A stretch of 64,000 nucleotides of DNA from a virus (taxonomy: Duplodnaviria; Heunggongvirae; Uroviricota; Caudoviricetes), in IMG/VR virus record IMGVR_UViG_3300045597_000172. One strand, given 5' to 3'. This document shows, piece by piece, positions 1 to 64,000 of the stretch (positions are counted from its first letter, which is position 1; the number at the start of each line of letters is the position of its first letter). A model generated the notes under the pieces. That model was not told the origin of the DNA, ran no database searches, and saw only the letters and a list, made by a program, of their open reading frames with translations. Made by a program: the position numbers and the translations under genes.

Positions 1-1
1 C

Positions 2-367
2 AAAAAAAGATTATCCGATCAACAAATTGAAAACCAATCCGTTAACAACCTCGTTATCAAAATTAAAAGTTTATATAACGACTATCTAGCGCTTAAAATC
101 GATACTAACAAAAAGAGAATTACTTATTCGATCGTATCATTAATCATCATCGTTGCATCAGTAATCTTAACTCTTATAAGTAAAAACCCATTTTGGCAAG
201 TATATCCAATTAGTAGTCTATTAATCATAAACATTCTATTCATGATCTCATTTAGATATACTGAATACAAAATTGAAAAACGCTACCGAAATAACAGCAG
301 CATTCTAATTATTGAATTAATTGATTCTGCAATAACTGAACTTCAAAAAAGTAACAACGAAAAATAA
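2..367 (+). CDS. 5'-truncated hypothetical membrane protein (2 TM)
   Basis: Frame open from window start to TAA 365-367 (KKRLSDQQ...ITYSIVSLIIIVASVILTLI...); followed by terminator. Confidence 0.7.
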   Translation, partial: KKRLSDQQIENQSVNNLVIKIKSLYNDYLALKIDTNKKRITYSIVSLIIIVASVILTLISKNPFWQVYPISSLLIINILFMISFRYTEYKIEKRYRNNSSILIIELIDSAITELQKSNNEK

Positions 368-387
368 AACGCCAATGGCGTTTTTTT
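368..387 (+). terminator. Rho-independent terminator
   Basis: AACGCC-AAT-GGCGTT followed by T run. Confidence 0.75.
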
Positions 388-412
388 AATTTCTAAAAAA
401 AGGAGAACAAAA

Positions 413-640
413 ATGACATTCGAACAATTGTTTATATATAACACACTCGTCAATCATGCAAAAAAAGAAAACACCCCCGTTATTTCACTAACCGTAGCTC
501 TTATAGAAATTGCAGATGGGACATTTACTACTGACAAACCTGAATATCAAAAAATTGGAAAAATGTTAAGTTCAATGACAACTGAACAAGTTGAAAAAAT
601 TGTATACAAAGCACTCAAAACAATTCATAACTATCAATAA
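413..640 (+). CDS. hypothetical protein
   Basis: AAGGAG RBS, 75 aa. Confidence 0.75.
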   Translation: MTFEQLFIYNTLVNHAKKENTPVISLTVALIEIADGTFTTDKPEYQKIGKMLSSMTTEQVEKIVYKALKTIHNYQ

Positions 641-681
641 CGCAAATTTCGAATCAAAAACCAGAAAGGAATCCTGTCACC

Positions 682-1194
682 ATGAACCATCAACGTTGGA
701 GAAAACTTAGAAAACTCGAACCCGCATCAGAAGAAATTTCATTAAAAACAAAAATCAGATCCGAGAAATACACTATGAAGATATACTACGAACTATATAA
801 TCGGTTAAAAGACCTAAGAATCTACGCAGTAAAAAAAAATCCAGACGATCATACAAAAATCAACAACATCCCGCAAACAATTGACGATATTGTTGGTGAA
901 ATCTTTCAAACAATGATTATATTAAGTAATTTTGATACGCTTAGAAAAGAACGCCGTAACTATTTCACAACTAACGACGGAAATATTAATCAACTCAAAA
1001 AGTTATGCCACAAAAAAAAGCCATCGATCACGAGAAACTTCTACAATCGATTTATTGCAGTGTCAATAAAGAATCAAGAAATTAATCTGGAACCATTTCA
1101 ACGAATCAATCGCTTACGTGAAATACTTGAAAATCCAGAACATGACCTTAACAATAATCAACTTAGATTAATCAAAGATCTGTACAATTTCTAA
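682..1194 (+). CDS. hypothetical protein
   Basis: AGAAAGGA RBS, 170 aa. Confidence 0.75.
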   Translation: MNHQRWRKLRKLEPASEEISLKTKIRSEKYTMKIYYELYNRLKDLRIYAVKKNPDDHTKINNIPQTIDDIVGEIFQTMIILSNFDTLRKERRNYFTTNDGNINQLKKLCHKKKPSITRNFYNRFIAVSIKNQEINLEPFQRINRLREILENPEHDLNNNQLRLIKDLYNF

Positions 1195-1205
1195 AAAAAT
1201 TCAAG

Positions 1206-1234
1206 TTGCCAAACATAAGATTATCGACTATACT
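1206..1234 (+). promoter_or_regulatory. sigma70/SigA-type promoter
   Basis: TTGCCA-17 nt-TATACT. Confidence 0.6.
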
Positions 1235-1250
1235 AAAACTATCGAGTTTT

Positions 1251-1268
1251 ATGATATATCATCAAATT
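1251..1268 (+). promoter_or_regulatory. operator-like motif copy 1 (ATGATATATCATCAAATT)
   Basis: 12-bp palindrome plus conserved tail; near-identical copies at 34833-34850 (-) and 57286-57303 (+). Confidence 0.5.
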
Positions 1269-1270
1269 GA

Positions 1271-1321
1271 AGCGCCACAGGCGCTTTTTTTCTAAAACGA
1301 TGCATGTGTTTCCAACACATG
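1271..1321 (+). repeat. terminator + hairpin repeat unit, copy 1
   Basis: AGCGCC-ACA-GGCGCT-T6 then CATGTGTT-TCC-AACACATG; same layout and spacing at 13028-13080. Confidence 0.85.
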
Positions 1322-1372
1322 ACATATCAGAAAAACATACGAAAAAACATCCATTAGAAAGGAATTTTCAAT

Positions 1373-1870
1373 ATGTCAAACTTCTTCAAATCAAAACTTA
1401 GAAATCTTGCAATCACGAACCGATTCAATAATAAACGTGCTAAATCAAAAAAAATTGAAATCGAACACGAAGAAAAACTAAAGTTTGCACTAAAACATCC
1501 AGAAGAAACAAAACAATATCGACAAGCATTAAGAACAATTGCAATTCGACAAACTGGTGCAAACATTAAAGCATTCAGTAAATGGCTAATCATCGATCTA
1601 TTATGGTTATTACCACCCTACTTTGTATACGGTTGGTTTCAACAAGTACTTAACAACACCTTACTTGCTGATAAAATATCAAGTAAAACATTGTGGGGCA
1701 TTCAAGAACAGTTGATGCTTGGCGCAATCATTATTGGTGCACTGGTAATTCTATGCGGTGGTCAAATTATCAAGAATGGCATTTTCCATCGTCCATATAA
1801 AAAAGGATCACTTGAAAAACAAATGACTGCCTCACTTGAACGTGACAAAAAAAATAATAAACGAAACTAA
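1373..1870 (+). CDS. hypothetical membrane protein
   Basis: AGAAAGGA RBS; two hydrophobic segments. Confidence 0.75.
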   Translation: MSNFFKSKLRNLAITNRFNNKRAKSKKIEIEHEEKLKFALKHPEETKQYRQALRTIAIRQTGANIKAFSKWLIIDLLWLLPPYFVYGWFQQVLNNTLLADKISSKTLWGIQEQLMLGAIIIGALVILCGGQIIKNGIFHRPYKKGSLEKQMTASLERDKKNNKRN

Positions 1871-1934
1871 AATTAATCTTGGTATACTAATACCAAGGTT
1901 TTTTAATATTCAAGAAAGGATTATTACTAGAAAA

Positions 1935-2684
1935 ATGAAAATCATAACAAAACTAACAAATGTTAATCCAAGACCGGATGTCTCTGGATTCTTTAAATCC
2001 ACACTGCTCTTTCTAACCATGCTTATTGGAGAACAACTTTCGACCATTGTTTACTACACTGGAAGTAATTTTCATCTAAAGCTTGTTGGATTAATCTTCG
2101 GAATCTTAATCGCATGGTTATTTATCAAAACGGCAATCTCATATCAATCTAACTACGAATCATTACAACCACGTAAAGGTATCACAAAGACAGTCGTCGG
2201 ATACGTAGCACTTTTATATATATTATCAGTAACATGGGGACAAATTGGACCTAAATTATTAAACCTGAACTTAAACGGACAAACAAGCGAAAACCAAAGT
2301 AGTGTATTAAGTTTTCTAAGCGATCCATGGTCAACCGTCTTTATTATAATTATGACCGTGATAATTGCACCGATCCTAGAAGAATTTTGTTTCCGATACT
2401 TAATCATCAAACCAAAAAAACAAAATAGCAATATCATTCGTTTAATAATTTCAGTAGTCGCATTTGCATATCTGCACGTTGGCGAACAATTACCAAGCGT
2501 ACTTCATCACCAACTAACATTTGCAGCATGGTTCTTTTATTTCACCCAATATGCACTAATCGGAATAATCTTAACAACAACCTATAATAAATACCGAAAT
2601 TATAAATTAAACGTATTAATTCATGCAAGTTGGAACACTATCGCAATTGCAATCGCGATTGTCTTAAATATTATCGCTCACTAA
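1935..2684 (+). CDS. CPBP (CAAX/Abi) family intramembrane metalloprotease
   Basis: Motifs APILEEFCFR, FAYLH, LIHASWN; multiple TM; start moved to ATG 1935 after AGAAAGGA. Confidence 0.9.
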   Translation: MKIITKLTNVNPRPDVSGFFKSTLLFLTMLIGEQLSTIVYYTGSNFHLKLVGLIFGILIAWLFIKTAISYQSNYESLQPRKGITKTVVGYVALLYILSVTWGQIGPKLLNLNLNGQTSENQSSVLSFLSDPWSTVFIIIMTVIIAPILEEFCFRYLIIKPKKQNSNIIRLIISVVAFAYLHVGEQLPSVLHHQLTFAAWFFYFTQYALIGIILTTTYNKYRNYKLNVLIHASWNTIAIAIAIVLNIIAH

Positions 2685-2695
2685 TCAAACGTACA

Positions 2696-2730
2696 ACCCG
2701 TATTAATCATATTAATACGGGTATTATTTT
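2696..2730. terminator. terminator-like inverted repeat
   Basis: ACCCGTATTAAT-CAT-ATTAATACGGGT (12-bp perfect stem). Confidence 0.7.
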
Positions 2731-2760
2731 AAATAATTCTAAAAATGGAGAAAACAAGTC

Positions 2761-3360
2761 ATGAAAAATATTATCAATGAAGACCACCTTTATCACTCCC
2801 CAATTTTTGATCTATATCATGCAAAGATTCAATCGCCGAACACGAAAGAAATGATTGAACGTGACATTATCAGACATCCAGATGCCGTAGCTATTCTGCC
2901 ATATACCATTGCCAAAGCTAATCCGCACAAAATCACACGTGTCTTAACAACTGAAGAATATCGATGCGGAATCAATAAAATCTCTACTGCAATCGTAGCA
3001 GGACTAGTAGAACCAAAAGAAAATCCATTAACAACTACAATCAGAGAACTTAAAGAAGAAGCTGGGATTATTATTCCAACAACAAAACTCAACTACGTCA
3101 AAAAAATCAACAGTTCCGAAAATTTCACAGATGAATCAGTAACCGTATTCGTAGCTTGTGTTGGAACAACTTCTAATTACAGCGATCCAAAAATCAATTT
3201 TTATGACGACATCAAATTTACAAAACCCCATTTTGATAACGGCGGAGAATTTGTCAAAACAAAATGGACAACCCTAAACGAACTAAGCGACCACACAAAC
3301 GCCGCTCCATCCGTGGTCGCTGTGATGTACCTAGAATCATTATCAGAAAGAGGTTACTAA
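2761..3360 (+). CDS. Nudix hydrolase, ADP-ribose pyrophosphatase (NudF)-like
   Basis: Nudix box GLVEPKENPLTTTIRELKEEAG; HPDAVAILP and EEYR as in NudF-type enzymes. Confidence 0.85.
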   Translation: MKNIINEDHLYHSPIFDLYHAKIQSPNTKEMIERDIIRHPDAVAILPYTIAKANPHKITRVLTTEEYRCGINKISTAIVAGLVEPKENPLTTTIRELKEEAGIIIPTTKLNYVKKINSSENFTDESVTVFVACVGTTSNYSDPKINFYDDIKFTKPHFDNGGEFVKTKWTTLNELSDHTNAAPSVVAVMYLESLSERGY

Positions 3361-3361
3361 C

Positions 3362-3838
3362 ATGAAAAACAAAACACAAGAAGAATTATTAAAATCTGAT
3401 GTTCAGTATGTCACTAAAGAGGGAAATATAATTCTTCAAAACGAAATAGAAGAATATAAACATGATTACAATTCAAGTGTTTCACCAATTTATGATAGTG
3501 AAGACGTTGCTCGAATCCTAAATGCTGATACTGAAAAACAAAGAAATTGTTATATGTGTCATGCACAAATCGGTATGCGCCCATTTTCAATTAAAGAATA
3601 TCAAAAACTCTTTAAACAGTTCACGCGAAACTTTAACTCAAACGAAATCGAAACTATCGAATACTGTCAATGGTGCGGACGTAAATTACGAAAATGGGAA
3701 GTTGTATCACATCATGGAGAAAAAGACGAAACAATCGAAAGTGAACCCTTTAAGTTTAAAGAAGATGCTGAAAAATTAATGAAACAATTAAATCCAAACA
3801 TTGGACCATACACTGTTAGAGAAGTAACCGAAGAATAA
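3362..3838 (+). CDS. hypothetical protein with possible Zn ribbon
   Basis: CYMC ... CQWCGRKL. Confidence 0.65.
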   Translation: MKNKTQEELLKSDVQYVTKEGNIILQNEIEEYKHDYNSSVSPIYDSEDVARILNADTEKQRNCYMCHAQIGMRPFSIKEYQKLFKQFTRNFNSNEIETIEYCQWCGRKLRKWEVVSHHGEKDETIESEPFKFKEDAEKLMKQLNPNIGPYTVREVTEE

Positions 3839-3883
3839 TCATTCTAATACACATTGCAAGAACTAAAAAAGAAGGTCCAACAA

Positions 3884-4702
3884 ATGAAAACTTATATTTT
3901 TGCATCTGATCCGCACGGAACCGGAAAAAAATGGATCGACAACGTTAAACAAATGCAATCCATTTATCCTACTGCAATCACTATTTTCGGAGGAGATTAT
4001 ATAGATGGCCGCAAATATAGTGCTGAAACACTAAATTTCGTACAAAATCAAACCAAAACCAAAAAAAATATCGCCCTGCTCGGAAACCACGAGCAGATGC
4101 TGCTTGATTTTGTATCGTCTAATAACGAACTTGACCTTAAACTAAATTATGATCTCTGGAAAGAAAATGGTGGAAAATCAACAATCAAATCATTAACTGG
4201 TCGTAACTGGAGTTATCAACAAAGTGCTTACCAACTAAATTACCATCACCAAACATTAATTAACTGGCTAAGAACATTAAAACCACTATACATCACACCA
4301 GAAATCATCTTTATTCACGCCGGCCTAGACCTAGAAAAAGAAAATCCAATTCAAGAAACATCAAAATCAGACATGATGTGGCTTAGAGAAGACTACTGGT
4401 GGGAACCAGACAACGGTTTACGTCAAACACATTACTACTGGCATCATAATCCGCTAAGACAAGCAATCGTGAGCGGTCATACGCCAACTTGTCTCTTATA
4501 TGGACGTTACGATGACGATCTCAATCCGATTAAAGGAAATTTGAACGATGAATCATTCAATTGTCCTGTGAAAACTATTAAATATCCAAATGAAGCTCCT
4601 AGAATTTTTACAGATGGTGGATGCCACAGTCAATTAAAAAATCATAACGGTAACATTGTAGCAATAACCCAAAGTGGAAACATCCTCAACATTATCAACT
4701 AA
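3884..4702 (+). CDS. calcineurin-like metallophosphoesterase (phage Ser/Thr phosphatase type)
   Basis: SDPHG, GDYIDG, GNHE, FIHAG, GHTP, DGGC motifs; likely start ATG 3884. Confidence 0.9.
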   Translation: MKTYIFASDPHGTGKKWIDNVKQMQSIYPTAITIFGGDYIDGRKYSAETLNFVQNQTKTKKNIALLGNHEQMLLDFVSSNNELDLKLNYDLWKENGGKSTIKSLTGRNWSYQQSAYQLNYHHQTLINWLRTLKPLYITPEIIFIHAGLDLEKENPIQETSKSDMMWLREDYWWEPDNGLRQTHYYWHHNPLRQAIVSGHTPTCLLYGRYDDDLNPIKGNLNDESFNCPVKTIKYPNEAPRIFTDGGCHSQLKNHNGNIVAITQSGNILNIIN

Positions 4703-4730
4703 AATATTATTACAAAAAAGGAGAACTATT

Positions 4731-5213
4731 ATGTTTATACCAAAAAAGACAAACAAAAACTCAACTGAAGAAGAACAAGATGCAGAATTACTGCAATATT
4801 ACAAGGATCTATATATCAAAGAAAGAAAACTCACCGGTAAAACATTCGAAAATGTAAAACCAGCATTTGATTATGAACATCTAAATAACAAATTTGACAA
4901 TGTAAATAATTTCGCAGATCCTTTAATGCATAATTTACGAATCAAATTATTAGATCTAACCGAAAATAATAAAGATGAATGCACTATTGCACTTGACAGA
5001 ACATCTTTTATACAAATCACGCACATTTACGGCGAAGATCAAACTTTAATTGTTATTAACGACGAAGGTCGACTATATACAATATCATGGTATAAAAGCA
5101 GGTCACATACTGAACTATTTACTGACCTAGTAACTGCTGAACAAATCACATTACGTGAATTTATTGATTTATACCAAAGAATTGTAGAAGAAACTCATCC
5201 ACAAATCATTTAA
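4731..5213 (+). CDS. hypothetical protein
   Basis: AAGGAG RBS before ATG 4731. Confidence 0.7.
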   Translation: MFIPKKTNKNSTEEEQDAELLQYYKDLYIKERKLTGKTFENVKPAFDYEHLNNKFDNVNNFADPLMHNLRIKLLDLTENNKDECTIALDRTSFIQITHIYGEDQTLIVINDEGRLYTISWYKSRSHTELFTDLVTAEQITLREFIDLYQRIVEETHPQII

Positions 5214-5230
5214 CAAAAAGGAGACTCGTT

Positions 5231-5449
5231 ATGAAAACCATACTGATCAGTAAAATTATACAAACCCCAATCTTAGGATTGCGTGACGGAGAAGAAATAC
5301 TTAATCATCTTACAAAAAACAATATCAAGAATCCAAAATTAGTAATTAATTCTCATATGACCGGACGCTTTCTGCCCCACTTTAAAAAGCTGTTAGACGC
5401 AGCTTTAAAAAATAAAGAAATCGATTCATACGAAATCAAATTAAAATAA
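5231..5449 (+). CDS. hypothetical protein
   Basis: AAGGAG RBS, 72 aa. Confidence 0.7.
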   Translation: MKTILISKIIQTPILGLRDGEEILNHLTKNNIKNPKLVINSHMTGRFLPHFKKLLDAALKNKEIDSYEIKLK

Positions 5450-5466
5450 GAAAGAATGATTACCAA

Positions 5467-6393
5467 ATGAATAACATTAAAATTTTCACGCATACCGATT
5501 TAGACGGAATCTGTGCCGGATACCTATTAACCAACAGAATGTTCAAAAATCAAAATTGTGAAATTAACTATTGCCAAGTTAATGAGCTGGATAACACAAT
5601 CAAAACGTTTATTAAAGAAAATCCAGAAAACACAACTATGATTGTCACAGATTTAACACCGTCGTTAGAATCATTGAAATTACTAAAAAATTATCAAAAA
5701 AGTCATAAGATCAATATCAAAATAATTGATCATCACGAAAGTCGAAAAGACGCATGGAAAACATACCCAACATTCTTCCCCTTAAAATTTGAAAACTTAA
5801 ATTCACACGTATGTGCAACTAGTCTAATCAAAGACCTTTATAAAACGAAAATTGGATCAAAAACAACAATCCGATTAATTGAAGCTGTCAGATTATACGA
5901 CACGTGGGACTGGAAAAATCAAAAAGATGCAAATCCAGTTCGCTGCCAAGAAGCACAACGTTTAAATTTACTACTAGAAACATACGGCCGAGATATCTTT
6001 ATAAAACATCTCACTGAATCGCTTTCAAACAATTATCTAATTTCAAGTGAAGACAAAATTTTCTGTAACACCTTAAAACAACGTATGGACGAATACATCA
6101 AGAATCACTTTAAAGATGTTCAATATACAGAACTAAAAATTGATAATGCAACAATCAAAGCCGGTATCGTTCTTGCAACTAATCATCAATCAGAACTCGG
6201 AAATTACATTCTCGAAAATTCAAATGTTGACATTGCGATTATGTTCAAAAATGGAAAACTATCATTAAGAAGTCGAAACCACGGAGTTGATGTTTCCAAA
6301 ATCGCAAAATCACTTAACGGTGGCGGACATCCCGCCGCAGCTGGAGCAGAAATAAAAATTGACCCCGTGAAAATTATCAAACAAAATATTTAA
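5467..6393 (+). CDS. DHH/DHHA1 family phosphoesterase
   Basis: HTDLDG, TDL, IDHH, SLRS, GGGHPAAAG motifs. Confidence 0.9.
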   Translation: MNNIKIFTHTDLDGICAGYLLTNRMFKNQNCEINYCQVNELDNTIKTFIKENPENTTMIVTDLTPSLESLKLLKNYQKSHKINIKIIDHHESRKDAWKTYPTFFPLKFENLNSHVCATSLIKDLYKTKIGSKTTIRLIEAVRLYDTWDWKNQKDANPVRCQEAQRLNLLLETYGRDIFIKHLTESLSNNYLISSEDKIFCNTLKQRMDEYIKNHFKDVQYTELKIDNATIKAGIVLATNHQSELGNYILENSNVDIAIMFKNGKLSLRSRNHGVDVSKIAKSLNGGGHPAAAGAEIKIDPVKIIKQNI

Positions 6394-6412
6394 ACAAAAA
6401 AGGAAGATCCGC

Positions 6413-6865
6413 ATGTCAATTCACTCAATTTATGACCTAGACAAAATTTCAATTACTGAAAGTCAAAACAAATTAAGTATCATAAATCCAAAAGAACCTC
6501 GAAATGCTCTTGTTTATACAAGACGAACAGTCGACATTAACCTGTTAAAAATAATCAAAACCGCCATCGAAACTTATCCGGCATTAGCAAACAAAAAAAT
6601 CAACCTGTTAAAAAATCTACTTGATTCCGGAAAATTAGATGATGCTGCAATTTTTGATTTGAAAAAACTAGATTATTTTTGTGGGAGCAATCAAATCAGT
6701 ACCCTTTTTGATCTTGGCTTTCTACCTGAAAAAGATCAACAAAAGACAAATGACTTAATTAAACAATACATTCCACTACTAAGTGGTTACATGCAGGACT
6801 ACAAAGAAATCCAAATCGGAAACATCATTATTCAACCTGAAACCGCAACTAACAGAAAGAAGTAA
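6413..6865 (+). CDS. hypothetical protein
   Basis: AAGGAAG RBS, 150 aa. Confidence 0.7.
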   Translation: MSIHSIYDLDKISITESQNKLSIINPKEPRNALVYTRRTVDINLLKIIKTAIETYPALANKKINLLKNLLDSGKLDDAAIFDLKKLDYFCGSNQISTLFDLGFLPEKDQQKTNDLIKQYIPLLSGYMQDYKEIQIGNIIIQPETATNRKK

Positions 6866-6870
6866 TAATC

Positions 6871-7326
6871 ATGGATATTGGATCAAAAGATAAATACCCA
6901 GCCGGAAGCCTTAGTAACTTCGCACCGCATCCATTTGTGATTGACAACATCAAATGCAACAGCATGGAAGGCTTTTTACAATCTTTAAAATTTTCCAATC
7001 CTGACATGCAAACCAAAGTCTGTCAATTAGTTGGAATTAAAGCCAAACGCAAAGGCGGCAAAAAGAAATGGTGGAAAGCACAAATACTCTACTGGCAAGG
7101 AGCTGAAATTAGCCGTGAGAGCGAAGCATACACGCAATTAATAACTCGTGCGTATAATCAACTATCAAAAAATAAAAAGTTCGCTAAGGCACTCTTAGCT
7201 ACCAATAATGCCACGTTAACGCATAGTCTTGGAAAGCGTAAGAAAAACGAAACTGTCTTAACCAAAACTGAATTCGTTGGACAACTCACTAGAATTAGAG
7301 ACGAATTACAAAAACAAAATAATTAA
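6871..7326 (+). CDS. NADAR family protein (T4 gp30.3-like)
   Basis: LSNFAPHPFVID, MEGFLQSLK, LLATNNATLTH, TVLTKTEFVGQLTRIRDEL resemble phage NADAR proteins. Confidence 0.8.
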   Translation: MDIGSKDKYPAGSLSNFAPHPFVIDNIKCNSMEGFLQSLKFSNPDMQTKVCQLVGIKAKRKGGKKKWWKAQILYWQGAEISRESEAYTQLITRAYNQLSKNKKFAKALLATNNATLTHSLGKRKKNETVLTKTEFVGQLTRIRDELQKQNN

Positions 7327-7353
7327 ATCAAAAAAACAGAAAAGAGACTTAAT

Positions 7354-8157
7354 ATGTATGTAACACTGTTAAACATCCCAACAAAACGTCTTTACCAAAA
7401 AATAAAAGCCGATTGTAAAAAACAGCACCTTGATATTAATGCCATCATCAAAAACCGATATTGTCTACTCACGATTGATTCGCCATACGACATTCAAACC
7501 ACTACCGACAAACTTGACATTATAACTAAATCTGATTATCCGCCGAAGCTCGAAGAAACGTTACCAACCAAACTATTAAAACAAAAAATTCAACCGATTT
7601 CGTCATGGATATTTCGTCACGGTGGTTGTAATCTTGTTGCTGAAATTGTGCAACAAGAACTCAACTTAGACTGCTACATGGTTTATCACAAGTATCTTGA
7701 CTATGACGAAACCGGAACTCGAAATGACGATAATGAGCAAACGATCACGACCGAAGAATTAAATAACTTCCAACGCGACTATCACCAATTAAAACAAAAC
7801 CCGGACCCGTGGGAACAAACCTCACGCCCTATTGGCCACGTTTATTTTATTGATCATGATGCCAAAAACAAGCCAATTCTTTGTGATGGACTCGGTAAAC
7901 TACGACTTATCAAAAACAGCCATGATCCTAAACTTGAAATTAAGCAGCAATTTCGTGAAGACTTTGAAAATTTCAACTTTGATCCAATTGGCTGTCACAA
8001 AATAACTAGAGCCGAATTCACCAAATTAAATTACACGTCACCCTTATCATACTCAACAAACGCATGGTACATGCTGTTTCCACCAGTAATACATTATGCC
8101 ATTTATAAAGAACTCGTAAAATATGTACAAAAAAGACCGTGGTTAAAAAATGACTAA
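7354..8157 (+). CDS. hypothetical protein, possible papain-like Cys-His-Asp fold
   Basis: HGGCNLVA ... GHVYF ... CDGLG. Confidence 0.45.
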   Translation: MYVTLLNIPTKRLYQKIKADCKKQHLDINAIIKNRYCLLTIDSPYDIQTTTDKLDIITKSDYPPKLEETLPTKLLKQKIQPISSWIFRHGGCNLVAEIVQQELNLDCYMVYHKYLDYDETGTRNDDNEQTITTEELNNFQRDYHQLKQNPDPWEQTSRPIGHVYFIDHDAKNKPILCDGLGKLRLIKNSHDPKLEIKQQFREDFENFNFDPIGCHKITRAEFTKLNYTSPLSYSTNAWYMLFPPVIHYAIYKELVKYVQKRPWLKND

Positions 8158-8488
8158 AAAATTCAAAATATTTTACCATTGTACACCTGAAAAAAATATA
8201 ACTTCAATTTTAAACATTGGCTTAATACCGACAATTGGTAAGCATTCGTCAATGATTAACGAATTAGAACCGCAACTGTATTTATTCAATTCCAAAACGG
8301 CGCTTTCTGATGGACTATCCACATGGTTTGGTGATCTATTTGACGAAACCGAAAAATTAATAGTCATCAAACTAAAGTTAAATCTTAACGACCCCTATTT
8401 AATCTATCAAAAAGAAAGTTATGAATCACTGTACAAAAAACCAATCGTAATAACACAAAAAATGTTCTATACCGAATCAACATTTTAA
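8150..8488 (+). CDS. ADP-ribosyltransferase-fold protein (putative)
   Basis: FYHCTPEKNITSILNIGLIP then LYLF; His-containing strand-1 pattern of ART/KptA/DarT-like folds. Confidence 0.5.
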   Translation: MTKKFKIFYHCTPEKNITSILNIGLIPTIGKHSSMINELEPQLYLFNSKTALSDGLSTWFGDLFDETEKLIVIKLKLNLNDPYLIYQKESYESLYKKPIVITQKMFYTESTF

Positions 8489-8508
8489 AACAAAAAGGAG
8501 TCCTAATC

Positions 8509-8976
8509 ATGGGATGCGACATTCATGCATACACTGAAATCAAAGACAAAACGAACCAAAATTGGTTTTTAGCTGCAACTTATTATCAAAAACCAAATGA
8601 AAATAAACAGTATCAAGAAATGTACCTTGGCAGAGATTATCTAATGTTTGCTCAATTAGCAAATGTTCGAAATTATGACGATCAACCGGTCATATCAATG
8701 CCACGTGATTTACCACGTGATTGTTCTGATGAAGTACGACAACTGTCAAACAACTGGGGAATTGACGGTCATTCACACTCATATTTAACACTTGGTGAAC
8801 TTAAAGACTGGATAGCTCAACATCCAACCGTCCAATATGAAGACGATCACAACCCTGAACCAAATCCAATCAATCGTATTATTAAACACATCAATCAAAC
8901 ATGTGCCTTGTTTGAAATGGACAACAAATGCACCAATATCAATGATATACGAATCGTATTTTGGTTTGATAATTAA
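8509..8976 (+). CDS. conserved phage-type hypothetical protein
   Basis: MGCDIH...RDYLMFAQLANVRN...GHSHSYLTLGEL...RIVFWFDN. Confidence 0.75.
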   Translation: MGCDIHAYTEIKDKTNQNWFLAATYYQKPNENKQYQEMYLGRDYLMFAQLANVRNYDDQPVISMPRDLPRDCSDEVRQLSNNWGIDGHSHSYLTLGELKDWIAQHPTVQYEDDHNPEPNPINRIIKHINQTCALFEMDNKCTNINDIRIVFWFDN

Positions 8977-8991
8977 AAAAGGAGAACTAAT

Positions 8992-9465
8992 ATGAAAAAC
9001 TTAAAAATTTTCAACGAAATTACAGATTACAACGATTGGAACGTTGGCGCCGCATGGTATTTAACCGAAAAAAAATATCAAATTCCCGGTCATCATGTTA
9101 ATTATCTTACTGATGAAATTTCACCATCGGATCAAAAAGAACTTAGTCAAACACTGTTGCCATTAACAAAAAAGATCAATCCAATTGACATGTCACCACA
9201 ATTGCAAGCACTTTACCACGATCAATCAATCAAACCTGATTTATTCGAAATCGATTTACTAACATTAGTACAAAAAGTTAAACCAAACGATACGGATATT
9301 ACCTACGCTAACAAAAACAAAACCGCCATTGCCCGTTTATTAAGCAACAAAGATCGTATTTTATCGTGGCACTTTGATTTGTTTGGTTTGTTTCAAAATT
9401 TAAAACAAAAAAATAATCCCGACCAACTCAAACAAATTCGACTAGTGATTTGGGCAACTAAATAA
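8992..9465 (+). CDS. hypothetical protein, possibly diverged paralog of upstream gene
   Basis: AAGGAG RBS; C-terminal IRLVIW resembles IRIVFW of 8509-8976. Confidence 0.65.
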   Translation: MKNLKIFNEITDYNDWNVGAAWYLTEKKYQIPGHHVNYLTDEISPSDQKELSQTLLPLTKKINPIDMSPQLQALYHDQSIKPDLFEIDLLTLVQKVKPNDTDITYANKNKTAIARLLSNKDRILSWHFDLFGLFQNLKQKNNPDQLKQIRLVIWATK

Positions 9466-9532
9466 TCACAACTAAGATACACGTTAACGATCGAAGTCTG
9501 GAAACCTATTAATTACGAAAGAAGGAATTATC

Positions 9533-10183
9533 ATGGGAAATTATAATGAACGCGAATTATTTAATGAACCCAGCACAACAACAGAACCCGTTCATGTTGT
9601 ATTCTTTGTTTCACGCAATAAAGACAACTCTAATCTACCTAATTTTAAGCAACGTAAACACACATTTTTAACTACATTTTCAACAAATTCACAAAAATTA
9701 AATAATTTATTTGAACAATTTGTAAATCAAGGCGTAACTCACGAGTTATCCCGTTTTTATGTAAGTATTAATCCCCGTGATAATAAAAAAACACAAACTG
9801 CTCTTATGCACTATTTATTAGACCATGAAAATATTAATATGGCTAATTTAAACGCCATTTTGGCTAAATTAGCAATGAGTAAATCATTTGCAACTGAAAA
9901 AAATCGTATGTTTGATTTTGATCTTACTTCACGTGAAAAAGTTGATGAATTTGTTAATGACTTAGTCCAACGTGGTGCTAATAAAGAAACCATAGAAGTC
10001 GGAAAAACACTTCATGGTTATTATGTTGTTATCCAACGTGGTGTTGACTTACGCAAACTTGTTGACACCATGACAGATGCACCATTAAGTCAAAAAAAAG
10101 ATAAAGGTCCATGGAAATGGTCAAAAGATGAAGTTACCTATAAATTTGATGAACTAAAATTAGTCAAATGGAAAACAAAATAA
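9533..10183 (+). CDS. phage-type hypothetical protein
   Basis: AGAAGGA RBS; SRNKDN, RFYVSINPR, FDFD. Confidence 0.7.
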   Translation: MGNYNERELFNEPSTTTEPVHVVFFVSRNKDNSNLPNFKQRKHTFLTTFSTNSQKLNNLFEQFVNQGVTHELSRFYVSINPRDNKKTQTALMHYLLDHENINMANLNAILAKLAMSKSFATEKNRMFDFDLTSREKVDEFVNDLVQRGANKETIEVGKTLHGYYVVIQRGVDLRKLVDTMTDAPLSQKKDKGPWKWSKDEVTYKFDELKLVKWKTK

Positions 10184-10201
10184 GATCAAAGGAGCAAGAA
10201 T

Positions 10202-10630
10202 ATGCGTGTTTATCATGGCGGCACCGAATTCACTCAAAAATTTAAACGTCCATATGCCGCACTAAACGGCGGAAGCATTGGCTATTATGTTACGACCGAC
10301 TATCAACAAGCACAATGCTATGGCTTTGTACACACCTATGAATTCAGTCCAAAGTTAGATATGTCAACCACTCACTTAACCAAAGCCCAAGCCAAAAAAT
10401 TAAATCAATTAACACGATACTGGGAATCGTACGGAGAATCACCAACCAATCCTACAGCAATCGCCGCATTAATGTCTGGAAACGTATATGAATCAATGAT
10501 GGAAAGCATTAATGCAACCGGTGAAATGTCCAAAACAATTCAATATATACAGTCACTCGGTTATACCCATGCAAGTCAACCCGACCCTAACGTGTTTATC
10601 GTGATTGCTAACTTAAAACTTATCAATTAA
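10202..10630 (+). CDS. ADP-ribosyltransferase-fold protein (putative)
   Basis: VYHGG ... GYYVTTDYQQAQCYG matches the YHG / GxYxT..A..Y ART pattern. Confidence 0.55.
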   Translation: MRVYHGGTEFTQKFKRPYAALNGGSIGYYVTTDYQQAQCYGFVHTYEFSPKLDMSTTHLTKAQAKKLNQLTRYWESYGESPTNPTAIAALMSGNVYESMMESINATGEMSKTIQYIQSLGYTHASQPDPNVFIVIANLKLIN

Positions 10631-10642
10631 AGGAGCATTATT

Positions 10643-11581
10643 ATGTCTATTGCAAAAACATTATTAGATATTTTCAAATCAACCAATTTCAAATTAACCG
10701 ATGCGTATCAAGCGTGTCCGAATACACCACATCCAAGCGTTCGTGCTAGAATATATGAAAACTTAAATGTTTTGTTTGAAAGAATCGACAAGGGTGTCTA
10801 TAAAACAATCACCAACAATCAAGAAGCAATTTTAATTGAAGGTGATGGCCGTGATATTTCCTTTATCAAAGATCAATCCGTAGATTGCATCATGACTGAT
10901 CATCCGTGGGATGATAAAAAATCAAATCGTGGCGGTAGTCGAAACTTTACAACCTATAAAACATTTAAGTATAACCAACACGATTTTGATGAAAAAGCAC
11001 GTGTATTAAAACCCGGACATTTTCTAATCGAATTCATACCGAACGAAAATGCTAACAATTATGAATATTTACACGAAATCAAATCCATGGCCAAAAATTC
11101 TGGCTTTAAATACTATGCAAAAATTCCTTGGAAAAAAGGAACATTTGTCGCAAATACAGGACGTACTGCCAAAAACACTGAAGATGTAATGATTTTCACT
11201 AAAGGTAAAGCTATGGCATTACGCCCAAATGCCAAGAAAAACAAACAAACTGGAACTACTGACAATTTTATGTCAGGCGCAAAAGCAATGATGCCAACCT
11301 GTTTTGATTATCAACCACCGCGTAAAAAAGATCGTTTACATCCCAGTGAAAAACCTGTTGATTTATTGCAAGCTATTCTGTCATATGTTACAAACAACTA
11401 CGATATTGTACTTGATCAATTTACAGGAAGTGGTTCATCAATGATCGCGGCAATCAAGAATCATTGTAAGGTAATCGGCATTGAACTAAGTCATACCTAC
11501 TGCGAAAAAATTAAAAATCGTTTCAAAGAAAATAATTTGCCATTGATTGCACTAACGTCAAAAGAAACGAGTGAAATCTAA
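10643..11581 (+). CDS. DNA amino-methyltransferase (N4C/N6A, beta class)
   Basis: Motif IV variant TDHPW, HPSEKP, motif I VLDQFTGSGS. Confidence 0.9.
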   Translation: MSIAKTLLDIFKSTNFKLTDAYQACPNTPHPSVRARIYENLNVLFERIDKGVYKTITNNQEAILIEGDGRDISFIKDQSVDCIMTDHPWDDKKSNRGGSRNFTTYKTFKYNQHDFDEKARVLKPGHFLIEFIPNENANNYEYLHEIKSMAKNSGFKYYAKIPWKKGTFVANTGRTAKNTEDVMIFTKGKAMALRPNAKKNKQTGTTDNFMSGAKAMMPTCFDYQPPRKKDRLHPSEKPVDLLQAILSYVTNNYDIVLDQFTGSGSSMIAAIKNHCKVIGIELSHTYCEKIKNRFKENNLPLIALTSKETSEI

Positions 11582-12016
11582 ATGAATCAAGAAGAAAAAA
11601 AAATTTTTTTAATTATGCGTATCGGACAGAATCTATTTCAGTCATCAAAAAAAGTCCAAGCCTACAAAAAAGAAACTGGAAGATCAGTAAAACAAATATC
11701 AGACGGACATCATACATTCGAAGAATTATACGAACATCGTCGTATTTTGTCTAAAATCATTTTTGAACTAGCACCCGAATATTCATGGAAAAGTAAATTA
11801 CACGCAGACCATACTATGTTTGACGGTGATTTTATTGTCGGTATTTCTATTCCAAATGTCGGAGATTACTCCTATCATTACAAGTTAAAATACTGGAATG
11901 ACTTTAACGTAAAAGAATTACCAACGGCCCCACCCTACGATGGTCACCAACCATCAGATATTAAAAGATTATTGTCACTCATTCCGTTACTAAAAAGTAA
12001 AAAAAAAGGAAGATGA
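11582..12016 (+). CDS. phage-type hypothetical protein
   Basis: SDGHHTFEELYEHR motif; coupled to MTase gene. Confidence 0.7.
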   Translation: MNQEEKKIFLIMRIGQNLFQSSKKVQAYKKETGRSVKQISDGHHTFEELYEHRRILSKIIFELAPEYSWKSKLHADHTMFDGDFIVGISIPNVGDYSYHYKLKYWNDFNVKELPTAPPYDGHQPSDIKRLLSLIPLLKSKKKGR

Positions 12017-12020
12017 CTAA

Positions 12021-13022
12021 ATGGCCTATACTTGTGAACACTGTGGTGACATTGTTAAAAACCTTGACGACTACGATCATAACGATGATGGTTGGTGGTG
12101 TGATTGTAACAACTATGGTGATCTTGGATATTTCAACTTTTTTGATAAGTCAAAAAAGCCACAACTCAAAATTTATTTAGAAAGTGATCATGACGGAATT
12201 CCTATCAAATCATTGCCTAAAAACAAGAAAGTAAAATCACAAATAAGTCCATTCCGATATCCCGGAGGAAAAAGTAAACTCGCAAAATACATCGCTACCC
12301 AAATCAGACCGACTTATCAAAATACTTTAATAAGTCCGTTTTGTGGCGGTGCAAGTGTAGAGCTTGCATTACTAGAATCAAATATCGTAAATAACCTCGT
12401 TCTAAACGATTTAGACCCACTTATCTATAATGTATTCAATATGATTTTAAAACACCCCACTGAGCTGATTAACGAGTTAAAATCAATAAATATCGACCAT
12501 CAATTATTCAACCACGCAAAAAAAATCGTACTTGGAAAAGAAATTGAGAATAATTCAATCACTAAAGCAGCACTGACTTTAATAAACAACCGCTGCTCAT
12601 ACTCTGGCATATATTATGCTGGAGCACTTGGTGGAAAAAACGGAGATGTCAAAACATTAACATCAAGACTGAATATCCAAAACTTATGTGAAAAAATCAT
12701 AACTATAAACAAACTTCAAAATCATATTACACTCTTAAATTTAGATGTTCATGCAATCCTAAATGAATATACAGGCAATCACAATACTTTATACATTGAT
12801 CCGCCTTACGTGAAAAATGGACCAAAACTATATGCCAAAAATTACGGTACACTAAACGAACACTATAATTTGTTACTTGACGTGCAATCAAATTTTGAAG
12901 AATTCCCAAGCGACGACATATTATTGTTTTACGACGATGACGAATTTATTGATCGATATTGCATCAATCAGCCCATTAAACTACGACGAAAATTCAGCAT
13001 TAACAAAAAATCAAATCCTTAA
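12021..13022 (+). CDS. Dam-like (D12 class) DNA adenine methyltransferase with N-terminal Zn ribbon
   Basis: SPFRYPGGKSKL, SPFCGGASV, NDLD, YIDPPY; N-terminal CEHC...CDC. Confidence 0.9.
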   Translation: MAYTCEHCGDIVKNLDDYDHNDDGWWCDCNNYGDLGYFNFFDKSKKPQLKIYLESDHDGIPIKSLPKNKKVKSQISPFRYPGGKSKLAKYIATQIRPTYQNTLISPFCGGASVELALLESNIVNNLVLNDLDPLIYNVFNMILKHPTELINELKSINIDHQLFNHAKKIVLGKEIENNSITKAALTLINNRCSYSGIYYAGALGGKNGDVKTLTSRLNIQNLCEKIITINKLQNHITLLNLDVHAILNEYTGNHNTLYIDPPYVKNGPKLYAKNYGTLNEHYNLLLDVQSNFEEFPSDDILLFYDDDEFIDRYCINQPIKLRRKFSINKKSNP

Positions 13023-13027
13023 CACAA

Positions 13028-13080
13028 AGCGCCACAGGCGCTTTTTTTACAATACGATTAATGTGTTTCCAACACATTAA
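13028..13080 (+). repeat. terminator + hairpin repeat unit, copy 2
   Basis: AGCGCC-ACA-GGCGCT-T6 then TTAATGTGTT-TCC-AACACATTAA. Confidence 0.85.
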
Positions 13081-13119
13081 CCATACATAGAAAATCATTT
13101 AAGAAAGGATGATCCAACC

Positions 13120-13497
13120 ATGTTCATCGCAAAATTTACTAACCCAGAAATAATGCCATTCAAAAAACTAATGTTGGAGGATTCTCAACCAATAAAAGAC
13201 CTCACATCTTATCAGTCATACTGCATGTACCAAAACTATTATTTCCAATCCGCCGTCAATGAATTAATGATTCGCAAACACCAAAACACAAAATCTATCG
13301 TGCTTGCAAGAATCAAAATCAATCATCGAAACATTGGAACCGCCACAAAAATCATTAAAAACCTAGAAAATCTAGCTAAAGAATTAAATTACAAAGAAGT
13401 AATCATTGAATCCATTTTAACTACTGAAATGTGGAACTTAGCAGATTCACTTGGATACCAAAAAAAAGAATTCGACGCAATTAAAAAAATACAGTGA
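13120..13497 (+). CDS. GNAT acetyltransferase-like protein
   Basis: HRNIGTATKIIKNLENLAKELNYKEVIIES resembles GNAT motif A. Confidence 0.6.
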   Translation: MFIAKFTNPEIMPFKKLMLEDSQPIKDLTSYQSYCMYQNYYFQSAVNELMIRKHQNTKSIVLARIKINHRNIGTATKIIKNLENLAKELNYKEVIIESILTTEMWNLADSLGYQKKEFDAIKKIQ

Positions 13498-13508
13498 TCG
13501 GAGAAATC

Positions 13509-13991
13509 ATGAAATACCTTGGATTATCACGCCAAAAACTAATAAATATCATTAACAATAACAACATAAATTTTAAAAACACTGCCCTGATAATTTTTCT
13601 GGACAGTGATTTGGATACTGCATCAAACACTTATATCCAAAAATTTTTAAAATTAATCAAGAATTACAACAGCTTAATTCTAACGATTGACGACATTCCA
13701 AAAAAATATCCAAATTTGATCCCACCAACTAAGAAAACCGCAATTCAAATCAAAACATTTATTGACCATCTTCAAAACCAAAATCTAATAATTAGTTGTA
13801 CCGCCGGAATTAGCCGAACAGGCGCAGTAATTCATTATTTAGATGTTCTTAACAACAACGATACTAACTGGCAAAAGATACACAGCCGTGAGGATAACCT
13901 AACTTATTACAAAAACGACCAGTATTTACCAAACACCGTTTTAGACCGTAACCTACAAAAGTTACTAAAAAATAAAAGAAAAGAGTCCTAA
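13509..13991 (+). CDS. protein tyrosine/dual-specificity phosphatase-like protein
   Basis: CX5R loop CTAGISRTGAV. Confidence 0.8.
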   Translation: MKYLGLSRQKLINIINNNNINFKNTALIIFLDSDLDTASNTYIQKFLKLIKNYNSLILTIDDIPKKYPNLIPPTKKTAIQIKTFIDHLQNQNLIISCTAGISRTGAVIHYLDVLNNNDTNWQKIHSREDNLTYYKNDQYLPNTVLDRNLQKLLKNKRKES

Positions 13992-13993
13992 AA

Positions 13994-14341
13994 ATGAAAA
14001 CTATCAATTTAAAAGAACCAATCGACGTCACATTCTACGGTGACGACGAACCTATGAAATACACAAAAATAGGATTAACAAAATATCCATATCCAGAAAA
14101 CACAAAAGATCAAGGAATCTTATTACTACCAGAAAACAACCAAGAATCTGCAATCTTAACCGTTAGCGTCAACCTACGACTAGGTCTACCCGAAAATAAA
14201 GTTGCAATTAACATCAATGACACGTTAATCAAAAATCAAGCATTACCTGCTTTAATCAAACAAGGCATTCTGGAAGCTGAACCAGACTTCCAAGTACCGT
14301 CTGGATTTGTTCAATACCCAATTCATACAATCTTAATTTAA
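13994..14341 (+). CDS. hypothetical protein
   Basis: 115 aa ORF in operon. Confidence 0.7.
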   Translation: MKTINLKEPIDVTFYGDDEPMKYTKIGLTKYPYPENTKDQGILLLPENNQESAILTVSVNLRLGLPENKVAININDTLIKNQALPALIKQGILEAEPDFQVPSGFVQYPIHTILI

Positions 14342-14356
14342 AGGAGTAAAATAATC

Positions 14357-14680
14357 ATGAAATATATGCAAAAACCCGTAATTGTAGACGCCGTCTGTAT
14401 TGATTTCCATTCATTATCAAAACAGTCACCAAAAACATCCGTAATAAACGCAGTTACAAAGACTGGCGAAGCCTTTAGTGATTTTCCGAATTGGCTAAAA
14501 GACGCAATTAAAGATCAACGAATCTACATCAAACCACCCTCCACATGGAATATCATTGTAAAAACACCATTTGGAGAACTTACCGGACACATTGGTGACT
14601 ACATTGTAAAAAATAAAGATGGACAATTATCCATCTGGAAAGGACACGTATTTGAAGAACGTTTTGCAAAACTACTATAA
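14357..14680 (+). CDS. phage-type hypothetical protein
   Basis: KPVIVDAV ... GDYIVK ... VFEERF; AAGGAG RBS. Confidence 0.7.
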   Translation: MKYMQKPVIVDAVCIDFHSLSKQSPKTSVINAVTKTGEAFSDFPNWLKDAIKDQRIYIKPPSTWNIIVKTPFGELTGHIGDYIVKNKDGQLSIWKGHVFEERFAKLL

Positions 14681-14705
14681 TCATCATAAAAAAGGAGAAA
14701 TTGAA

Positions 14706-15701
14706 TTGAAAAAATTAATAACCGGAATTAGTACAATTGCTATTTTATTAAGTATGGGAACTACATCTGCGTCAGCAAGAGGATTCGGACACGTAAGCGT
14801 CCACACCACCCCTCACGTGAGTGAACATTTCTCACCACACGTAACAGAACACGAAACAAATCATTTTACAAAAGAACCTCGTACTCATAGTTATCATAGT
14901 TACAATCGATCCAATTATCATTCATATAATAACCATCATACCGGAATTATGTGGTTCTTATTTGGATGGATGAGCGGTCATCATACTAATCAATCACACA
15001 CGGCCAATACGACTAAAAAAGCCGCTGCAACACCGTCTAAATCATTAGCAACTTCTGTAATGACAACCTCGATCAAAAACCAAATTGGAAAGGAAGTGAA
15101 ATATAACAATGCCGGCGCATTCATTGTAAACAACAACAAGTCAACCCTAAATGCTAACGTAAACGTTGCACCATACGCAACCAATACATTAGATAGCCAA
15201 AAACGCGCGGCCGACGGCGAAGCATTGCTAAACAAAACGACACGTCAATACCAAAATCGTCAAAGTACAAATAACGGCGCAAGTGACTGGAAACCAGCCG
15301 GTTTCATTCAGCGCAGTAATTTAAGCGGTACTTATTCACACGCCTACAATCGTGGACATTTACTCGGCTATGCACTCGTTGGCAATCTTAAAGGCTTTGA
15401 CGCATCCGAAAGTAATGCTAAAAACATCGCGACACAAACAGCTTGGGCTAACGAAGCACGTGATACTAATTCAACTGGACAAAACTATTATGAAGGCTTA
15501 GTCCGCAAAGCACTTGATCAAAACAAGACAGTTCGTTACAGTGTCAAAGACTTGTACGAAAACAAAACAGCTAAAGTTCCAAGCGGTGCATGGATTCAAG
15601 CAAAATCTAAAGACGGCTCGATCAACTTTAACGTCTTCGTACCAAATGTCCAAGCTGGTCTCAAAATTAATTATCAAACAGGAAACACTACACTAAACTA
15701 A
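14706..15701 (+). CDS. secreted DNA/RNA non-specific endonuclease (streptodornase/DNA-entry nuclease type)
   Basis: Signal peptide from TTG 14706 after AAGGAG; His-Me motif NRGHLLG, QTAWAN, NYYE. Confidence 0.85.
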   Translation: MKKLITGISTIAILLSMGTTSASARGFGHVSVHTTPHVSEHFSPHVTEHETNHFTKEPRTHSYHSYNRSNYHSYNNHHTGIMWFLFGWMSGHHTNQSHTANTTKKAAATPSKSLATSVMTTSIKNQIGKEVKYNNAGAFIVNNNKSTLNANVNVAPYATNTLDSQKRAADGEALLNKTTRQYQNRQSTNNGASDWKPAGFIQRSNLSGTYSHAYNRGHLLGYALVGNLKGFDASESNAKNIATQTAWANEARDTNSTGQNYYEGLVRKALDQNKTVRYSVKDLYENKTAKVPSGAWIQAKSKDGSINFNVFVPNVQAGLKINYQTGNTTLN

Positions 15702-15723
15702 AATAAGAAAGAAGACATTTAAT

Positions 15724-16089
15724 ATGACCCCAATCATTGGCTACGGCCTAAAAGCAAAAGACATCAGACGATTCATGAAAAGCGTAAGTATTGATCCATA
15801 CAAATATGACCAATTTAAAGATGACAAAAATGACCACAAAATCTTAGATGGAGTTCTAAAGAATAAGAATCTGAATTATTTTTCACCAACTGATAATGAC
15901 GACTGGATCTTATACCAACCAGCAATCAGACCTGCTGAAGAAAAACAAAGCATTAATTCAACATCTCAAGTTGAACGTGAACTTATCAAAGTCATCACAG
16001 AATTATACGACGTACCACAAAAATTGACACTTCCACTAACCGTTTTTGTTGTTGCAAACGCAAAGGATATTGAAGAATGCCTAGAATAA
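15724..16089 (+). CDS. hypothetical protein
   Basis: PIIGYG motif shared with 16716-17162. Confidence 0.7.
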   Translation: MTPIIGYGLKAKDIRRFMKSVSIDPYKYDQFKDDKNDHKILDGVLKNKNLNYFSPTDNDDWILYQPAIRPAEEKQSINSTSQVERELIKVITELYDVPQKLTLPLTVFVVANAKDIEECLE

Positions 16090-16135
16090 TTCTTCATGCT
16101 AAATTCAAGATCAATAAGAAAGAAGTGTTTTAACT

Positions 16136-16696
16136 ATGAAAAAAACAATTGTTCTAATTGTAGGACCAAGCGGTTCAGGCAAAACAACACTGATGCACAA
16201 TGTTTTCCAACCCCGCCAATTCATTCGCTCAGCAACTACCCGTCCGATGCGACCAACGGAAAAGAAAAACGTTGACTATTTATTTATCGATCAAAATCGG
16301 TTCGATGAATTAATCGAAAAAGACCGTTTCGTACAACATGTCGAATATGATCATCAGCAATACGGTGTTCTAAAAGACGAAATTCATAACAAACTACGCC
16401 GTGATCACACGGTCGTTTTACCCGTTATTTACCCGGCCATTAAACAATTTGAAAAATTTGCCAACGACAATAACTATCAAGTTCTCACGGTCTTCACCGA
16501 TATTAAATATGATCGGTTGCTTGAACATTTCAAAGACCGTCACGAAACTGAATCGCAAAAAGAAAAACGTATTGCTCTTTATCAAGACGAAATCAAACTC
16601 AAAAGTAATTTTGATCAGCAACACATCTTAGATATGAATCCTGACGATCATGGAAAAAGTGCCGGTCAAAAACTGAAATCACTCCTAAATTTATAA
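16136..16696 (+). CDS. guanylate kinase-like nucleotide kinase
   Basis: GPSGSGKT P-loop, TTRPMRPTE, DYLF, QYG. Confidence 0.85.
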   Translation: MKKTIVLIVGPSGSGKTTLMHNVFQPRQFIRSATTRPMRPTEKKNVDYLFIDQNRFDELIEKDRFVQHVEYDHQQYGVLKDEIHNKLRRDHTVVLPVIYPAIKQFEKFANDNNYQVLTVFTDIKYDRLLEHFKDRHETESQKEKRIALYQDEIKLKSNFDQQHILDMNPDDHGKSAGQKLKSLLNL

Positions 16697-16715
16697 TAGA
16701 AAGAAGAAAATTATT

Positions 16716-17162
16716 ATGACAAATACAAAAAATCCATTTCAAAAATTAAGCGGATATTCAAACAACCATGATTTCCCAATTATCGGTTACGGTATCACAA
16801 TTGAAACACTTCAAAGTTTTCTGTTTGAACATAACATAAACACTGACTTCAAAATTAAAAATTCTGAAAACCCCGAACTCGAACCAGACTATGATGATCT
16901 CGTTGACGCTTGTCAAAAAAACCAAAACTTGATTGAATACACCGCCTTTAGCAATGTAGACGGAGAAGTTCTAATTCATTATGCAAAAATATATGCAGTA
17001 AACCCTGAAGAAAAATTAAGATCACGTGACGAATTAGATGATGCACTTCTGACAGCAGCAAATTCATTATTCGAGATTCCAAACGATGAAAAAGTACAAG
17101 CAGAATTAAAATCATTTATTAAAGACTATGCTGATGATATTTTCATCTGTGATTTCTCCTAA
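16716..17162 (+). CDS. hypothetical protein
   Basis: PIIGYG motif; paralog-like. Confidence 0.7.
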   Translation: MTNTKNPFQKLSGYSNNHDFPIIGYGITIETLQSFLFEHNINTDFKIKNSENPELEPDYDDLVDACQKNQNLIEYTAFSNVDGEVLIHYAKIYAVNPEEKLRSRDELDDALLTAANSLFEIPNDEKVQAELKSFIKDYADDIFICDFS

Positions 17163-17194
17163 GCAGCGCGCAATAGAAAGGTGTTGAACACCAA

Positions 17195-17749
17195 TTGGGA
17201 TTAGATATATATGTTGACGAGCTTGAAAAATCAAAAATTGATAATACCCATACTATTATTATTAAAGATTTCCAAACATCAACCCTAGAACTACTAACCA
17301 ATTACAAAAATGAATACGATCGAATCAATGATGATCTAAGAAAAGCTTATAACGCTTTAGACATTGACTATTGTGAAGAACCCTATTACTTAGACATGAT
17401 CATCAGCAATTTAAAATCAAAAACAGGACAATACTTAGATCCAAAATCATTAAGTCCTAAAGAATTAAGCTTTTATAAAAAAATATGTTACCAAGAAATG
17501 CCAGATGACATTAAAACAAAACTTAAAATCAATAAATTACCAACTAAAGAAATTTTTTACGCACGTAAAGACTACGTCTTATGCGATAAACTAGCAAAAA
17601 TGATCTCTAAACTATCAAACAATAAAATCGATATAGACACCATAAATGGTTTTTCAATCTTATTAACACCAGCAACCCAACCTTTATTTGATCTTATCGA
17701 TTTTCAAAAAAAAGAAACCAAAACATACTTACTACTTATTTGGTACTAA
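17195..17749 (+). CDS. hypothetical protein
   Basis: MGLD start typical of phage-type ORFs; AGAAAGG RBS. Confidence 0.7.
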   Translation: MGLDIYVDELEKSKIDNTHTIIIKDFQTSTLELLTNYKNEYDRINDDLRKAYNALDIDYCEEPYYLDMIISNLKSKTGQYLDPKSLSPKELSFYKKICYQEMPDDIKTKLKINKLPTKEIFYARKDYVLCDKLAKMISKLSNNKIDIDTINGFSILLTPATQPLFDLIDFQKKETKTYLLLIWY

Positions 17750-17764
17750 AAAGGAGAACGCAAT

Positions 17765-18274
17765 ATGATTTATTCCGGATTTGCCGGTATCGGAAAAACC
17801 TATGCCGCAAAAACAAACAAAAACGTCATCGATTTGGAATCATCTCAATATCAATGGCAAAATGCCGATTCAAAATCAATTGAGTCAGCAAAAGGTAATT
17901 ACACCAAAAAAAATCCAAATTGGCCAAAAAATTACATCAATGAAATCATAACGAAAAATAACCAAAAATATATCGTTTTGATTTCAGCACAACCAATAAT
18001 TTTACACGAACTAGAAAAGAAAAAGATTGAATTTAATACCGTCACACCTGAAATTGATGATAAAGAAATCTATCTTGATCGATACAAAAATCGAGGAAAT
18101 TCAAAAGAATTCGTTAGTCTAATGTCAAAAAACTTTGAAAGATTTGTTAATGACCTAGATACCAATAAGGCTGCTAAAAAGCATATTAAACTTCATACCA
18201 ATAAATTTATTTCCGGATTATTTAACGAAACGAATAATAAAAATATAAGTCTAACATCGCAGTTAGACTTATAA
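17765..18274 (+). CDS. small P-loop NTPase/kinase
   Basis: SGFAGIGKT, DLESS. Confidence 0.75.
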   Translation: MIYSGFAGIGKTYAAKTNKNVIDLESSQYQWQNADSKSIESAKGNYTKKNPNWPKNYINEIITKNNQKYIVLISAQPIILHELEKKKIEFNTVTPEIDDKEIYLDRYKNRGNSKEFVSLMSKNFERFVNDLDTNKAAKKHIKLHTNKFISGLFNETNNKNISLTSQLDL

Positions 18275-18297
18275 AATCAAAAAAAGAGGTTGATAAA

Positions 18298-20721
18298 ATG
18301 CAGCTAAACGAAGTTGTTAACGAACTATCATTGTCAGAAATGCAAATAAGTCGTCTTGCAAACGATAAAAAGATAGTCCGATATCATAAGAATCATTCAA
18401 AGATGTGGGAATATGACGACGAAAGTGTCTTTAGTTACAAACAATATCTCATTGAGAAACAAAAACTAGAACAACGGTATAATACCCAAAAAACAGTAAT
18501 CAAACGTGATAAATCAATTGCTAAATTTCACCGTGAAAATATCACGAACGCGGTAACAAAAGCCTTTGACGATGTATATTCAAACATTGAAGATCATGTC
18601 ACTACAATTGACCAAATTGTAGATTTAGCAATCAATAAATTACTACGTCAAAACAAAATGCAGTTCGATATTACCGAGATTCAATCATCTGTTGAACAAT
18701 CTCTCATTGACGCTGAAGAATTTAAAGTTGCCGAAGCGTATACAGCATATCGTTTACAACACGACATCGATCGTAAAAAACAAACATCTGTTGATTACCA
18801 AATCAACAAGCTATTGAAAAAAGATGATGACGTCATTAACGAAAATGCTAATAAAGACGCCGATGTCTATGCTACCAAACGTGATTTGACCGCTGGCGCT
18901 GTCTCAAAAGCAATTGGTTTAAAACTATTGCCAAAGAAAATTGCTAACGCTAATATCAAAGGTCTGATTCACTGGCATGACTTAGATTACAGTCCTGCAA
19001 ATCAATACCACAATTGTGGATTAATTGACTTAGAAGATATGTTAAAGAATGGATTCACATTAGGAAACGCTGATGTTGAATCGCCACACACATTGACAAC
19101 CGCGGTAGCACAAGCATCACAAATACTTTCAGCAATAAGTTCATCTCAGTACGGGGGTTGTTCATATGATCGTATTGACGAAGTCCTCGCACCATACGCT
19201 GAAAAATCATTTAAAAAGCACTTAAAAATTGCTAAATCATTAAACATCGAAGATCAAAAGAACTACGCAGAAATAATGACACGCCGCGAAATTCAACAAG
19301 CTATGCAAAGTTTCGAATACGAGATAAATACCCTCTATTCATCGAATGGCCAAACTCCTTTCGTAACACTAGGATTTGGACTTGGTACTAGTTGGTTTGA
19401 ACGTGAAATTCAAATCGGTATCCTTAACCAACGCATTGCTGGACTAGGCAAAGATCATCGTACTGCAATTTTTCCAAAGTTATTATTTACAATTAAACCC
19501 GGCGTTAACATGCATCCAAAAGATCCCAATTATGACATCAAGAAACTCGCTTTAAAATCAGTTATTAAACGCATGTCACCCGAAATTCTAAACTATGACA
19601 ATGTCATCGATATTACGGGAAGTTTTAAAGCCTCAATGGGCTGCCGCAGTTTTCTTAGCGCGATGACACCAGAAGATTTAAAAGCTCGTGGCGAAACACA
19701 TGATTACTCAAGCGGACGCTTAAATTTAGGTGTCGTTAGTTTAAACCTACCAAGAATTGCACTTGATTCAAACGGTGACAAAGACAAATTCTGGAAATTA
19801 CTCGATGAACGGCTAAATCTACAACGTGATGCTTTACTTTTTCGAATTGAAAATGTTAAACAAGCCTTACCAAAATACAATCCAGCCGGATTCATGTATG
19901 GCGGATATGGTCGTTTAGATCCTGATGGAAATGTCGACGAACTATTTAATCACAACCGTGCATCCGTTTCAATGGGATACGTTGGCTTATACGAAATGAC
20001 AGCCCGCTTCTATGGTGACTGGCAACATGATCACACTTACAACCAAGAAGCTCACGACTTTGCATATTCCGTCATTAAACACATGAACGAAAAAGCTGCT
20101 GCATGGAAAAAACAATATGGATACGGTTTTTCAGTTTATGGTACTCCAGCCGAAAGTCTGAATAGTACCTTTGAAGAAATTGACCATAAACTATATCCAA
20201 ACGTACCATTTGTTACCGATCATGATTTCTATACTAATAGTTTTCACTATTTTGTTGAACGAAAACCAACACCGTTCGAAAAACTAGATTTTGAAGCACC
20301 CTTCCAAAAACTTTCAAACGGTGGTTTTATCAGTTACATTGAATTGCCATGTATGAAAGATAACTTAGATGCACTCGAAGCAATTTGGGATTATTCCTAT
20401 AAAGCCGGCATTGGTTATTTTGAAATCAACACCGCAATTGACCACTGTTTGGAATGTGACTTCCATGGTGAATACACCGCCGATGAAAAAGGCTATCATT
20501 GCCCAAACTGTGGAAATTCAAATCCTGAAACCAGCGACGTTACCCGCAGGATCTGCGGTTATCTTGGAAATCCAATGAAACGTCCACCAAAACACGGTCG
20601 TCAAGCCGAAATCATTCATCGTGTCAAGCACATGTCTGGTACCCTTGGTCGTCTGGATAATGGTGAATTTCTGGAATCCGACACTGCCGATAAAAACAAA
20701 GTTCGAAAACTAAATAATTAA
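18298..20721 (+). CDS. nrdD: anaerobic (class III) ribonucleoside-triphosphate reductase with extra N-terminal HTH-like segment and ATP cone
   Basis: ATP cone VIKRD..., HWHDLDY, MGCRSFL, NLGVVSLNLPR, GTPAESL, CLEC...CPNCG, glycyl-radical TRRICGYLG. Confidence 0.95.
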   Translation: MQLNEVVNELSLSEMQISRLANDKKIVRYHKNHSKMWEYDDESVFSYKQYLIEKQKLEQRYNTQKTVIKRDKSIAKFHRENITNAVTKAFDDVYSNIEDHVTTIDQIVDLAINKLLRQNKMQFDITEIQSSVEQSLIDAEEFKVAEAYTAYRLQHDIDRKKQTSVDYQINKLLKKDDDVINENANKDADVYATKRDLTAGAVSKAIGLKLLPKKIANANIKGLIHWHDLDYSPANQYHNCGLIDLEDMLKNGFTLGNADVESPHTLTTAVAQASQILSAISSSQYGGCSYDRIDEVLAPYAEKSFKKHLKIAKSLNIEDQKNYAEIMTRREIQQAMQSFEYEINTLYSSNGQTPFVTLGFGLGTSWFEREIQIGILNQRIAGLGKDHRTAIFPKLLFTIKPGVNMHPKDPNYDIKKLALKSVIKRMSPEILNYDNVIDITGSFKASMGCRSFLSAMTPEDLKARGETHDYSSGRLNLGVVSLNLPRIALDSNGDKDKFWKLLDERLNLQRDALLFRIENVKQALPKYNPAGFMYGGYGRLDPDGNVDELFNHNRASVSMGYVGLYEMTARFYGDWQHDHTYNQEAHDFAYSVIKHMNEKAAAWKKQYGYGFSVYGTPAESLNSTFEEIDHKLYPNVPFVTDHDFYTNSFHYFVERKPTPFEKLDFEAPFQKLSNGGFISYIELPCMKDNLDALEAIWDYSYKAGIGYFEINTAIDHCLECDFHGEYTADEKGYHCPNCGNSNPETSDVTRRICGYLGNPMKRPPKHGRQAEIIHRVKHMSGTLGRLDNGEFLESDTADKNKVRKLNN

Positions 20722-20809
20722 GCAAAACAAAGACCATGAGAGAATCGATTCACGTTCGCTGCGTGATGGTCTTTTTATAATCTCAAAATATTAAAAAAAG
20801 GATGATTAC

Positions 20810-21412
20810 ATGACAACTCCAAGCATTCATATCAAAAACCCAAAACCTACCAAAATTAAACAATTTGCTAATCCTAAGCCCAAAGAATGGTTAGCTAAGA
20901 ACTTATCTAAAGGACTTTATGCTGACTGGAAGTTTCCATCAGTCTCAGACGGAAACGGCGTTAGAGGCTCATTATTTGTCTCTGGATGTATGTTCCACTG
21001 CCATAACTGTTTCAATGCATCAATTTGGAACTTCAACAACGGCAAGCCATTCACAAAAGACGTTCAAGACAAAATTATTCAAGATCTATCACATTCATAT
21101 GTTCAGGGACTCACCCTACTCGGTGGTGAACCATTCTTAAACACAAATATTCTAATTCCATTAATTGACCGTGTACGCAAAGAATTACCGACCAAAGATA
21201 TTTGGTCATGGTCAGGCTACAAGTGGGAAGAATTATTAAAAGACTCAGACGACAAACTTGAAATGTTATCAAAAATCGATGTTTTAGTTGATGGCCGTTT
21301 TGACGAACGTCTTAAAGCTGGTGACCATCCCTTTAGAGGTAGTTCCAACCAACGTATCATTGATGTTCCCGCATCATTAAAACAACACAAACTAATAAAG
21401 TTGATGGAATAA
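20810..21412 (+). CDS. nrdG: anaerobic RNR activase (radical SAM)
   Basis: GVRGSLFVSGCMFHCHNCFN, LLGGEP, DVLVDG, RGSSNQRII. Confidence 0.95.
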   Translation: MTTPSIHIKNPKPTKIKQFANPKPKEWLAKNLSKGLYADWKFPSVSDGNGVRGSLFVSGCMFHCHNCFNASIWNFNNGKPFTKDVQDKIIQDLSHSYVQGLTLLGGEPFLNTNILIPLIDRVRKELPTKDIWSWSGYKWEELLKDSDDKLEMLSKIDVLVDGRFDERLKAGDHPFRGSSNQRIIDVPASLKQHKLIKLME

Positions 21413-21437
21413 CAAATAAGAAAGAAGTGAATCATTT

Positions 21438-22004
21438 ATGACTGAAGATTTAAACATCCCAATCAAAAACGATATTATCACCGCCATTGACGATGAACCT
21501 GTCACTGTTTCAGAATGGACTGGTACATTTTCACCTGATCGCGTATATCATGTCAAAAATCTAATCATCAAACTAAAATCGGGTGCAGTTATTAAACTTG
21601 AAAACCGTGAACCAGATACTGATTATGGAAATTGCGAAGTAATCGCAAATTTTGACGAAATCAAATTAATTCCAGTCGTACTTAAAGTCTTTGCTGATTC
21701 AAAAACAAAAACATTAACCATCGGAGCATTAATCCAATCATTACTTAAAAATCTCAATTCACAAGAAGAATCAGACTATACGTATCCCGGTGGTGTAATT
21801 TCAATCAAAAATAAAAATAAAACTACTGATTATTACATCAAAAACCCAAATTACTTAATGGAAATCCCAGAACTTGACGATGATAACAAACCGGTATCAT
21901 ATATTCCAGATCATGGAATGTTTCGTTATAAAGACGACAATGACCCAAATATTAAGCCATATTTAACCGAAATCGTTTCAACCATCGATAAGATGACAAA
22001 ATAA
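21438..22004 (+). CDS. hypothetical protein
   Basis: 188 aa ORF. Confidence 0.7.
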   Translation: MTEDLNIPIKNDIITAIDDEPVTVSEWTGTFSPDRVYHVKNLIIKLKSGAVIKLENREPDTDYGNCEVIANFDEIKLIPVVLKVFADSKTKTLTIGALIQSLLKNLNSQEESDYTYPGGVISIKNKNKTTDYYIKNPNYLMEIPELDDDNKPVSYIPDHGMFRYKDDNDPNIKPYLTEIVSTIDKMTK

Positions 22005-22060
22005 AAAACGCCGGAATCTTCGGCATACATACTAATCCAAAACGAAAGGACAAATCCCCT

Positions 22061-23116
22061 ATGGAAAAATTAACATACAAAAAAATAATTGAAAAACTTA
22101 TCATCTGGAATTTTACTAGTGCCCCAACAATTTTTACTAAAAAAGGCAGAGAAAAAAAATATACAAGAAACTTCCTTTGGTTAGTACCACTAATAAATAC
22201 TGAAACGCAACAACTAGAAATCTATTTAGCAATCCAAAAAGATCCACGTAACTATAAAAGTACCAGATTAATTCAACATAAATTAGAAACAATTACCTTT
22301 AAACAACAAAAATTTGATTATAACGTTGACTTAGAAATATCAAAATTCATATCATTTTACAAAGATCCAACATACGACCAAAGCGAACGATTTGAAATCA
22401 AAGCATCTAATTTTGACAATGTATTTCTAAGTCAATTGAAAAAATTACATCAATTAATATCAAAGCTCTATCAATCATGTGATACTAGTTCAATTACAAA
22501 ACCAATAACTCAAAAAGTTCTCACCTACAAAATTCAATTACAAGAACGATATGGCGAAAATAAAATCAATATTCGGATTGACAACAACTTAAAACAGCAA
22601 TATGAAGTTCCAACGAATAAAAAATACCTACCACTGTTCGTAGTTCTAAATGACTACACCATACCAAGTAACGAACCTTGGATGAACGAACCGTTCACTA
22701 ATATTTCTGCAAACGGACTACCAACATTTCAACGATATCTTTATCTAACATCAACTCCAAATAAAGAAATTGCTAAGAAAACCAAAGCAAAAAACAGAGA
22801 AACTTTACAAAAAAACATCAACCGAAAAAGAGGAAATGGACCAGCAAGTAAAAAACAAATTGAAACTCTCCAAAAAATATTTGAAACAACCTACAATAAA
22901 CAACAATGGTTTAAAGACGGAAAATTACCTGAAGAAATAAACAAATCATCCGCAAATGATCTACTAACCCGAATTTTATATCATAACCAAATTGGATTGA
23001 CTATAAAACAACACTACTTCTTGTCACAACGATTTAAGGAATCTGAAATAAAAAACATGACAAAAAAAGAAGCATTCGAAATAATAAGAAAAATCCACAA
23101 AGACGAAACGACATAA
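22061..23116 (+). CDS. hypothetical protein
   Basis: GAAAGGA RBS, 351 aa. Confidence 0.7.
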   Translation: MEKLTYKKIIEKLIIWNFTSAPTIFTKKGREKKYTRNFLWLVPLINTETQQLEIYLAIQKDPRNYKSTRLIQHKLETITFKQQKFDYNVDLEISKFISFYKDPTYDQSERFEIKASNFDNVFLSQLKKLHQLISKLYQSCDTSSITKPITQKVLTYKIQLQERYGENKINIRIDNNLKQQYEVPTNKKYLPLFVVLNDYTIPSNEPWMNEPFTNISANGLPTFQRYLYLTSTPNKEIAKKTKAKNRETLQKNINRKRGNGPASKKQIETLQKIFETTYNKQQWFKDGKLPEEINKSSANDLLTRILYHNQIGLTIKQHYFLSQRFKESEIKNMTKKEAFEIIRKIHKDETT

Positions 23117-23134
23117 TACCATAATAAACAACAC

Positions 23135-23158
23135 AACGCACCAGCCGGTGCGTTTTTT
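23135..23158 (+). terminator. Rho-independent terminator
   Basis: AACGCACC-AGCC-GGTGCGTT + T run. Confidence 0.8.
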
Positions 23159-23197
23159 AGTTTACAGTTATCCAAAAAAAACCAAGAGGACGATAAT

Positions 23198-24025
23198 ATG
23201 AACATTTTAATCAGTATCTTAATCATCACAATGATTGCTATTCTAACAATCACCATGATTAAGAAAATCCAAATTAAAAAAGAAGAATCAAGAATTCAAA
23301 GCAGAAAACATGAAATTATCAACATGTTAAATACAAAAGTAAAAACAATTTTCTACAAAAATGCTAGACGTCAGGCAATTCAATCAATGTTACAATCTTG
23401 GGATGATTTTCAAATTAAAATTCTTAACACTTTCAATAACGAAATCTACAAAAAAGAACCCCTCGACATTAATTTAATCTACACGTATACGATTCAAATG
23501 ATAAATCTAGCAATCTATCTAACATATTCACGAAAAAGTTATCCGCAAGAAGACCAATCTGTTAACGATTTGACGATGCAATACTACCAAATTATGAATA
23601 ATGATTACCAAGACATTCAACTCGTGAGCATCAAAAATGAAATTAAAAACGAATTTCAAAAAGAAGATTTCAATCCAGAAAATGCAAGACAAATGATAAT
23701 TGCATATAAAGTCACAAAATTAAATTTTGAAACTCAAAACGAGAATTTCTTTAAAGTTGGATTATCAGAAATCACAGCAACAAAACTTATCAACAATCTA
23801 GCAACCGCTAACGAAACTGATCCTACGGTACTTAACAATCTGGCCAATCAAACGATCAAAGAAATCAACGTCCAAGAATTTCGTGACTTTACCGTAACCT
23901 CAAATCAAGAAGCCTATGAAAAATTATTAAGTTGGGCTACTGCATCATTAAAATCAAAACAAGAAACAAAACATCAAAAAAAATCTACACTTGAAATTGC
24001 AATCACTGCAACATCTAAACTATAA
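23198..24025 (+). CDS. N-terminally membrane-anchored hypothetical protein
   Basis: ILISILIITMIAILTITMI anchor; GAGGA RBS. Confidence 0.75.
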   Translation: MNILISILIITMIAILTITMIKKIQIKKEESRIQSRKHEIINMLNTKVKTIFYKNARRQAIQSMLQSWDDFQIKILNTFNNEIYKKEPLDINLIYTYTIQMINLAIYLTYSRKSYPQEDQSVNDLTMQYYQIMNNDYQDIQLVSIKNEIKNEFQKEDFNPENARQMIIAYKVTKLNFETQNENFFKVGLSEITATKLINNLATANETDPTVLNNLANQTIKEINVQEFRDFTVTSNQEAYEKLLSWATASLKSKQETKHQKKSTLEIAITATSKL

Positions 24026-24043
24026 AATATAGGAGAAATCATT

Positions 24044-24469
24044 ATGCCAACAAAATCAAAACTGATCGGAACATTCGATCACTACACTGTATCTGAAAAA
24101 GAATACACGAAAGACGGAATTTCAAAGAAATTTTTCAATCCAAAAATCGTCCTGAAAAATGTCATTGACTTAATCACTGGTGAAAAATTTGAAACTGTCA
24201 CCTTCAACTACGGATCCGGATTCAAAAAGTTCGGATTAATTACCGAAGAAATCGAATTTAGTCTAAATGTAAAACGAAACGAAGATGGAACATTCAGCTA
24301 TCCATCAAACATTACCAAAATTGACAAAACATACCAACCAATCCCTGATATTTCAAACGATTTGATTTCAGGAATGATCATGCAACATAACCAAAAAATT
24401 GGTCGCAACGACACCCCAATTAATCAAGAACTAATTGACGAATGGAAAAAATACGGAGCAGCAAAGTAA
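24044..24469 (+). CDS. hypothetical protein
   Basis: AGGAG RBS. Confidence 0.7.
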   Translation: MPTKSKLIGTFDHYTVSEKEYTKDGISKKFFNPKIVLKNVIDLITGEKFETVTFNYGSGFKKFGLITEEIEFSLNVKRNEDGTFSYPSNITKIDKTYQPIPDISNDLISGMIMQHNQKIGRNDTPINQELIDEWKKYGAAK

Positions 24470-24483
24470 GAAAGGAAGTCACT

Positions 24484-24960
24484 ATGAACATCATTTCAAA
24501 AATAAAACTAATAAAAGACAAACCAATGTTTTATATCGAAATAAAAGGCAGCATTCCAACAATTTCAAAGGTTGAACACGTACTTAATAACTCAGGATTT
24601 GATTTCACACCAGTCTATTTGCACGTTAGTGTTCGTGATTTTTACACGAACTATCAACAAGGAATGATTGCCCAGCCAAGCAAAGAACCCACCAGCATGC
24701 AACAAAATAATCTAGCAAAAGAACTAAGCTACATTGCTGTGATGGCTAACAAAAAAGAACCAAAATCCACAACGATTTTCGGTGTGTACAACACTGCTGC
24801 TGAATTATCAAGCATCCTTAAAAAAGAAAAGACTATTGATCAAATTGCAGAAAATGGCGGATTTAAAACATTTCACGCTGATGATACTGAGTTAACAAAT
24901 TTCGAAGATGACTTCAATCGGTACCTTGTAAAGATTTTATACCAAGATCGTTTAAACTAA
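24484..24960 (+). CDS. hypothetical protein
   Basis: AGAAAGGA RBS before ATG 24484. Confidence 0.7.
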   Translation: MNIISKIKLIKDKPMFYIEIKGSIPTISKVEHVLNNSGFDFTPVYLHVSVRDFYTNYQQGMIAQPSKEPTSMQQNNLAKELSYIAVMANKKEPKSTTIFGVYNTAAELSSILKKEKTIDQIAENGGFKTFHADDTELTNFEDDFNRYLVKILYQDRLN

Positions 24961-24982
24961 CACATCCAAAGGAGTAATTAAC

Positions 24983-25687
24983 ATGGCAAACATTTCAGAC
25001 GCAGTTGGAACAATTTCATTCGATCCAGATTTTTATCAACAACAAAAAAGTATTATCGACAATTTTATGCAAGAAATGATGAAAACGGATGACTTAATCA
25101 GTGAATACGGAATTATGCTAACAAATCAAACTAATGAAGAATTTACATTCACCGGTTCTGGACGCTGGTCACTGTCAAATATTATTGAATCACTTTTAGT
25201 ACCTATTGCATTTTATGAACAAAAACAGTCAAAAGCATTCGAAGACTTTTATCAACTGTTACAAAATACCCAAAGTCCAATCGAAATTGAATATAAAGAC
25301 TATGAATGCGGTTGTGAGCTTTTAACACATGAAATAGTTAGTCTAACCGCAAGACGTAAGTTAACAAAAGAACAAACCGAAAATGGTCGCTTGTTTGATT
25401 CAAACGAAAAATTATCCGATCCATATGATTACAACGATTACAAAAAGATTGAACTGGATTTTGAAGAAGGATACCTACTTGATGATCCTCATCAAAAAAG
25501 TGAATTCCTTAAACAAGAATTACATCCGTGGTATGAAGAACAAGATGAAGAATTTCAAAACAATCATCAATATTCAACACTGAAAAATGAAATCCTGAAG
25601 TATATCAAACATGATTCAGACTTAAAGAATGGAATTTGTTTATGGCGTTGCGAAGAAGGTTTTGACGCAATCATTGAAGATTTATAA
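24983..25687 (+). CDS. hypothetical acidic protein
   Basis: AAGGAG RBS. Confidence 0.7.
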   Translation: MANISDAVGTISFDPDFYQQQKSIIDNFMQEMMKTDDLISEYGIMLTNQTNEEFTFTGSGRWSLSNIIESLLVPIAFYEQKQSKAFEDFYQLLQNTQSPIEIEYKDYECGCELLTHEIVSLTARRKLTKEQTENGRLFDSNEKLSDPYDYNDYKKIELDFEEGYLLDDPHQKSEFLKQELHPWYEEQDEEFQNNHQYSTLKNEILKYIKHDSDLKNGICLWRCEEGFDAIIEDL

Positions 25688-25710
25688 AATCGAAATAAGG
25701 AGCATCTTTC

Positions 25711-27033
25711 ATGGATAATGAAAAAAATGAAATAACTTTATTGATTCAACAATTAAATACGCTCGGAAATCTCAAAGGTAATCAAAAATTAGATTACTTA
25801 AAAGATCAGCCCCTACAAAAATGGTTGACCATGACACTGATGTTTGTGTTTAATAAATTTATTCAAACTGGAATCTCTAGTAAAACCCTTCTGAATCCAG
25901 ACCTTGAAACGCAGGTTGTGCCATCAGATTTAACATATCTTAAATTAATTGATTATGTTAGAGCACATCATACGGGTGACAAAAACACAGCGAGTCTTGT
26001 AAAAAGCTACATCCAACAGTTTTCAGACCAAAACGTTCAAACAACACTAATTCAAATCTTCAGCAAAGAATTAAAACTTGGAATTACCGCAAAATCAATC
26101 AACAAAGTTTTCGGTAAGAACTTCATCCCTGAATTCGATGTGCAACTAGCGTTTCATTACGCAAAATATGCAAATAAAATCACGAACAAACGATTTATCC
26201 TAACTCAAAAATTAGATGGACATCGTTCAGTATGTATTATTAAAAATGGCCACGGACAATTCTATACCCGACAAGGACTCATTATTCCCGGCCTAGAAAC
26301 ACAAGCCAAAAACTTAGTAAACTTCGCAAATCAGATAAACCAACAAGAATTTGTCTTTGACGGAGAATTACTACTAAAAAACACTGATCGACTTACAACC
26401 AAAGATCTATTTAGAAAAACTAGCAGTGTCTTACGGTCAAACACAGCCGATAAATCAGACATTATTTTTAATATTTTTGACGGCTTGTCGCTAGATGAAT
26501 TTATCAACGGCAAATCAAATATTATGTTTGCAGACCGAAAACAAACGTTAATAAGTGCAAAGTTCATCACCCCGCAAATCAAAGTGATTCCCAATTTATA
26601 CGACGGTTACGACACCAACAAAATTGCAGAAATAGTTCAACAATATGTCGAACCTAATGATTGGGAAGGCTTAATGCTTAACACTGCTGATGGACAATAT
26701 GTCACAAAAAGGTCACAAGATATTTTAAAGATTAAAAAATTCTTTAATACCGATGTCTTTGTAACGGATATATTTGAAGGAACGGGACATCTAAAAAACA
26801 GAATCGGTGGCGTAATTGTTGATTACAAAGGATTTCCGGTCAGAGTTGGATCCGGATTCAATGACGTACAAAGAAAATACTTTTGGGAACACCCTGCCGA
26901 CATTGTAAATCATCTAATTGACGTACAATACTTTGAAGAAACTCGAAATCAAAAAGATGAAAGTCTATCATTAAGATTCCCAATCTTTAAAACCATTCGG
27001 GATGACAAAAATCACGTCAGCTTTGAAAGTTAA
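25711..27033 (+). CDS. ATP-dependent DNA ligase (phage type)
   Basis: QKLDGHR (KxDG), FDGEL, FNIFD, EGLML, LKIK, VGSGF, LRFP. Confidence 0.92.
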   Translation: MDNEKNEITLLIQQLNTLGNLKGNQKLDYLKDQPLQKWLTMTLMFVFNKFIQTGISSKTLLNPDLETQVVPSDLTYLKLIDYVRAHHTGDKNTASLVKSYIQQFSDQNVQTTLIQIFSKELKLGITAKSINKVFGKNFIPEFDVQLAFHYAKYANKITNKRFILTQKLDGHRSVCIIKNGHGQFYTRQGLIIPGLETQAKNLVNFANQINQQEFVFDGELLLKNTDRLTTKDLFRKTSSVLRSNTADKSDIIFNIFDGLSLDEFINGKSNIMFADRKQTLISAKFITPQIKVIPNLYDGYDTNKIAEIVQQYVEPNDWEGLMLNTADGQYVTKRSQDILKIKKFFNTDVFVTDIFEGTGHLKNRIGGVIVDYKGFPVRVGSGFNDVQRKYFWEHPADIVNHLIDVQYFEETRNQKDESLSLRFPIFKTIRDDKNHVSFES

Positions 27034-27057
27034 TAACGCTAAAAGGAAGAACACACT

Positions 27058-27411
27058 ATGAAAAATATTTATCTGGATGACGACAAACATAACAGACCCA
27101 CGCCGCACGGTTTTATCCGAACATATAGTGTCGAACAATTGATACAAAAATTAGATATGTATAAAACAATTGACACCATCTCATTGGATAATGACTTAGG
27201 CAGCAAATTAGATGGCATTGACTTTGTAAAAATCTGGATAAATAAATGTATCGAAAACAATTGTTCATGGACAATTAAAAACGTTATTATTCATTCTGCA
27301 AATCCAATTGCTGTTAAAAACATGTATTCATTACTGAATCAAGCAAAAAAACATCACTTGATTGATGCAAATATTACTGAAAAGTCTAAACTATTTAAAA
27401 ATGAAAGGTAG
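27058..27411 (+). CDS. cyclic-phosphate-processing receiver-like domain protein (phage type)
   Basis: IYLDD..P..F..., ISLDNDLG, HSAN. Confidence 0.65.
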   Translation: MKNIYLDDDKHNRPTPHGFIRTYSVEQLIQKLDMYKTIDTISLDNDLGSKLDGIDFVKIWINKCIENNCSWTIKNVIIHSANPIAVKNMYSLLNQAKKHHLIDANITEKSKLFKNER

Positions 27412-28055
27412 TGGTTGTTTTGTATGAAAAATATCAAATAACAAAATCAATGTTACTCAGTGAACTCAGGCTTGAAAAAATAGAGCCTAATACTCGGTTT
27501 GGAACGTCAAGTTCTAGTGCTATATCCGTCACCAACGATGTTTTAACGCTTGTTCCCCGTATGTTGGAATTAAATAAACGTCCATTTAGGGGTATTGTTA
27601 CAGATGTTGCTCCTTATGTGGAGAATATATATCAATTTAAAGAGCCTGATCTGCCTAAAGTTGAAGCTATCTTGGGTAAAAAACTTGATGTTTATGATGT
27701 GCCTGCACCTAAGTTTCATTCTTTAGGTTTAAGCATTGATGAAGTTTCTCACGATAGTAAATACCCTTACACCATATCAATGGGTCGTCTGTCACGTTCT
27801 GATGATCCCAACGCTCCATTTGTTTTAAGCAAACGTTACAAACGTGGAATTGAAACCAATGCTGTACATGCTTGTTTTTCTTGGATGAATTCCGAGCATT
27901 CAGCTATTAAAACTGTTGATGAAAACTATCTTGTCCTTGTTAAAGGTTTAGATTCTTGTTTAAAACTTGGCGAGTATTTTAAAGTTGGTCAAGATACACT
28001 TGATTGGAATAAGGATAGTTATGATAGAAAGATCAAGGAAAACGTACGAAAGTGA
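27411..28055 (+). CDS. hypothetical protein with atypical composition
   Basis: GTG start overlapping upstream stop; T/G-ending codons unlike neighbours. Confidence 0.7.
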   Translation: MVVLYEKYQITKSMLLSELRLEKIEPNTRFGTSSSSAISVTNDVLTLVPRMLELNKRPFRGIVTDVAPYVENIYQFKEPDLPKVEAILGKKLDVYDVPAPKFHSLGLSIDEVSHDSKYPYTISMGRLSRSDDPNAPFVLSKRYKRGIETNAVHACFSWMNSEHSAIKTVDENYLVLVKGLDSCLKLGEYFKVGQDTLDWNKDSYDRKIKENVRK

Positions 28056-28067
28056 AGATGAACTCTT

Positions 28068-28313
28068 ATGAAAAAAGGAAATGTAATCAGATATACATTC
28101 GAAGATCGACATGAAGCAATAACGGCAATAAACATTGCTGAATTACTTGATTTAGACAAAATTAAATCATCCGATATTATCGGCAGCGTATTTCTGCCAA
28201 TTGAAAATGAAATCATAAACGTTCCTCTAATTCGCCAATACAACATTCCGTACACATACGACGGTGAAAACGAACTCGGAACAATTCACTATATCTATTA
28301 TGAAAAACATTAA
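28068..28313 (+). CDS. hypothetical protein
   Basis: 81 aa ORF in operon. Confidence 0.6.
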   Translation: MKKGNVIRYTFEDRHEAITAINIAELLDLDKIKSSDIIGSVFLPIENEIINVPLIRQYNIPYTYDGENELGTIHYIYYEKH

Positions 28314-28335
28314 ATGAGAAAGCTGGAAACAAAAC

Positions 28336-28770
28336 ATGAGTTTAACTAACAAACAAGAATATTACAAAGAAGCATCCCGCCACGAGTTTTGTGACAGTAA
28401 TTTCCAAAATTTAATCAAGGATGTTCAAAACGGAAAATTCGGAAAAGATGCTATTTTTATCAGATATCAAGCTAAAGAAGAATACACAGCTAAAGACCGA
28501 AAATCCCAAACTGAAAAATTAAATGGTTTGAAGAACAATCGAGATTTTAACCTTGGACTCAAACGTGATTTGAAAGGTGATACTTTTACTATTCTAAGCA
28601 ATACTAAAATTGACACAAAGCAAATCAGAGAAGATTATTTCATTGATGAAACATATACACCAGAATCCGATCCAGATGATGAGTTCATTGATCCAACCCA
28701 ATTTGGATACAAATTTGTGTTAGAAGGATTTTATGACGGTATTGGCATTGAGTCGTATACTAATTTCTAA
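28336..28770 (+). CDS. hypothetical protein
   Basis: 144 aa ORF. Confidence 0.65.
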   Translation: MSLTNKQEYYKEASRHEFCDSNFQNLIKDVQNGKFGKDAIFIRYQAKEEYTAKDRKSQTEKLNGLKNNRDFNLGLKRDLKGDTFTILSNTKIDTKQIREDYFIDETYTPESDPDDEFIDPTQFGYKFVLEGFYDGIGIESYTNF

Positions 28771-28787
28771 AAAAGGATGAAGACTAA

Positions 28788-28976
28788 ATGATTGATAACG
28801 AAATAAAAACTATCATTGAAACTGCGTATAAAAACATGCAAGATATCGCACCGGAATACGCAGAAAAGAAATTATCAAAAACCGAAGAACAAGCATTGTT
28901 CAAGAAAATTCTAAAAGCAATGACCATGAAACAATGCATCCGTGAGGAAATCAGATATCAAGCGGAGATACAATAA
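28788..28976 (+). CDS. hypothetical protein
   Basis: AAGGA RBS, 62 aa. Confidence 0.65.
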   Translation: MIDNEIKTIIETAYKNMQDIAPEYAEKKLSKTEEQALFKKILKAMTMKQCIREEIRYQAEIQ

Positions 28977-28993
28977 GAAAAGAGCATCATATC

Positions 28994-29446
28994 ATGACCC
29001 GAAACATTACTGAACTTGAAGAAAAAATGGTTATCAAAAAAGATAACTTTAAACCCATTACCACAGCATTAACAACATTTGCAAAGCCTAAATTAAAGAA
29101 TAAGCCTTATTATTCGGTGGTTCTTGCAGAAAATGTGAAAGTCACAGATAAAAATGCCGCAAACATTTACTTCGGTCAAGAAATAACTGAAACTAACGAT
29201 CTCATAACAATTTTAGAAAACATGATGTTTGAACCCGAATTCAACAAAAATGGCGATCTAACTATAATGCGTTATGTTGGCGAAAGTTTATATAACGCAT
29301 TTGAAGAATTCTTTGACATTGTTGCACCATTTGTTGAACCGGGTTCACATATATCATTTGAAGGAGAAAACCAAGAATTTTTCCAATATGCCTTTGACGG
29401 TAAAACAATGCGTGAAAAAGCTGGAACCATTACATGGGAAGATTAA
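28994..29446 (+). CDS. phage-type hypothetical protein
   Basis: APFVEPGSHISFEGE motif. Confidence 0.7.
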   Translation: MTRNITELEEKMVIKKDNFKPITTALTTFAKPKLKNKPYYSVVLAENVKVTDKNAANIYFGQEITETNDLITILENMMFEPEFNKNGDLTIMRYVGESLYNAFEEFFDIVAPFVEPGSHISFEGENQEFFQYAFDGKTMREKAGTITWED

Positions 29447-29475
29447 AAAATCAATTAAAAAAGGAGCTATGACTT

Positions 29476-29655
29476 ATGACCACCGCCCTTTGTATTACCG
29501 CATTAATATTACTGGGCATTGCTTTTCTACTATATCTACTACCCGTAATAATCGAAATTGAGGATGTCAATCTCGAAAAATATACTGAACCAATCTCATT
29601 AAGTCTTACCATTATCGTTTGTGTTATTGGATTATATCTGCAAATTAACCAATAA
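29476..29655 (+). CDS. small 2-TM membrane protein (59 aa, not in ORF track)
   Basis: AAGGAG at 29461; MTTALCITALILLGIAFLLYLLPVII...LSLTIIVCVIGLYLQINQ. Confidence 0.7.
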   Translation: MTTALCITALILLGIAFLLYLLPVIIEIEDVNLEKYTEPISLSLTIIVCVIGLYLQINQ

Positions 29656-29683
29656 ATAATAAATAGAGAAAGGAGAATTACTT

Positions 29684-30361
29684 ATGTGTGAAATATCACC
29701 TAGTACAAAACTCATCCAAGAAAATTTTAATGAAACCGTAAAAAGTGCTAAAAAACTCTTTAACAAAAATAAATTCAGAACTATCTTTACAAAATCGGGA
29801 AGATTGACGTTGGTTGAATTTCATGACGAAAACAACAGCATGATGTACAGTATTAAATTCATTTTTGACAAGAAAGATTCAACCCTTTATATTTCTGGAG
29901 ATCTAGGTTCTGCTATATTTTCATGGTACTCAAGTCGTAATTCATTTTGGACACTTACCAAGTTTGCAAAAGACACTGGATACTTTATAAACAAACGTGA
30001 AACTGATACAAACATCCATGTTTATAATTCAGATCTAGCTAGACTGCAAATCATAGAAACCTATGCTGAATTCAAGGGAATTAACATTAACAAACTTAAT
30101 TCAGACGACTTAAAAAAGCTAGTCGAAAATGAAGAACCATTAACAGAATTTTTTGAAATGGATTTTATAAATGACGATGAACCAATGGACATGTCAACAA
30201 TTCAAAAATTACACAATGATGTATATCATGCAGTGTCTAATCAAGACTGGGTTGATGATGAAACAGACTATGGACGATTATTAGGTCCTCGACCAATCGT
30301 TTGGTTAACCGCCCTAACCGAAATAAAAAATCATCCAATCACATTCGTACCAAGCAAGTAA
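29684..30361 (+). CDS. phage-type hypothetical protein
   Basis: LYISGDLGSAIFSW motif; AAGGAG RBS. Confidence 0.7.
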   Translation: MCEISPSTKLIQENFNETVKSAKKLFNKNKFRTIFTKSGRLTLVEFHDENNSMMYSIKFIFDKKDSTLYISGDLGSAIFSWYSSRNSFWTLTKFAKDTGYFINKRETDTNIHVYNSDLARLQIIETYAEFKGININKLNSDDLKKLVENEEPLTEFFEMDFINDDEPMDMSTIQKLHNDVYHAVSNQDWVDDETDYGRLLGPRPIVWLTALTEIKNHPITFVPSK

Positions 30362-30416
30362 CGGTATAATAAATGTATACTAACCAAAATAATAAAGAAG
30401 CAGAAAGGAATAAATC

Positions 30417-31730
30417 ATGACAAAAACTGTAAAAGAACCTGAAATTATCACGCAAGATGACACTCAAAATGAACCAATTCTATTGAACCTCCAAAAAGAT
30501 AGTTTGAGTGTAAATCAAGCATTCCAGAAAGTCTTAGCCGAAGTACCAGACATTGTCAAACGAAGCGAAACCTTACTCAAAACGGATGTTAATGAAATCA
30601 ACGAAGATGAAATGACCGAACTTAATCGTGATATTAAACCAATCACCGATTACGAAAAGAAATTCACAGAATTCCGTAAGCAAATTAAGAATCGTCTTCA
30701 AGAACGTGATGAACTCGTACTTAATAGCCTAGATCAAACCTTGAATGCTGCTGGATTTGACAAGATTCCAGCGATGACCAAAAAGTTACGACAACTACAA
30801 AAAGATTTTAAAGCAAACCGTGCAAACCAGCGTTGGGAACAGCTTGAAGAACTCTTCAACGCCCAAATGGATACTTATCCCGAACTACAAAAATATGCAC
30901 CGGAAACATTGGGTAATTTCAACTATTATCGTGTTCATCACGCTAATATGGTATCTGAAGCAAAGACTAAGCCGGTTAACAACGCAACTATCAAGCAACT
31001 TAACGACGATCTAAATAACTACCATACAGATCTTGCGCATTTACTTGATTCAACGCTTAGTCCTGTATACTACAAAAATGTTATTGAACAATATGCTGCT
31101 GAACCAAATACTAACAACATGCTCGGCTTAGTTGAAAAAGCTATGGCTCAACAAATCAAAGACCAAAATGCAAAATTAATCCAAACCATTGAAGTCAAAG
31201 CAAAAGGTGATATCACTAAACTATGGTACGAAAATGAACGGATTAAAGACTTGCTTAACACGCAAAAACCAAAGGAACAAGATCAAGACGAATTCGATAT
31301 TCAGAAATTGAAACTCATGAAGCTGGAAGCAAATGCTATGCTTCGAAATCTCCAATTTGAAAACTTCTTACAAGATGGAAAAATCGAAGACGTAGAATTA
31401 AAATCAACTATCAAGTCATTGATTAAAGATGCATTCGCACGAGTAGAAAGCACCTTAACCAAACAGGCAGCCGATTACAAGATCGAAAAGAAGCCAGTAG
31501 AAAAGCCAAAAGCCGAAGTTAAAGAACCAGTGAAAGAAATTCCATACAAGTGGCTCTTAGACTACTTACAAGTTTCAGGATGGAAAGATATTCACAACCG
31601 TAATTCGATCAAAGTTGCTGTTTTAAGTGATTTATTTAACAATATCCGAAATCCTGAATCAATTTGGCGCGCAAACATTAAGTCAAATAAAGATGTAATC
31701 AATACTGTAAATTACATCACTGGCTTATAA
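30417..31730 (+). CDS. coiled-coil protein (possibly DUF1351-like)
   Basis: 437 aa, heptad-rich; family call tentative. Confidence 0.65.
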   Translation: MTKTVKEPEIITQDDTQNEPILLNLQKDSLSVNQAFQKVLAEVPDIVKRSETLLKTDVNEINEDEMTELNRDIKPITDYEKKFTEFRKQIKNRLQERDELVLNSLDQTLNAAGFDKIPAMTKKLRQLQKDFKANRANQRWEQLEELFNAQMDTYPELQKYAPETLGNFNYYRVHHANMVSEAKTKPVNNATIKQLNDDLNNYHTDLAHLLDSTLSPVYYKNVIEQYAAEPNTNNMLGLVEKAMAQQIKDQNAKLIQTIEVKAKGDITKLWYENERIKDLLNTQKPKEQDQDEFDIQKLKLMKLEANAMLRNLQFENFLQDGKIEDVELKSTIKSLIKDAFARVESTLTKQAADYKIEKKPVEKPKAEVKEPVKEIPYKWLLDYLQVSGWKDIHNRNSIKVAVLSDLFNNIRNPESIWRANIKSNKDVINTVNYITGL

Positions 31731-31753
31731 AATATTTCAAACGAGGTAATTTT

Positions 31754-32179
31754 ATGTATACAGCACAACAAGAACAAAACGCAATCGCATTTTCACATGG
31801 CTGCGAAGACTACTTGCTAAAATTAATAAATTACCAAGCACTGAATTTTGCAACCGGTGTAGACCTTAGCAAAAATCCAGAAATCATGGATAAACTATTA
31901 AATCTCTACCGTAGCAAAGATATGTGTGTTAGTTTTTTAATTGATCACACAGCAAGATCTGCTGGACACTTTCTTGAAGAATTGGACGCAACTCAAATCG
32001 ACCGATTTTTCAAAAATTACGATCCAATCGATTTAGCAGAATTTTTCCAACAAGAAGCTGCCATCAATAATTTCATTTTAGAAAATGAATTTGGAAAAGC
32101 AGATTCGTTTAAAAATGACAAAGAATTCCAAAAATGCTACGAAATTTTCATCAAATTAGCCAAAACTGGAAAACCATAA
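31754..32179 (+). CDS. hypothetical protein
   Basis: GAGGT RBS. Confidence 0.7.
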   Translation: MYTAQQEQNAIAFSHGCEDYLLKLINYQALNFATGVDLSKNPEIMDKLLNLYRSKDMCVSFLIDHTARSAGHFLEELDATQIDRFFKNYDPIDLAEFFQQEAAINNFILENEFGKADSFKNDKEFQKCYEIFIKLAKTGKP

Positions 32180-32180
32180 C

Positions 32181-32211
32181 AAAAAACCCCGCAAATGCGG
32201 GGTTTTATTTT
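32181..32211. terminator. bidirectional terminator at the junction of the two convergent halves
   Basis: AAAACCCCGCA-AA-TGCGGGGTTTT with A/T tails on both sides. Confidence 0.85.
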
Positions 32212-32368
32212 AAACTAAATAATTAAGACTGTTAATACAATCACCATAACTCACATGCTGAGAGACGTATTCTAAGACTATAAAAAGCAACCAGTCGAAC
32301 AACTATACGCCAGAAATCGTTACAATTCGAATCTCAGCACGTCAAAAAACGAAGATCAATCCGAAATT

Positions 32369-33496
32369 CTAAAAATATTTTTCAATGTCAACCGGCGTAG
32401 AAATATCTTTATTTTTAATCATTTTTTTGACATCTTTATACTTAGATTTCAAATCTGACAATTTCTTTGAATTTTCCCGATTCAATGATTTAGGATCTTG
32501 AGCATGAACGGCTTGCAAATTCTCTAAATATGTTGTCTTGGCATCTGCACGCTGATCTTTTTTAGATTTGACAGAAGCATGTTCCGCCTGCTTATTTAAT
32601 TTAGCAACTGCTTTATTATATCTGGTATAAGCTAAATTGGAATCATGACTCAAATTATAATCTAACGATGTCAGCTGATCTTGCAACTTGACAGCTTCAT
32701 TATCGTGAGCATGATCTCCGGGAAGAACATTAATTTTATCTTGGACAACCTGAACTTGTTGATTATAAGTATCTTGTAAAGAATTCAACCTTGCGGACAA
32801 CGCTTCTTGTAACGCCGACTTCTGTGTCGAAACTGATTGTTCACGTTCTTGCAAAGTTGTCTTACCCGATTTAATATTTTTCAAAGCCGCCTGATATGCA
32901 GCATACAATTCATTAGCACCTTTGTTATTATTATCCGTCATACTCTGCTTATTTTCGGAAACTAAATTATCACGACGCAATTTATATTGTGCATAAGCAT
33001 CCTGCAATAAATCATCAATGCTATAAGTTTTAGTAGAATTTGCAACCGTACTAGAAGACGTTACACTTTCAGGAATACTACTAGAACTGCTACTAATACT
33101 ACTTTCAGAAGAACTATCACTACTACTCGACGATGAACTGGAACTAACCGGACTTTCTGAACTCTGAGAAGAAGATGATCTAACAGAATTATCAGACGAC
33201 GCATTCGAAGCAGATGTTACCCGTGAGCTTGATGACCTCGAATCAGAACTAACACTGGAACTACTTGGTTCATGACTTGATTGACTACTTGATGAACTAG
33301 TTATCGACGAACTTGATTCACTACTACTATTGTTACTTTGGCTAGAACTAGTAGAACTACTTTGAGAACTTTCACTACTCGAAGAATCCCATCCCGGACT
33401 AACCGCATAGACCGGCATAGAAACTACTCCAAAACCCAACTGCAAAAGTAAAACTGGAATACTAACACGAAATACCGCTTTTTTTATATTTTTCAA
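32369..33496 (-). CDS. secreted serine-rich protein
   Basis: Signal peptide (...MPVYA), Ser-rich tract of about 120 aa, helical C-terminus. Confidence 0.8.
   Translation of the reverse strand: MKNIKKAVFRVSIPVLLLQLGFGVVSMPVYAVSPGWDSSSSESSQSSSTSSSQSNNSSSESSSSITSSSSSQSSHEPSSSSVSSDSRSSSSRVTSASNASSDNSVRSSSSQSSESPVSSSSSSSSSDSSSESSISSSSSSIPESVTSSSTVANSTKTYSIDDLLQDAYAQYKLRRDNLVSENKQSMTDNNNKGANELYAAYQAALKNIKSGKTTLQEREQSVSTQKSALQEALSARLNSLQDTYNQQVQVVQDKINVLPGDHAHDNEAVKLQDQLTSLDYNLSHDSNLAYTRYNKAVAKLNKQAEHASVKSKKDQRADAKTTYLENLQAVHAQDPKSLNRENSKKLSDLKSKYKDVKKMIKNKDISTPVDIEKYF
33030..33390 (-). repeat. Ser-rich low-complexity coding tract
   Basis: SSSSESSQSSSTSSSQ... encoded by AGT/TCT-rich repeats. Confidence 0.8.
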
Positions 33497-33511
33497 AATG
33501 ACACCCTCTAT

Positions 33512-34297
33512 CTACATTTCAAGTTCAGACTGATAATGCTTAGTCAATTTTTTACGATCAAGTTCAGAATCAGGATGATCTTCAGGAAGTGGGTGATCCT
33601 CAATATAATCATGAACTTCTTTATCTACATCTCGATTTCCCAAAGGAGAAGAAATTTCCTCCGCATCCTCAACTTCGGACTCAGTATCAATCGGATTATT
33701 CTCATCCCGATTTGTAAAAATACGTTGCTTTTCAGCCAAAGTCTGTGTTTTATTTGAAGAATCATCATCATTATGAACATTTTTAACACTCGAATTTCCA
33801 ATCGAATGCTCATCATCTTTAGTTGCAACTTTTTCTTCCCGTAACTTTTCAGCATCTTGCACCGACAAATGCCGAATCTTACCGCCACTACCACCACTTG
33901 TTGATGGTTTAAATCGACGTGCCGCACTATCAAGCCAAGACTGTAATTGTGTTAATGACATTTCATCGAATTGCGGATAAGTACGCATCCACCAATCAAC
34001 TAATTCATTGTTACGCTGCTTTTTAGCGCCCTCAAGTTCTTTCTTTAAATCATTCGCAATTTCATTCCGCTGATCTTGCTGGTCAGATAACTTATCCAAC
34101 TCAGTTCGAGAGCTACTTAAACTATCCTGCAAACTCGATTCTTCGTTATCCAAACTTGTCCTACGATTCTGCAAATTTTCCAATTTTTGCTGTGCTTGTT
34201 TCCGTTTGCGTTCTAATCGATCATGCAACTCACGATCACGCGCTGCTTCTTGATCCAATGCAATCAACTTTGACTGTAACTCATCAAATTTCGACAT
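33512..34297 (-). CDS. coiled-coil hypothetical protein
   Basis: N-terminal heptads; GGAGG RBS. Confidence 0.75.
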   Translation of the reverse strand: MSKFDELQSKLIALDQEAARDRELHDRLERKRKQAQQKLENLQNRRTSLDNEESSLQDSLSSSRTELDKLSDQQDQRNEIANDLKKELEGAKKQRNNELVDWWMRTYPQFDEMSLTQLQSWLDSAARRFKPSTSGGSGGKIRHLSVQDAEKLREEKVATKDDEHSIGNSSVKNVHNDDDSSNKTQTLAEKQRIFTNRDENNPIDTESEVEDAEEISSPLGNRDVDKEVHDYIEDHPLPEDHPDSELDRKKLTKHYQSELEM

Positions 34298-34316
34298 TTC
34301 ACCCGGCCTCCCATAC

Positions 34317-34502
34317 CTAATAATCCTCCATAGTTAAAACGCATGACCGCAACAATTCCAACTCGTTATCATCTAAGTCATGCAAATAAAAAATATCACG
34401 ATGTCTACCTTTTTGTAATTCAATTTGTGAAACCGTTTCTTTAACGAACAAAATATTATTCCGTGAAACATTACCACGTCTAATTACTAACTTGGCCATC
34501 AT
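34317..34502 (-). CDS. hypothetical protein
   Basis: AGGAG RBS, 61 aa. Confidence 0.65.
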   Translation of the reverse strand: MMAKLVIRRGNVSRNNILFVKETVSQIELQKGRHRDIFYLHDLDDNELELLRSCVLTMEDY

Positions 34503-34521
34503 TACATCTCCTTAAAACATC

Positions 34522-34809
34522 TTACTTACCACTAACAAGTTGTTTAAAAGTAGACCCAGCCTTAAATCTAGGGCGACGTTGGGCTTCCACATTAATTTCC
34601 TCGCCGGTAACAACATTCCTAGCTTTACGTGGTTTAAGATCACGAGCTTCAAAATTACCAAATCCCATAATTAAAACCGTATCACCATCCGCAACCGATT
34701 CCATTATGTTTTTAAAAATGCTCCGATAGACATTACTAACTTGATCCAAGGTCAATTCAGCATTATCTTCTTGAACACGTTTTACCAAATTTTTCTTTGC
34801 AATTTTCAT
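34522..34809 (-). CDS. hup: HU/IHF family DNA-binding protein
   Basis: IMGFGNFEAR...RKARNVVTGEEI...PRFKAG. Confidence 0.9.
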   Translation of the reverse strand: MKIAKKNLVKRVQEDNAELTLDQVSNVYRSIFKNIMESVADGDTVLIMGFGNFEARDLKPRKARNVVTGEEINVEAQRRPRFKAGSTFKQLVSGK

Positions 34810-34832
34810 TTTTTCATCACCTATTCATAGCT

Positions 34833-34856
34833 AATTTAATGATATATCATTATATT
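34833..34856 (-). promoter_or_regulatory. -10 box overlapped by 16-bp palindrome (operator-like motif copy 2)
   Basis: Minus strand TATAATGATATATCATTAAATT; perfect palindrome TAATGATATATCATTA 34837-34852. Confidence 0.55.
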
Positions 34857-34921
34857 GAAAACCTATTCCAATTTTACCACGTAACAGCATTCTTTGTCAT
34901 CATGTTTCGATTAAGCGAAAT

Positions 34922-34946
34922 AAAAAACGGAAGCATCAGCTTCCGT
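34922..34946 (-). terminator. Rho-independent terminator
   Basis: ACGGAAGC-TGAT-GCTTCCGT + T run on minus strand. Confidence 0.8.
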
Positions 34947-34953
34947 CAAATAA

Positions 34954-35118
34954 TTAATCATTTAAACATTTTCCGTAATTATAATAAAACCCAATCCAAA
35001 CTGTCGCAATAAAAGAAATCGCAATCAACGGATAAACCAACAACCCATAGATCATTGCGCTATACGAAAATAAAATCATAATTGCAATTACAGGAGTTAT
35101 TTTACGTTTTAACATCAT
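34954..35118 (-). CDS. small membrane protein (54 aa, not in ORF track)
   Basis: MMLKRKITPVIAIMILFSYSAMIYGLLVYPLIAISFIATVWIGFYY...; AGGTGA RBS. Confidence 0.65.
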   Translation of the reverse strand: MMLKRKITPVIAIMILFSYSAMIYGLLVYPLIAISFIATVWIGFYYNYGKCLND

Positions 35119-35120
35119 AA

Positions 35121-36032
35121 TCACCTACCATCTATTGGCAAACGTGTTCGTAGACCATGAAGACAACCAATTCCGAAACCGACATAATGCATAATAACAC
35201 CCAGCAATAATGCAGCACCGGTACTTGTTGCGAATTTAACATCTGACAAACTCGTCCAACGTGCATACAATAAAGCAACTACCAGAAACAAAATCACAAT
35301 CAATACTAATTGAACCCATCGGGATTGGCGTAAATGACGCAAAGTTTGAAATAAGGTAAACCCTAACAAACCATAAATACCAACCGACGCACCAACGATC
35401 GGCGTAATACTATGAGAGACCGCATATAACCACGTTTCTTGTTTTGCTAAGAATTGGGCAACAAAACTAACAACTTCTACAATCAACCACGTAAAGCCAA
35501 TCCCCATCAAATTCAAAACAAACCACTCACGCACAGCCTTTCGTAAAGGTACTTGTAGAAAAAATAAAATTCCGCATAAGATCAAGAACACCAAAATGTT
35601 ACCAAAAAGATGACCCCAACTGGCATGAATAAAACCAGCAAACAAAACACAAATTGCCATAACTACTACCGATGCAATTTTTAAAATAAAACCTAACAAT
35701 AATCCGATTGCACCGTGGGATGTTGCAAACTGAGCGATCCAAGCAGAAACCGGTTTAATAATTGCTATATGCGAAGTTTCACCCATTACAACTGGCCAAT
35801 GCGATAATCCTTTTGCTGAAACACCAGTAAAAATAAGCTCAATCACAAATACTAAAACCCAAATTCCGACTAAAGCAAGTGGCATAAGCCACGAGCCAGC
35901 GCTATCACCCAAACTATCAAACGGACTTGATAAATTTCCTAACTTCCCCGCACTTCCAACATCAGCATCAACATCCTTATTATCATCTAACGTAGGAAAA
36001 TCAAACGGTTCTTTCATATTATTATCTTTCAA
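35121..36032 (-). CDS. rhomboid family intramembrane serine protease
   Basis: HASWGHLFGN, GASVGIYGLLG (catalytic Ser), MHYVGFGIG (catalytic His); probable TTG start 36032. Confidence 0.8.
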   Translation of the reverse strand: MKDNNMKEPFDFPTLDDNKDVDADVGSAGKLGNLSSPFDSLGDSAGSWLMPLALVGIWVLVFVIELIFTGVSAKGLSHWPVVMGETSHIAIIKPVSAWIAQFATSHGAIGLLLGFILKIASVVVMAICVLFAGFIHASWGHLFGNILVFLILCGILFFLQVPLRKAVREWFVLNLMGIGFTWLIVEVVSFVAQFLAKQETWLYAVSHSITPIVGASVGIYGLLGFTLFQTLRHLRQSRWVQLVLIVILFLVVALLYARWTSLSDVKFATSTGAALLLGVIMHYVGFGIGCLHGLRTRLPIDGR

Positions 36033-36168
36033 AACAAATCTCCACCTTCCAATTAAAAAACTAACAATTCTCGTGGCACCCACGAAAACTAGCACTTCAA
36101 TATGTTCAGTATAGCACATTGATAAGTACAAAAAAAGAACGGCATCATTCAGATACCGTTCCAAAATT

Positions 36169-37497
36169 TTAAACTGGATTATCAACAACATCCTTACGCC
36201 AAGATTTTAAATTATGAAGACCCAATTCAATTCCTTGAGCAACCAATTCTGGAGTCGGTTTACTAATTATAGCACCCCTAAAGCCATCAACCGTAGTCAC
36301 AACAGGCAAGCCGTAATGATTAAGCAAACTAGCTTTAATCGTACTTTCATCACCTAACGGTAACCACCAAGCCAACGCACACTGTTTCAAGACCCTAGCC
36401 CGATTTTTACCTACCAAATTACCATGCATTTTGATATGCGAATCTAACTTGTACTTATCAACCAATTGTTTGTACGTTTTCTCAGAAGCCGTTGTAAAAT
36501 AGCCAATCAAATGAATTTTAGCAGCCGGAACTCTTTTTAATATTCCACGAATTTGGTTAATCAACTGCATAACGACGGTATCATTCGCCCAAACACCAAC
36601 GCCAGCAACTCTAATCGGACTATAAAAATCAGACTGTTCGACAGCACTTCCAGTTTTCCAAGGATTGACATATTTAAACTTATAAACATCTGCGACATGT
36701 TGGTTAACGGCAATAACATCGTTACGATTACGCAATTCTTTCACGCGATCTGGGTCAGTTGACTGAATATGTGCAACTTCGGTTAATGCTACCCGATCTT
36801 CCAATTGCGTCCAAACCGGATCTAAATATGGATCATCATTATAAACAGAACCATAATCATTAGCAATCCGTCCATACCACCACAACATTAATGACAATTC
36901 ATTTCTCAATAACCAATTAGGAAGTCCGTGAGTCCCAAGGAGTCGATACATTGTTTTATCAGCCATGTGTGAAATTTCCAAAACAGGCGTTCCATCGACA
37001 TGATAAACCAACTCAATTCCCATCTTACCATCCGGATTAAAATAACGTCTTCGACTTAAAAATCCACGTGCATCATAAAAATCTTCTGCCCACTTGACAT
37101 GGTTTTGATCAAACAATTCAACGCTTTTCGTTCGCATTGTATAACCCGGTAAATAATTAATCTTACCAACTTGCTGACCCATACTCATAACACTAGTATA
37201 ATGGTCATCACCACGATCAACCGGTGATAAAATCGTTTCTCGCTTATCATAACGAGGCAAAACCCGCATATCATAATCAATTCCACGACTTGGAAAATCT
37301 AACGCACCTTGTAGATAATCATACATATTTAAAGATTGATTATCTGATAAACCTAAACGTTCTAATCGGGGATGTAATTCAAAATCCTGTGCCACAGTCA
37401 GCAGTTTCATATTAGAATGTTGTTTAACCCGATTGACCACGTTCTCGCCACGGTCATCTAAAAATTCTGGTAAAATATATAAACTCGAAACTGACAT
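36169..37497 (-). CDS. GT-B glycosyltransferase-like protein (GtfB/TagE-like, possibly non-catalytic partner)
   Basis: EDFYDARGFLSRRRYF repeat domain shared with GtfA/TagE family; no clear EX7E motif. Confidence 0.7.
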   Translation of the reverse strand: MSVSSLYILPEFLDDRGENVVNRVKQHSNMKLLTVAQDFELHPRLERLGLSDNQSLNMYDYLQGALDFPSRGIDYDMRVLPRYDKRETILSPVDRGDDHYTSVMSMGQQVGKINYLPGYTMRTKSVELFDQNHVKWAEDFYDARGFLSRRRYFNPDGKMGIELVYHVDGTPVLEISHMADKTMYRLLGTHGLPNWLLRNELSLMLWWYGRIANDYGSVYNDDPYLDPVWTQLEDRVALTEVAHIQSTDPDRVKELRNRNDVIAVNQHVADVYKFKYVNPWKTGSAVEQSDFYSPIRVAGVGVWANDTVVMQLINQIRGILKRVPAAKIHLIGYFTTASEKTYKQLVDKYKLDSHIKMHGNLVGKNRARVLKQCALAWWLPLGDESTIKASLLNHYGLPVVTTVDGFRGAIISKPTPELVAQGIELGLHNLKSWRKDVVDNPV

Positions 37498-39218
37498 TAT
37501 TTAACCCCCTGATTATCCTTAATTTCTTTTAAAATGACCTTACGTTCTTCATCAATTTGTTTCTTTTCACGCTCAACAGCAATTTTTGACTGCTTAACAA
37601 TCGCGGCATCTAAATCAGGCACTTCTTCTAAACCTTTCACGGATGTATTCCTACGAACCGTATTCTTCCACATAACCATTGCTTGCGAAACTAATGTTTG
37701 CCAAGCTTTGAAAATTGCATCTGAAGAATACCTTTCAGAATAAGCATACGCATTATCACTTAAAGATTGCGCTAAATCAGCATTACTAAAAATCTCAACT
37801 AATCGTTCAGACGCACGATCAACATCATCATAATCAACCACATAGCCATTCTTTTGATCTACTACTAACTCATTAGGCCCGTAATTAACATCGTTAACAA
37901 CTCCGATTTCGCCATGATTTTGAGCTTCCATTAGAGCGATATTGAATCCTTCCATCGTCGAAAATACCATATACACCTGATGCTGATCTCTGGCCGTATC
38001 CAAATCAGGATTATAATCATTAATCGAAACACAATCTTCAACATTGTATTTTTTGATCATGGCATCAATTTTTTTCTTAGCTGCATCATGATTACGACTA
38101 TCTCGATACCCATAAACATCTAATGAAATATCCGGAATTTTAGTTCGTGCTTTGGCCACCGCTTCGATAATTTTATCAATTCGCTTTTCCTCAGCACGCC
38201 GAGCAGTAACTAACACGCTATGCGGCTTACGGGATAATTGTGAAACTTGTTTAACCCGTTCAGTCAAACCTACAGGAATTGTTACCACCCGATTACCTAA
38301 ACCAAACCGATTTCGAACATCAACCGTTTGTTTATGCGTAGCGGCAACATAAAAATCGTAACGGTCGTTATTATATAAATCGAATTCGTAATAATTATTC
38401 AATAACGAGTGCATTTCATCATGTACATCTGCACCATGACTGTTATGCAAATGCGCAATTTTAATAGCCGGCTTAGTTAGTTGCATTAAAGCATCTTCGT
38501 AACCTTCCATACGATCACCAACAAAGTAATTAGGCTCATCAACCGACCAATACTCATTGTTCAAATCATCCAAATACTTAGCAACAACCGTACGATAATT
38601 CTGATAATAATGACGTCGGTTTTCACGATCGACTACTTCCCATACGCCCGCAACTGTCTTATGCTCCACATTTTGTGAGAATGTCTGCGATAAAACTGGA
38701 CGACCCTTTAAATCAAACCAGACAAACATGTAAACTTTATTATCTGGTGTATAATACTGAGATCGAGATAAAAACCCACGAACATCGTACTCATCAACCC
38801 GATACAAATTACCATAAATATCAAATCGTTCGACCATTGATACCCGTTTAATATTATCGGAAAAACCATCAAACCAATGAATTCTTCCCATCAAACTATT
38901 ATTTTGTTTAACTAAATAACAATTATTATGTTGCGGATCAACTTCGAAACGTGTTTCAACGTCCGCTAAAAATATATCATTCGGTGTAACAATCTTACTT
39001 TTCACGGACTGTGTGCCCTGATAATAATCAAACAGGGTTAACGCATCATTTGAAACCAATCCAAATCTGGATAACCAGCGATCCAATTGTGGATTCCACG
39101 CCGTATAAATCAATTTACACGGCACATGGTGGTCTTTAAAAACTTTGACCCGCTGTAACTGAGCGTGTTCAATTCCAGAATTTTGTTTATTCAATGCAGT
39201 ATTGACAAAAAAATACAT
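37497..39218 (-). CDS. GT4 glycosyltransferase (GtfA/TagE-like)
   Basis: NSGIEHAQLQR, DEYDVRGFLSRSQYY, ARRAEEKRID, EGFNIALMEA (EX7E), DVNYGPNEL. Confidence 0.88.
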   Translation of the reverse strand: MYFFVNTALNKQNSGIEHAQLQRVKVFKDHHVPCKLIYTAWNPQLDRWLSRFGLVSNDALTLFDYYQGTQSVKSKIVTPNDIFLADVETRFEVDPQHNNCYLVKQNNSLMGRIHWFDGFSDNIKRVSMVERFDIYGNLYRVDEYDVRGFLSRSQYYTPDNKVYMFVWFDLKGRPVLSQTFSQNVEHKTVAGVWEVVDRENRRHYYQNYRTVVAKYLDDLNNEYWSVDEPNYFVGDRMEGYEDALMQLTKPAIKIAHLHNSHGADVHDEMHSLLNNYYEFDLYNNDRYDFYVAATHKQTVDVRNRFGLGNRVVTIPVGLTERVKQVSQLSRKPHSVLVTARRAEEKRIDKIIEAVAKARTKIPDISLDVYGYRDSRNHDAAKKKIDAMIKKYNVEDCVSINDYNPDLDTARDQHQVYMVFSTMEGFNIALMEAQNHGEIGVVNDVNYGPNELVVDQKNGYVVDYDDVDRASERLVEIFSNADLAQSLSDNAYAYSERYSSDAIFKAWQTLVSQAMVMWKNTVRRNTSVKGLEEVPDLDAAIVKQSKIAVEREKKQIDEERKVILKEIKDNQGVK

Positions 39219-39255
39219 ATGCTAATTCCTCACTTTCAAAAGCCGTTCTTCTACC

Positions 39256-39322
39256 ATACTTTAATTATACCAAACTAAAAGACTAAATCAAGTCTTAAAG
39301 TAGTCTCAATTTAGTCTTTTTA
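39256..39322 (-). promoter_or_regulatory. duplicated promoter/operator, copy upstream of gtf operon
   Basis: 43 bp identical to 43374-43416; TTGATT-16 nt-TATAAT with TGn extension; AAAAGACTAA/TTAGTCTTTT inverted repeat. Confidence 0.8.
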
Positions 39323-39334
39323 TCAATTTATGAA

Positions 39335-40129
39335 TCATTTTTCAGAACTATGCAATTTAACCACCATTTGTCCATCTCGATTATCATTAATCCCTAATCT
39401 CGACTTACGTAACTCAACTTCCTTATCATGGCGCACTTGATCTTCTTTTGACGTTGGCTTAACGGGATCTTTTTTAGCTGTATGCGCGTCATCTGCATGA
39501 TATAAGACCTTTGACTCATTACCCGTTTGAAGCCTCGAATACCGATCTAACACTCGCACGATCGGCTTAAAATCATTAGCCGTCAACTTACGCGCAACTT
39601 TAAGAATTAACCAAACGGGTTCAATTTCAGCACGATAAAATTTCAAATCTAATGCAAACCCGTGAGATAATAAAAATCTCAATTGTTGCTGAAAGCCTAA
39701 TCGCACATCCGCATACTGATCAATCGTCGGTCCGACCTGTGCAGTCTGTTGTAATTGCTTCAATAACGGAACCGTATTGACTAAGTACGCATGTATTTGG
39801 TTTTGAACAATCATATTAAACGCATCTTTATGAGTCTGATGATACGATTCAATTAACATTGACAAATTAACATCTTTTGGAAGTAACTCTTTTGGCAACT
39901 CACCGGTGACTTGATAATATTGGTAGGATAATTCTAACAAATGACTATATGCTATCTCATATTTACCAGTACCGGGTTTTAACGTATCCAAAAACTCTTT
40001 TTGCGTAGCTACCTGATGCAACTTAACAATATCCTCATTATGTTTTTTCTTACTATATTCAGCTAATCCGTCCATTTTATTATAAACACGGAGTAACTGT
40101 TTCTTCGCTTCTTTTTTCAAATAACCCAC
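39335..40129 (-). CDS. hypothetical protein
   Basis: GAGGT RBS, 264 aa. Confidence 0.75.
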   Translation of the reverse strand: MGYLKKEAKKQLLRVYNKMDGLAEYSKKKHNEDIVKLHQVATQKEFLDTLKPGTGKYEIAYSHLLELSYQYYQVTGELPKELLPKDVNLSMLIESYHQTHKDAFNMIVQNQIHAYLVNTVPLLKQLQQTAQVGPTIDQYADVRLGFQQQLRFLLSHGFALDLKFYRAEIEPVWLILKVARKLTANDFKPIVRVLDRYSRLQTGNESKVLYHADDAHTAKKDPVKPTSKEDQVRHDKEVELRKSRLGINDNRDGQMVVKLHSSEK

Positions 40130-40131
40130 CT

Positions 40132-42291
40132 CTAATTATTACCGCTATTAACAGTTTGATACAATTTTTCTAACGATCCCGTTTCACTCGAAAATCCGCT
40201 TGTATGCAATAATTGTGTTGGCGAAATATTCAAGTAAAATGGTACATACGTATTTTCACGATTGACTGCTTGCGTAAAGTTATTAGACAAATTAACACCA
40301 TTTTCATAAGATTTTGTCTTATCATCAACTCCGCTTGGCGCAGTCCAATCAGAATTATCAGTATTCGGTAAAGAACTCGCTTTTGTCATAACCGCTTTAT
40401 ATAACTGCTGTGCAATTGCATCTTTTTGATCAGTCAGATAGTTCGTTTTATCATACGGATTATCATAACCAACCCACACCGCAACCGTATACGTCTTCGT
40501 ATAACCGACCATCCAACCATCAGTTAACGCATTTTTGATATCTTCACGTCCAACAGTACCCGTTTTACCCGCTTCGCTAATATTATTGACTTTGGCACTA
40601 ACACCAGTACCGCCAGACTCAAAGACACCTTTCAAAATATCAGTAATTAAGTAAGCAGTCTGATTAGAAAAAACTCGTTCATGGACAGCCTTTGTTTTTA
40701 AAACTTGATGATTACGTTTATTAGTAATTGAATCAACAAACCGTGCATTTGTACGAACACCGCCATTTGCCAAACTCGAATACGCTGATGCTAAAGCTAA
40801 TGGACTTGTATCTAACCCAATCGCATTTGCATAATACAAATTACTACTTGGTAAACCTAACGATGTTAATGCTTTTTGTCCGTTGTCTAAACCTACTGCG
40901 GCTAATGACTTAACCGCTGGAATATTTCTCGACTGTACTAACGCTTGCCTGATCGTAATATTCCCTTGATACTGATGATCCCAATCATTGACCGAAGTTT
41001 TTGTATTCGGATAATTATACGCAGAATCATCAACTTTTGTATTTGCAGTCCATTTAAACAAGTCAAAACCGGTAGCATAATCTAACAATGGCTTAATACT
41101 TGAACCAGAAGAACGCTTAACATTAAATGCTCGATTATATCCACCTAATACGGTTTGATTACGTCCGCCAGAAATTGCAGAAACCTTGCCATCTTTGTTG
41201 TTAATCACCACAATGGATTCTTGAAATTTATCATCCGGATATGCTTGTGTTTTAACAATCTGATTAATTTCATCTTGCAACGTTTGATTCATAGTTGTCT
41301 TAACCGTAATTGTTGAATTCGTAAGTTGATCATCATATCGAGAAAGTTGTGCATTAACCGCCGAAACGAAACCATTATATTGCAACTTTTGTTGTCGTTT
41401 ATTTAACGTTTCCTGAACATTTGTTTTAGCTAAAACCAAATTAGTATTAACCGATTCCTTAGACAATTTCTGATATTCAGCTTTTTTCAAATAACCAGCT
41501 TCATGCATCGATCTCAAAACCACATTTCTTCGATACACCATCGCTTTTTTATTCGTATATGGATTATAAACAGCTGGAGAATTAACAATTCCGACCAACG
41601 TTGCTGATTCCAACGTATTTAATTGGTCAGGCTTTTTATTATAATAATACTTAGCCGCTGCAATTAAACCCTGCTGTCCGTTTCCATAATTAGTTTTATT
41701 CAGATACCACGTTAAAATCTGATATTTAGAATATTTCTTAGCTAATTCTTCAGCTAAAACAATTTCTTGCGTCTTACGTCTAATTGTCTGATCTTTTTTA
41801 CTTGTCGAATAAAACGCTAACTTGATTAACTGTTGCGTAATTGTCGACCCACCAGAAACACCTTTGTGTAAGAACGTATCAACCCCAGCTTTTGCCGTAT
41901 GCAACCAATTAACGCCCGATTCTTTAAAATAATCACGATCTTCAGTTGCAACTAATGCATTAACAATCTTTGGTAAATGAGAAACATCCTGCTTAGATAA
42001 CGCACGGTATGTTGAATTATTAGACTGATAAAAAACCTTACCGTCTGAATTTTGATACCGTACATTAACTTGTTTTTCAAACAAACGGGTCTTATCAGCA
42101 GAAACAAATACTGAACTTAATTTAGGACGAGTTACATAATAATAACCAAAAACACTTCCGCCAAAAATTAAAACGGAAAAAATACCTAAACAGATTCCTC
42201 TTCGCCACCAGCGGTGCCGATAACGTCGTGCTTTTCTTCTGAGTTTTCGTTGGAGCTTACTGCCTCTTGCTCTTTTAGTGAATAATCCCAT
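40132..42291 (-). CDS. class A bifunctional penicillin-binding protein (PBP1A-like)
   Basis: TM anchor; transglycosylase ATEDRDYF, GGSTITQQL, RKTQE; transpeptidase SSIK, SRN, KTG. Confidence 0.92.
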   Translation of the reverse strand: MGLFTKRARGSKLQRKLRRKARRYRHRWWRRGICLGIFSVLIFGGSVFGYYYVTRPKLSSVFVSADKTRLFEKQVNVRYQNSDGKVFYQSNNSTYRALSKQDVSHLPKIVNALVATEDRDYFKESGVNWLHTAKAGVDTFLHKGVSGGSTITQQLIKLAFYSTSKKDQTIRRKTQEIVLAEELAKKYSKYQILTWYLNKTNYGNGQQGLIAAAKYYYNKKPDQLNTLESATLVGIVNSPAVYNPYTNKKAMVYRRNVVLRSMHEAGYLKKAEYQKLSKESVNTNLVLAKTNVQETLNKRQQKLQYNGFVSAVNAQLSRYDDQLTNSTITVKTTMNQTLQDEINQIVKTQAYPDDKFQESIVVINNKDGKVSAISGGRNQTVLGGYNRAFNVKRSSGSSIKPLLDYATGFDLFKWTANTKVDDSAYNYPNTKTSVNDWDHQYQGNITIRQALVQSRNIPAVKSLAAVGLDNGQKALTSLGLPSSNLYYANAIGLDTSPLALASAYSSLANGGVRTNARFVDSITNKRNHQVLKTKAVHERVFSNQTAYLITDILKGVFESGGTGVSAKVNNISEAGKTGTVGREDIKNALTDGWMVGYTKTYTVAVWVGYDNPYDKTNYLTDQKDAIAQQLYKAVMTKASSLPNTDNSDWTAPSGVDDKTKSYENGVNLSNNFTQAVNRENTYVPFYLNISPTQLLHTSGFSSETGSLEKLYQTVNSGNN

Positions 42292-42749
42292 TTACCCTCA
42301 ACCATCCTTGCTAATCCAACTAATCCTAAAATCGGATCCGTACTTTCATCACTAAACAATTTCATTAACCATTTAATAACAACTAAGGAAAGATCATCCG
42401 TCGAGATACCTTCCGCATCAGAAGCAACGACGGTTCCATCTTTTTTAATAACCGCCAAGACATCATCTGTATTCTTTGAATTGTCAATTAACGGTACATT
42501 CTTCATAAAATCAGTTGGATCACCTTGCATAAATAATGTTCCTAATGCAAATAAAAACTGACTAAAATCCAACTGTGGAGCTTTAAAATTCTCAGGTACA
42601 AACGAAATAGCTCTATCAGATTTTCTAATTGAAAAAAATGGCTCGTCAAAGCCTCTTACAATTACAAATAATTCATTATCTTTATCAACTACGGCTAACG
42701 ATTTACTAGCCTTAACTGCTTCTATAAACGATTCATATTTTGCTGTCAT
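42186..42749 (-). CDS. hypothetical protein
   Basis: AAGGA RBS; 3' end overlaps PBP start. Confidence 0.65.
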   Translation of the reverse strand: MTAKYESFIEAVKASKSLAVVDKDNELFVIVRGFDEPFFSIRKSDRAISFVPENFKAPQLDFSQFLFALGTLFMQGDPTDFMKNVPLIDNSKNTDDVLAVIKKDGTVVASDAEGISTDDLSLVVIKWLMKLFSDESTDPILGLVGLARMVEGKWDYSLKEQEAVSSNENSEEKHDVIGTAGGEEESV

Positions 42750-42766
42750 AAATTACATCCTTTACT

Positions 42767-43165
42767 TTAATCATTCAACGAAATCCGCCATTGCGTAATT
42801 TCATCAGTTATCGTTACGTCTAATGCTTGCGTATCCATTACCTGTTTCAATTCAGTCATACCTTTACCTAACACCATCTTATCCGGATCATTCAAACCAA
42901 TCAGACGTCGATAAATCTTATCCATACCACTGTCATTTTCAAAGCAGGACAAATATCGTAGTAAATGCTTTGGTAACACTAAATCTTGTTTTAACGAAAA
43001 CTGTTGAATAGCTTTAACCAAGATGTGCTGAAAATACCATTTTTTAACATCTTCAGAACTCAATTCAAGTTGCGCATCATACAACTCATCAGCATCACGT
43101 ACTTGCTGCACTAACTTCGGCAACATATCAAACACACGTTCTTGACTACTAACCATACTTATCAA
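42767..43165 (-). CDS. hypothetical protein downstream of Phd-like gene
   Basis: Overlaps upstream stop; no recognisable toxin motif. Confidence 0.65.
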   Translation of the reverse strand: MISMVSSQERVFDMLPKLVQQVRDADELYDAQLELSSEDVKKWYFQHILVKAIQQFSLKQDLVLPKHLLRYLSCFENDSGMDKIYRRLIGLNDPDKMVLGKGMTELKQVMDTQALDVTITDEITQWRISLND

Positions 43166-43344
43166 TCCTTTCCATGCTGTTCCTTAACTAATCGTTCATA
43201 TTCATCAATTGAAACAACAACTCCTACCGGTTCATCCCGTTTCATAACATAAACCGCACTTTTAGTTGCCTCTGTAAAAATATTCATCGGTTGCGCCTTT
43301 AACTTAGAAATCGACGCAAAAGAATGTCCTAATGCACTCATCAT
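43162..43344 (-). CDS. Phd/YefM-type antitoxin-like DNA-binding protein
   Basis: SISKLKAQPMNIF...AVYVMKRDEPVGVVVSIDEYERL; start after GAAAGGA at 43344. Confidence 0.75.
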   Translation of the reverse strand: MMSALGHSFASISKLKAQPMNIFTEATKSAVYVMKRDEPVGVVVSIDEYERLVKEQHGKD

Positions 43345-43373
43345 ATCAATCCTTTCAAAATTCATAACTTAAT

Positions 43374-43440
43374 ATACTTTAATTATACCAAACTAAAAGA
43401 CTAAATCAAGTCTTAATATAGACTAAACTTAGTCTTTTTA
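43374..43440 (-). promoter_or_regulatory. duplicated promoter/operator, copy upstream of Phd-like gene
   Basis: Same 67-bp layout as 39256-39322. Confidence 0.8.
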
Positions 43441-43450
43441 TAAACAAAAT

Positions 43451-43472
43451 AAAAAAGCCGGAAGTCCGACTT
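43451..43472 (-). terminator. probable terminator
   Basis: AAGTCGGA-CT-TCCGGCTT + T run on minus strand. Confidence 0.6.
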
Positions 43473-43477
43473 AATCA

Positions 43478-44140
43478 TTATTCTACGCTATTTGCTTTAA
43501 CTGTCACACCATTTGGTAACATATCATTATCAATTCGCATCTGCGAATAATTACCAGCCGTACCTTTAACATTGAAAATCTGCGTCAATGTAGTCAATGA
43601 AGATTCCTGATATAAATCCGACATTGCATGATACGGTATATACGTTACGACCACTTGATAAGTATCAGATCCAGTTACAATAACTTGTGTCCGGACATTT
43701 TTCAACTTCAAATTTGTTGCGACCACGGTTGAACTACCACTGTTATCAACCGGAGCAGTCATAAACGTATCATAGAATTGGCTATCGTGAACAGATCGTT
43801 TAGCTAATCGATAATTAGTTGCATAAGCTGTCGTATTATCAAACGTGGTAATCTGTGTGAAAAATGACGATAACCACTCCACCGATTTAGCTTGTGTAGC
43901 CGTTAAATTAACATCGCCCGCCTTGGGCAAATAAATAACTCGTCGATTTTTCGCAACTAACTTATCTAACTTAGATTGCCAATGATCAACCTGTGCAGAA
44001 ACCTTAACATTATCACGTTCTAAACCCTGCCGTTGATACTGCGTATATCCAATCACAGCAATCATTATCAAACAAACAACCCCAAACAACACATTCCACT
44101 TTGTCAATATCCAATGTTCGCGTGAATCATCTTTAGTCAT
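43478..44140 (-). CDS. bitopic membrane protein, VirB8-like T4SS component (putative)
   Basis: Single N-terminal TM, short coiled coil, then alpha/beta domain; in operon with VirB1-like gene. Confidence 0.5.
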   Translation of the reverse strand: MTKDDSREHWILTKWNVLFGVVCLIMIAVIGYTQYQRQGLERDNVKVSAQVDHWQSKLDKLVAKNRRVIYLPKAGDVNLTATQAKSVEWLSSFFTQITTFDNTTAYATNYRLAKRSVHDSQFYDTFMTAPVDNSGSSTVVATNLKLKNVRTQVIVTGSDTYQVVVTYIPYHAMSDLYQESSLTTLTQIFNVKGTAGNYSQMRIDNDMLPNGVTVKANSVE

Positions 44141-44144
44141 CTGT

Positions 44145-44705
44145 CTAACCTCCTAACGTTTGCTGTAACTGACTACGTCCTGCCTTACTGAAGTAGTATG
44201 AAAAACCAGATAAAACACCAGAATCAGGATTGTAATAAAATGTATATAATTTCATCAATTTATTATCATTGTTGAAAAATTTATAAGACATTACAATCTT
44301 ACCATCACTGTTTTGGCCACCATACGATACCTCACCGTGCCAGTCCTTAATTTGATACGCCACCAATGGTCCAGTAACCAACGAACCATCCGACACCATG
44401 TGCTTCATTTTAGCAAGATTCGTTTTACCATCTTTTGAAGAATTAGAACCCGAATCATGCAGAGCATTGGCATATTTTAAATACTTATTTGCAGCATTAA
44501 CTGCCTTTTGATAATTAGTCGTAATTGTTTTCGTAGTTGGCTTTTTAGTCAATTCATTACGATATTGCGACTTAATACTTTTAAGTTCAGCAATATTAGT
44601 TTGACGATCAACCTGCACACTATGATATGACTCCAACGACCAACCAATTCCAGCAAGTAATGCAATTGCAATCCCGCTCTTTAACAACTGACTACCCAGA
44701 CTCAT
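44145..44705 (-). CDS. bitopic membrane protein, VirB8-like (putative)
   Basis: N-terminal TM, extracellular domain; GAGGTG RBS. Confidence 0.45.
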   Translation of the reverse strand: MSLGSQLLKSGIAIALLAGIGWSLESYHSVQVDRQTNIAELKSIKSQYRNELTKKPTTKTITTNYQKAVNAANKYLKYANALHDSGSNSSKDGKTNLAKMKHMVSDGSLVTGPLVAYQIKDWHGEVSYGGQNSDGKIVMSYKFFNNDNKLMKLYTFYYNPDSGVLSGFSYYFSKAGRSQLQQTLGG

Positions 44706-44716
44706 AAATCCGCACC

Positions 44717-46588
44717 TCACTTTTTAATTGGATTTGCAAAATGATAATGATTCCAATAAATACCGAATGAATCACCGATCGTCGATTCATTGACACCACC
44801 ATCACCGCCGGCTCCACCTTCATTAATCATTTTAGTACCAGTTCCATGATAATCTTCAAGTAAAATTGCCGCATGATCATCACCCGAACCATCTGTAAAA
44901 ATAACTGTTCCAGCTTTGGCTTGTGATTGGTCAACTTCTTTTAAGTATTTACCTTGTTTCATGTAATCATTCATCGAACCGGTAAACCACATTTGATCCG
45001 GAACAGAATAACCGGCTAACTTCAATACCAACCAGACATAGCCAGAACAATCCGTTTGTCCATCTCGTTTAACCTGACTAATCGATGAAATACTCGTATA
45101 CGAACCAGAATTAGAAACATCCGTTCGGTTCGGTTGTGAATAAGTAAAATACCCTAATAAACTTTCAGCCGTCGAAACTATCGAACTCGTATCACCAGTA
45201 TTAGACGAACCACTACATAGAGCCGCATTAACGCCCTCTGCTAACGCCGAATTAGATGTTGCAGTTGATTCACTGCCACCGCCTAAAAGTGACGCTAACG
45301 CGCTGTCATTAGCATGTACACCACTAAGATTAAATGTTGCATACGCTTGTTGAGCATAAGCCTCACGCTTAGGAGCTGATCCATCAGGATCAGACGTATA
45401 TGCTTGCCCAGCTTCAAATGCTGATAAATAAAATCTTAGAGCCGCATCCGCAGGCGAAGACGAACCACTTAAAATTGTTGGTGAAATTGTCTTATACGCA
45501 GAAGCCCACATATCACTTTCGCCCAATTCCTTTGCCATCATCAATAATTGCAACTCCAAACTGCTTGAATCCATGTTTTTTGATTTTGCAAATGACTCTA
45601 ATTCAGTTCGACGGCCACCCGTCCATTGCATCAATCCTTTACCACCATCACCAGAGCCATTAAGAACACTAGTCTGAAATCCTGATTCTTGCGCCATGTT
45701 ACCCATTATTCCGGCAATTGCATTCCCAGAAAAACCTAGACTTTGTAACTTTGCCGCAACAGCTTTCGCGTTTGTATATTGCGTACTACCCGACTGTGTC
45801 CAAGCCGCACCATCAGCACCGCCTGACGTTGCACCGCTATAACTTTGAGATCCATTGTTACGTGTCGTACAGACAGAACCAGAATCCAGTGGCTTATTAC
45901 TATTGTAAACATACATTCCGCCTAACAACCCGGCACCTAATGTTGACGTCAAGGCCACATGCAAAATTATACGAGCAGTCTTTTTCTTAATCGTGATGTT
46001 AGACTTTTTACCTAACTTAATAATGCCAGAAGTCGCTTTATTGGTAAGATTTTCATAACCGCCCTTTAACTTACCACCCGCAGCCTTAGCAGCTTTCGGT
46101 GCATTGTTGCTTAACGATTTCAATCCAGATGTAATCCCGGATGACTTCTTATCACCATCTTGATGATCGCCACCGCCATTTAAACCAGATTGTCCACTCG
46201 CGTTTTTTGCACTGTCAGGTAAACCCGATTGCATTGCACCCGTACTGGCATCAGAAGCTGCCGGATTACCCGTTTCACCAACACCCGCATTCTTATTATT
46301 ATCAGTTAAAGGTGATGCCAAACTTTTAGCGCCGGATTGTGCAGCAGATCCCGCTGGACTGTTAGATAAAGAATTACCGATCCGATCTAAATTTGGATCT
46401 TTACCAGTACGCAATCCGTTACCTGAACCTTGATTACTTCCATGATTACCGTTACTAGGTAATTTAGATTTTGCATCAGACAGATTCTTATCACGTCCAC
46501 TATCGGCTTTACCAAGTTTGCCAGCCGCATTTTTCAAATCTTTCGAATTATCATTGGCCACCACCGTCACTCCCTTCAATTTAATCAA
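44717..46588 (-). CDS. VirB1-like conjugative cell-wall hydrolase: TM + phage-tail-lysozyme + NlpC/P60 (CHAP-like)
   Basis: AIAGIMGNMAQESG...GLMQWTGGR lysozyme; TDCSGYV ... HAAI peptidase; true start probably GTG near 46564. Confidence 0.85.
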   Translation of the reverse strand: MIKLKGVTVVANDNSKDLKNAAGKLGKADSGRDKNLSDAKSKLPSNGNHGSNQGSGNGLRTGKDPNLDRIGNSLSNSPAGSAAQSGAKSLASPLTDNNKNAGVGETGNPAASDASTGAMQSGLPDSAKNASGQSGLNGGGDHQDGDKKSSGITSGLKSLSNNAPKAAKAAGGKLKGGYENLTNKATSGIIKLGKKSNITIKKKTARIILHVALTSTLGAGLLGGMYVYNSNKPLDSGSVCTTRNNGSQSYSGATSGGADGAAWTQSGSTQYTNAKAVAAKLQSLGFSGNAIAGIMGNMAQESGFQTSVLNGSGDGGKGLMQWTGGRRTELESFAKSKNMDSSSLELQLLMMAKELGESDMWASAYKTISPTILSGSSSPADAALRFYLSAFEAGQAYTSDPDGSAPKREAYAQQAYATFNLSGVHANDSALASLLGGGSESTATSNSALAEGVNAALCSGSSNTGDTSSIVSTAESLLGYFTYSQPNRTDVSNSGSYTSISSISQVKRDGQTDCSGYVWLVLKLAGYSVPDQMWFTGSMNDYMKQGKYLKEVDQSQAKAGTVIFTDGSGDDHAAILLEDYHGTGTKMINEGGAGGDGGVNESTIGDSFGIYWNHYHFANPIKK

Positions 46589-46664
46589 AAGTCACCAAAC
46601 TAGACACTTTATACCTATTTTACCAGACAAACAAAAAAAATAACATAGCACAATCTCAAAACAC

Positions 46665-46693
46665 AAAAAAAACAAGGAACAAATCGTTCCTTG
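46665..46693 (-). terminator. terminator downstream of giant RNAP gene
   Basis: CAAGGAAC-GATTT-GTTCCTTG + T run on minus strand. Confidence 0.8.
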
Positions 46694-46709
46694 CTCAAAC
46701 TAACTATTA

Positions 46710-49700
46710 TCACAACTCAGGACCTTTGACAGTTGCCTGTGCTTTCGTGCCATTGTCAGATGCAACACCAACTTGATGATGCTTATCATAAAACGATACC
46801 GCATTTTCAATCGCATTCTGACGGATCCGATTCAACTTGTACTTTTGTAAATTACCACGAACATCATGTAACGTTTGTGCAACCGTATCATTAGTTGTCA
46901 TCTGTACATAATATGCATTCGTTAACTTACGTTGATTCGTAACACCATCAAATAACGAAGCACCAACATTTTCTTGATACTCTTTGCCAAGATCATTGAC
47001 CCTCGAAATAAAATCATTCCGATAATCAGTTGGATTTTCATTAGCTTTAACTAAACCATTCTTAGTCTTATCACTAACCGCATTCTTCGAAACCGCAGTC
47101 TGCAAAAATTCCATACCAACTTGACCGTTAACTGTACCACCCGTTACATTATGAACCGTAATTGGTGACCAGTAATTACCGTTAAGAATCTCAGCAACCC
47201 GATCGTAACTACTTCCAACTGAACTCTTAGCAGTATTAACCGTTTCAGTAGTTCCGTTATCAACGCCCTGCCATTTTCCAGTCAACGTATCACCAGCAAT
47301 TTCAACCGAAGTTGGTTTTGGTGTTTCGAGACCCTGAACAAGCTCGGTACGAACTTCCTCAAGCAACCGGCCCGTAACGTTTTGACCTTTAGTTGCATCA
47401 AAAACATCACCACCAGAAACATCTTTTAACGACATCCCTGCGCCATAAACACTGCCACGCTTACTTTCAGCTTCAACCAACGAAGCATTACCAGTATCAC
47501 GCAATTTCGTATAGACATACGTATTTTGCGAAAACTTAGCCATCATCCCGGCTTTCAAGACGCTTGGTGAAACAGTATTCCAAGCCTTATCATCAAAGTT
47601 CTTAACCGCATCTGCCGCAGACTTCCATGGATTCTTTGCACCATCAGGTTCAATTTCCAAAATCTTAGATGCCTGAACATCATCCTTAAACATCAATGCT
47701 TTTGCATAACTGAAATATTGTTCAACCGAATTAAAATTACGAGGATGATCATCATGAACGTGAATATCATGAACATCATCATCAATGTTAACCTGTGCCT
47801 TAAATGGCTGAGCATTCAAATTAGAAAATGGAGCATATGCACCATAAAAAGCAATCGTTTGAGTATCTTTATTTTCAACCATACCATAACGGCCAGAATG
47901 ATCAACCCGAAGATCACGTTGATACATCTTATCTGCTAACGACTTAGCTTGTCGAATTTCACCATCCGGAATTTGTGGAGTTGCAGTACGTGATACATTT
48001 GTCTTAGCCTTCAATTCAGCTAATACTGCATGACTGCTTGGCAAACCAGTCTGTTGACGCTTAGACTCCGTATCATCACGGTGCTGCAAATTCAATTGGA
48101 ATTCATCCATAACTTCACCAACCATTGAATCCTGCTTAGCCGCATACTGTTGACGTTTTACTTGTTGATGAACTTTATCTTGATACGTATTGAATTTTTC
48201 GACATTCTTCATATTGTTTTTAACAATATTTGTCAAAACTTCTTGCGTACCCGCATCAGGAACCGCTACAAATTTAACTTCATCCGGATTACCCAAACTA
48301 CGTGACAATGCAGAATTAAGAACAACCGTATCGTCTTTGACGTTATCACTAACATTGATATTTAACGCAACATCACAATTATCATCGTTCGTCTTTAACT
48401 GCAACTTATTCCAATCGTGACGATTTCCTAACGAACCATTTTCGATTCCAAGCTCATTAGCAACCGCCTTAGAAATAATCACAGTGTTAAATGGAACATC
48501 ATCAGCAACATTCGGATGATTTACAATCGTACTCTTAGCAACATCTAACTTATCCGCCATAGTCAACGTATCAACTACTGAATTCAACGAATTATCACGC
48601 TGTGATAGACTTAACTGCTTATTTAACTGGTCAGCAGATAAATTACCAAACACGGATTCTCGAATATATGAACCCGAATCACCAAACAAGTTAGCCGGAA
48701 CATAATCTTCCTGATCTTGCTTAGTTAATTCTTCAGTAATACCCGCAAAACCATGCATGTTAATCTTAGCCGTAATTGTTGCAAATCCACCGTCTTTAGT
48801 AGCATCTTCGATTGAACGAATTTCCTTAGTTGGACTCTTAGGGTCAACTAAAACATCAGCTAAACGTTCAAAGTTATGACGATCAACACCAAGGCCCATT
48901 CCATTGTCTTTGTCATTGTACAAGAAATCCATAATCTCAACAAATTCATCACGCGTGACTTTATCTGGTTGATTATCTTTTTCCGCTTTCAACATTGGAA
49001 CTTGAACCTGACGAATGTCTTTACCTTGCTTATCAGCAATTCGCTGACGCAAATCTTTCATGAAATCATCACGAAGATATGGCTGACTAGCTTCATCAAC
49101 AGTCGTCCTAAACTCAGTTAACTGCTGTGCATTCTTAGGATCAATCTTAACACCAATTGCATTTGCAACATCCATGACTTGGTCATCAGTGAAATCATTA
49201 CTTAAAATACTCTTTGGATATTCCCGTAATGTCTGATCTGTACCCGGAACCTTATAGTCACGTAAAGCTGCGGCACGTAAAGCAACATCCGACGGATCAT
49301 TACCCAATCGACCTTGACTTTCCGGTCCCAACAAGGCAAACGATGGATAAACTTTATTTGGAAAATTACCACGTAACAATTCGCCAAGTGGTTCCTGCAA
49401 AATTTCAGAAACACGACCAGCCATAACTGGATCACGTTTAATCGAAAGTACCTTTTGCGTACCAGCCTGACCGATTGCAGCCGCAGAATGCATTCCCAAA
49501 TTACTACTATTCATCATCACAGCCGTAATCTTTTGTTGCGTCGAACCGGGAACCCCTGTCATATCACTCTTAATCTTAGTAGCACGCTGTACAGCTAACA
49601 AGGTATCATGCAAACCAGTCAATTCACGTTCATAAGCATTACGTGCATTAACATCTAACTTACCATCGACAACCTGAGCTTCACCCATTGCGCGTACTTC

Positions 49701-52700
49701 ACTAAACAACGGTTTCTTCATGTAACCATCAATCAAGCCCGTAACAGCACTTGATTTACCTTTAGCACCTTCGTTAGCAAATTTCATCAATGATGCACGT
49801 AACGTATCTTCACTCGTATAATCAACACCATCATTCCGCAACATCGAAACTTCACCTTGACTAATTTGAACCTCACCATTAGCATCCCGGCTAGTTTCAA
49901 AACCACGCGTACGTTGAACAATTTCATCAACAACTTGACGTGCGCCACGATAATCACCGTTGTCATAACGAGTTTTAATTTCGTTATCAACTAACATCAA
50001 CAAGAAATCACCGTCATTAAAATCGGGATGTCCATCCTTATCAAGTTTCGTTAACTCACCATTTTCATCAAACCATGAATCATCAACGACATCTCGACGC
50101 ATACTCTCCAAAGCCTGCTTCCGGAAACCGGGATCTAAGAAATTACCACTGACAACATTGCCATCTCGACCAGTTACATCATAATCATTGCTTGTATTGA
50201 CCGCCATTTCAACGATTTCAGCATTGATATTCAACAATGTAGACTTTTGAGAATTATCCAACATCCAACGGTCAACTTCCATGATTGAACCAAGTTCACG
50301 TTGTGCACCCGCATCTGGCATAGACGTCAATCCCAAGTTATCACCATCAAAATCGGCATCCATTAATGCGGCCATTACTGGACTAATACGAACACCCGTA
50401 AGTGCATCATTAATCTTAACTCGGAAGCCTAACGAACCTTGTTCACGCCAAACTGGATCACGATGGACATGTAAATATCCCCAATCAGAATGACCATCGA
50501 CATGTGCCATGCCATCTTCACCAGTTACAAAATTCAAACGTTTAGCAATTGCTGGTGAAATTTCAATAACATCCATTGGCAATTCGGGATTAGCAGAAAC
50601 CTGACTTGTTACAGAATCTTCAGCATAACCACCTAAAACATAATTACGGAAGAATCCATTTTTAGGACTGCCACCACCAAATGCAAAACGATTAGCTTCA
50701 GCATTAATCCGACTAACAGATCCTTGAATATTAAGTTCCTTAGCCAATTGTTCATTAATCTTAGCTTGTACCGCATCATCACCGTGAGCCAAATCAGCAT
50801 CTTTAGTAGCCTTAACTAAGACTTCGTATTGTGCCAAGTTAGTTCCCAAATTCTGATACAAACGGTTAAAGTCAGAAATCACAGTGGTATCATCCATCGC
50901 AATTGTATTAACCCGCATCCGTTCTGGCAAAATATACAACGAATTTGTACGTTTTCCACCAGCAGTCGTTACCGTAACACCCTCTGGTAATCGTAAAACA
51001 CCACCGTCAGGTAATTGCTGCAAGAAATCTTCACCCGCATTGTATTTGTCCGGTGCCATCATATCAGTATTTGGCGCAATTGCACCCGTACGACGAGAAA
51101 CTGAACGTAACGTACGTAAGAAAGTTACCGATGCTGGCTTCAACTCACCATTTTGATCAAGGCCAACAAATTTTTGCGAACGTGCACTAGAAACCTTATT
51201 AGAAGCAGATTTACTAAACGTCATATCTCGATTAATCAATCCATGATAAGAACGCTTGATCTTCTGCAAAACATCCGGCTGAATAACATATTCAGTTTCA
51301 ACTGTTTCACGCGCAATCTTATCATAATCGGCTTGTTCAACTCGATCAGGTAATAAATCAACACCCATTGCAAGCATCGATTCACGCAACGTTTGCAAAT
51401 TCTGGCCATTACGACGATGCCAATTACCAACAATATGTGCACCCTTAGCATTATCACCGTTATTCAATAAAATACTCAACTTACGACCAGTATCATCATT
51501 TGGCTTATCATATAACGTAACCTTATGGTTAATCGTTTGGTTCGTAATAATTAACTTACCAGAATTAATCGTAGCGTTAGTAGCAACAACTTCGCCAGTT
51601 TCACGATATTGTCCGTCACCATCAACCCGCACACGTTTATATGTCATTGGCTTCGAAGATGGACGAGTCAGATACGTATATCCAGTAGCACCGTTATTAC
51701 GTGAAATTTGACTCATCTCGTTCATAACAACTTGCAAATCGGGATGTTGCTTAAACAACTCTACAATATCTAATAATCCATGCTTATCTGCTTCTGCTAA
51801 ATCCATATCAGGATCAATCACATGCGAAATCGTTGCCTTATTACCACCGTTATCAGAAAGTTTATCACCAATTGTTAACGAACGATAAATTGGAAGACCG
51901 TTTCCATCAACCTGATCAGAAATTTGATGCGCATCGGCAAATGCCTTTGAAACTACCAAACCATCTTCCATTGAAAATGCACCAAGCGCCATCGTAGCTA
52001 CTTTAACATCATCAATAGTTTCATGACCCTTAATTGCTTGTTCCTTTGAAACTGGTTGACGGTCACCGGCATTTTTCAAAGAATCATCGAAAAACTCAGT
52101 ATTTTCAATTGGTGTACCAGATGCAACACCAACAATCTTGCCATTTGCATCTTTCATATATGAACCATCAGCATTACGAAATGCATTAGGTAAAACTCGG
52201 CCGTCATCAGTTACTTGGGCACCCTCAACTAAATAAGTCAACAACCCAAACATCTTACCTTGTCCAGTCATATTATCAGAAATTAACAAATTACCAGACT
52301 CATGTGCAACTTCACCAACACCATGACCACCATACACACTAATTGGATCATGCAAATAACGAATAACATCCAACGTAGTTTCTTTAGCATCCTGCGGATT
52401 TGTCAATAATCCATTAGCTTTCATTTCAGCTAAGCCATCTTCAAATCGTTTCATGTACGAAATAACTTCAGTTGTCTTAGTAGCCGCTAATGCAGCATCT
52501 TCCAAACGTACCGCATTCAATTCAGTTTCACGTTTAGCCTGACTCATTTCATCAACGGTATTATTAAGCGATGATTCTTCTACACGATTACCAAGAACTT
52601 CATTATGAAGTAACTTATTCATAATCGTATTAGAGTTATAACGGGTAATCGTACCGACATCACGTGTAGAAATGATTGTATCAACCGCTTGCCCAACTTC

Positions 52701-55700
52701 ACGGAATAACGCTTGATCATATCCCATTACACGTAACCGATTAAAATGACCTAAGCCGTTACGTTCTTCATCACGGAAACTTTCTTTACTCCAATTGCCG
52801 GATGCATCACGGTCAGGATTCAAAATCCAACCACGATAACGAGCTTGATACGTAAATTGTCCAGACGTAACATCCTGTCCATCAAATCGGTTATACGCCG
52901 TCCGAATTAAGCCATCATGATCAGGTGCAAAAATTTGTCCAATCGTACCTTCAACCGGCTGATAACGAACATCATTTGTACCATCTTTGTCAGCACGATA
53001 AACACGACCCTTTGCAGTTGTTTCATAACCGTGTTTATTAATTGACGTTGGCTTAGCCGTGGCTTCATCATACTTTTTATAAGTAGCACCACCACGTTGT
53101 TGTTCATGAGTTGCGGCCTTATAAACCGGAACCTTAGCTACAAAATGAACAACACCTTGCGCATCAATCTTAATATCATCATTACCAACAATAACCCCAC
53201 GAGTTTCTAATCGTGATTTTACAATTTCCAACGAACGTGCTTTAAACTCGTTAGGTGAAACATCTCGAATTAACCGTGAACCATCACGACTAAATGCAGA
53301 CGGATTAGGGTTTTCAGCAGGATCAAAACTAAATTTCTTACGTCCTGCTTTAACATCTTCCATATATTGACGTAACTTGAACTCATCACTATTAGGATCC
53401 TGATCCGCAGCTCGTAAATCATCAATCGTCATTGCTGTTGACTTATTAAAATCAACATCTGGAGTTGCATCAGCCGACTGGTAACGCTCACCAGCTTTAA
53501 CTGAATCAACATACGCACGTAATCGTTTTGCATTCGGAGAATCAAACTGAACTGCACGTTCCTGAACCGTTTCACTGGCATAGCTATTATCACCAACTAA
53601 ATTATCTGCATATTCACTCTTAGAAACGGCCTGTGCCATCATAAACGCATACAGTGTCGAATTAGCACCAGCTTCAGTTTGCTTAATAACTTGCGTCAAA
53701 TTCAAATCAGAATTTAATTCAAATTTGCTAAGTAATTCATTATGCAAATCAAGATAAGCATGTTGTGCTTTAGTCTTAGCCATCGGATCTGAAATCATTC
53801 CCAATCGTGCATATTGCTCACGATAAGACATCTTATTCAAATTGTCATCTAAGTCTAAGCCATCACCTTCAACATCCGACAAAATTGTCTTAGCATCGTC
53901 AGAATCAAGTAACAATGATTTCATCTTACTGTGCAATGCCATAATTTCTTGCTGTTCATAACCTTTAGATGTTTTAAACTTAGCCGTTTCCATATACTGA
54001 TGTTCATAATCGGACAATGATAAGTCCATGTAATCGTCATGCAAAACAGCATTCTTAACCGGCGCTTTACCAAACGTCTTATTCATCTGCTCAACTAAGC
54101 CATCAAACACTTCTAACCGACGAGCTTTTAATACCGGATCAGTTACATTTGCAACCAACGCTTGTCGATTTTGAATTAATTCATGATCATCAACACTATT
54201 TTGGTCAGCCGTAGCAACTAATAAGCCATTTTTAAATGCAGTCAATACTAATTTCTGGCTTTCTAAATCAAGTACATCACGACGAACCTTTTCAGTTCCA
54301 TGACCAGATTCCGATAATGTAACATCCGTAACATCATTTGACAAAATATGTTTAAACGTCTTCTGTGCTTGAGCATACGTCCGATTTGAATTATCTTGAT
54401 CCGGACCCATCAACATCTTCAAATAATTAATACGAGCATCACGATAGGCAACGTTGATTAATTCATTCGCATCATCGCCATCGACTTGATATGGATCCAT
54501 CCGTGGATTAGTTGTAGCTGTATCCACACGGTCATCACCAACAATTGCACTGCGTAAATCCAAATGAATTTTACCCTGAACATCATCTTGTACAGAACTC
54601 GTAGCAATTTCATCACCGTCTGTACCATCAATTACCTGAACTGGAGCAATTTCAGCATCAACCTTACCCAAATTAATTTGTGCTTGATAACTATTTGAGT
54701 TAGAAGAACTTAAACGATTAACAGTTTCAATCTTTGCATCTGGTAAATACGACTGTGTACCCTTTGATAAGACGTTTTTATTAATTCCCAACAAGTTGGC
54801 AATTCCAGCAACAGCTAATTTATTCTTTGTGACTTGATCCAAACCAACATAACGTGCTTGAGCAACCATTCGTGAACGTTGCACATCAGGTACATTATTA
54901 GCACCGAAATCATCACGACGTGGTTTGAAAGCTTCCAATCGACGTTCACTATTCCGGAAAAGAACCGTTCCGTCATTTTTATGAACAATTGGTGACATTT
55001 CAGATCCGTCTTTATTGATTGACGACGCAATGGCATGCTGCATTTCTAAGCCAGTACCCATCTCAGCCTCAGTTTCGAATGGCAAACGAGTCAATTCAGG
55101 ACTCCAATAAATACCCTCACGCGTACGGATTTGACCAGTCAAGTACGGATGTTGCGGATCAACTAAGGTAATCAACGCGGCCGAATTATCATTCAAACGT
55201 AAAGCAACTGAATTGTCCGAACCCTGTACAACACTGTAATCAATCCCTGCATCATGAACCAACGTCAAAACCGTAATCATTGTTTCAACATCTGATGGTG
55301 AAACTTCATGAATCTTACCATCAGCACTACGTTGTCCAATCAAATCAACCGTAGCTTTATCAGAACCGGCAATCAATACAGAATCACTAAGACTATCTGT
55401 CAACAACGATTGCAAACTTTTACGACGACCGGCATTCGGCATTACTGAACCCAACGCGGTCATTAATTCATTAACCGAAACCGGGCTTTTTTCATCGATG
55501 TTAGAATTACGCCACCAGTAACGACTCTGTGTAACACCTTTAGGCGTATAAGCATACTGATGATGGTCTGAACTTGGTGCAAAAACGTATTCTACACGCG
55601 TTTGAGATGGTACTGCTGCAACATTATCCGACGAAGTCTTATCAGCATTAGTTTCGGCATCAGCCTTTTTCTTCTTTTTAACATTTTGGTGATTATCACT

Positions 55701-56687
55701 AATTCCAAAATCTTCGGGACGAACAACAGTGGCATCTTTACCGGTGAATTGTTTAATATCAAACATTCCATTAAACGTACCGCCATGAACTTCACCATCA
55801 ACCGTTGGAGCAGTAGCAAACGCAATCCCTTCATCCGCATTCATGAACATTGTCTGATTGCGTTTTTCATAGACAAACCGTTGCTTACCGTTAGCAGAAC
55901 GTTCAGCATGACTAGAAACCTGATCAGCCATTCCCAACATACTGTAATACAACCCCTGTTTATTTTGATCAGGTACCGTAAATCCACGATCATTCTTAAT
56001 AGTTTTTCCATTGTCGTCATATTGAGCAAGCGTGTATGCTTGTGTATTCATTGGCAAATCAGCTACAAACCGAATTTTATCAGCACCTAACCGATAAATA
56101 TCATTTCGTAACCATGTACTATCACCGTGAGCCTTATGATCTTGAATAAGTTTTGCATAAGCTGGATTCTGAGCAACAAGTTCTTCACGTCGCTCTAATC
56201 CCTCTTGATATTTAACATTCAAAATAGCACGTGCCCAAACCAAATCTGCACCGTCAGCCATTCCTGAATGAGCTTCAACATAACCATGTTGGCGAATCCG
56301 ATCACGTAAAATATTCTCAAACGCATCTTGAACTTTCGCCCATGGATTTGTAGGAACGCCATCGGTCTGTGCCGAACCTTTGTACGTCATATCACCTAAG
56401 TTATAACCATCACTGCTTAAATCTTTAGGACGATGTCCGGTCAATGCAACAACGTATGGTTTTAAACCGTTTGATTGAGGATCCTGATTTGGTCGCCAAT
56501 CATGCAGCATCCGAATCTGTCCACGACCAATTGCATCCAAGCTCGTCATTATCTTTGGCGTAGCATAACCGCTTGATTGAATATCAGACAGTCGATGCTG
56601 ATTTGTACCAATATATCGGTCAGCCGTATACGGACGGTCTCCCCATGAATAAGTTGAACCTTTTATATTTTCTGCCAAAATAGTCAC
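46710..56687 (-). CDS. 3325-aa polyvalent protein: SLOG/YspA + single-chain fused beta-beta' two-barrel RNA polymerase + degenerate barrel duplicate + NADAR
   Basis: Collinear beta motifs FSMEDGLVVS, GDKLSDNGGNKATIS, DLQVVMNEMSQISRNNG, then beta' motifs YILPERMR..SDFNRLY, KNGFFRNYVLGG, HRDPVWREQGSLGF, MDADFDGDNL (50340-50360), trigger loop SAAAIGQAGTQKVLS; N-terminal LTGHRP..SGMADGADLVWA; C-terminal FSNL..SVEQY..AKF..LVEA..GQNVTGRLLEEVR. Confidence 0.92.
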   Translation of the reverse strand: MTILAENIKGSTYSWGDRPYTADRYIGTNQHRLSDIQSSGYATPKIMTSLDAIGRGQIRMLHDWRPNQDPQSNGLKPYVVALTGHRPKDLSSDGYNLGDMTYKGSAQTDGVPTNPWAKVQDAFENILRDRIRQHGYVEAHSGMADGADLVWARAILNVKYQEGLERREELVAQNPAYAKLIQDHKAHGDSTWLRNDIYRLGADKIRFVADLPMNTQAYTLAQYDDNGKTIKNDRGFTVPDQNKQGLYYSMLGMADQVSSHAERSANGKQRFVYEKRNQTMFMNADEGIAFATAPTVDGEVHGGTFNGMFDIKQFTGKDATVVRPEDFGISDNHQNVKKKKKADAETNADKTSSDNVAAVPSQTRVEYVFAPSSDHHQYAYTPKGVTQSRYWWRNSNIDEKSPVSVNELMTALGSVMPNAGRRKSLQSLLTDSLSDSVLIAGSDKATVDLIGQRSADGKIHEVSPSDVETMITVLTLVHDAGIDYSVVQGSDNSVALRLNDNSAALITLVDPQHPYLTGQIRTREGIYWSPELTRLPFETEAEMGTGLEMQHAIASSINKDGSEMSPIVHKNDGTVLFRNSERRLEAFKPRRDDFGANNVPDVQRSRMVAQARYVGLDQVTKNKLAVAGIANLLGINKNVLSKGTQSYLPDAKIETVNRLSSSNSNSYQAQINLGKVDAEIAPVQVIDGTDGDEIATSSVQDDVQGKIHLDLRSAIVGDDRVDTATTNPRMDPYQVDGDDANELINVAYRDARINYLKMLMGPDQDNSNRTYAQAQKTFKHILSNDVTDVTLSESGHGTEKVRRDVLDLESQKLVLTAFKNGLLVATADQNSVDDHELIQNRQALVANVTDPVLKARRLEVFDGLVEQMNKTFGKAPVKNAVLHDDYMDLSLSDYEHQYMETAKFKTSKGYEQQEIMALHSKMKSLLLDSDDAKTILSDVEGDGLDLDDNLNKMSYREQYARLGMISDPMAKTKAQHAYLDLHNELLSKFELNSDLNLTQVIKQTEAGANSTLYAFMMAQAVSKSEYADNLVGDNSYASETVQERAVQFDSPNAKRLRAYVDSVKAGERYQSADATPDVDFNKSTAMTIDDLRAADQDPNSDEFKLRQYMEDVKAGRKKFSFDPAENPNPSAFSRDGSRLIRDVSPNEFKARSLEIVKSRLETRGVIVGNDDIKIDAQGVVHFVAKVPVYKAATHEQQRGGATYKKYDEATAKPTSINKHGYETTAKGRVYRADKDGTNDVRYQPVEGTIGQIFAPDHDGLIRTAYNRFDGQDVTSGQFTYQARYRGWILNPDRDASGNWSKESFRDEERNGLGHFNRLRVMGYDQALFREVGQAVDTIISTRDVGTITRYNSNTIMNKLLHNEVLGNRVEESSLNNTVDEMSQAKRETELNAVRLEDAALAATKTTEVISYMKRFEDGLAEMKANGLLTNPQDAKETTLDVIRYLHDPISVYGGHGVGEVAHESGNLLISDNMTGQGKMFGLLTYLVEGAQVTDDGRVLPNAFRNADGSYMKDANGKIVGVASGTPIENTEFFDDSLKNAGDRQPVSKEQAIKGHETIDDVKVATMALGAFSMEDGLVVSKAFADAHQISDQVDGNGLPIYRSLTIGDKLSDNGGNKATISHVIDPDMDLAEADKHGLLDIVELFKQHPDLQVVMNEMSQISRNNGATGYTYLTRPSSKPMTYKRVRVDGDGQYRETGEVVATNATINSGKLIITNQTINHKVTLYDKPNDDTGRKLSILLNNGDNAKGAHIVGNWHRRNGQNLQTLRESMLAMGVDLLPDRVEQADYDKIARETVETEYVIQPDVLQKIKRSYHGLINRDMTFSKSASNKVSSARSQKFVGLDQNGELKPASVTFLRTLRSVSRRTGAIAPNTDMMAPDKYNAGEDFLQQLPDGGVLRLPEGVTVTTAGGKRTNSLYILPERMRVNTIAMDDTTVISDFNRLYQNLGTNLAQYEVLVKATKDADLAHGDDAVQAKINEQLAKELNIQGSVSRINAEANRFAFGGGSPKNGFFRNYVLGGYAEDSVTSQVSANPELPMDVIEISPAIAKRLNFVTGEDGMAHVDGHSDWGYLHVHRDPVWREQGSLGFRVKINDALTGVRISPVMAALMDADFDGDNLGLTSMPDAGAQRELGSIMEVDRWMLDNSQKSTLLNINAEIVEMAVNTSNDYDVTGRDGNVVSGNFLDPGFRKQALESMRRDVVDDSWFDENGELTKLDKDGHPDFNDGDFLLMLVDNEIKTRYDNGDYRGARQVVDEIVQRTRGFETSRDANGEVQISQGEVSMLRNDGVDYTSEDTLRASLMKFANEGAKGKSSAVTGLIDGYMKKPLFSEVRAMGEAQVVDGKLDVNARNAYERELTGLHDTLLAVQRATKIKSDMTGVPGSTQQKITAVMMNSSNLGMHSAAAIGQAGTQKVLSIKRDPVMAGRVSEILQEPLGELLRGNFPNKVYPSFALLGPESQGRLGNDPSDVALRAAALRDYKVPGTDQTLREYPKSILSNDFTDDQVMDVANAIGVKIDPKNAQQLTEFRTTVDEASQPYLRDDFMKDLRQRIADKQGKDIRQVQVPMLKAEKDNQPDKVTRDEFVEIMDFLYNDKDNGMGLGVDRHNFERLADVLVDPKSPTKEIRSIEDATKDGGFATITAKINMHGFAGITEELTKQDQEDYVPANLFGDSGSYIRESVFGNLSADQLNKQLSLSQRDNSLNSVVDTLTMADKLDVAKSTIVNHPNVADDVPFNTVIISKAVANELGIENGSLGNRHDWNKLQLKTNDDNCDVALNINVSDNVKDDTVVLNSALSRSLGNPDEVKFVAVPDAGTQEVLTNIVKNNMKNVEKFNTYQDKVHQQVKRQQYAAKQDSMVGEVMDEFQLNLQHRDDTESKRQQTGLPSSHAVLAELKAKTNVSRTATPQIPDGEIRQAKSLADKMYQRDLRVDHSGRYGMVENKDTQTIAFYGAYAPFSNLNAQPFKAQVNIDDDVHDIHVHDDHPRNFNSVEQYFSYAKALMFKDDVQASKILEIEPDGAKNPWKSAADAVKNFDDKAWNTVSPSVLKAGMMAKFSQNTYVYTKLRDTGNASLVEAESKRGSVYGAGMSLKDVSGGDVFDATKGQNVTGRLLEEVRTELVQGLETPKPTSVEIAGDTLTGKWQGVDNGTTETVNTAKSSVGSSYDRVAEILNGNYWSPITVHNVTGGTVNGQVGMEFLQTAVSKNAVSDKTKNGLVKANENPTDYRNDFISRVNDLGKEYQENVGASLFDGVTNQRKLTNAYYVQMTTNDTVAQTLHDVRGNLQKYKLNRIRQNAIENAVSFYDKHHQVGVASDNGTKAQATVKGPEL

Positions 56688-56722
56688 TTCTCTTCCTATT
56701 TTTTATTCACTACATGCCATTC

Positions 56723-56778
56723 CTGACACAGAAAAAGCGATGCCATCATTGAAATATATCAAGAATAACATCGCTCCT
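56723..56778 (-). terminator. long hairpin between pilin-like gene and RNAP gene
   Basis: Minus strand AGCGATG...TTGA-TATATT-TCAA...CATCGCT-TTTT. Confidence 0.6.
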
Positions 56779-56835
56779 TCGTTAAATTAGTTACGTATTT
56801 CTTTATGTTTAGTTTACAGTTATTACAGCTGAACG

Positions 56836-57186
56836 CTAAAACCCAAGAAATCCGAGCAATGGTGTTACGTAGTTAATCGCACCAAAGACTTCGCCCCAAG
56901 TATCGCTAAAGTTGCCTTGGATGGTATTTACCGCACCACTCATCAGTAAGATAGCCCCAATAACGAAAGCGATACCGGAACTCCAATACCACTTAGCTTT
57001 CTCACGTGATTTAACTACGGCAATTACTAAGAAGATAACTGCTACAATAATGACAATAGCACCACCGAAACTAGCAACAACATCCCACTTAGATTTTAAA
57101 TTACTGGCTCCTCGTGAAAGCGACGAGAATAAACCCGACGCAACAATAGGAGCATTTGCAAGTAATGACGTCATAAAACTTGCCAC
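56836..57186 (-). CDS. small membrane protein, VirB2/pilin-like (putative)
   Basis: 116 aa with two long hydrophobic helices after an N-terminal leader; tra context. Confidence 0.55.
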   Translation of the reverse strand: MASFMTSLLANAPIVASGLFSSLSRGASNLKSKWDVVASFGGAIVIIVAVIFLVIAVVKSREKAKWYWSSGIAFVIGAILLMSGAVNTIQGNFSDTWGEVFGAINYVTPLLGFLGF

Positions 57187-57285
57187 GTCCTTTCACCTAG
57201 AATTTTCTAAAAGTATTACTACTTTCATGTTTACATTATAACAAACATCTAACCCATAATACTAGTCCTAAATCGACACATTTTA

Positions 57286-57303
57286 ATGATATTTCATCAA
57301 ATT
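57286..57303 (+). promoter_or_regulatory. operator-like motif copy 3 (ATGATATTTCATCAAATT)
   Basis: 1 mismatch to copy 1; upstream of pilin-like gene promoter region (TGtTATAAT on minus strand near 57235-57243). Confidence 0.5.
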
Positions 57304-57358
57304 AGACATATTATCTCAAAATGGTGCCAAAAATATTGAAATTTCAACAAGTTATTAC

Positions 57359-57565
57359 TTACTTAAACAAATCCCAAATACTAAATGTTGTTTTACGATA
57401 AACAGCACTATATAATTTACGTTTGGGATGCAACCATCCCATGCCACGTTTACCATATTCCGGAATTATCGCACGTTTAACACTTCGCGTTAATTGGCCT
57501 TTAGTACGAGCTGAAAAAGACTTTTTCCAACTTGGTTTACGCATACCAACCTTCACAATCATCAC
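57359..57565 (-). CDS. conserved basic phage/mobile-element protein
   Basis: GMRKPSWKKSFSART...YGKRGMGW...KTTFSIWDLFK family pattern. Confidence 0.75.
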   Translation of the reverse strand: MMIVKVGMRKPSWKKSFSARTKGQLTRSVKRAIIPEYGKRGMGWLHPKRKLYSAVYRKTTFSIWDLFK

Positions 57566-57604
57566 CTCCTAAAAACCTTACCTATTCTATTTTAGAACAA
57601 AAAT

Positions 57605-57634
57605 AAAAAACTTGCAGGAAAATCCCACAAGTTT
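57605..57634 (-). terminator. probable terminator
   Basis: AAACTTG..GGA-TTT-TCC..CAAGTTT + T run. Confidence 0.65.
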
Positions 57635-57644
57635 AATAATTATT

Positions 57645-58520
57645 CTACCACCAACCTTGACTTTGCCATGCCGCTTTTGCAGCATCCCAACTACCGTAAC
57701 GACTCTGCATATACTGAGTAGCCACACGTTCTTGATTAGCAGCCGAATAATCACCGTGTAAATAACTCTTATCTAACTGATAACGTCCATAATAACGACC
57801 ATTCTGTGCTGTATACGATCCACCAGATTCACGTTGTGCAATCCATTCTTTAGATGCACTTGAATTAGTTGTCGAAACAGTGTTCGTATTAGTATTTGAA
57901 GTCGTCGTTGCACTTGGTGTAACGGTATTCGAAGTACTTTGAGCTGGCGCAGTTGACGCAATACTTGGCTGTGCTACGGAACTTGCTGGTGCAGCAGACG
58001 ATGCTACACTACTTGTTGGAACAACCGCACTTGCAGTTGATGCTGTACTTGATGCCGGTACGGTTGACGTTGCAACACTCGTTGTCGCTTCAACAACCTT
58101 TAATTTCAAAGTTTGATTAATATAAATTACATCAGACGTTAAACCATTTGCAGCTTTTAAATTTGCAACAGTTGTTCCAAATCGATTTGCAATCGATGAT
58201 AATGTATCGCCCGCTTTAGTTACATACGTTGTTGCATTCGTATCAACCGCACCAGACGTTGTACCATCGATTTTAACTTGCTGTCCAACATAAATTAGAT
58301 CTTCATTACTAATTCCATTTGCAGATGCTAATGCCGATACCGTAGTATTCGCATTCTTAGCAATTGTCGATAAATTCTCATTAGCTTGTACAGTATGTAC
58401 CGTATCTGCATTCGCTGAAACACCGGTAGCTGCAACCCCCGCTAATCCCGCTACCAAACCTACACCTAACAGGGCAAGCTTATGTGACGAACCCTCGTTC
58501 ATCCTTTCTGCTGTACTCAT
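57645..58520 (-). CDS. secreted 2xLysM protein with aggregation-promoting-factor (Apf) lysozyme-like C-terminus
   Basis: Signal peptide; HTVQANENLSTIA and YVTKAGDTLSSIA LysM; S/T/A linker; AKEWIAQRESGGSY..GRYQL..RYGSW..GWW. Confidence 0.9.
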   Translation of the reverse strand: MSTAERMNEGSSHKLALLGVGLVAGLAGVAATGVSANADTVHTVQANENLSTIAKNANTTVSALASANGISNEDLIYVGQQVKIDGTTSGAVDTNATTYVTKAGDTLSSIANRFGTTVANLKAANGLTSDVIYINQTLKLKVVEATTSVATSTVPASSTASTASAVVPTSSVASSAAPASSVAQPSIASTAPAQSTSNTVTPSATTTSNTNTNTVSTTNSSASKEWIAQRESGGSYTAQNGRYYGRYQLDKSYLHGDYSAANQERVATQYMQSRYGSWDAAKAAWQSQGWW

Positions 58521-58632
58521 TGGACCACTCCTCTTTTTATTATCAAAAATATACTTATTACATTATCTACATTAACACTTATCAACAATAATTCCATAAC
58601 AGCAATGTCACAATTAGATTACAGACTGTAAC

Positions 58633-58664
58633 AAAAAAAGACCTGAAAATTTTCAAGTCTTTTT
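58633..58664. terminator. terminator
   Basis: AAAAAGAC.TGAAA-AT-TTTCA.GTCTTTTT. Confidence 0.7.
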
Positions 58665-58681
58665 AAAAGTTCTAAAATTAT

Positions 58682-61255
58682 TTAACGATTGCTTGATGAA
58701 GCACTTGTTGCAGAAGAAGATGGTGCACTATTTGAATTCGAAGATGCACTTGATCCATTTTGCGACGAACTACTTGCAGAAGAACTAACCGAAGATGAAT
58801 TACTACTACTGTTTTGGCTAGAACTACTTTGAGAGCTTTCACTCGATGAACTAGAACTTGGTTGTGACGAAGATTGTGATTGCGTTTGATACATAGGAAC
58901 CGCAACGGTCTTAACATTGTTATTATTTGAACTGTTATGAACTAACATTGAACCAGTTGCAAAACCACCAGTTAATCCAAGTAACATCAACAAGACTGAA
59001 ACTCCTAAATATCCATTACGACGACGTTTGCTATCACGATCAAGCTTATCCTCAGTATGCTTCATATCTTCACGAAGTAAGTTTAATTCCTTACGATGAC
59101 TTTCATCACGTTTATCTAACTTCTCATCATACACTTCGACTTGCTTATTCATCTTAGCTTTAAGTTCATCACGTTCCTTAGTTACCTTAGTCAATTCACC
59201 TTGAACTTGTCCAACAGCTAATTGCTGAGTTGAAGTTGCCTGTGATTGAAGAGTTTCCAATTGACGTTTGTAATTTTCGGCATTTTCAGCCAATGCAGCC
59301 TTATGATTATCCTGTAATTCCTTAATTCGTTCATTAAGAACTTCGACAGTAGTATCATGACGAGCAACATCTGCTTGATCGGCCACACGTTTGTTTTCAT
59401 CATCACGAGATTGTTTGGTATATTGTTCCAACTCAGCAATCTTATTACGATGTGCAGTTTCCAAAACGTTCTGAGCTTTGCGGAATTCCATTGCACCTTG
59501 TTCCATGACTTCCATGTAAACTTTAGATGCCGCCGTTTGAGCATACTCTTGACTGTTATGCTTAATTTCCGTAATATTATTTGCAATTTCTTGACGTTTA
59601 GCTGCCACACCTTGCTGAATAATATCATTTTTATGCTGATTCAATTCCACTCGTTTCTGATTAAACTGCGCTTCAACCTCAACGATTGCCTGCTGACGTG
59701 CATTCTCCAAATCACTATTAAACTGATCTTCTAACGTATCAAGCTCATCTTTAACTAAATCTTGTGCTTGAAGACGTAAACCTTCATCGTCATTCAAATC
59801 AGACTGCAATTCTTTTAACGTTTTACGGTTTGACTTAATCTGAGACCCATCTTCTTGCACTTTATTATGCAGTGCATCCAACATACTAGAACGTTGTGTT
59901 TCAAACCATTGTCGTAAACGAGCCTTACGTTCTTTTAAGACTGACTCTAATTCAGCATTAGCTTTACGACGTAGTTCATTTTCATGATGAATTCGTCCAG
60001 TTGGATCATTAGTTTCATCTGCTAAAGGAATTGGCGTTACAGACAATGGCTTCAAATACGCATCTAAAAATTCACGGTCAGAAACTGAAACTTTCAAATC
60101 AGATAATGTTCTAACAGATGACGTCATAATCGCATTATCGGCTTCAAGGTCATCCCTTGAAACTGTTTCGACGTATGGATTTTTCTTTTTAGGTGTTGGA
60201 TCGGCCTTTGGCGCAACCTGTGATTCAACTGGCTCAACAACAGTCGATGCAGTAGACTGCGTTGCCTGAGAGACTACTGCCGGTTGTGAAGTTTCTGATT
60301 CTTCTGATTCAACATTACCAGACTCAACTGCCTCAGACTCCGTACCATCTTGAGAATCGTCAGCATCGTCCTCAGCATCATTCAACTCATCAGCAGCAGA
60401 AATACTAAAACCTTGATCCGCATTGTCACTAGTAACAGTTCCAGCCGATTGCGGATCTGTTTCACCATCAGAATTTGCAAACGATGAAATCGTTGAATTA
60501 GATGCCTTACCATCATCATCTTCAAATTCACGCGTTGCAGCCATTACGTTCGGATCAATCGTACCCGTTTCATTATCATCAAGTTTCAAAGGATCAGACG
60601 TAGTTGGAACATTTTCATCAACTTTCAATACATCATTTTCAACTTTGAAATTAAGTTTACCATTAACATATGCCCACCATTGTGCCATCGGAAGACGAAC
60701 ATCTGTCAGTCGCAAATGAAGTTCATCATTGTCAATGTTCAATAATCCAACCAACCAACCTTTACTATACTTGGCAAAAGTTGGAAAATCATTCAAAACT
60801 TCAAACGCATCATGCATTGGTAATAACGTAATATACTGCTGATCTAAACTTTCAGTTGTCACAACTGGTAAAAACCCAGAAGCACCTGAACTGGTTTTTA
60901 AACCAACACTAACTTGGCCAAACTGATCTTTATTCTCACGATTGCCCAATCCACTATCTTCAAGGGTTGCTTCATCCATAACAAACACTGGATACTGCGG
61001 ACCGTCGCTAAATTGTAACGCCGTCGCACGAACAAAGTCCTTATCTGAATTAACAACTGATTTATCACCATGTACCGCATCAATAACAGTTGCTGGTACA
61101 GACTCACTAATTTTCATTTGCGAAATTAATGACTTTTTCTTACGACGGGTATGTAATTTACCCCGTGATTTCTTTTCTGATCCAACATCAGACTGATTTG
61201 TATCTGATTCAGGATTCTTGTTCGCTTTCTTATGGAACTTAAAAATTCCCATCAA
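58682..61255 (-). CDS. large acidic/coiled-coil membrane protein with Ser-rich extracellular tail
   Basis: Acidic linker, long coiled coil, TM YLGVSVLLMLLGLTGGFATG, C-terminal poly-Ser. Confidence 0.8.
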   Translation of the reverse strand: MMGIFKFHKKANKNPESDTNQSDVGSEKKSRGKLHTRRKKKSLISQMKISESVPATVIDAVHGDKSVVNSDKDFVRATALQFSDGPQYPVFVMDEATLEDSGLGNRENKDQFGQVSVGLKTSSGASGFLPVVTTESLDQQYITLLPMHDAFEVLNDFPTFAKYSKGWLVGLLNIDNDELHLRLTDVRLPMAQWWAYVNGKLNFKVENDVLKVDENVPTTSDPLKLDDNETGTIDPNVMAATREFEDDDGKASNSTISSFANSDGETDPQSAGTVTSDNADQGFSISAADELNDAEDDADDSQDGTESEAVESGNVESEESETSQPAVVSQATQSTASTVVEPVESQVAPKADPTPKKKNPYVETVSRDDLEADNAIMTSSVRTLSDLKVSVSDREFLDAYLKPLSVTPIPLADETNDPTGRIHHENELRRKANAELESVLKERKARLRQWFETQRSSMLDALHNKVQEDGSQIKSNRKTLKELQSDLNDDEGLRLQAQDLVKDELDTLEDQFNSDLENARQQAIVEVEAQFNQKRVELNQHKNDIIQQGVAAKRQEIANNITEIKHNSQEYAQTAASKVYMEVMEQGAMEFRKAQNVLETAHRNKIAELEQYTKQSRDDENKRVADQADVARHDTTVEVLNERIKELQDNHKAALAENAENYKRQLETLQSQATSTQQLAVGQVQGELTKVTKERDELKAKMNKQVEVYDEKLDKRDESHRKELNLLREDMKHTEDKLDRDSKRRRNGYLGVSVLLMLLGLTGGFATGSMLVHNSSNNNNVKTVAVPMYQTQSQSSSQPSSSSSSESSQSSSSQNSSSNSSSVSSSASSSSQNGSSASSNSNSAPSSSATSASSSNR

Positions 61256-61600
61256 CTACTCCTTCTTTCCATTTATTTTATCCAATTTGCGCAGCCGGTT
61301 AACAGGACTAAATTTAATCCGTAAGCGAGCAGGAATCACAATTGACTTACCTGTCACCATATTCCGACCATGACGTGGTGCTCCTTGAACAATATCAAAC
61401 CGGCCCAATCCGTATTGAGAAAGACTAATTGACTCCCCATTACTCAAATGATCAGCAATTCCGGATACCGTTCGCTTAACAATTGCAGTCACTTCATTAC
61501 TCGGAAAATCCAAATCTGCAACAATTTCAGCAACTAAATCTGAACCCGTTATTCTCTTTTTTTCAGCAGAGCCACGAGTTGATGCTTCATGTCCTGACAA
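61256..61600 (-). CDS. second HU/IHF family DNA-binding protein
   Basis: GLGRFDIV..APRHGRNMVTGKSIVIPARLRIKFSP. Confidence 0.85.
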   Translation of the reverse strand: MSGHEASTRGSAEKKRITGSDLVAEIVADLDFPSNEVTAIVKRTVSGIADHLSNGESISLSQYGLGRFDIVQGAPRHGRNMVTGKSIVIPARLRIKFSPVNRLRKLDKINGKKE

Positions 61601-61722
61601 CGATTAACAACTCCTCTCATGCAGTTAAAATCACTACACAGAATTTCAAACCACCTACCAATCATCAAATAATCATCTCTAAATTCAAATTATTTATAAA
61701 GTAACTGTTTTGAACATCTCCT

Positions 61723-61751
61723 AGTATAGCAGAGACTACGGAGAGAGACAA
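61723..61751 (-). promoter_or_regulatory. sigma70-type promoter for HU2 operon
   Basis: TTGTCT-17 nt-TATACT with TGn extension. Confidence 0.65.
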
Positions 61752-61875
61752 GTGGTTACGAAAAACAATTTACCACAAATGGATAATAAAAAAGACATTC
61801 CCAGATTTAACTGAAAAAATGCCCTTAAAAAATATTACAGAACAGCCTGTTTATCAAATAAGTTAGGTGACAAAC

Positions 61876-61905
61876 AAAAAAACTCGTGATGAAAACATCA
61901 CGAGT
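61876..61905 (-). terminator. terminator after virD4
   Basis: ACTCGTGATG-TTTT-CATCACGAGT + T run. Confidence 0.85.
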
Positions 61906-61921
61906 CTAATATAAAATACGG

Positions 61922-63082
61922 TTAAACTTCATCCCACAACTGAGCAACTAAATCATCATACTTACCATCCAAAATATCTTTCCAAGATGGAAGTTGTGAT
62001 AAATATTTCAGCCAAGTATCCTGTACAGTCACTTTAAAAGCATCCTCAGACTCATTGCCGCCACTCATTAAACTATCTAAGCCATCTTCACCAAAATCTT
62101 CCTTAGCGTCGTTTAACGTATCAGCAGAGCCTTTGACCATGATCTGTCCACCAACAACTAAGTTATTATGATCATCAACCTTGAAATCCGGTGAGGCTTT
62201 GAAATCATCAAGTAACTTAACATACGCCTCACCTAACACTTCACGAGTCGTATCATCAACTTCAAACAACAAATCATGCTTAGAAATTTTCTGATGAGCA
62301 TAAATTTTCTCACTAATCGCATTCGCTTTAGCATCTTGCGTTTGTTGTGCCTGAATAACTTCATGGTTAACTTCCGCAGTATCATTTAAGCCCTTTTCAA
62401 TTTCGTCCTTTGTCTGGAATTGATCATCAGAATAATCTTGATTTTCAACTGCCACTTCACCAACTTCATCCTGAAAAGCAATCTGTTCATTAATTGAACG
62501 CATTAACTCTTGCGATAACGCTTCAGGATCAATCCGTGACAAGTCATCATCCGTCAAAGTATGTCCATTGACTTTATTATTCTGCTTATACAAATTCAAT
62601 TTTTTAGCTGTTAACCGAGCTTGTTTAACCCGCTTTGCAACCATTTCAACAAAGTTTGGTTGGTTATTTAAAATATCAAAGTCCATCGTGTTAGCAGTTG
62701 TCGGAACAGTCCGTAACGTATATTCTTTAGGATCTTCGAAATTTTTCAAAGCATTTTTATGAACCGACATAAACGAGTAAGGCATTGACAATTGGTTTTT
62801 ATCCCAAATAGGATTTCCTTTACCAAAGACCATTAAATTACCTTTATTAACCCGCAACATATCGTTTTTAGATATAACAGGAACTTCTTTTGCAGTCCGG
62901 TTAGTTGACAATTTACCATCGGTTCGGTTAATTGTCTTATACATATCAGTCGAAATCGTCTGACTATCTTTTTCAAGACGGTGCATCTGTCCGGAAAGAC
63001 CCTGCAAAATTTCAAGCATTGAATCATCCGTTGACTTGATATAAATAATATTACCTGTGTTACCTTGCAAAATTTTATCGAT
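61922..63082 (-). CDS. virD4: VirD4/TraG coupling protein, 3' exon
   Basis: IDKILQGNTGNIIYIKSTDDSMLEILQGLSG continues the TraG C-terminal domain; in-frame TAA at 63092-63094 upstream. Confidence 0.75.
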   Translation of the reverse strand: MDKILQGNTGNIIYIKSTDDSMLEILQGLSGQMHRLEKDSQTISTDMYKTINRTDGKLSTNRTAKEVPVISKNDMLRVNKGNLMVFGKGNPIWDKNQLSMPYSFMSVHKNALKNFEDPKEYTLRTVPTTANTMDFDILNNQPNFVEMVAKRVKQARLTAKKLNLYKQNNKVNGHTLTDDDLSRIDPEALSQELMRSINEQIAFQDEVGEVAVENQDYSDDQFQTKDEIEKGLNDTAEVNHEVIQAQQTQDAKANAISEKIYAHQKISKHDLLFEVDDTTREVLGEAYVKLLDDFKASPDFKVDDHNNLVVGGQIMVKGSADTLNDAKEDFGEDGLDSLMSGGNESEDAFKVTVQDTWLKYLSQLPSWKDILDGKYDDLVAQLWDEV

Positions 63083-63602
63083 CGAATCGTTTTATTTATT
63101 AATTACTGAGATATTCAGAAAGTTGTGAAATTATTTTTCGTTTATTAGCAAAAGTTCTATTAAACAACTAAATCTAACATCTCAGTTTCTTAAAATTTCA
63201 CGTAATCGTAACTTACGCTCTGCTAATGCAGCACTCTCATTACAAGACGTGACTGACTATATGTCAAAGTCGGTATCCCGGCCCCACCTATTTTTCGCGC
63301 ATGCCATAAACTTGCACCGCTAACGAGGACGCCATCCTCTAGTCGATGAACGTTATCCGGTAAATTAATTACTACGGACATTCGTAACCATACAGACCCT
63401 TTTTAATAACAACTTAGAACAGTAAATACTGCTTTTATTTCATCATATTGTCATCCGAACAATTTTTTCTGCTTTCGCACCGTCACGCTTGTCGTTTCCA
63501 ACTACGTTGTGGACATTCGGCTTTAAGGTCTTTCGAGGTATTAAACTGGTGTTGGTACTCACCCATTACAGATAAGCAGAGGTTCTTTTATAATAAGATA
63601 AA
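63083..63602 (-). ncRNA. group I self-splicing intron (IA-like, about 520 nt, no ORF) inside virD4
   Basis: R element UCAUCGACUA (63340-63349), S element UGACAUAUAGUC (63255-63266), P7 GACUA/UAGUC, P3 CACCAGUU/AAUAGGUG, P7.1 GAGGA/UCCUC; removing 520 nt restores the frame; boundaries uncertain by 5 nt. Confidence 0.8.
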
Positions 63603-64000
63603 ATTTTCTCCATAAATATCTTTAAGTTGTTGAAGTGTTTGTAATATCAATGTGAAGAACTGACCCTGAGCCAAACCAATAGATTCCTTGGTTTGTAAAT
63701 CAGGAATACCAGAACCATCAGAACTAAGATTACCAACTTCATCCAACATATACTTTGTCTTATATAACGGTTTCTGTGACGCTAACGTTAAATAAGATCG
63801 ATCAACCTGCATATTAAACATCTGGTTAATCAAAATCAAAATAATTCTTGAATATGACTTCAAATGCGGTGGCGTAATAAAATCAACATAAACCGGTTCT
63901 TCCGTATAATGCACTTGAATCTGTTCAAACAACAGTGCGTTATACGCTTCGATTTCACCAACACTACCGGCACGATTACCTGCATCTTCAAGCAAGCTAA
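63603..64000 (-). CDS. virD4: VirD4/TraG coupling protein, upstream exon (5'-truncated by window)
   Basis: Walker B YMLDEVGNL, FTLILQTLQQLKDIYGE; frame open to window end. Confidence 0.85.

What the first reader, a model, noticed from the sequence alone, without database searches (positions are those of the whole stretch)
63083..63602. Group I intron interrupting the conjugative coupling-protein gene virD4
SEEN: the VirD4 frame stops after ...LKDIYGEN and resumes about 520 nt later with (DS)IDKILQGNTGN. The insert has group I core elements: R UCAUCGACUA, S UGACAUAUAGUC, P7, P3, P7.1/P7.2 and P8 pairings, and a CACAACGUA..AAGCGUGA..GCGAAAGCAGAAAAAA block that I recall from Firmicute group I introns. 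A canonical U|...G| join (63603/63082) gives YGENIDKILQGN. A join shifted by 5 nt gives YGDSIDK. Both remove exactly 520 nt. No endonuclease ORF is present. KNOWN: bacterial group I introns are mostly in tRNA, rRNA and phage DNA-metabolism genes; the classic conjugation-gene intron (Ll.LtrB) is group II in a relaxase. INFERENCE: transfer depends on splicing, giving a possible regulatory checkpoint, and annotation pipelines would wrongly call virD4 a pseudogene.
Basis: partly seen in the sequence, partly recalled or inferred. Interest (0 to 1): 0.8.

Follow-up and report, generated by a model that had tools for sequence, protein, structure and literature searches.

The report
Group I intron in coupling-protein gene
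A 520-base self-splicing-type (group I) intron really does interrupt the DNA-transfer motor gene of this giant mobile element, and comparison with relatives puts its splice sites 5 bases from the textbook position, so it appears to lack the U·G pair that normally marks a group I 5' splice site.

Summary
The VirD4/TraG-family gene (minus strand) is broken by a 520-nt, ORF-less insert with a complete group I core: P1-P10 with the P3/P7 pseudoknot, P7.1/P7.2 and a large P5 extension. Rfam finds nothing, but it also misses the phage relatives, so that negative is uninformative.

- **Family.** The insert belongs to a family shared with Staphylococcus Kayvirus tail-tube introns, Lactococcus and Clostridium phages, and Epulopiscium.
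- **Covariation.** In 13 coupling-gene introns, 72 pairs are 95.9% canonical and 44 show compensatory changes. None of 500 shuffles reaches this.
- **Splice junction.** The intron is window 63088-63607 (-) and the product reads YGDSIDK. Uninterrupted alleles read YGDS(I/V)DK. The G before the 3' exon is conserved, whereas the "canonical" G is a Ser wobble base. An 8-nt guide sequence beside P2 covaries with both exon flanks in eight introns.
- **Non-canonical 5' splice site.** The 5' exon ends in G paired with C, not U·G.
- **Second intron.** The same gene carries a group II intron with an endonuclease ORF just outside the window.

No RNA data could be obtained, so splicing is inferred. This scan noted group I introns in coupling-protein genes before, on other DNA. 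I found no publication describing one.

The parts
63608..64000 (-). 5' exon (middle piece of the T4CP gene; continues beyond the window end). It ends ...UAU GGA G. Its last 5 nt, UGGAG (63608-63612), form the exon strand of P1.
63088..63607 (-). Group I intron, 520 nt, ORF-less. It starts AAAAUUUUAU and ends ...AAAUAAAACG (omega-G at 63088).
63577..63585 (-). Internal guide sequence GAAC|CUCU(G), directly 5' of P2. CUCUG pairs with 5' exon UGGAG (P1). GAA(C) pairs with 3' exon (A)UUC (P10).
   Evidence: (covaries in 8 introns)
63557..63577 (-). P2 hairpin with a GUAAU loop
63548..63551 (-). P3 5' strand CACC. It pairs with GGUG at 63285-63288 and forms the pseudoknot with P7.
   Evidence: (CACC/GGUG, CAGC/GCUG, CAUG/CAUG)
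63387..63539 (-). P4-P5 domain. P4 is ACCUCG/UAUGGU, with two internal mismatches in this sublineage. P5 is GACCUU/AGGGUC. It also holds the P5a-c extension (63455-63520, the block shared with phage introns) and the P5d hairpin (63406-63454).
63350..63385 (-). P6/P6a
63253..63345 (-). Catalytic 3' core: P7 5' strand CGACUA (63340-63345), P7.1 (63325-63339), P7.2 (63297-63320), P3 3' strand (63285-63288), P8 (63267-63284), J8/7 and P7 3' strand UAGUCAG (63253-63259).
63089..63251 (-). P9 (63232-63251, GUAA-type loop) and peripheral P9 extensions. These include an AU-rich 82-nt hairpin (63105-63186) that the relatives lack.
61922..63087 (-). 3' exon (C-terminal piece of the T4CP). It starts AU UCG AUC GAU AAA (..DSIDKILQGN..). 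The stop codon is at 61922-61924.

Best explanation
Window 63088-63607 (minus strand) is an ORF-less group I intron of subgroup-IA type, with P7.1/P7.2 and a large P5 extension. It is related to the Twort/Kayvirus-type phage introns. It sits in the most conserved motif (..LQTLQQLKDxYG|DSIDKILQGN..) of a ~1270-aa VirD4/TraG-family coupling ATPase gene on a giant plasmid-like element.

Inferred mechanism: the pre-mRNA folds so that an 8-nt guide sequence just 5' of P2 aligns the two exon ends (P1: UGGAG/CUCUG; P10: (A)UUC/GAA(C)). A free guanosine bound in P7 attacks after GGAG. The terminal intron G (63088) then replaces it, and the exons are joined to read UAU GGA GAU UCG AUC (YGDSI).

Shown here: the architecture, the homology, the covariation of every core helix and of the guide sequence with both exons, and the sequence of uninterrupted alleles.

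Inferred only: that splicing happens in vivo, and that cleavage occurs at a G-C pair instead of the U·G wobble. A full-length protein also needs removal of a group II intron about 1 kb upstream in the same gene.
For: 1. The exons align without a gap to uninterrupted homologues.
2. Intron nt 71-182 match phage elements. One is a Kayvirus tail-tube intron whose junction I verified against an intron-less phage; there the 5' exon ends in the canonical U (..GCCAAU|), which I read as pairing with the G of GUUG beside P2, and the intron ends in omega-G.
3. In 13 relatives from other genes, RNAalifold recovers P3, P4, P5, P5a-c, P6, P6a, P7.1, P7.2 and P8. Of 60 pairs, 38 show compensatory change.
4. 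Exon-2 homologues are nearly all split as well. Their contigs carry homologous introns 62-75% identical to this one.
5. In 13 of these introns, 72 pairs are 95.9% canonical and 44 have double-sided changes. None of 500 shuffles reaches this, and slid controls give 32-42%.
6. Junction: all eight introns at this site have a 5' exon ending UGGNG, an intron ending in G, and a 3' exon starting AYNN. The guide sequence tracks the Gly wobble base (A-U, U-A, C-G) and the 3' exon (AUUC/GAAU, ACAG/CUGU, ACUC/GAGU).
7. Alleles uninterrupted at this site read GGN GAY (UCN/AGC): L073, L065 and L076 give DVYGDS(I/V)DK.
8. The base that would be omega-G in the canonical join is G, U or C across the eight introns at this site (and A in the uninterrupted L065 allele), i.e. 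the Ser codon wobble.
9. Two relatives' introns that I scanned carry homing-endonuclease ORFs.
10. Rfam RF00028 passes its gathering score on another intron, upstream in L073, that my family model R1 also hits best.
Against:
- Rfam gives no group I hit here even at E<=10.
- My family model of the 3' core scores only 15.8 bits, E 0.15.
- P4 in this intron has two internal mismatches (U·U, C·A), shared with L067, L069 and L074a. P3 has only 4 bp and P8 has a C·A mismatch.
- The inferred 5' splice site lacks the U·G wobble. Biochemistry on the Tetrahymena ribozyme treats that pair as conserved and required, and replacing it with a Watson-Crick pair weakens docking about 80-fold (PMC1891724). So either the inferred junction or the assumption of efficient self-splicing could be wrong.
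- This copy has no endonuclease gene, so it may be immobile.
Confidence: 0.8

Rival explanations
1. The same group I intron, but spliced at the textbook sites: 5' exon ..GAA AAU|, intron 63083-63602 ending ..UUCG|, giving YGENIDK.
For: In this one sequence the 5' exon would end in U and the intron in G, and the product has the same length as the homologues. Glu after YG matches YGES in distant homologues.
Against: No guide sequence pairs with ..GAAAAU. The only G between the splice site and P2 would require an exon ending GAGGUUU (by inspection). In L067/L069 and L070 the corresponding intron end would be U and in L074a C, and in L074a the exon end would be C. The 5 nt AUUCN vary only at the Ser wobble position and are exonic in the uninterrupted alleles L073 and L065.
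Confidence: 0.06
2. The ribozyme is no longer active, or needs a host factor that is absent. The gene is then a pseudogene, or is expressed as separate N- and C-terminal polypeptides.
For: This copy has a weakened P4, a short P3, no U·G wobble and no endonuclease ORF. A TTG-started 382-aa ORF exists for the 3' piece.
Against: Both exons keep long open frames that are 100% identical in three independent assemblies. Every helix is maintained by compensatory change across relatives at 62-75% identity, including the P4 variant shared by the independently diverged L067 and L074a copies. The break falls inside a conserved ATPase motif, where two separate chains are unlikely to work (inference).
Confidence: 0.12
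3. Not an intron: some other structured insertion (an IStron remnant, a MITE, or a regulatory RNA) that merely resembles group I.
For: The closest DNA match (82% over 93 nt) is to a copy in Clostridium phage c-st that lies next to IS OrfA/OrfB, as in IStrons. Rfam is negative here.
Against: No transposase, no terminal repeats and no second copy in the window. The insertion is precise relative to empty alleles. A guide sequence is complementary to both exon flanks. The full P1-P10 architecture is present.
Confidence: 0.02

Closest known systems
Staphylococcus phage Twort orf142 / Kayvirus tail-tube-gene group I introns (subgroup IA2)
   Same: Shared P2 with a GUAA loop, the guide sequence abutting P2, a homologous P4-P5 extension block (74% identity over 112 nt), the R/S core, and omega-G. 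That Twort I2 is IA2 with a solved structure is from my own knowledge and PMC1891724.
   Different: The host gene is a T4CP, not a phage structural or replication gene. The Kayvirus copy, checked against an intron-less phage, has a 5' exon ending in the canonical U (read as U·G with the guide sequence), whereas this one has G-C. J5/4 is UG/AG here against NAA in the wider family. The Kayvirus copy lacks P7.1/P7.2.
Group II introns in conjugation genes (Ll.LtrB in the ltrB relaxase; ORF-less B.th.I2 in a VirD4-like gene of a Bacillus thuringiensis plasmid)
   Same: A self-splicing intron interrupts a gene needed for DNA transfer, so the full-length protein depends on splicing.
   Different: Those are group II introns (lariat chemistry, retrohoming). 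This one is group I. Ll.LtrB is from my own knowledge.
Phage genes carrying both a group I intron and an endonuclease-encoding group II intron (AR9/PBS1 RNA polymerase gene; Merk, Jones and Eddy 2025, PMC12350094)
   Same: One host gene holds a group I intron and a group II intron. The group II ORF is a CapR/DUF4379/DUF723-type homing endonuclease, not a reverse transcriptase.
   Different: The host here is a plasmid-like element's coupling ATPase gene. The group II ORF here has an extra C-terminal methyltransferase-like half. That paper set aside conjugative-element scaffolds.
IStrons (group I intron fused to an IS605-type transposase, Clostridia)
   Same: The best nucleotide match is to the c-st copy next to IS OrfA/OrfB and a RAGATH-18 RNA.
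   Different: No IS module here. The insertion is in frame in a conserved coding motif.

Membership tests
Group I intron | Conserved core: P3-P8 with the P3/P7 pseudoknot, the P4-P6 domain, and R/S elements forming P7 (the G-binding helix) | tested here: met
   All helices are placed. There is covariation in relatives for P2-P6a, P7.1, P7.2, P8 and P9, while P7 is invariant.
Group I intron | Internal guide sequence pairing with the 5' exon (P1) and 3' exon (P10) | tested here: met
   An 8-nt guide 5' of P2 covaries with both flanks in 8 introns.
Group I intron | 5' exon ends in U, forming a U·G wobble at the cleavage site | tested here: not met
   The inferred exon end is G paired with C in all 8 site-a introns. 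Related site-b introns end in A or G. The Kayvirus control does end in U.
Group I intron | Intron ends in G (omega-G) | tested here: met
   G precedes the 3' exon in all 8 site-a introns and in the site-b introns.
Group I intron | Match to Rfam RF00028 | tested here: not met
   No hit at E<=10. The phage relatives are also missed. An intron upstream in L073 scores 54 bits, above the gathering score.
Group I intron | Guanosine-dependent self-splicing | not testable with these tools
Subgroup IA (IA2-like) | Extra P7.1 and P7.2 hairpins between P7 and the 3' strand of P3 | tested here: met
   Window 63325-63339 and 63297-63320. Both covary.
Type IV coupling protein (VirD4/TraG/TraD family) | T4SS-DNA_transf / TraG-D_C domains with VirD4-type Walker A and B motifs | tested here: met
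   PF12696 scores 24.6 bits and PF02534 21.1 bits on the exon in the window. PF02534 is also on the upstream piece. TRAGKGQT and MLDEVGN motifs are in the translations.
Conjugative element | T4SS channel genes (VirB4 and others) and a relaxase on the same element | tested here: inconclusive
   None found among 20 large ORFs of the window: a cell-wall hydrolase, a PBP, LysM, NrdD, a ligase and methyltransferases instead. Earlier notes of this scan call the element conjugative.

The most novel reading that the evidence does not exclude
A whole clade of natural group I introns, living in a hot spot of coupling-ATPase genes, has given up the otherwise near-universal U·G wobble at the 5' splice site. 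It uses a Watson-Crick purine-pyrimidine pair instead (G-C at this site; A-U or G-C at a second site 17 nt upstream). J5/4, the junction that reads the wobble pair in known ribozymes, is changed at the same time (UG/AG instead of NAA).
Probability: 0.6. Interest if true: 0.75.

Novelty: new variant of a known kind. Interest (0 to 1): 0.62.

Why it matters
- **New host class.** Bacterial group I introns are known mainly from tRNA, rRNA and phage genes. A family living in the coupling-ATPase genes of giant plasmid-like elements extends their range. In the open literature searched I found no paper describing one.
- **Annotation.** Automatic annotation breaks these genes into 'hypothetical' pieces, so T4CP genes and transfer capacity are under-called in such elements.
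- **Splice-site rule.** Eight independent introns give a consistent, covariation-backed prediction of a 5' splice site without the U·G wobble. If confirmed at the bench, it would be a natural counter-example to a rule that underlies 35 years of ribozyme biochemistry, and a ready system for asking how the cleavage site is then chosen.
- **Intron hot spot.** The same ~25 codons host three insertion sites (two group I, one group II) in relatives. This is a good case for studying intron homing into conserved motifs.

Tried and rejected
- **Rfam cmscan:** run on 4 kb and on 700 nt at E<=10, with no group I hit. Rejected as evidence against, because three phage relatives are also missed.
- **Whole genome (G000):** not held.
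- **The search for related loci with the exon-2 protein:** nothing in the metagenome or viral collections. Relatives came from the protein search and from DNA patterns instead.
- **Covariance model R1 of the 3' core, built from unrelated-host relatives:** it hits the right place only, but weakly (15.8 bits). It is not used as main evidence.
- **P1 models for the canonical join:**
  - Pairing AAAU with G57UUU would put P2 inside the P1 loop and clash with the family alignment. Rejected.
  - An alternative 9-bp hairpin (intron nt 6-14 with 33-41) would put a U·G 13 nt into the intron and add FILL to a conserved motif. Rejected.
- **Junctions shifted by -4 or -6:** they give the same mRNA in some copies. 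However, -4 is impossible in L070 (GGAGC..), and -6 leaves an intron ending in C/U.
- **My first fold, with GACCUU/AAGGGUC as P4:** replaced after the family alignment showed that this helix is P5.
- **Second copy in the window:** a repeat search with the intron and with its AU-rich P9 hairpin found none.

Full report
**What is there.** The gene lies on the minus strand.
- One frame ends ...LILQTLQQLKDIYGEN and then runs into FILL*. Another frame resumes 520 nt later with (DS)IDKILQGNTGN... and continues for 386 codons to a stop at 61922.
- The upstream piece matches Pfam TraG-D_C and T4SS-DNA_transf.
- tblastn finds 1286-1412-aa 'type IV secretory system conjugative DNA transfer family' proteins on Staphylococcus, Gordonia, Rhodococcus and Streptomyces plasmids. 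Three of them align across the break without any gap..LQTLQQLRDVYGESVDKIVQGN...
- So exactly 520 nt, with the boundaries free to slide by up to 6 nt, have to go.

**Rfam is silent, but that says little.** cmscan finds no group I match even at E<=10 on 700 nt. It is equally silent on three phage relatives. One of those is a Kayvirus tail-tube intron that I later verified against an intron-less phage. Rfam does pass its gathering score (54 bits) on another intron upstream in locus L073, one that my family model also hits best.

**Homology.**
- blastn links intron nt 71-182 to unannotated gaps in 42 phage genomes. These include Kayvirus beside an 'intron-encoded nuclease', Lactococcus phage AM1 inside a split DNA polymerase III alpha gene, and Clostridium phage c-st beside IS OrfA/OrfB as in an IStron.
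- A degenerate pattern from the shared block finds 26 viral and 29 genomic loci, many of them in Epulopiscium and Clostridia.
- Most of these also carry the R element about 105-185 nt downstream of the shared block, and the S element a further 40-110 nt on.
- On 13 compact members, none from a coupling-protein gene, RNAalifold recovers P3, P4, P5, P5a-c, P6, P6a, P7.1, P7.2 and P8. Of 60 pairs, 38 show compensatory change. P7 crosses P3, as it should.
- A covariance model of the 3' core built from 16 such members gives a single hit in the window, at 63249-63352 (-). It scores only 15.8 bits, E 0.15. I treat this as consistent with the model, not decisive.

**Close relatives at the same place.**
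- The exon-2 protein has 14 homologues, and most are about 360-420 aa, i.e. also cut off.
- Their contigs, plus nine more from a clade-specific pattern, carry introns 62-75% identical to this one.
- They occupy two sites. Site a is after ..YG, as here. Site b is about 17 nt upstream, before DVYG. A group II intron occupies a third site a few codons further up.
- L074 has all three, leaving a 12-nt exon (AUGUUUAUGGAG) between two group I introns.
- Some relatives carry homing-endonuclease ORFs. The window's copy has none.

**Structure.** Using the window's intron as reference, I placed P1-P10 and counted pairs in a 13-sequence alignment.

| Measure | Result |
|---|---|
| Pairs counted | 72 |
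| Canonical pairs | 95.9% |
| Pairs with double-sided changes | 44 |
| Shuffles reaching either value | 0 of 500 |
| Slid controls, canonical | 32-42% |
| Slid controls, double-sided changes | 7-14 |

These figures are; the per-pair table is.
- P3 reads CACC/GGUG here, CAGC/GCUG in L067 and CAUG/CAUG in L065.
- P4 is a perfect 6 bp in eight relatives. Here and in L067, L069 and L074a it has two internal mismatches.
- That P4 weakness is the main sign of possible decay in this copy.

**Where it is spliced.** The 5-nt-shifted join (YGDSIDK) passes it.
1. Alleles not interrupted at site a read GGN GAY UCN/AGC: DVYGDSIDK in L073 and L065, and DVYGDSVDK in L076.
2. In all eight site-a introns a G precedes the 3' exon AYNN. 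The G of the canonical join is the Ser wobble base: G, U or C in the site-a introns, and A in the uninterrupted L065 allele.
3. The 8 nt directly 5' of P2, where the guide sequence sits in the Kayvirus control, are complementary to the ligated exons and change with them. P1 is GGAG/CUCU, GGUG/CACU, GGCG/CGCU or GGAG/CUCC. P10 is AUUC/GAAU, AUUC/GAGU, ACAG/CUGU or ACUC/GAGU.

So the intron is 63088-63607. A shift of -4 is excluded by L070, and a shift of -6 loses the terminal G.

**The odd feature.**
- With this junction the 5' exon ends in G paired with C. A U·G pair exists only at the far end of P1, between the Tyr codon's third U and the first G of P2.
- Site-b introns likewise end their 5' exon in A or G.
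- The same reasoning applied to the Kayvirus intron gives a 5' exon ending in the textbook U, which I read as pairing with the G of GUUG beside P2. So the method is not biased against the canonical answer.
- J5/4, which contacts the wobble pair in solved ribozymes (PMC1891724), is UG/AG in this clade against NAA in the wider family.
- Whether the ribozyme really cleaves at a Watson-Crick pair is inference and needs the bench.

**Context.**
- The same sequence occurs 100% identical in three assemblies, one a 107-kb contig.
- About 1 kb upstream, outside the window, the same gene holds a 2742-nt group II intron (Rfam 101 and 60 bits; GUGCG...CUAU; exons in frame).
- Its 684-aa ORF is a CapR/DUF4379/DUF723/DUF7487-type homing endonuclease with a methyltransferase-like tail, not a reverse transcriptase. 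That class was described for phages in 2025 (PMC12350094).
- In the 20 large ORFs I scanned I found no VirB4 or relaxase. I therefore call the host a giant plasmid-like element with a T4CP gene.
- Earlier notes of this scan call the element conjugative, and report group I introns in coupling-protein genes of other genomes. Those notes are leads, not evidence.
- Two literature searches found no paper on a group I intron in a T4CP gene.

**Verdict.** This is a real group I intron, most likely functional, of a known phage-type family but in a new kind of host gene. It has a well-supported prediction of a non-canonical 5' splice site. Splicing itself remains to be shown.

Noticed in passing
L007:1216-3957 (about 564-3305 nt beyond the window's 64000 end, same strand and same gene): A 2742-nt group II intron lies in the same T4CP gene (Rfam group-II-D1D4-5 101 bits; domain 5/6 60 bits; GUGCG..CUAU; exons join in frame as ..TIAS|VYGISL..). 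Its 684-aa ORF is a CapR/DUF4379/DUF723/DUF7487-type homing endonuclease fused to a methyltransferase-like C-terminal half (DPFSGWG .. TCPPY), not a reverse transcriptase. The relative L065 has only the 325-aa endonuclease part.
   Followed up: partly
L074:545-2014; L073:2469-2983; L065, L071, L072, L076: This is an intron hot spot. Within about 25 codons of the T4CP motif, relatives carry group I introns at two sites and a group II intron at a third. L074 has all three, leaving a 12-nt exon (AUGUUUAUGGAG) between two group I introns. Every one of the nine close relatives examined has at least one intron here.
   Followed up: partly
window 63105-63186 (-): An AU-rich 82-nt perfect-stem hairpin sits in the P9 periphery and is absent from all relatives. 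It lies where L069, L079 and L083 carry their endonuclease genes. It may be a deletion scar or a small insertion. There is no second copy in the window.
   Followed up: partly
L073:413-792; L067:2649-2744; L069:1659-1780: Further group I introns lie upstream in the relatives' T4CP regions. The L073 one passes Rfam RF00028 gathering (54 bits) and is the best hit of my family model (40 bits).
   Followed up: no
window 63393-63394 (J5/4) and relatives: J5/4 is UG/AG (2 nt) in the coupling-gene clade, against NAA (3 nt) in the wider family. This change goes together with the loss of the U·G wobble at the 5' splice site.
   Followed up: partly
L036-L062 (Candidatus Epulonipiscium / Epulopiscium contigs): The same intron family is present in many copies in Epulopiscium single-cell assemblies, often at contig ends, which suggests a multi-copy element (IStron-like?). 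The c-st copy (L002) is followed by IS OrfA/OrfB and a RAGATH-18 RNA (61 bits).
   Followed up: no
window 5467-31730 (+) and 32369-58520 (-): The window mixes phage-like nucleotide and DNA metabolism genes (NrdD, ATP-dependent ligase, two DNA methyltransferases, a non-specific endonuclease, a DHH phosphoesterase) with envelope genes (a class A PBP, a glycosyltransferase, a rhomboid, LysM, and a lysozyme-NlpC/P60 hydrolase). No VirB4 or relaxase was seen among the 20 ORFs scanned.
   Followed up: partly
L001:2444-2774 (Staphylococcus phage vB_Sau_CG): The record annotates a truncated 'tail tube protein' and leaves the intron and second exon unannotated. Comparison with phage SAP23 shows a ~330-nt ORF-less group I intron (..GCCAAU| ... 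AAGUG|AACUAU..), with a free-standing nuclease gene downstream.
   Followed up: yes
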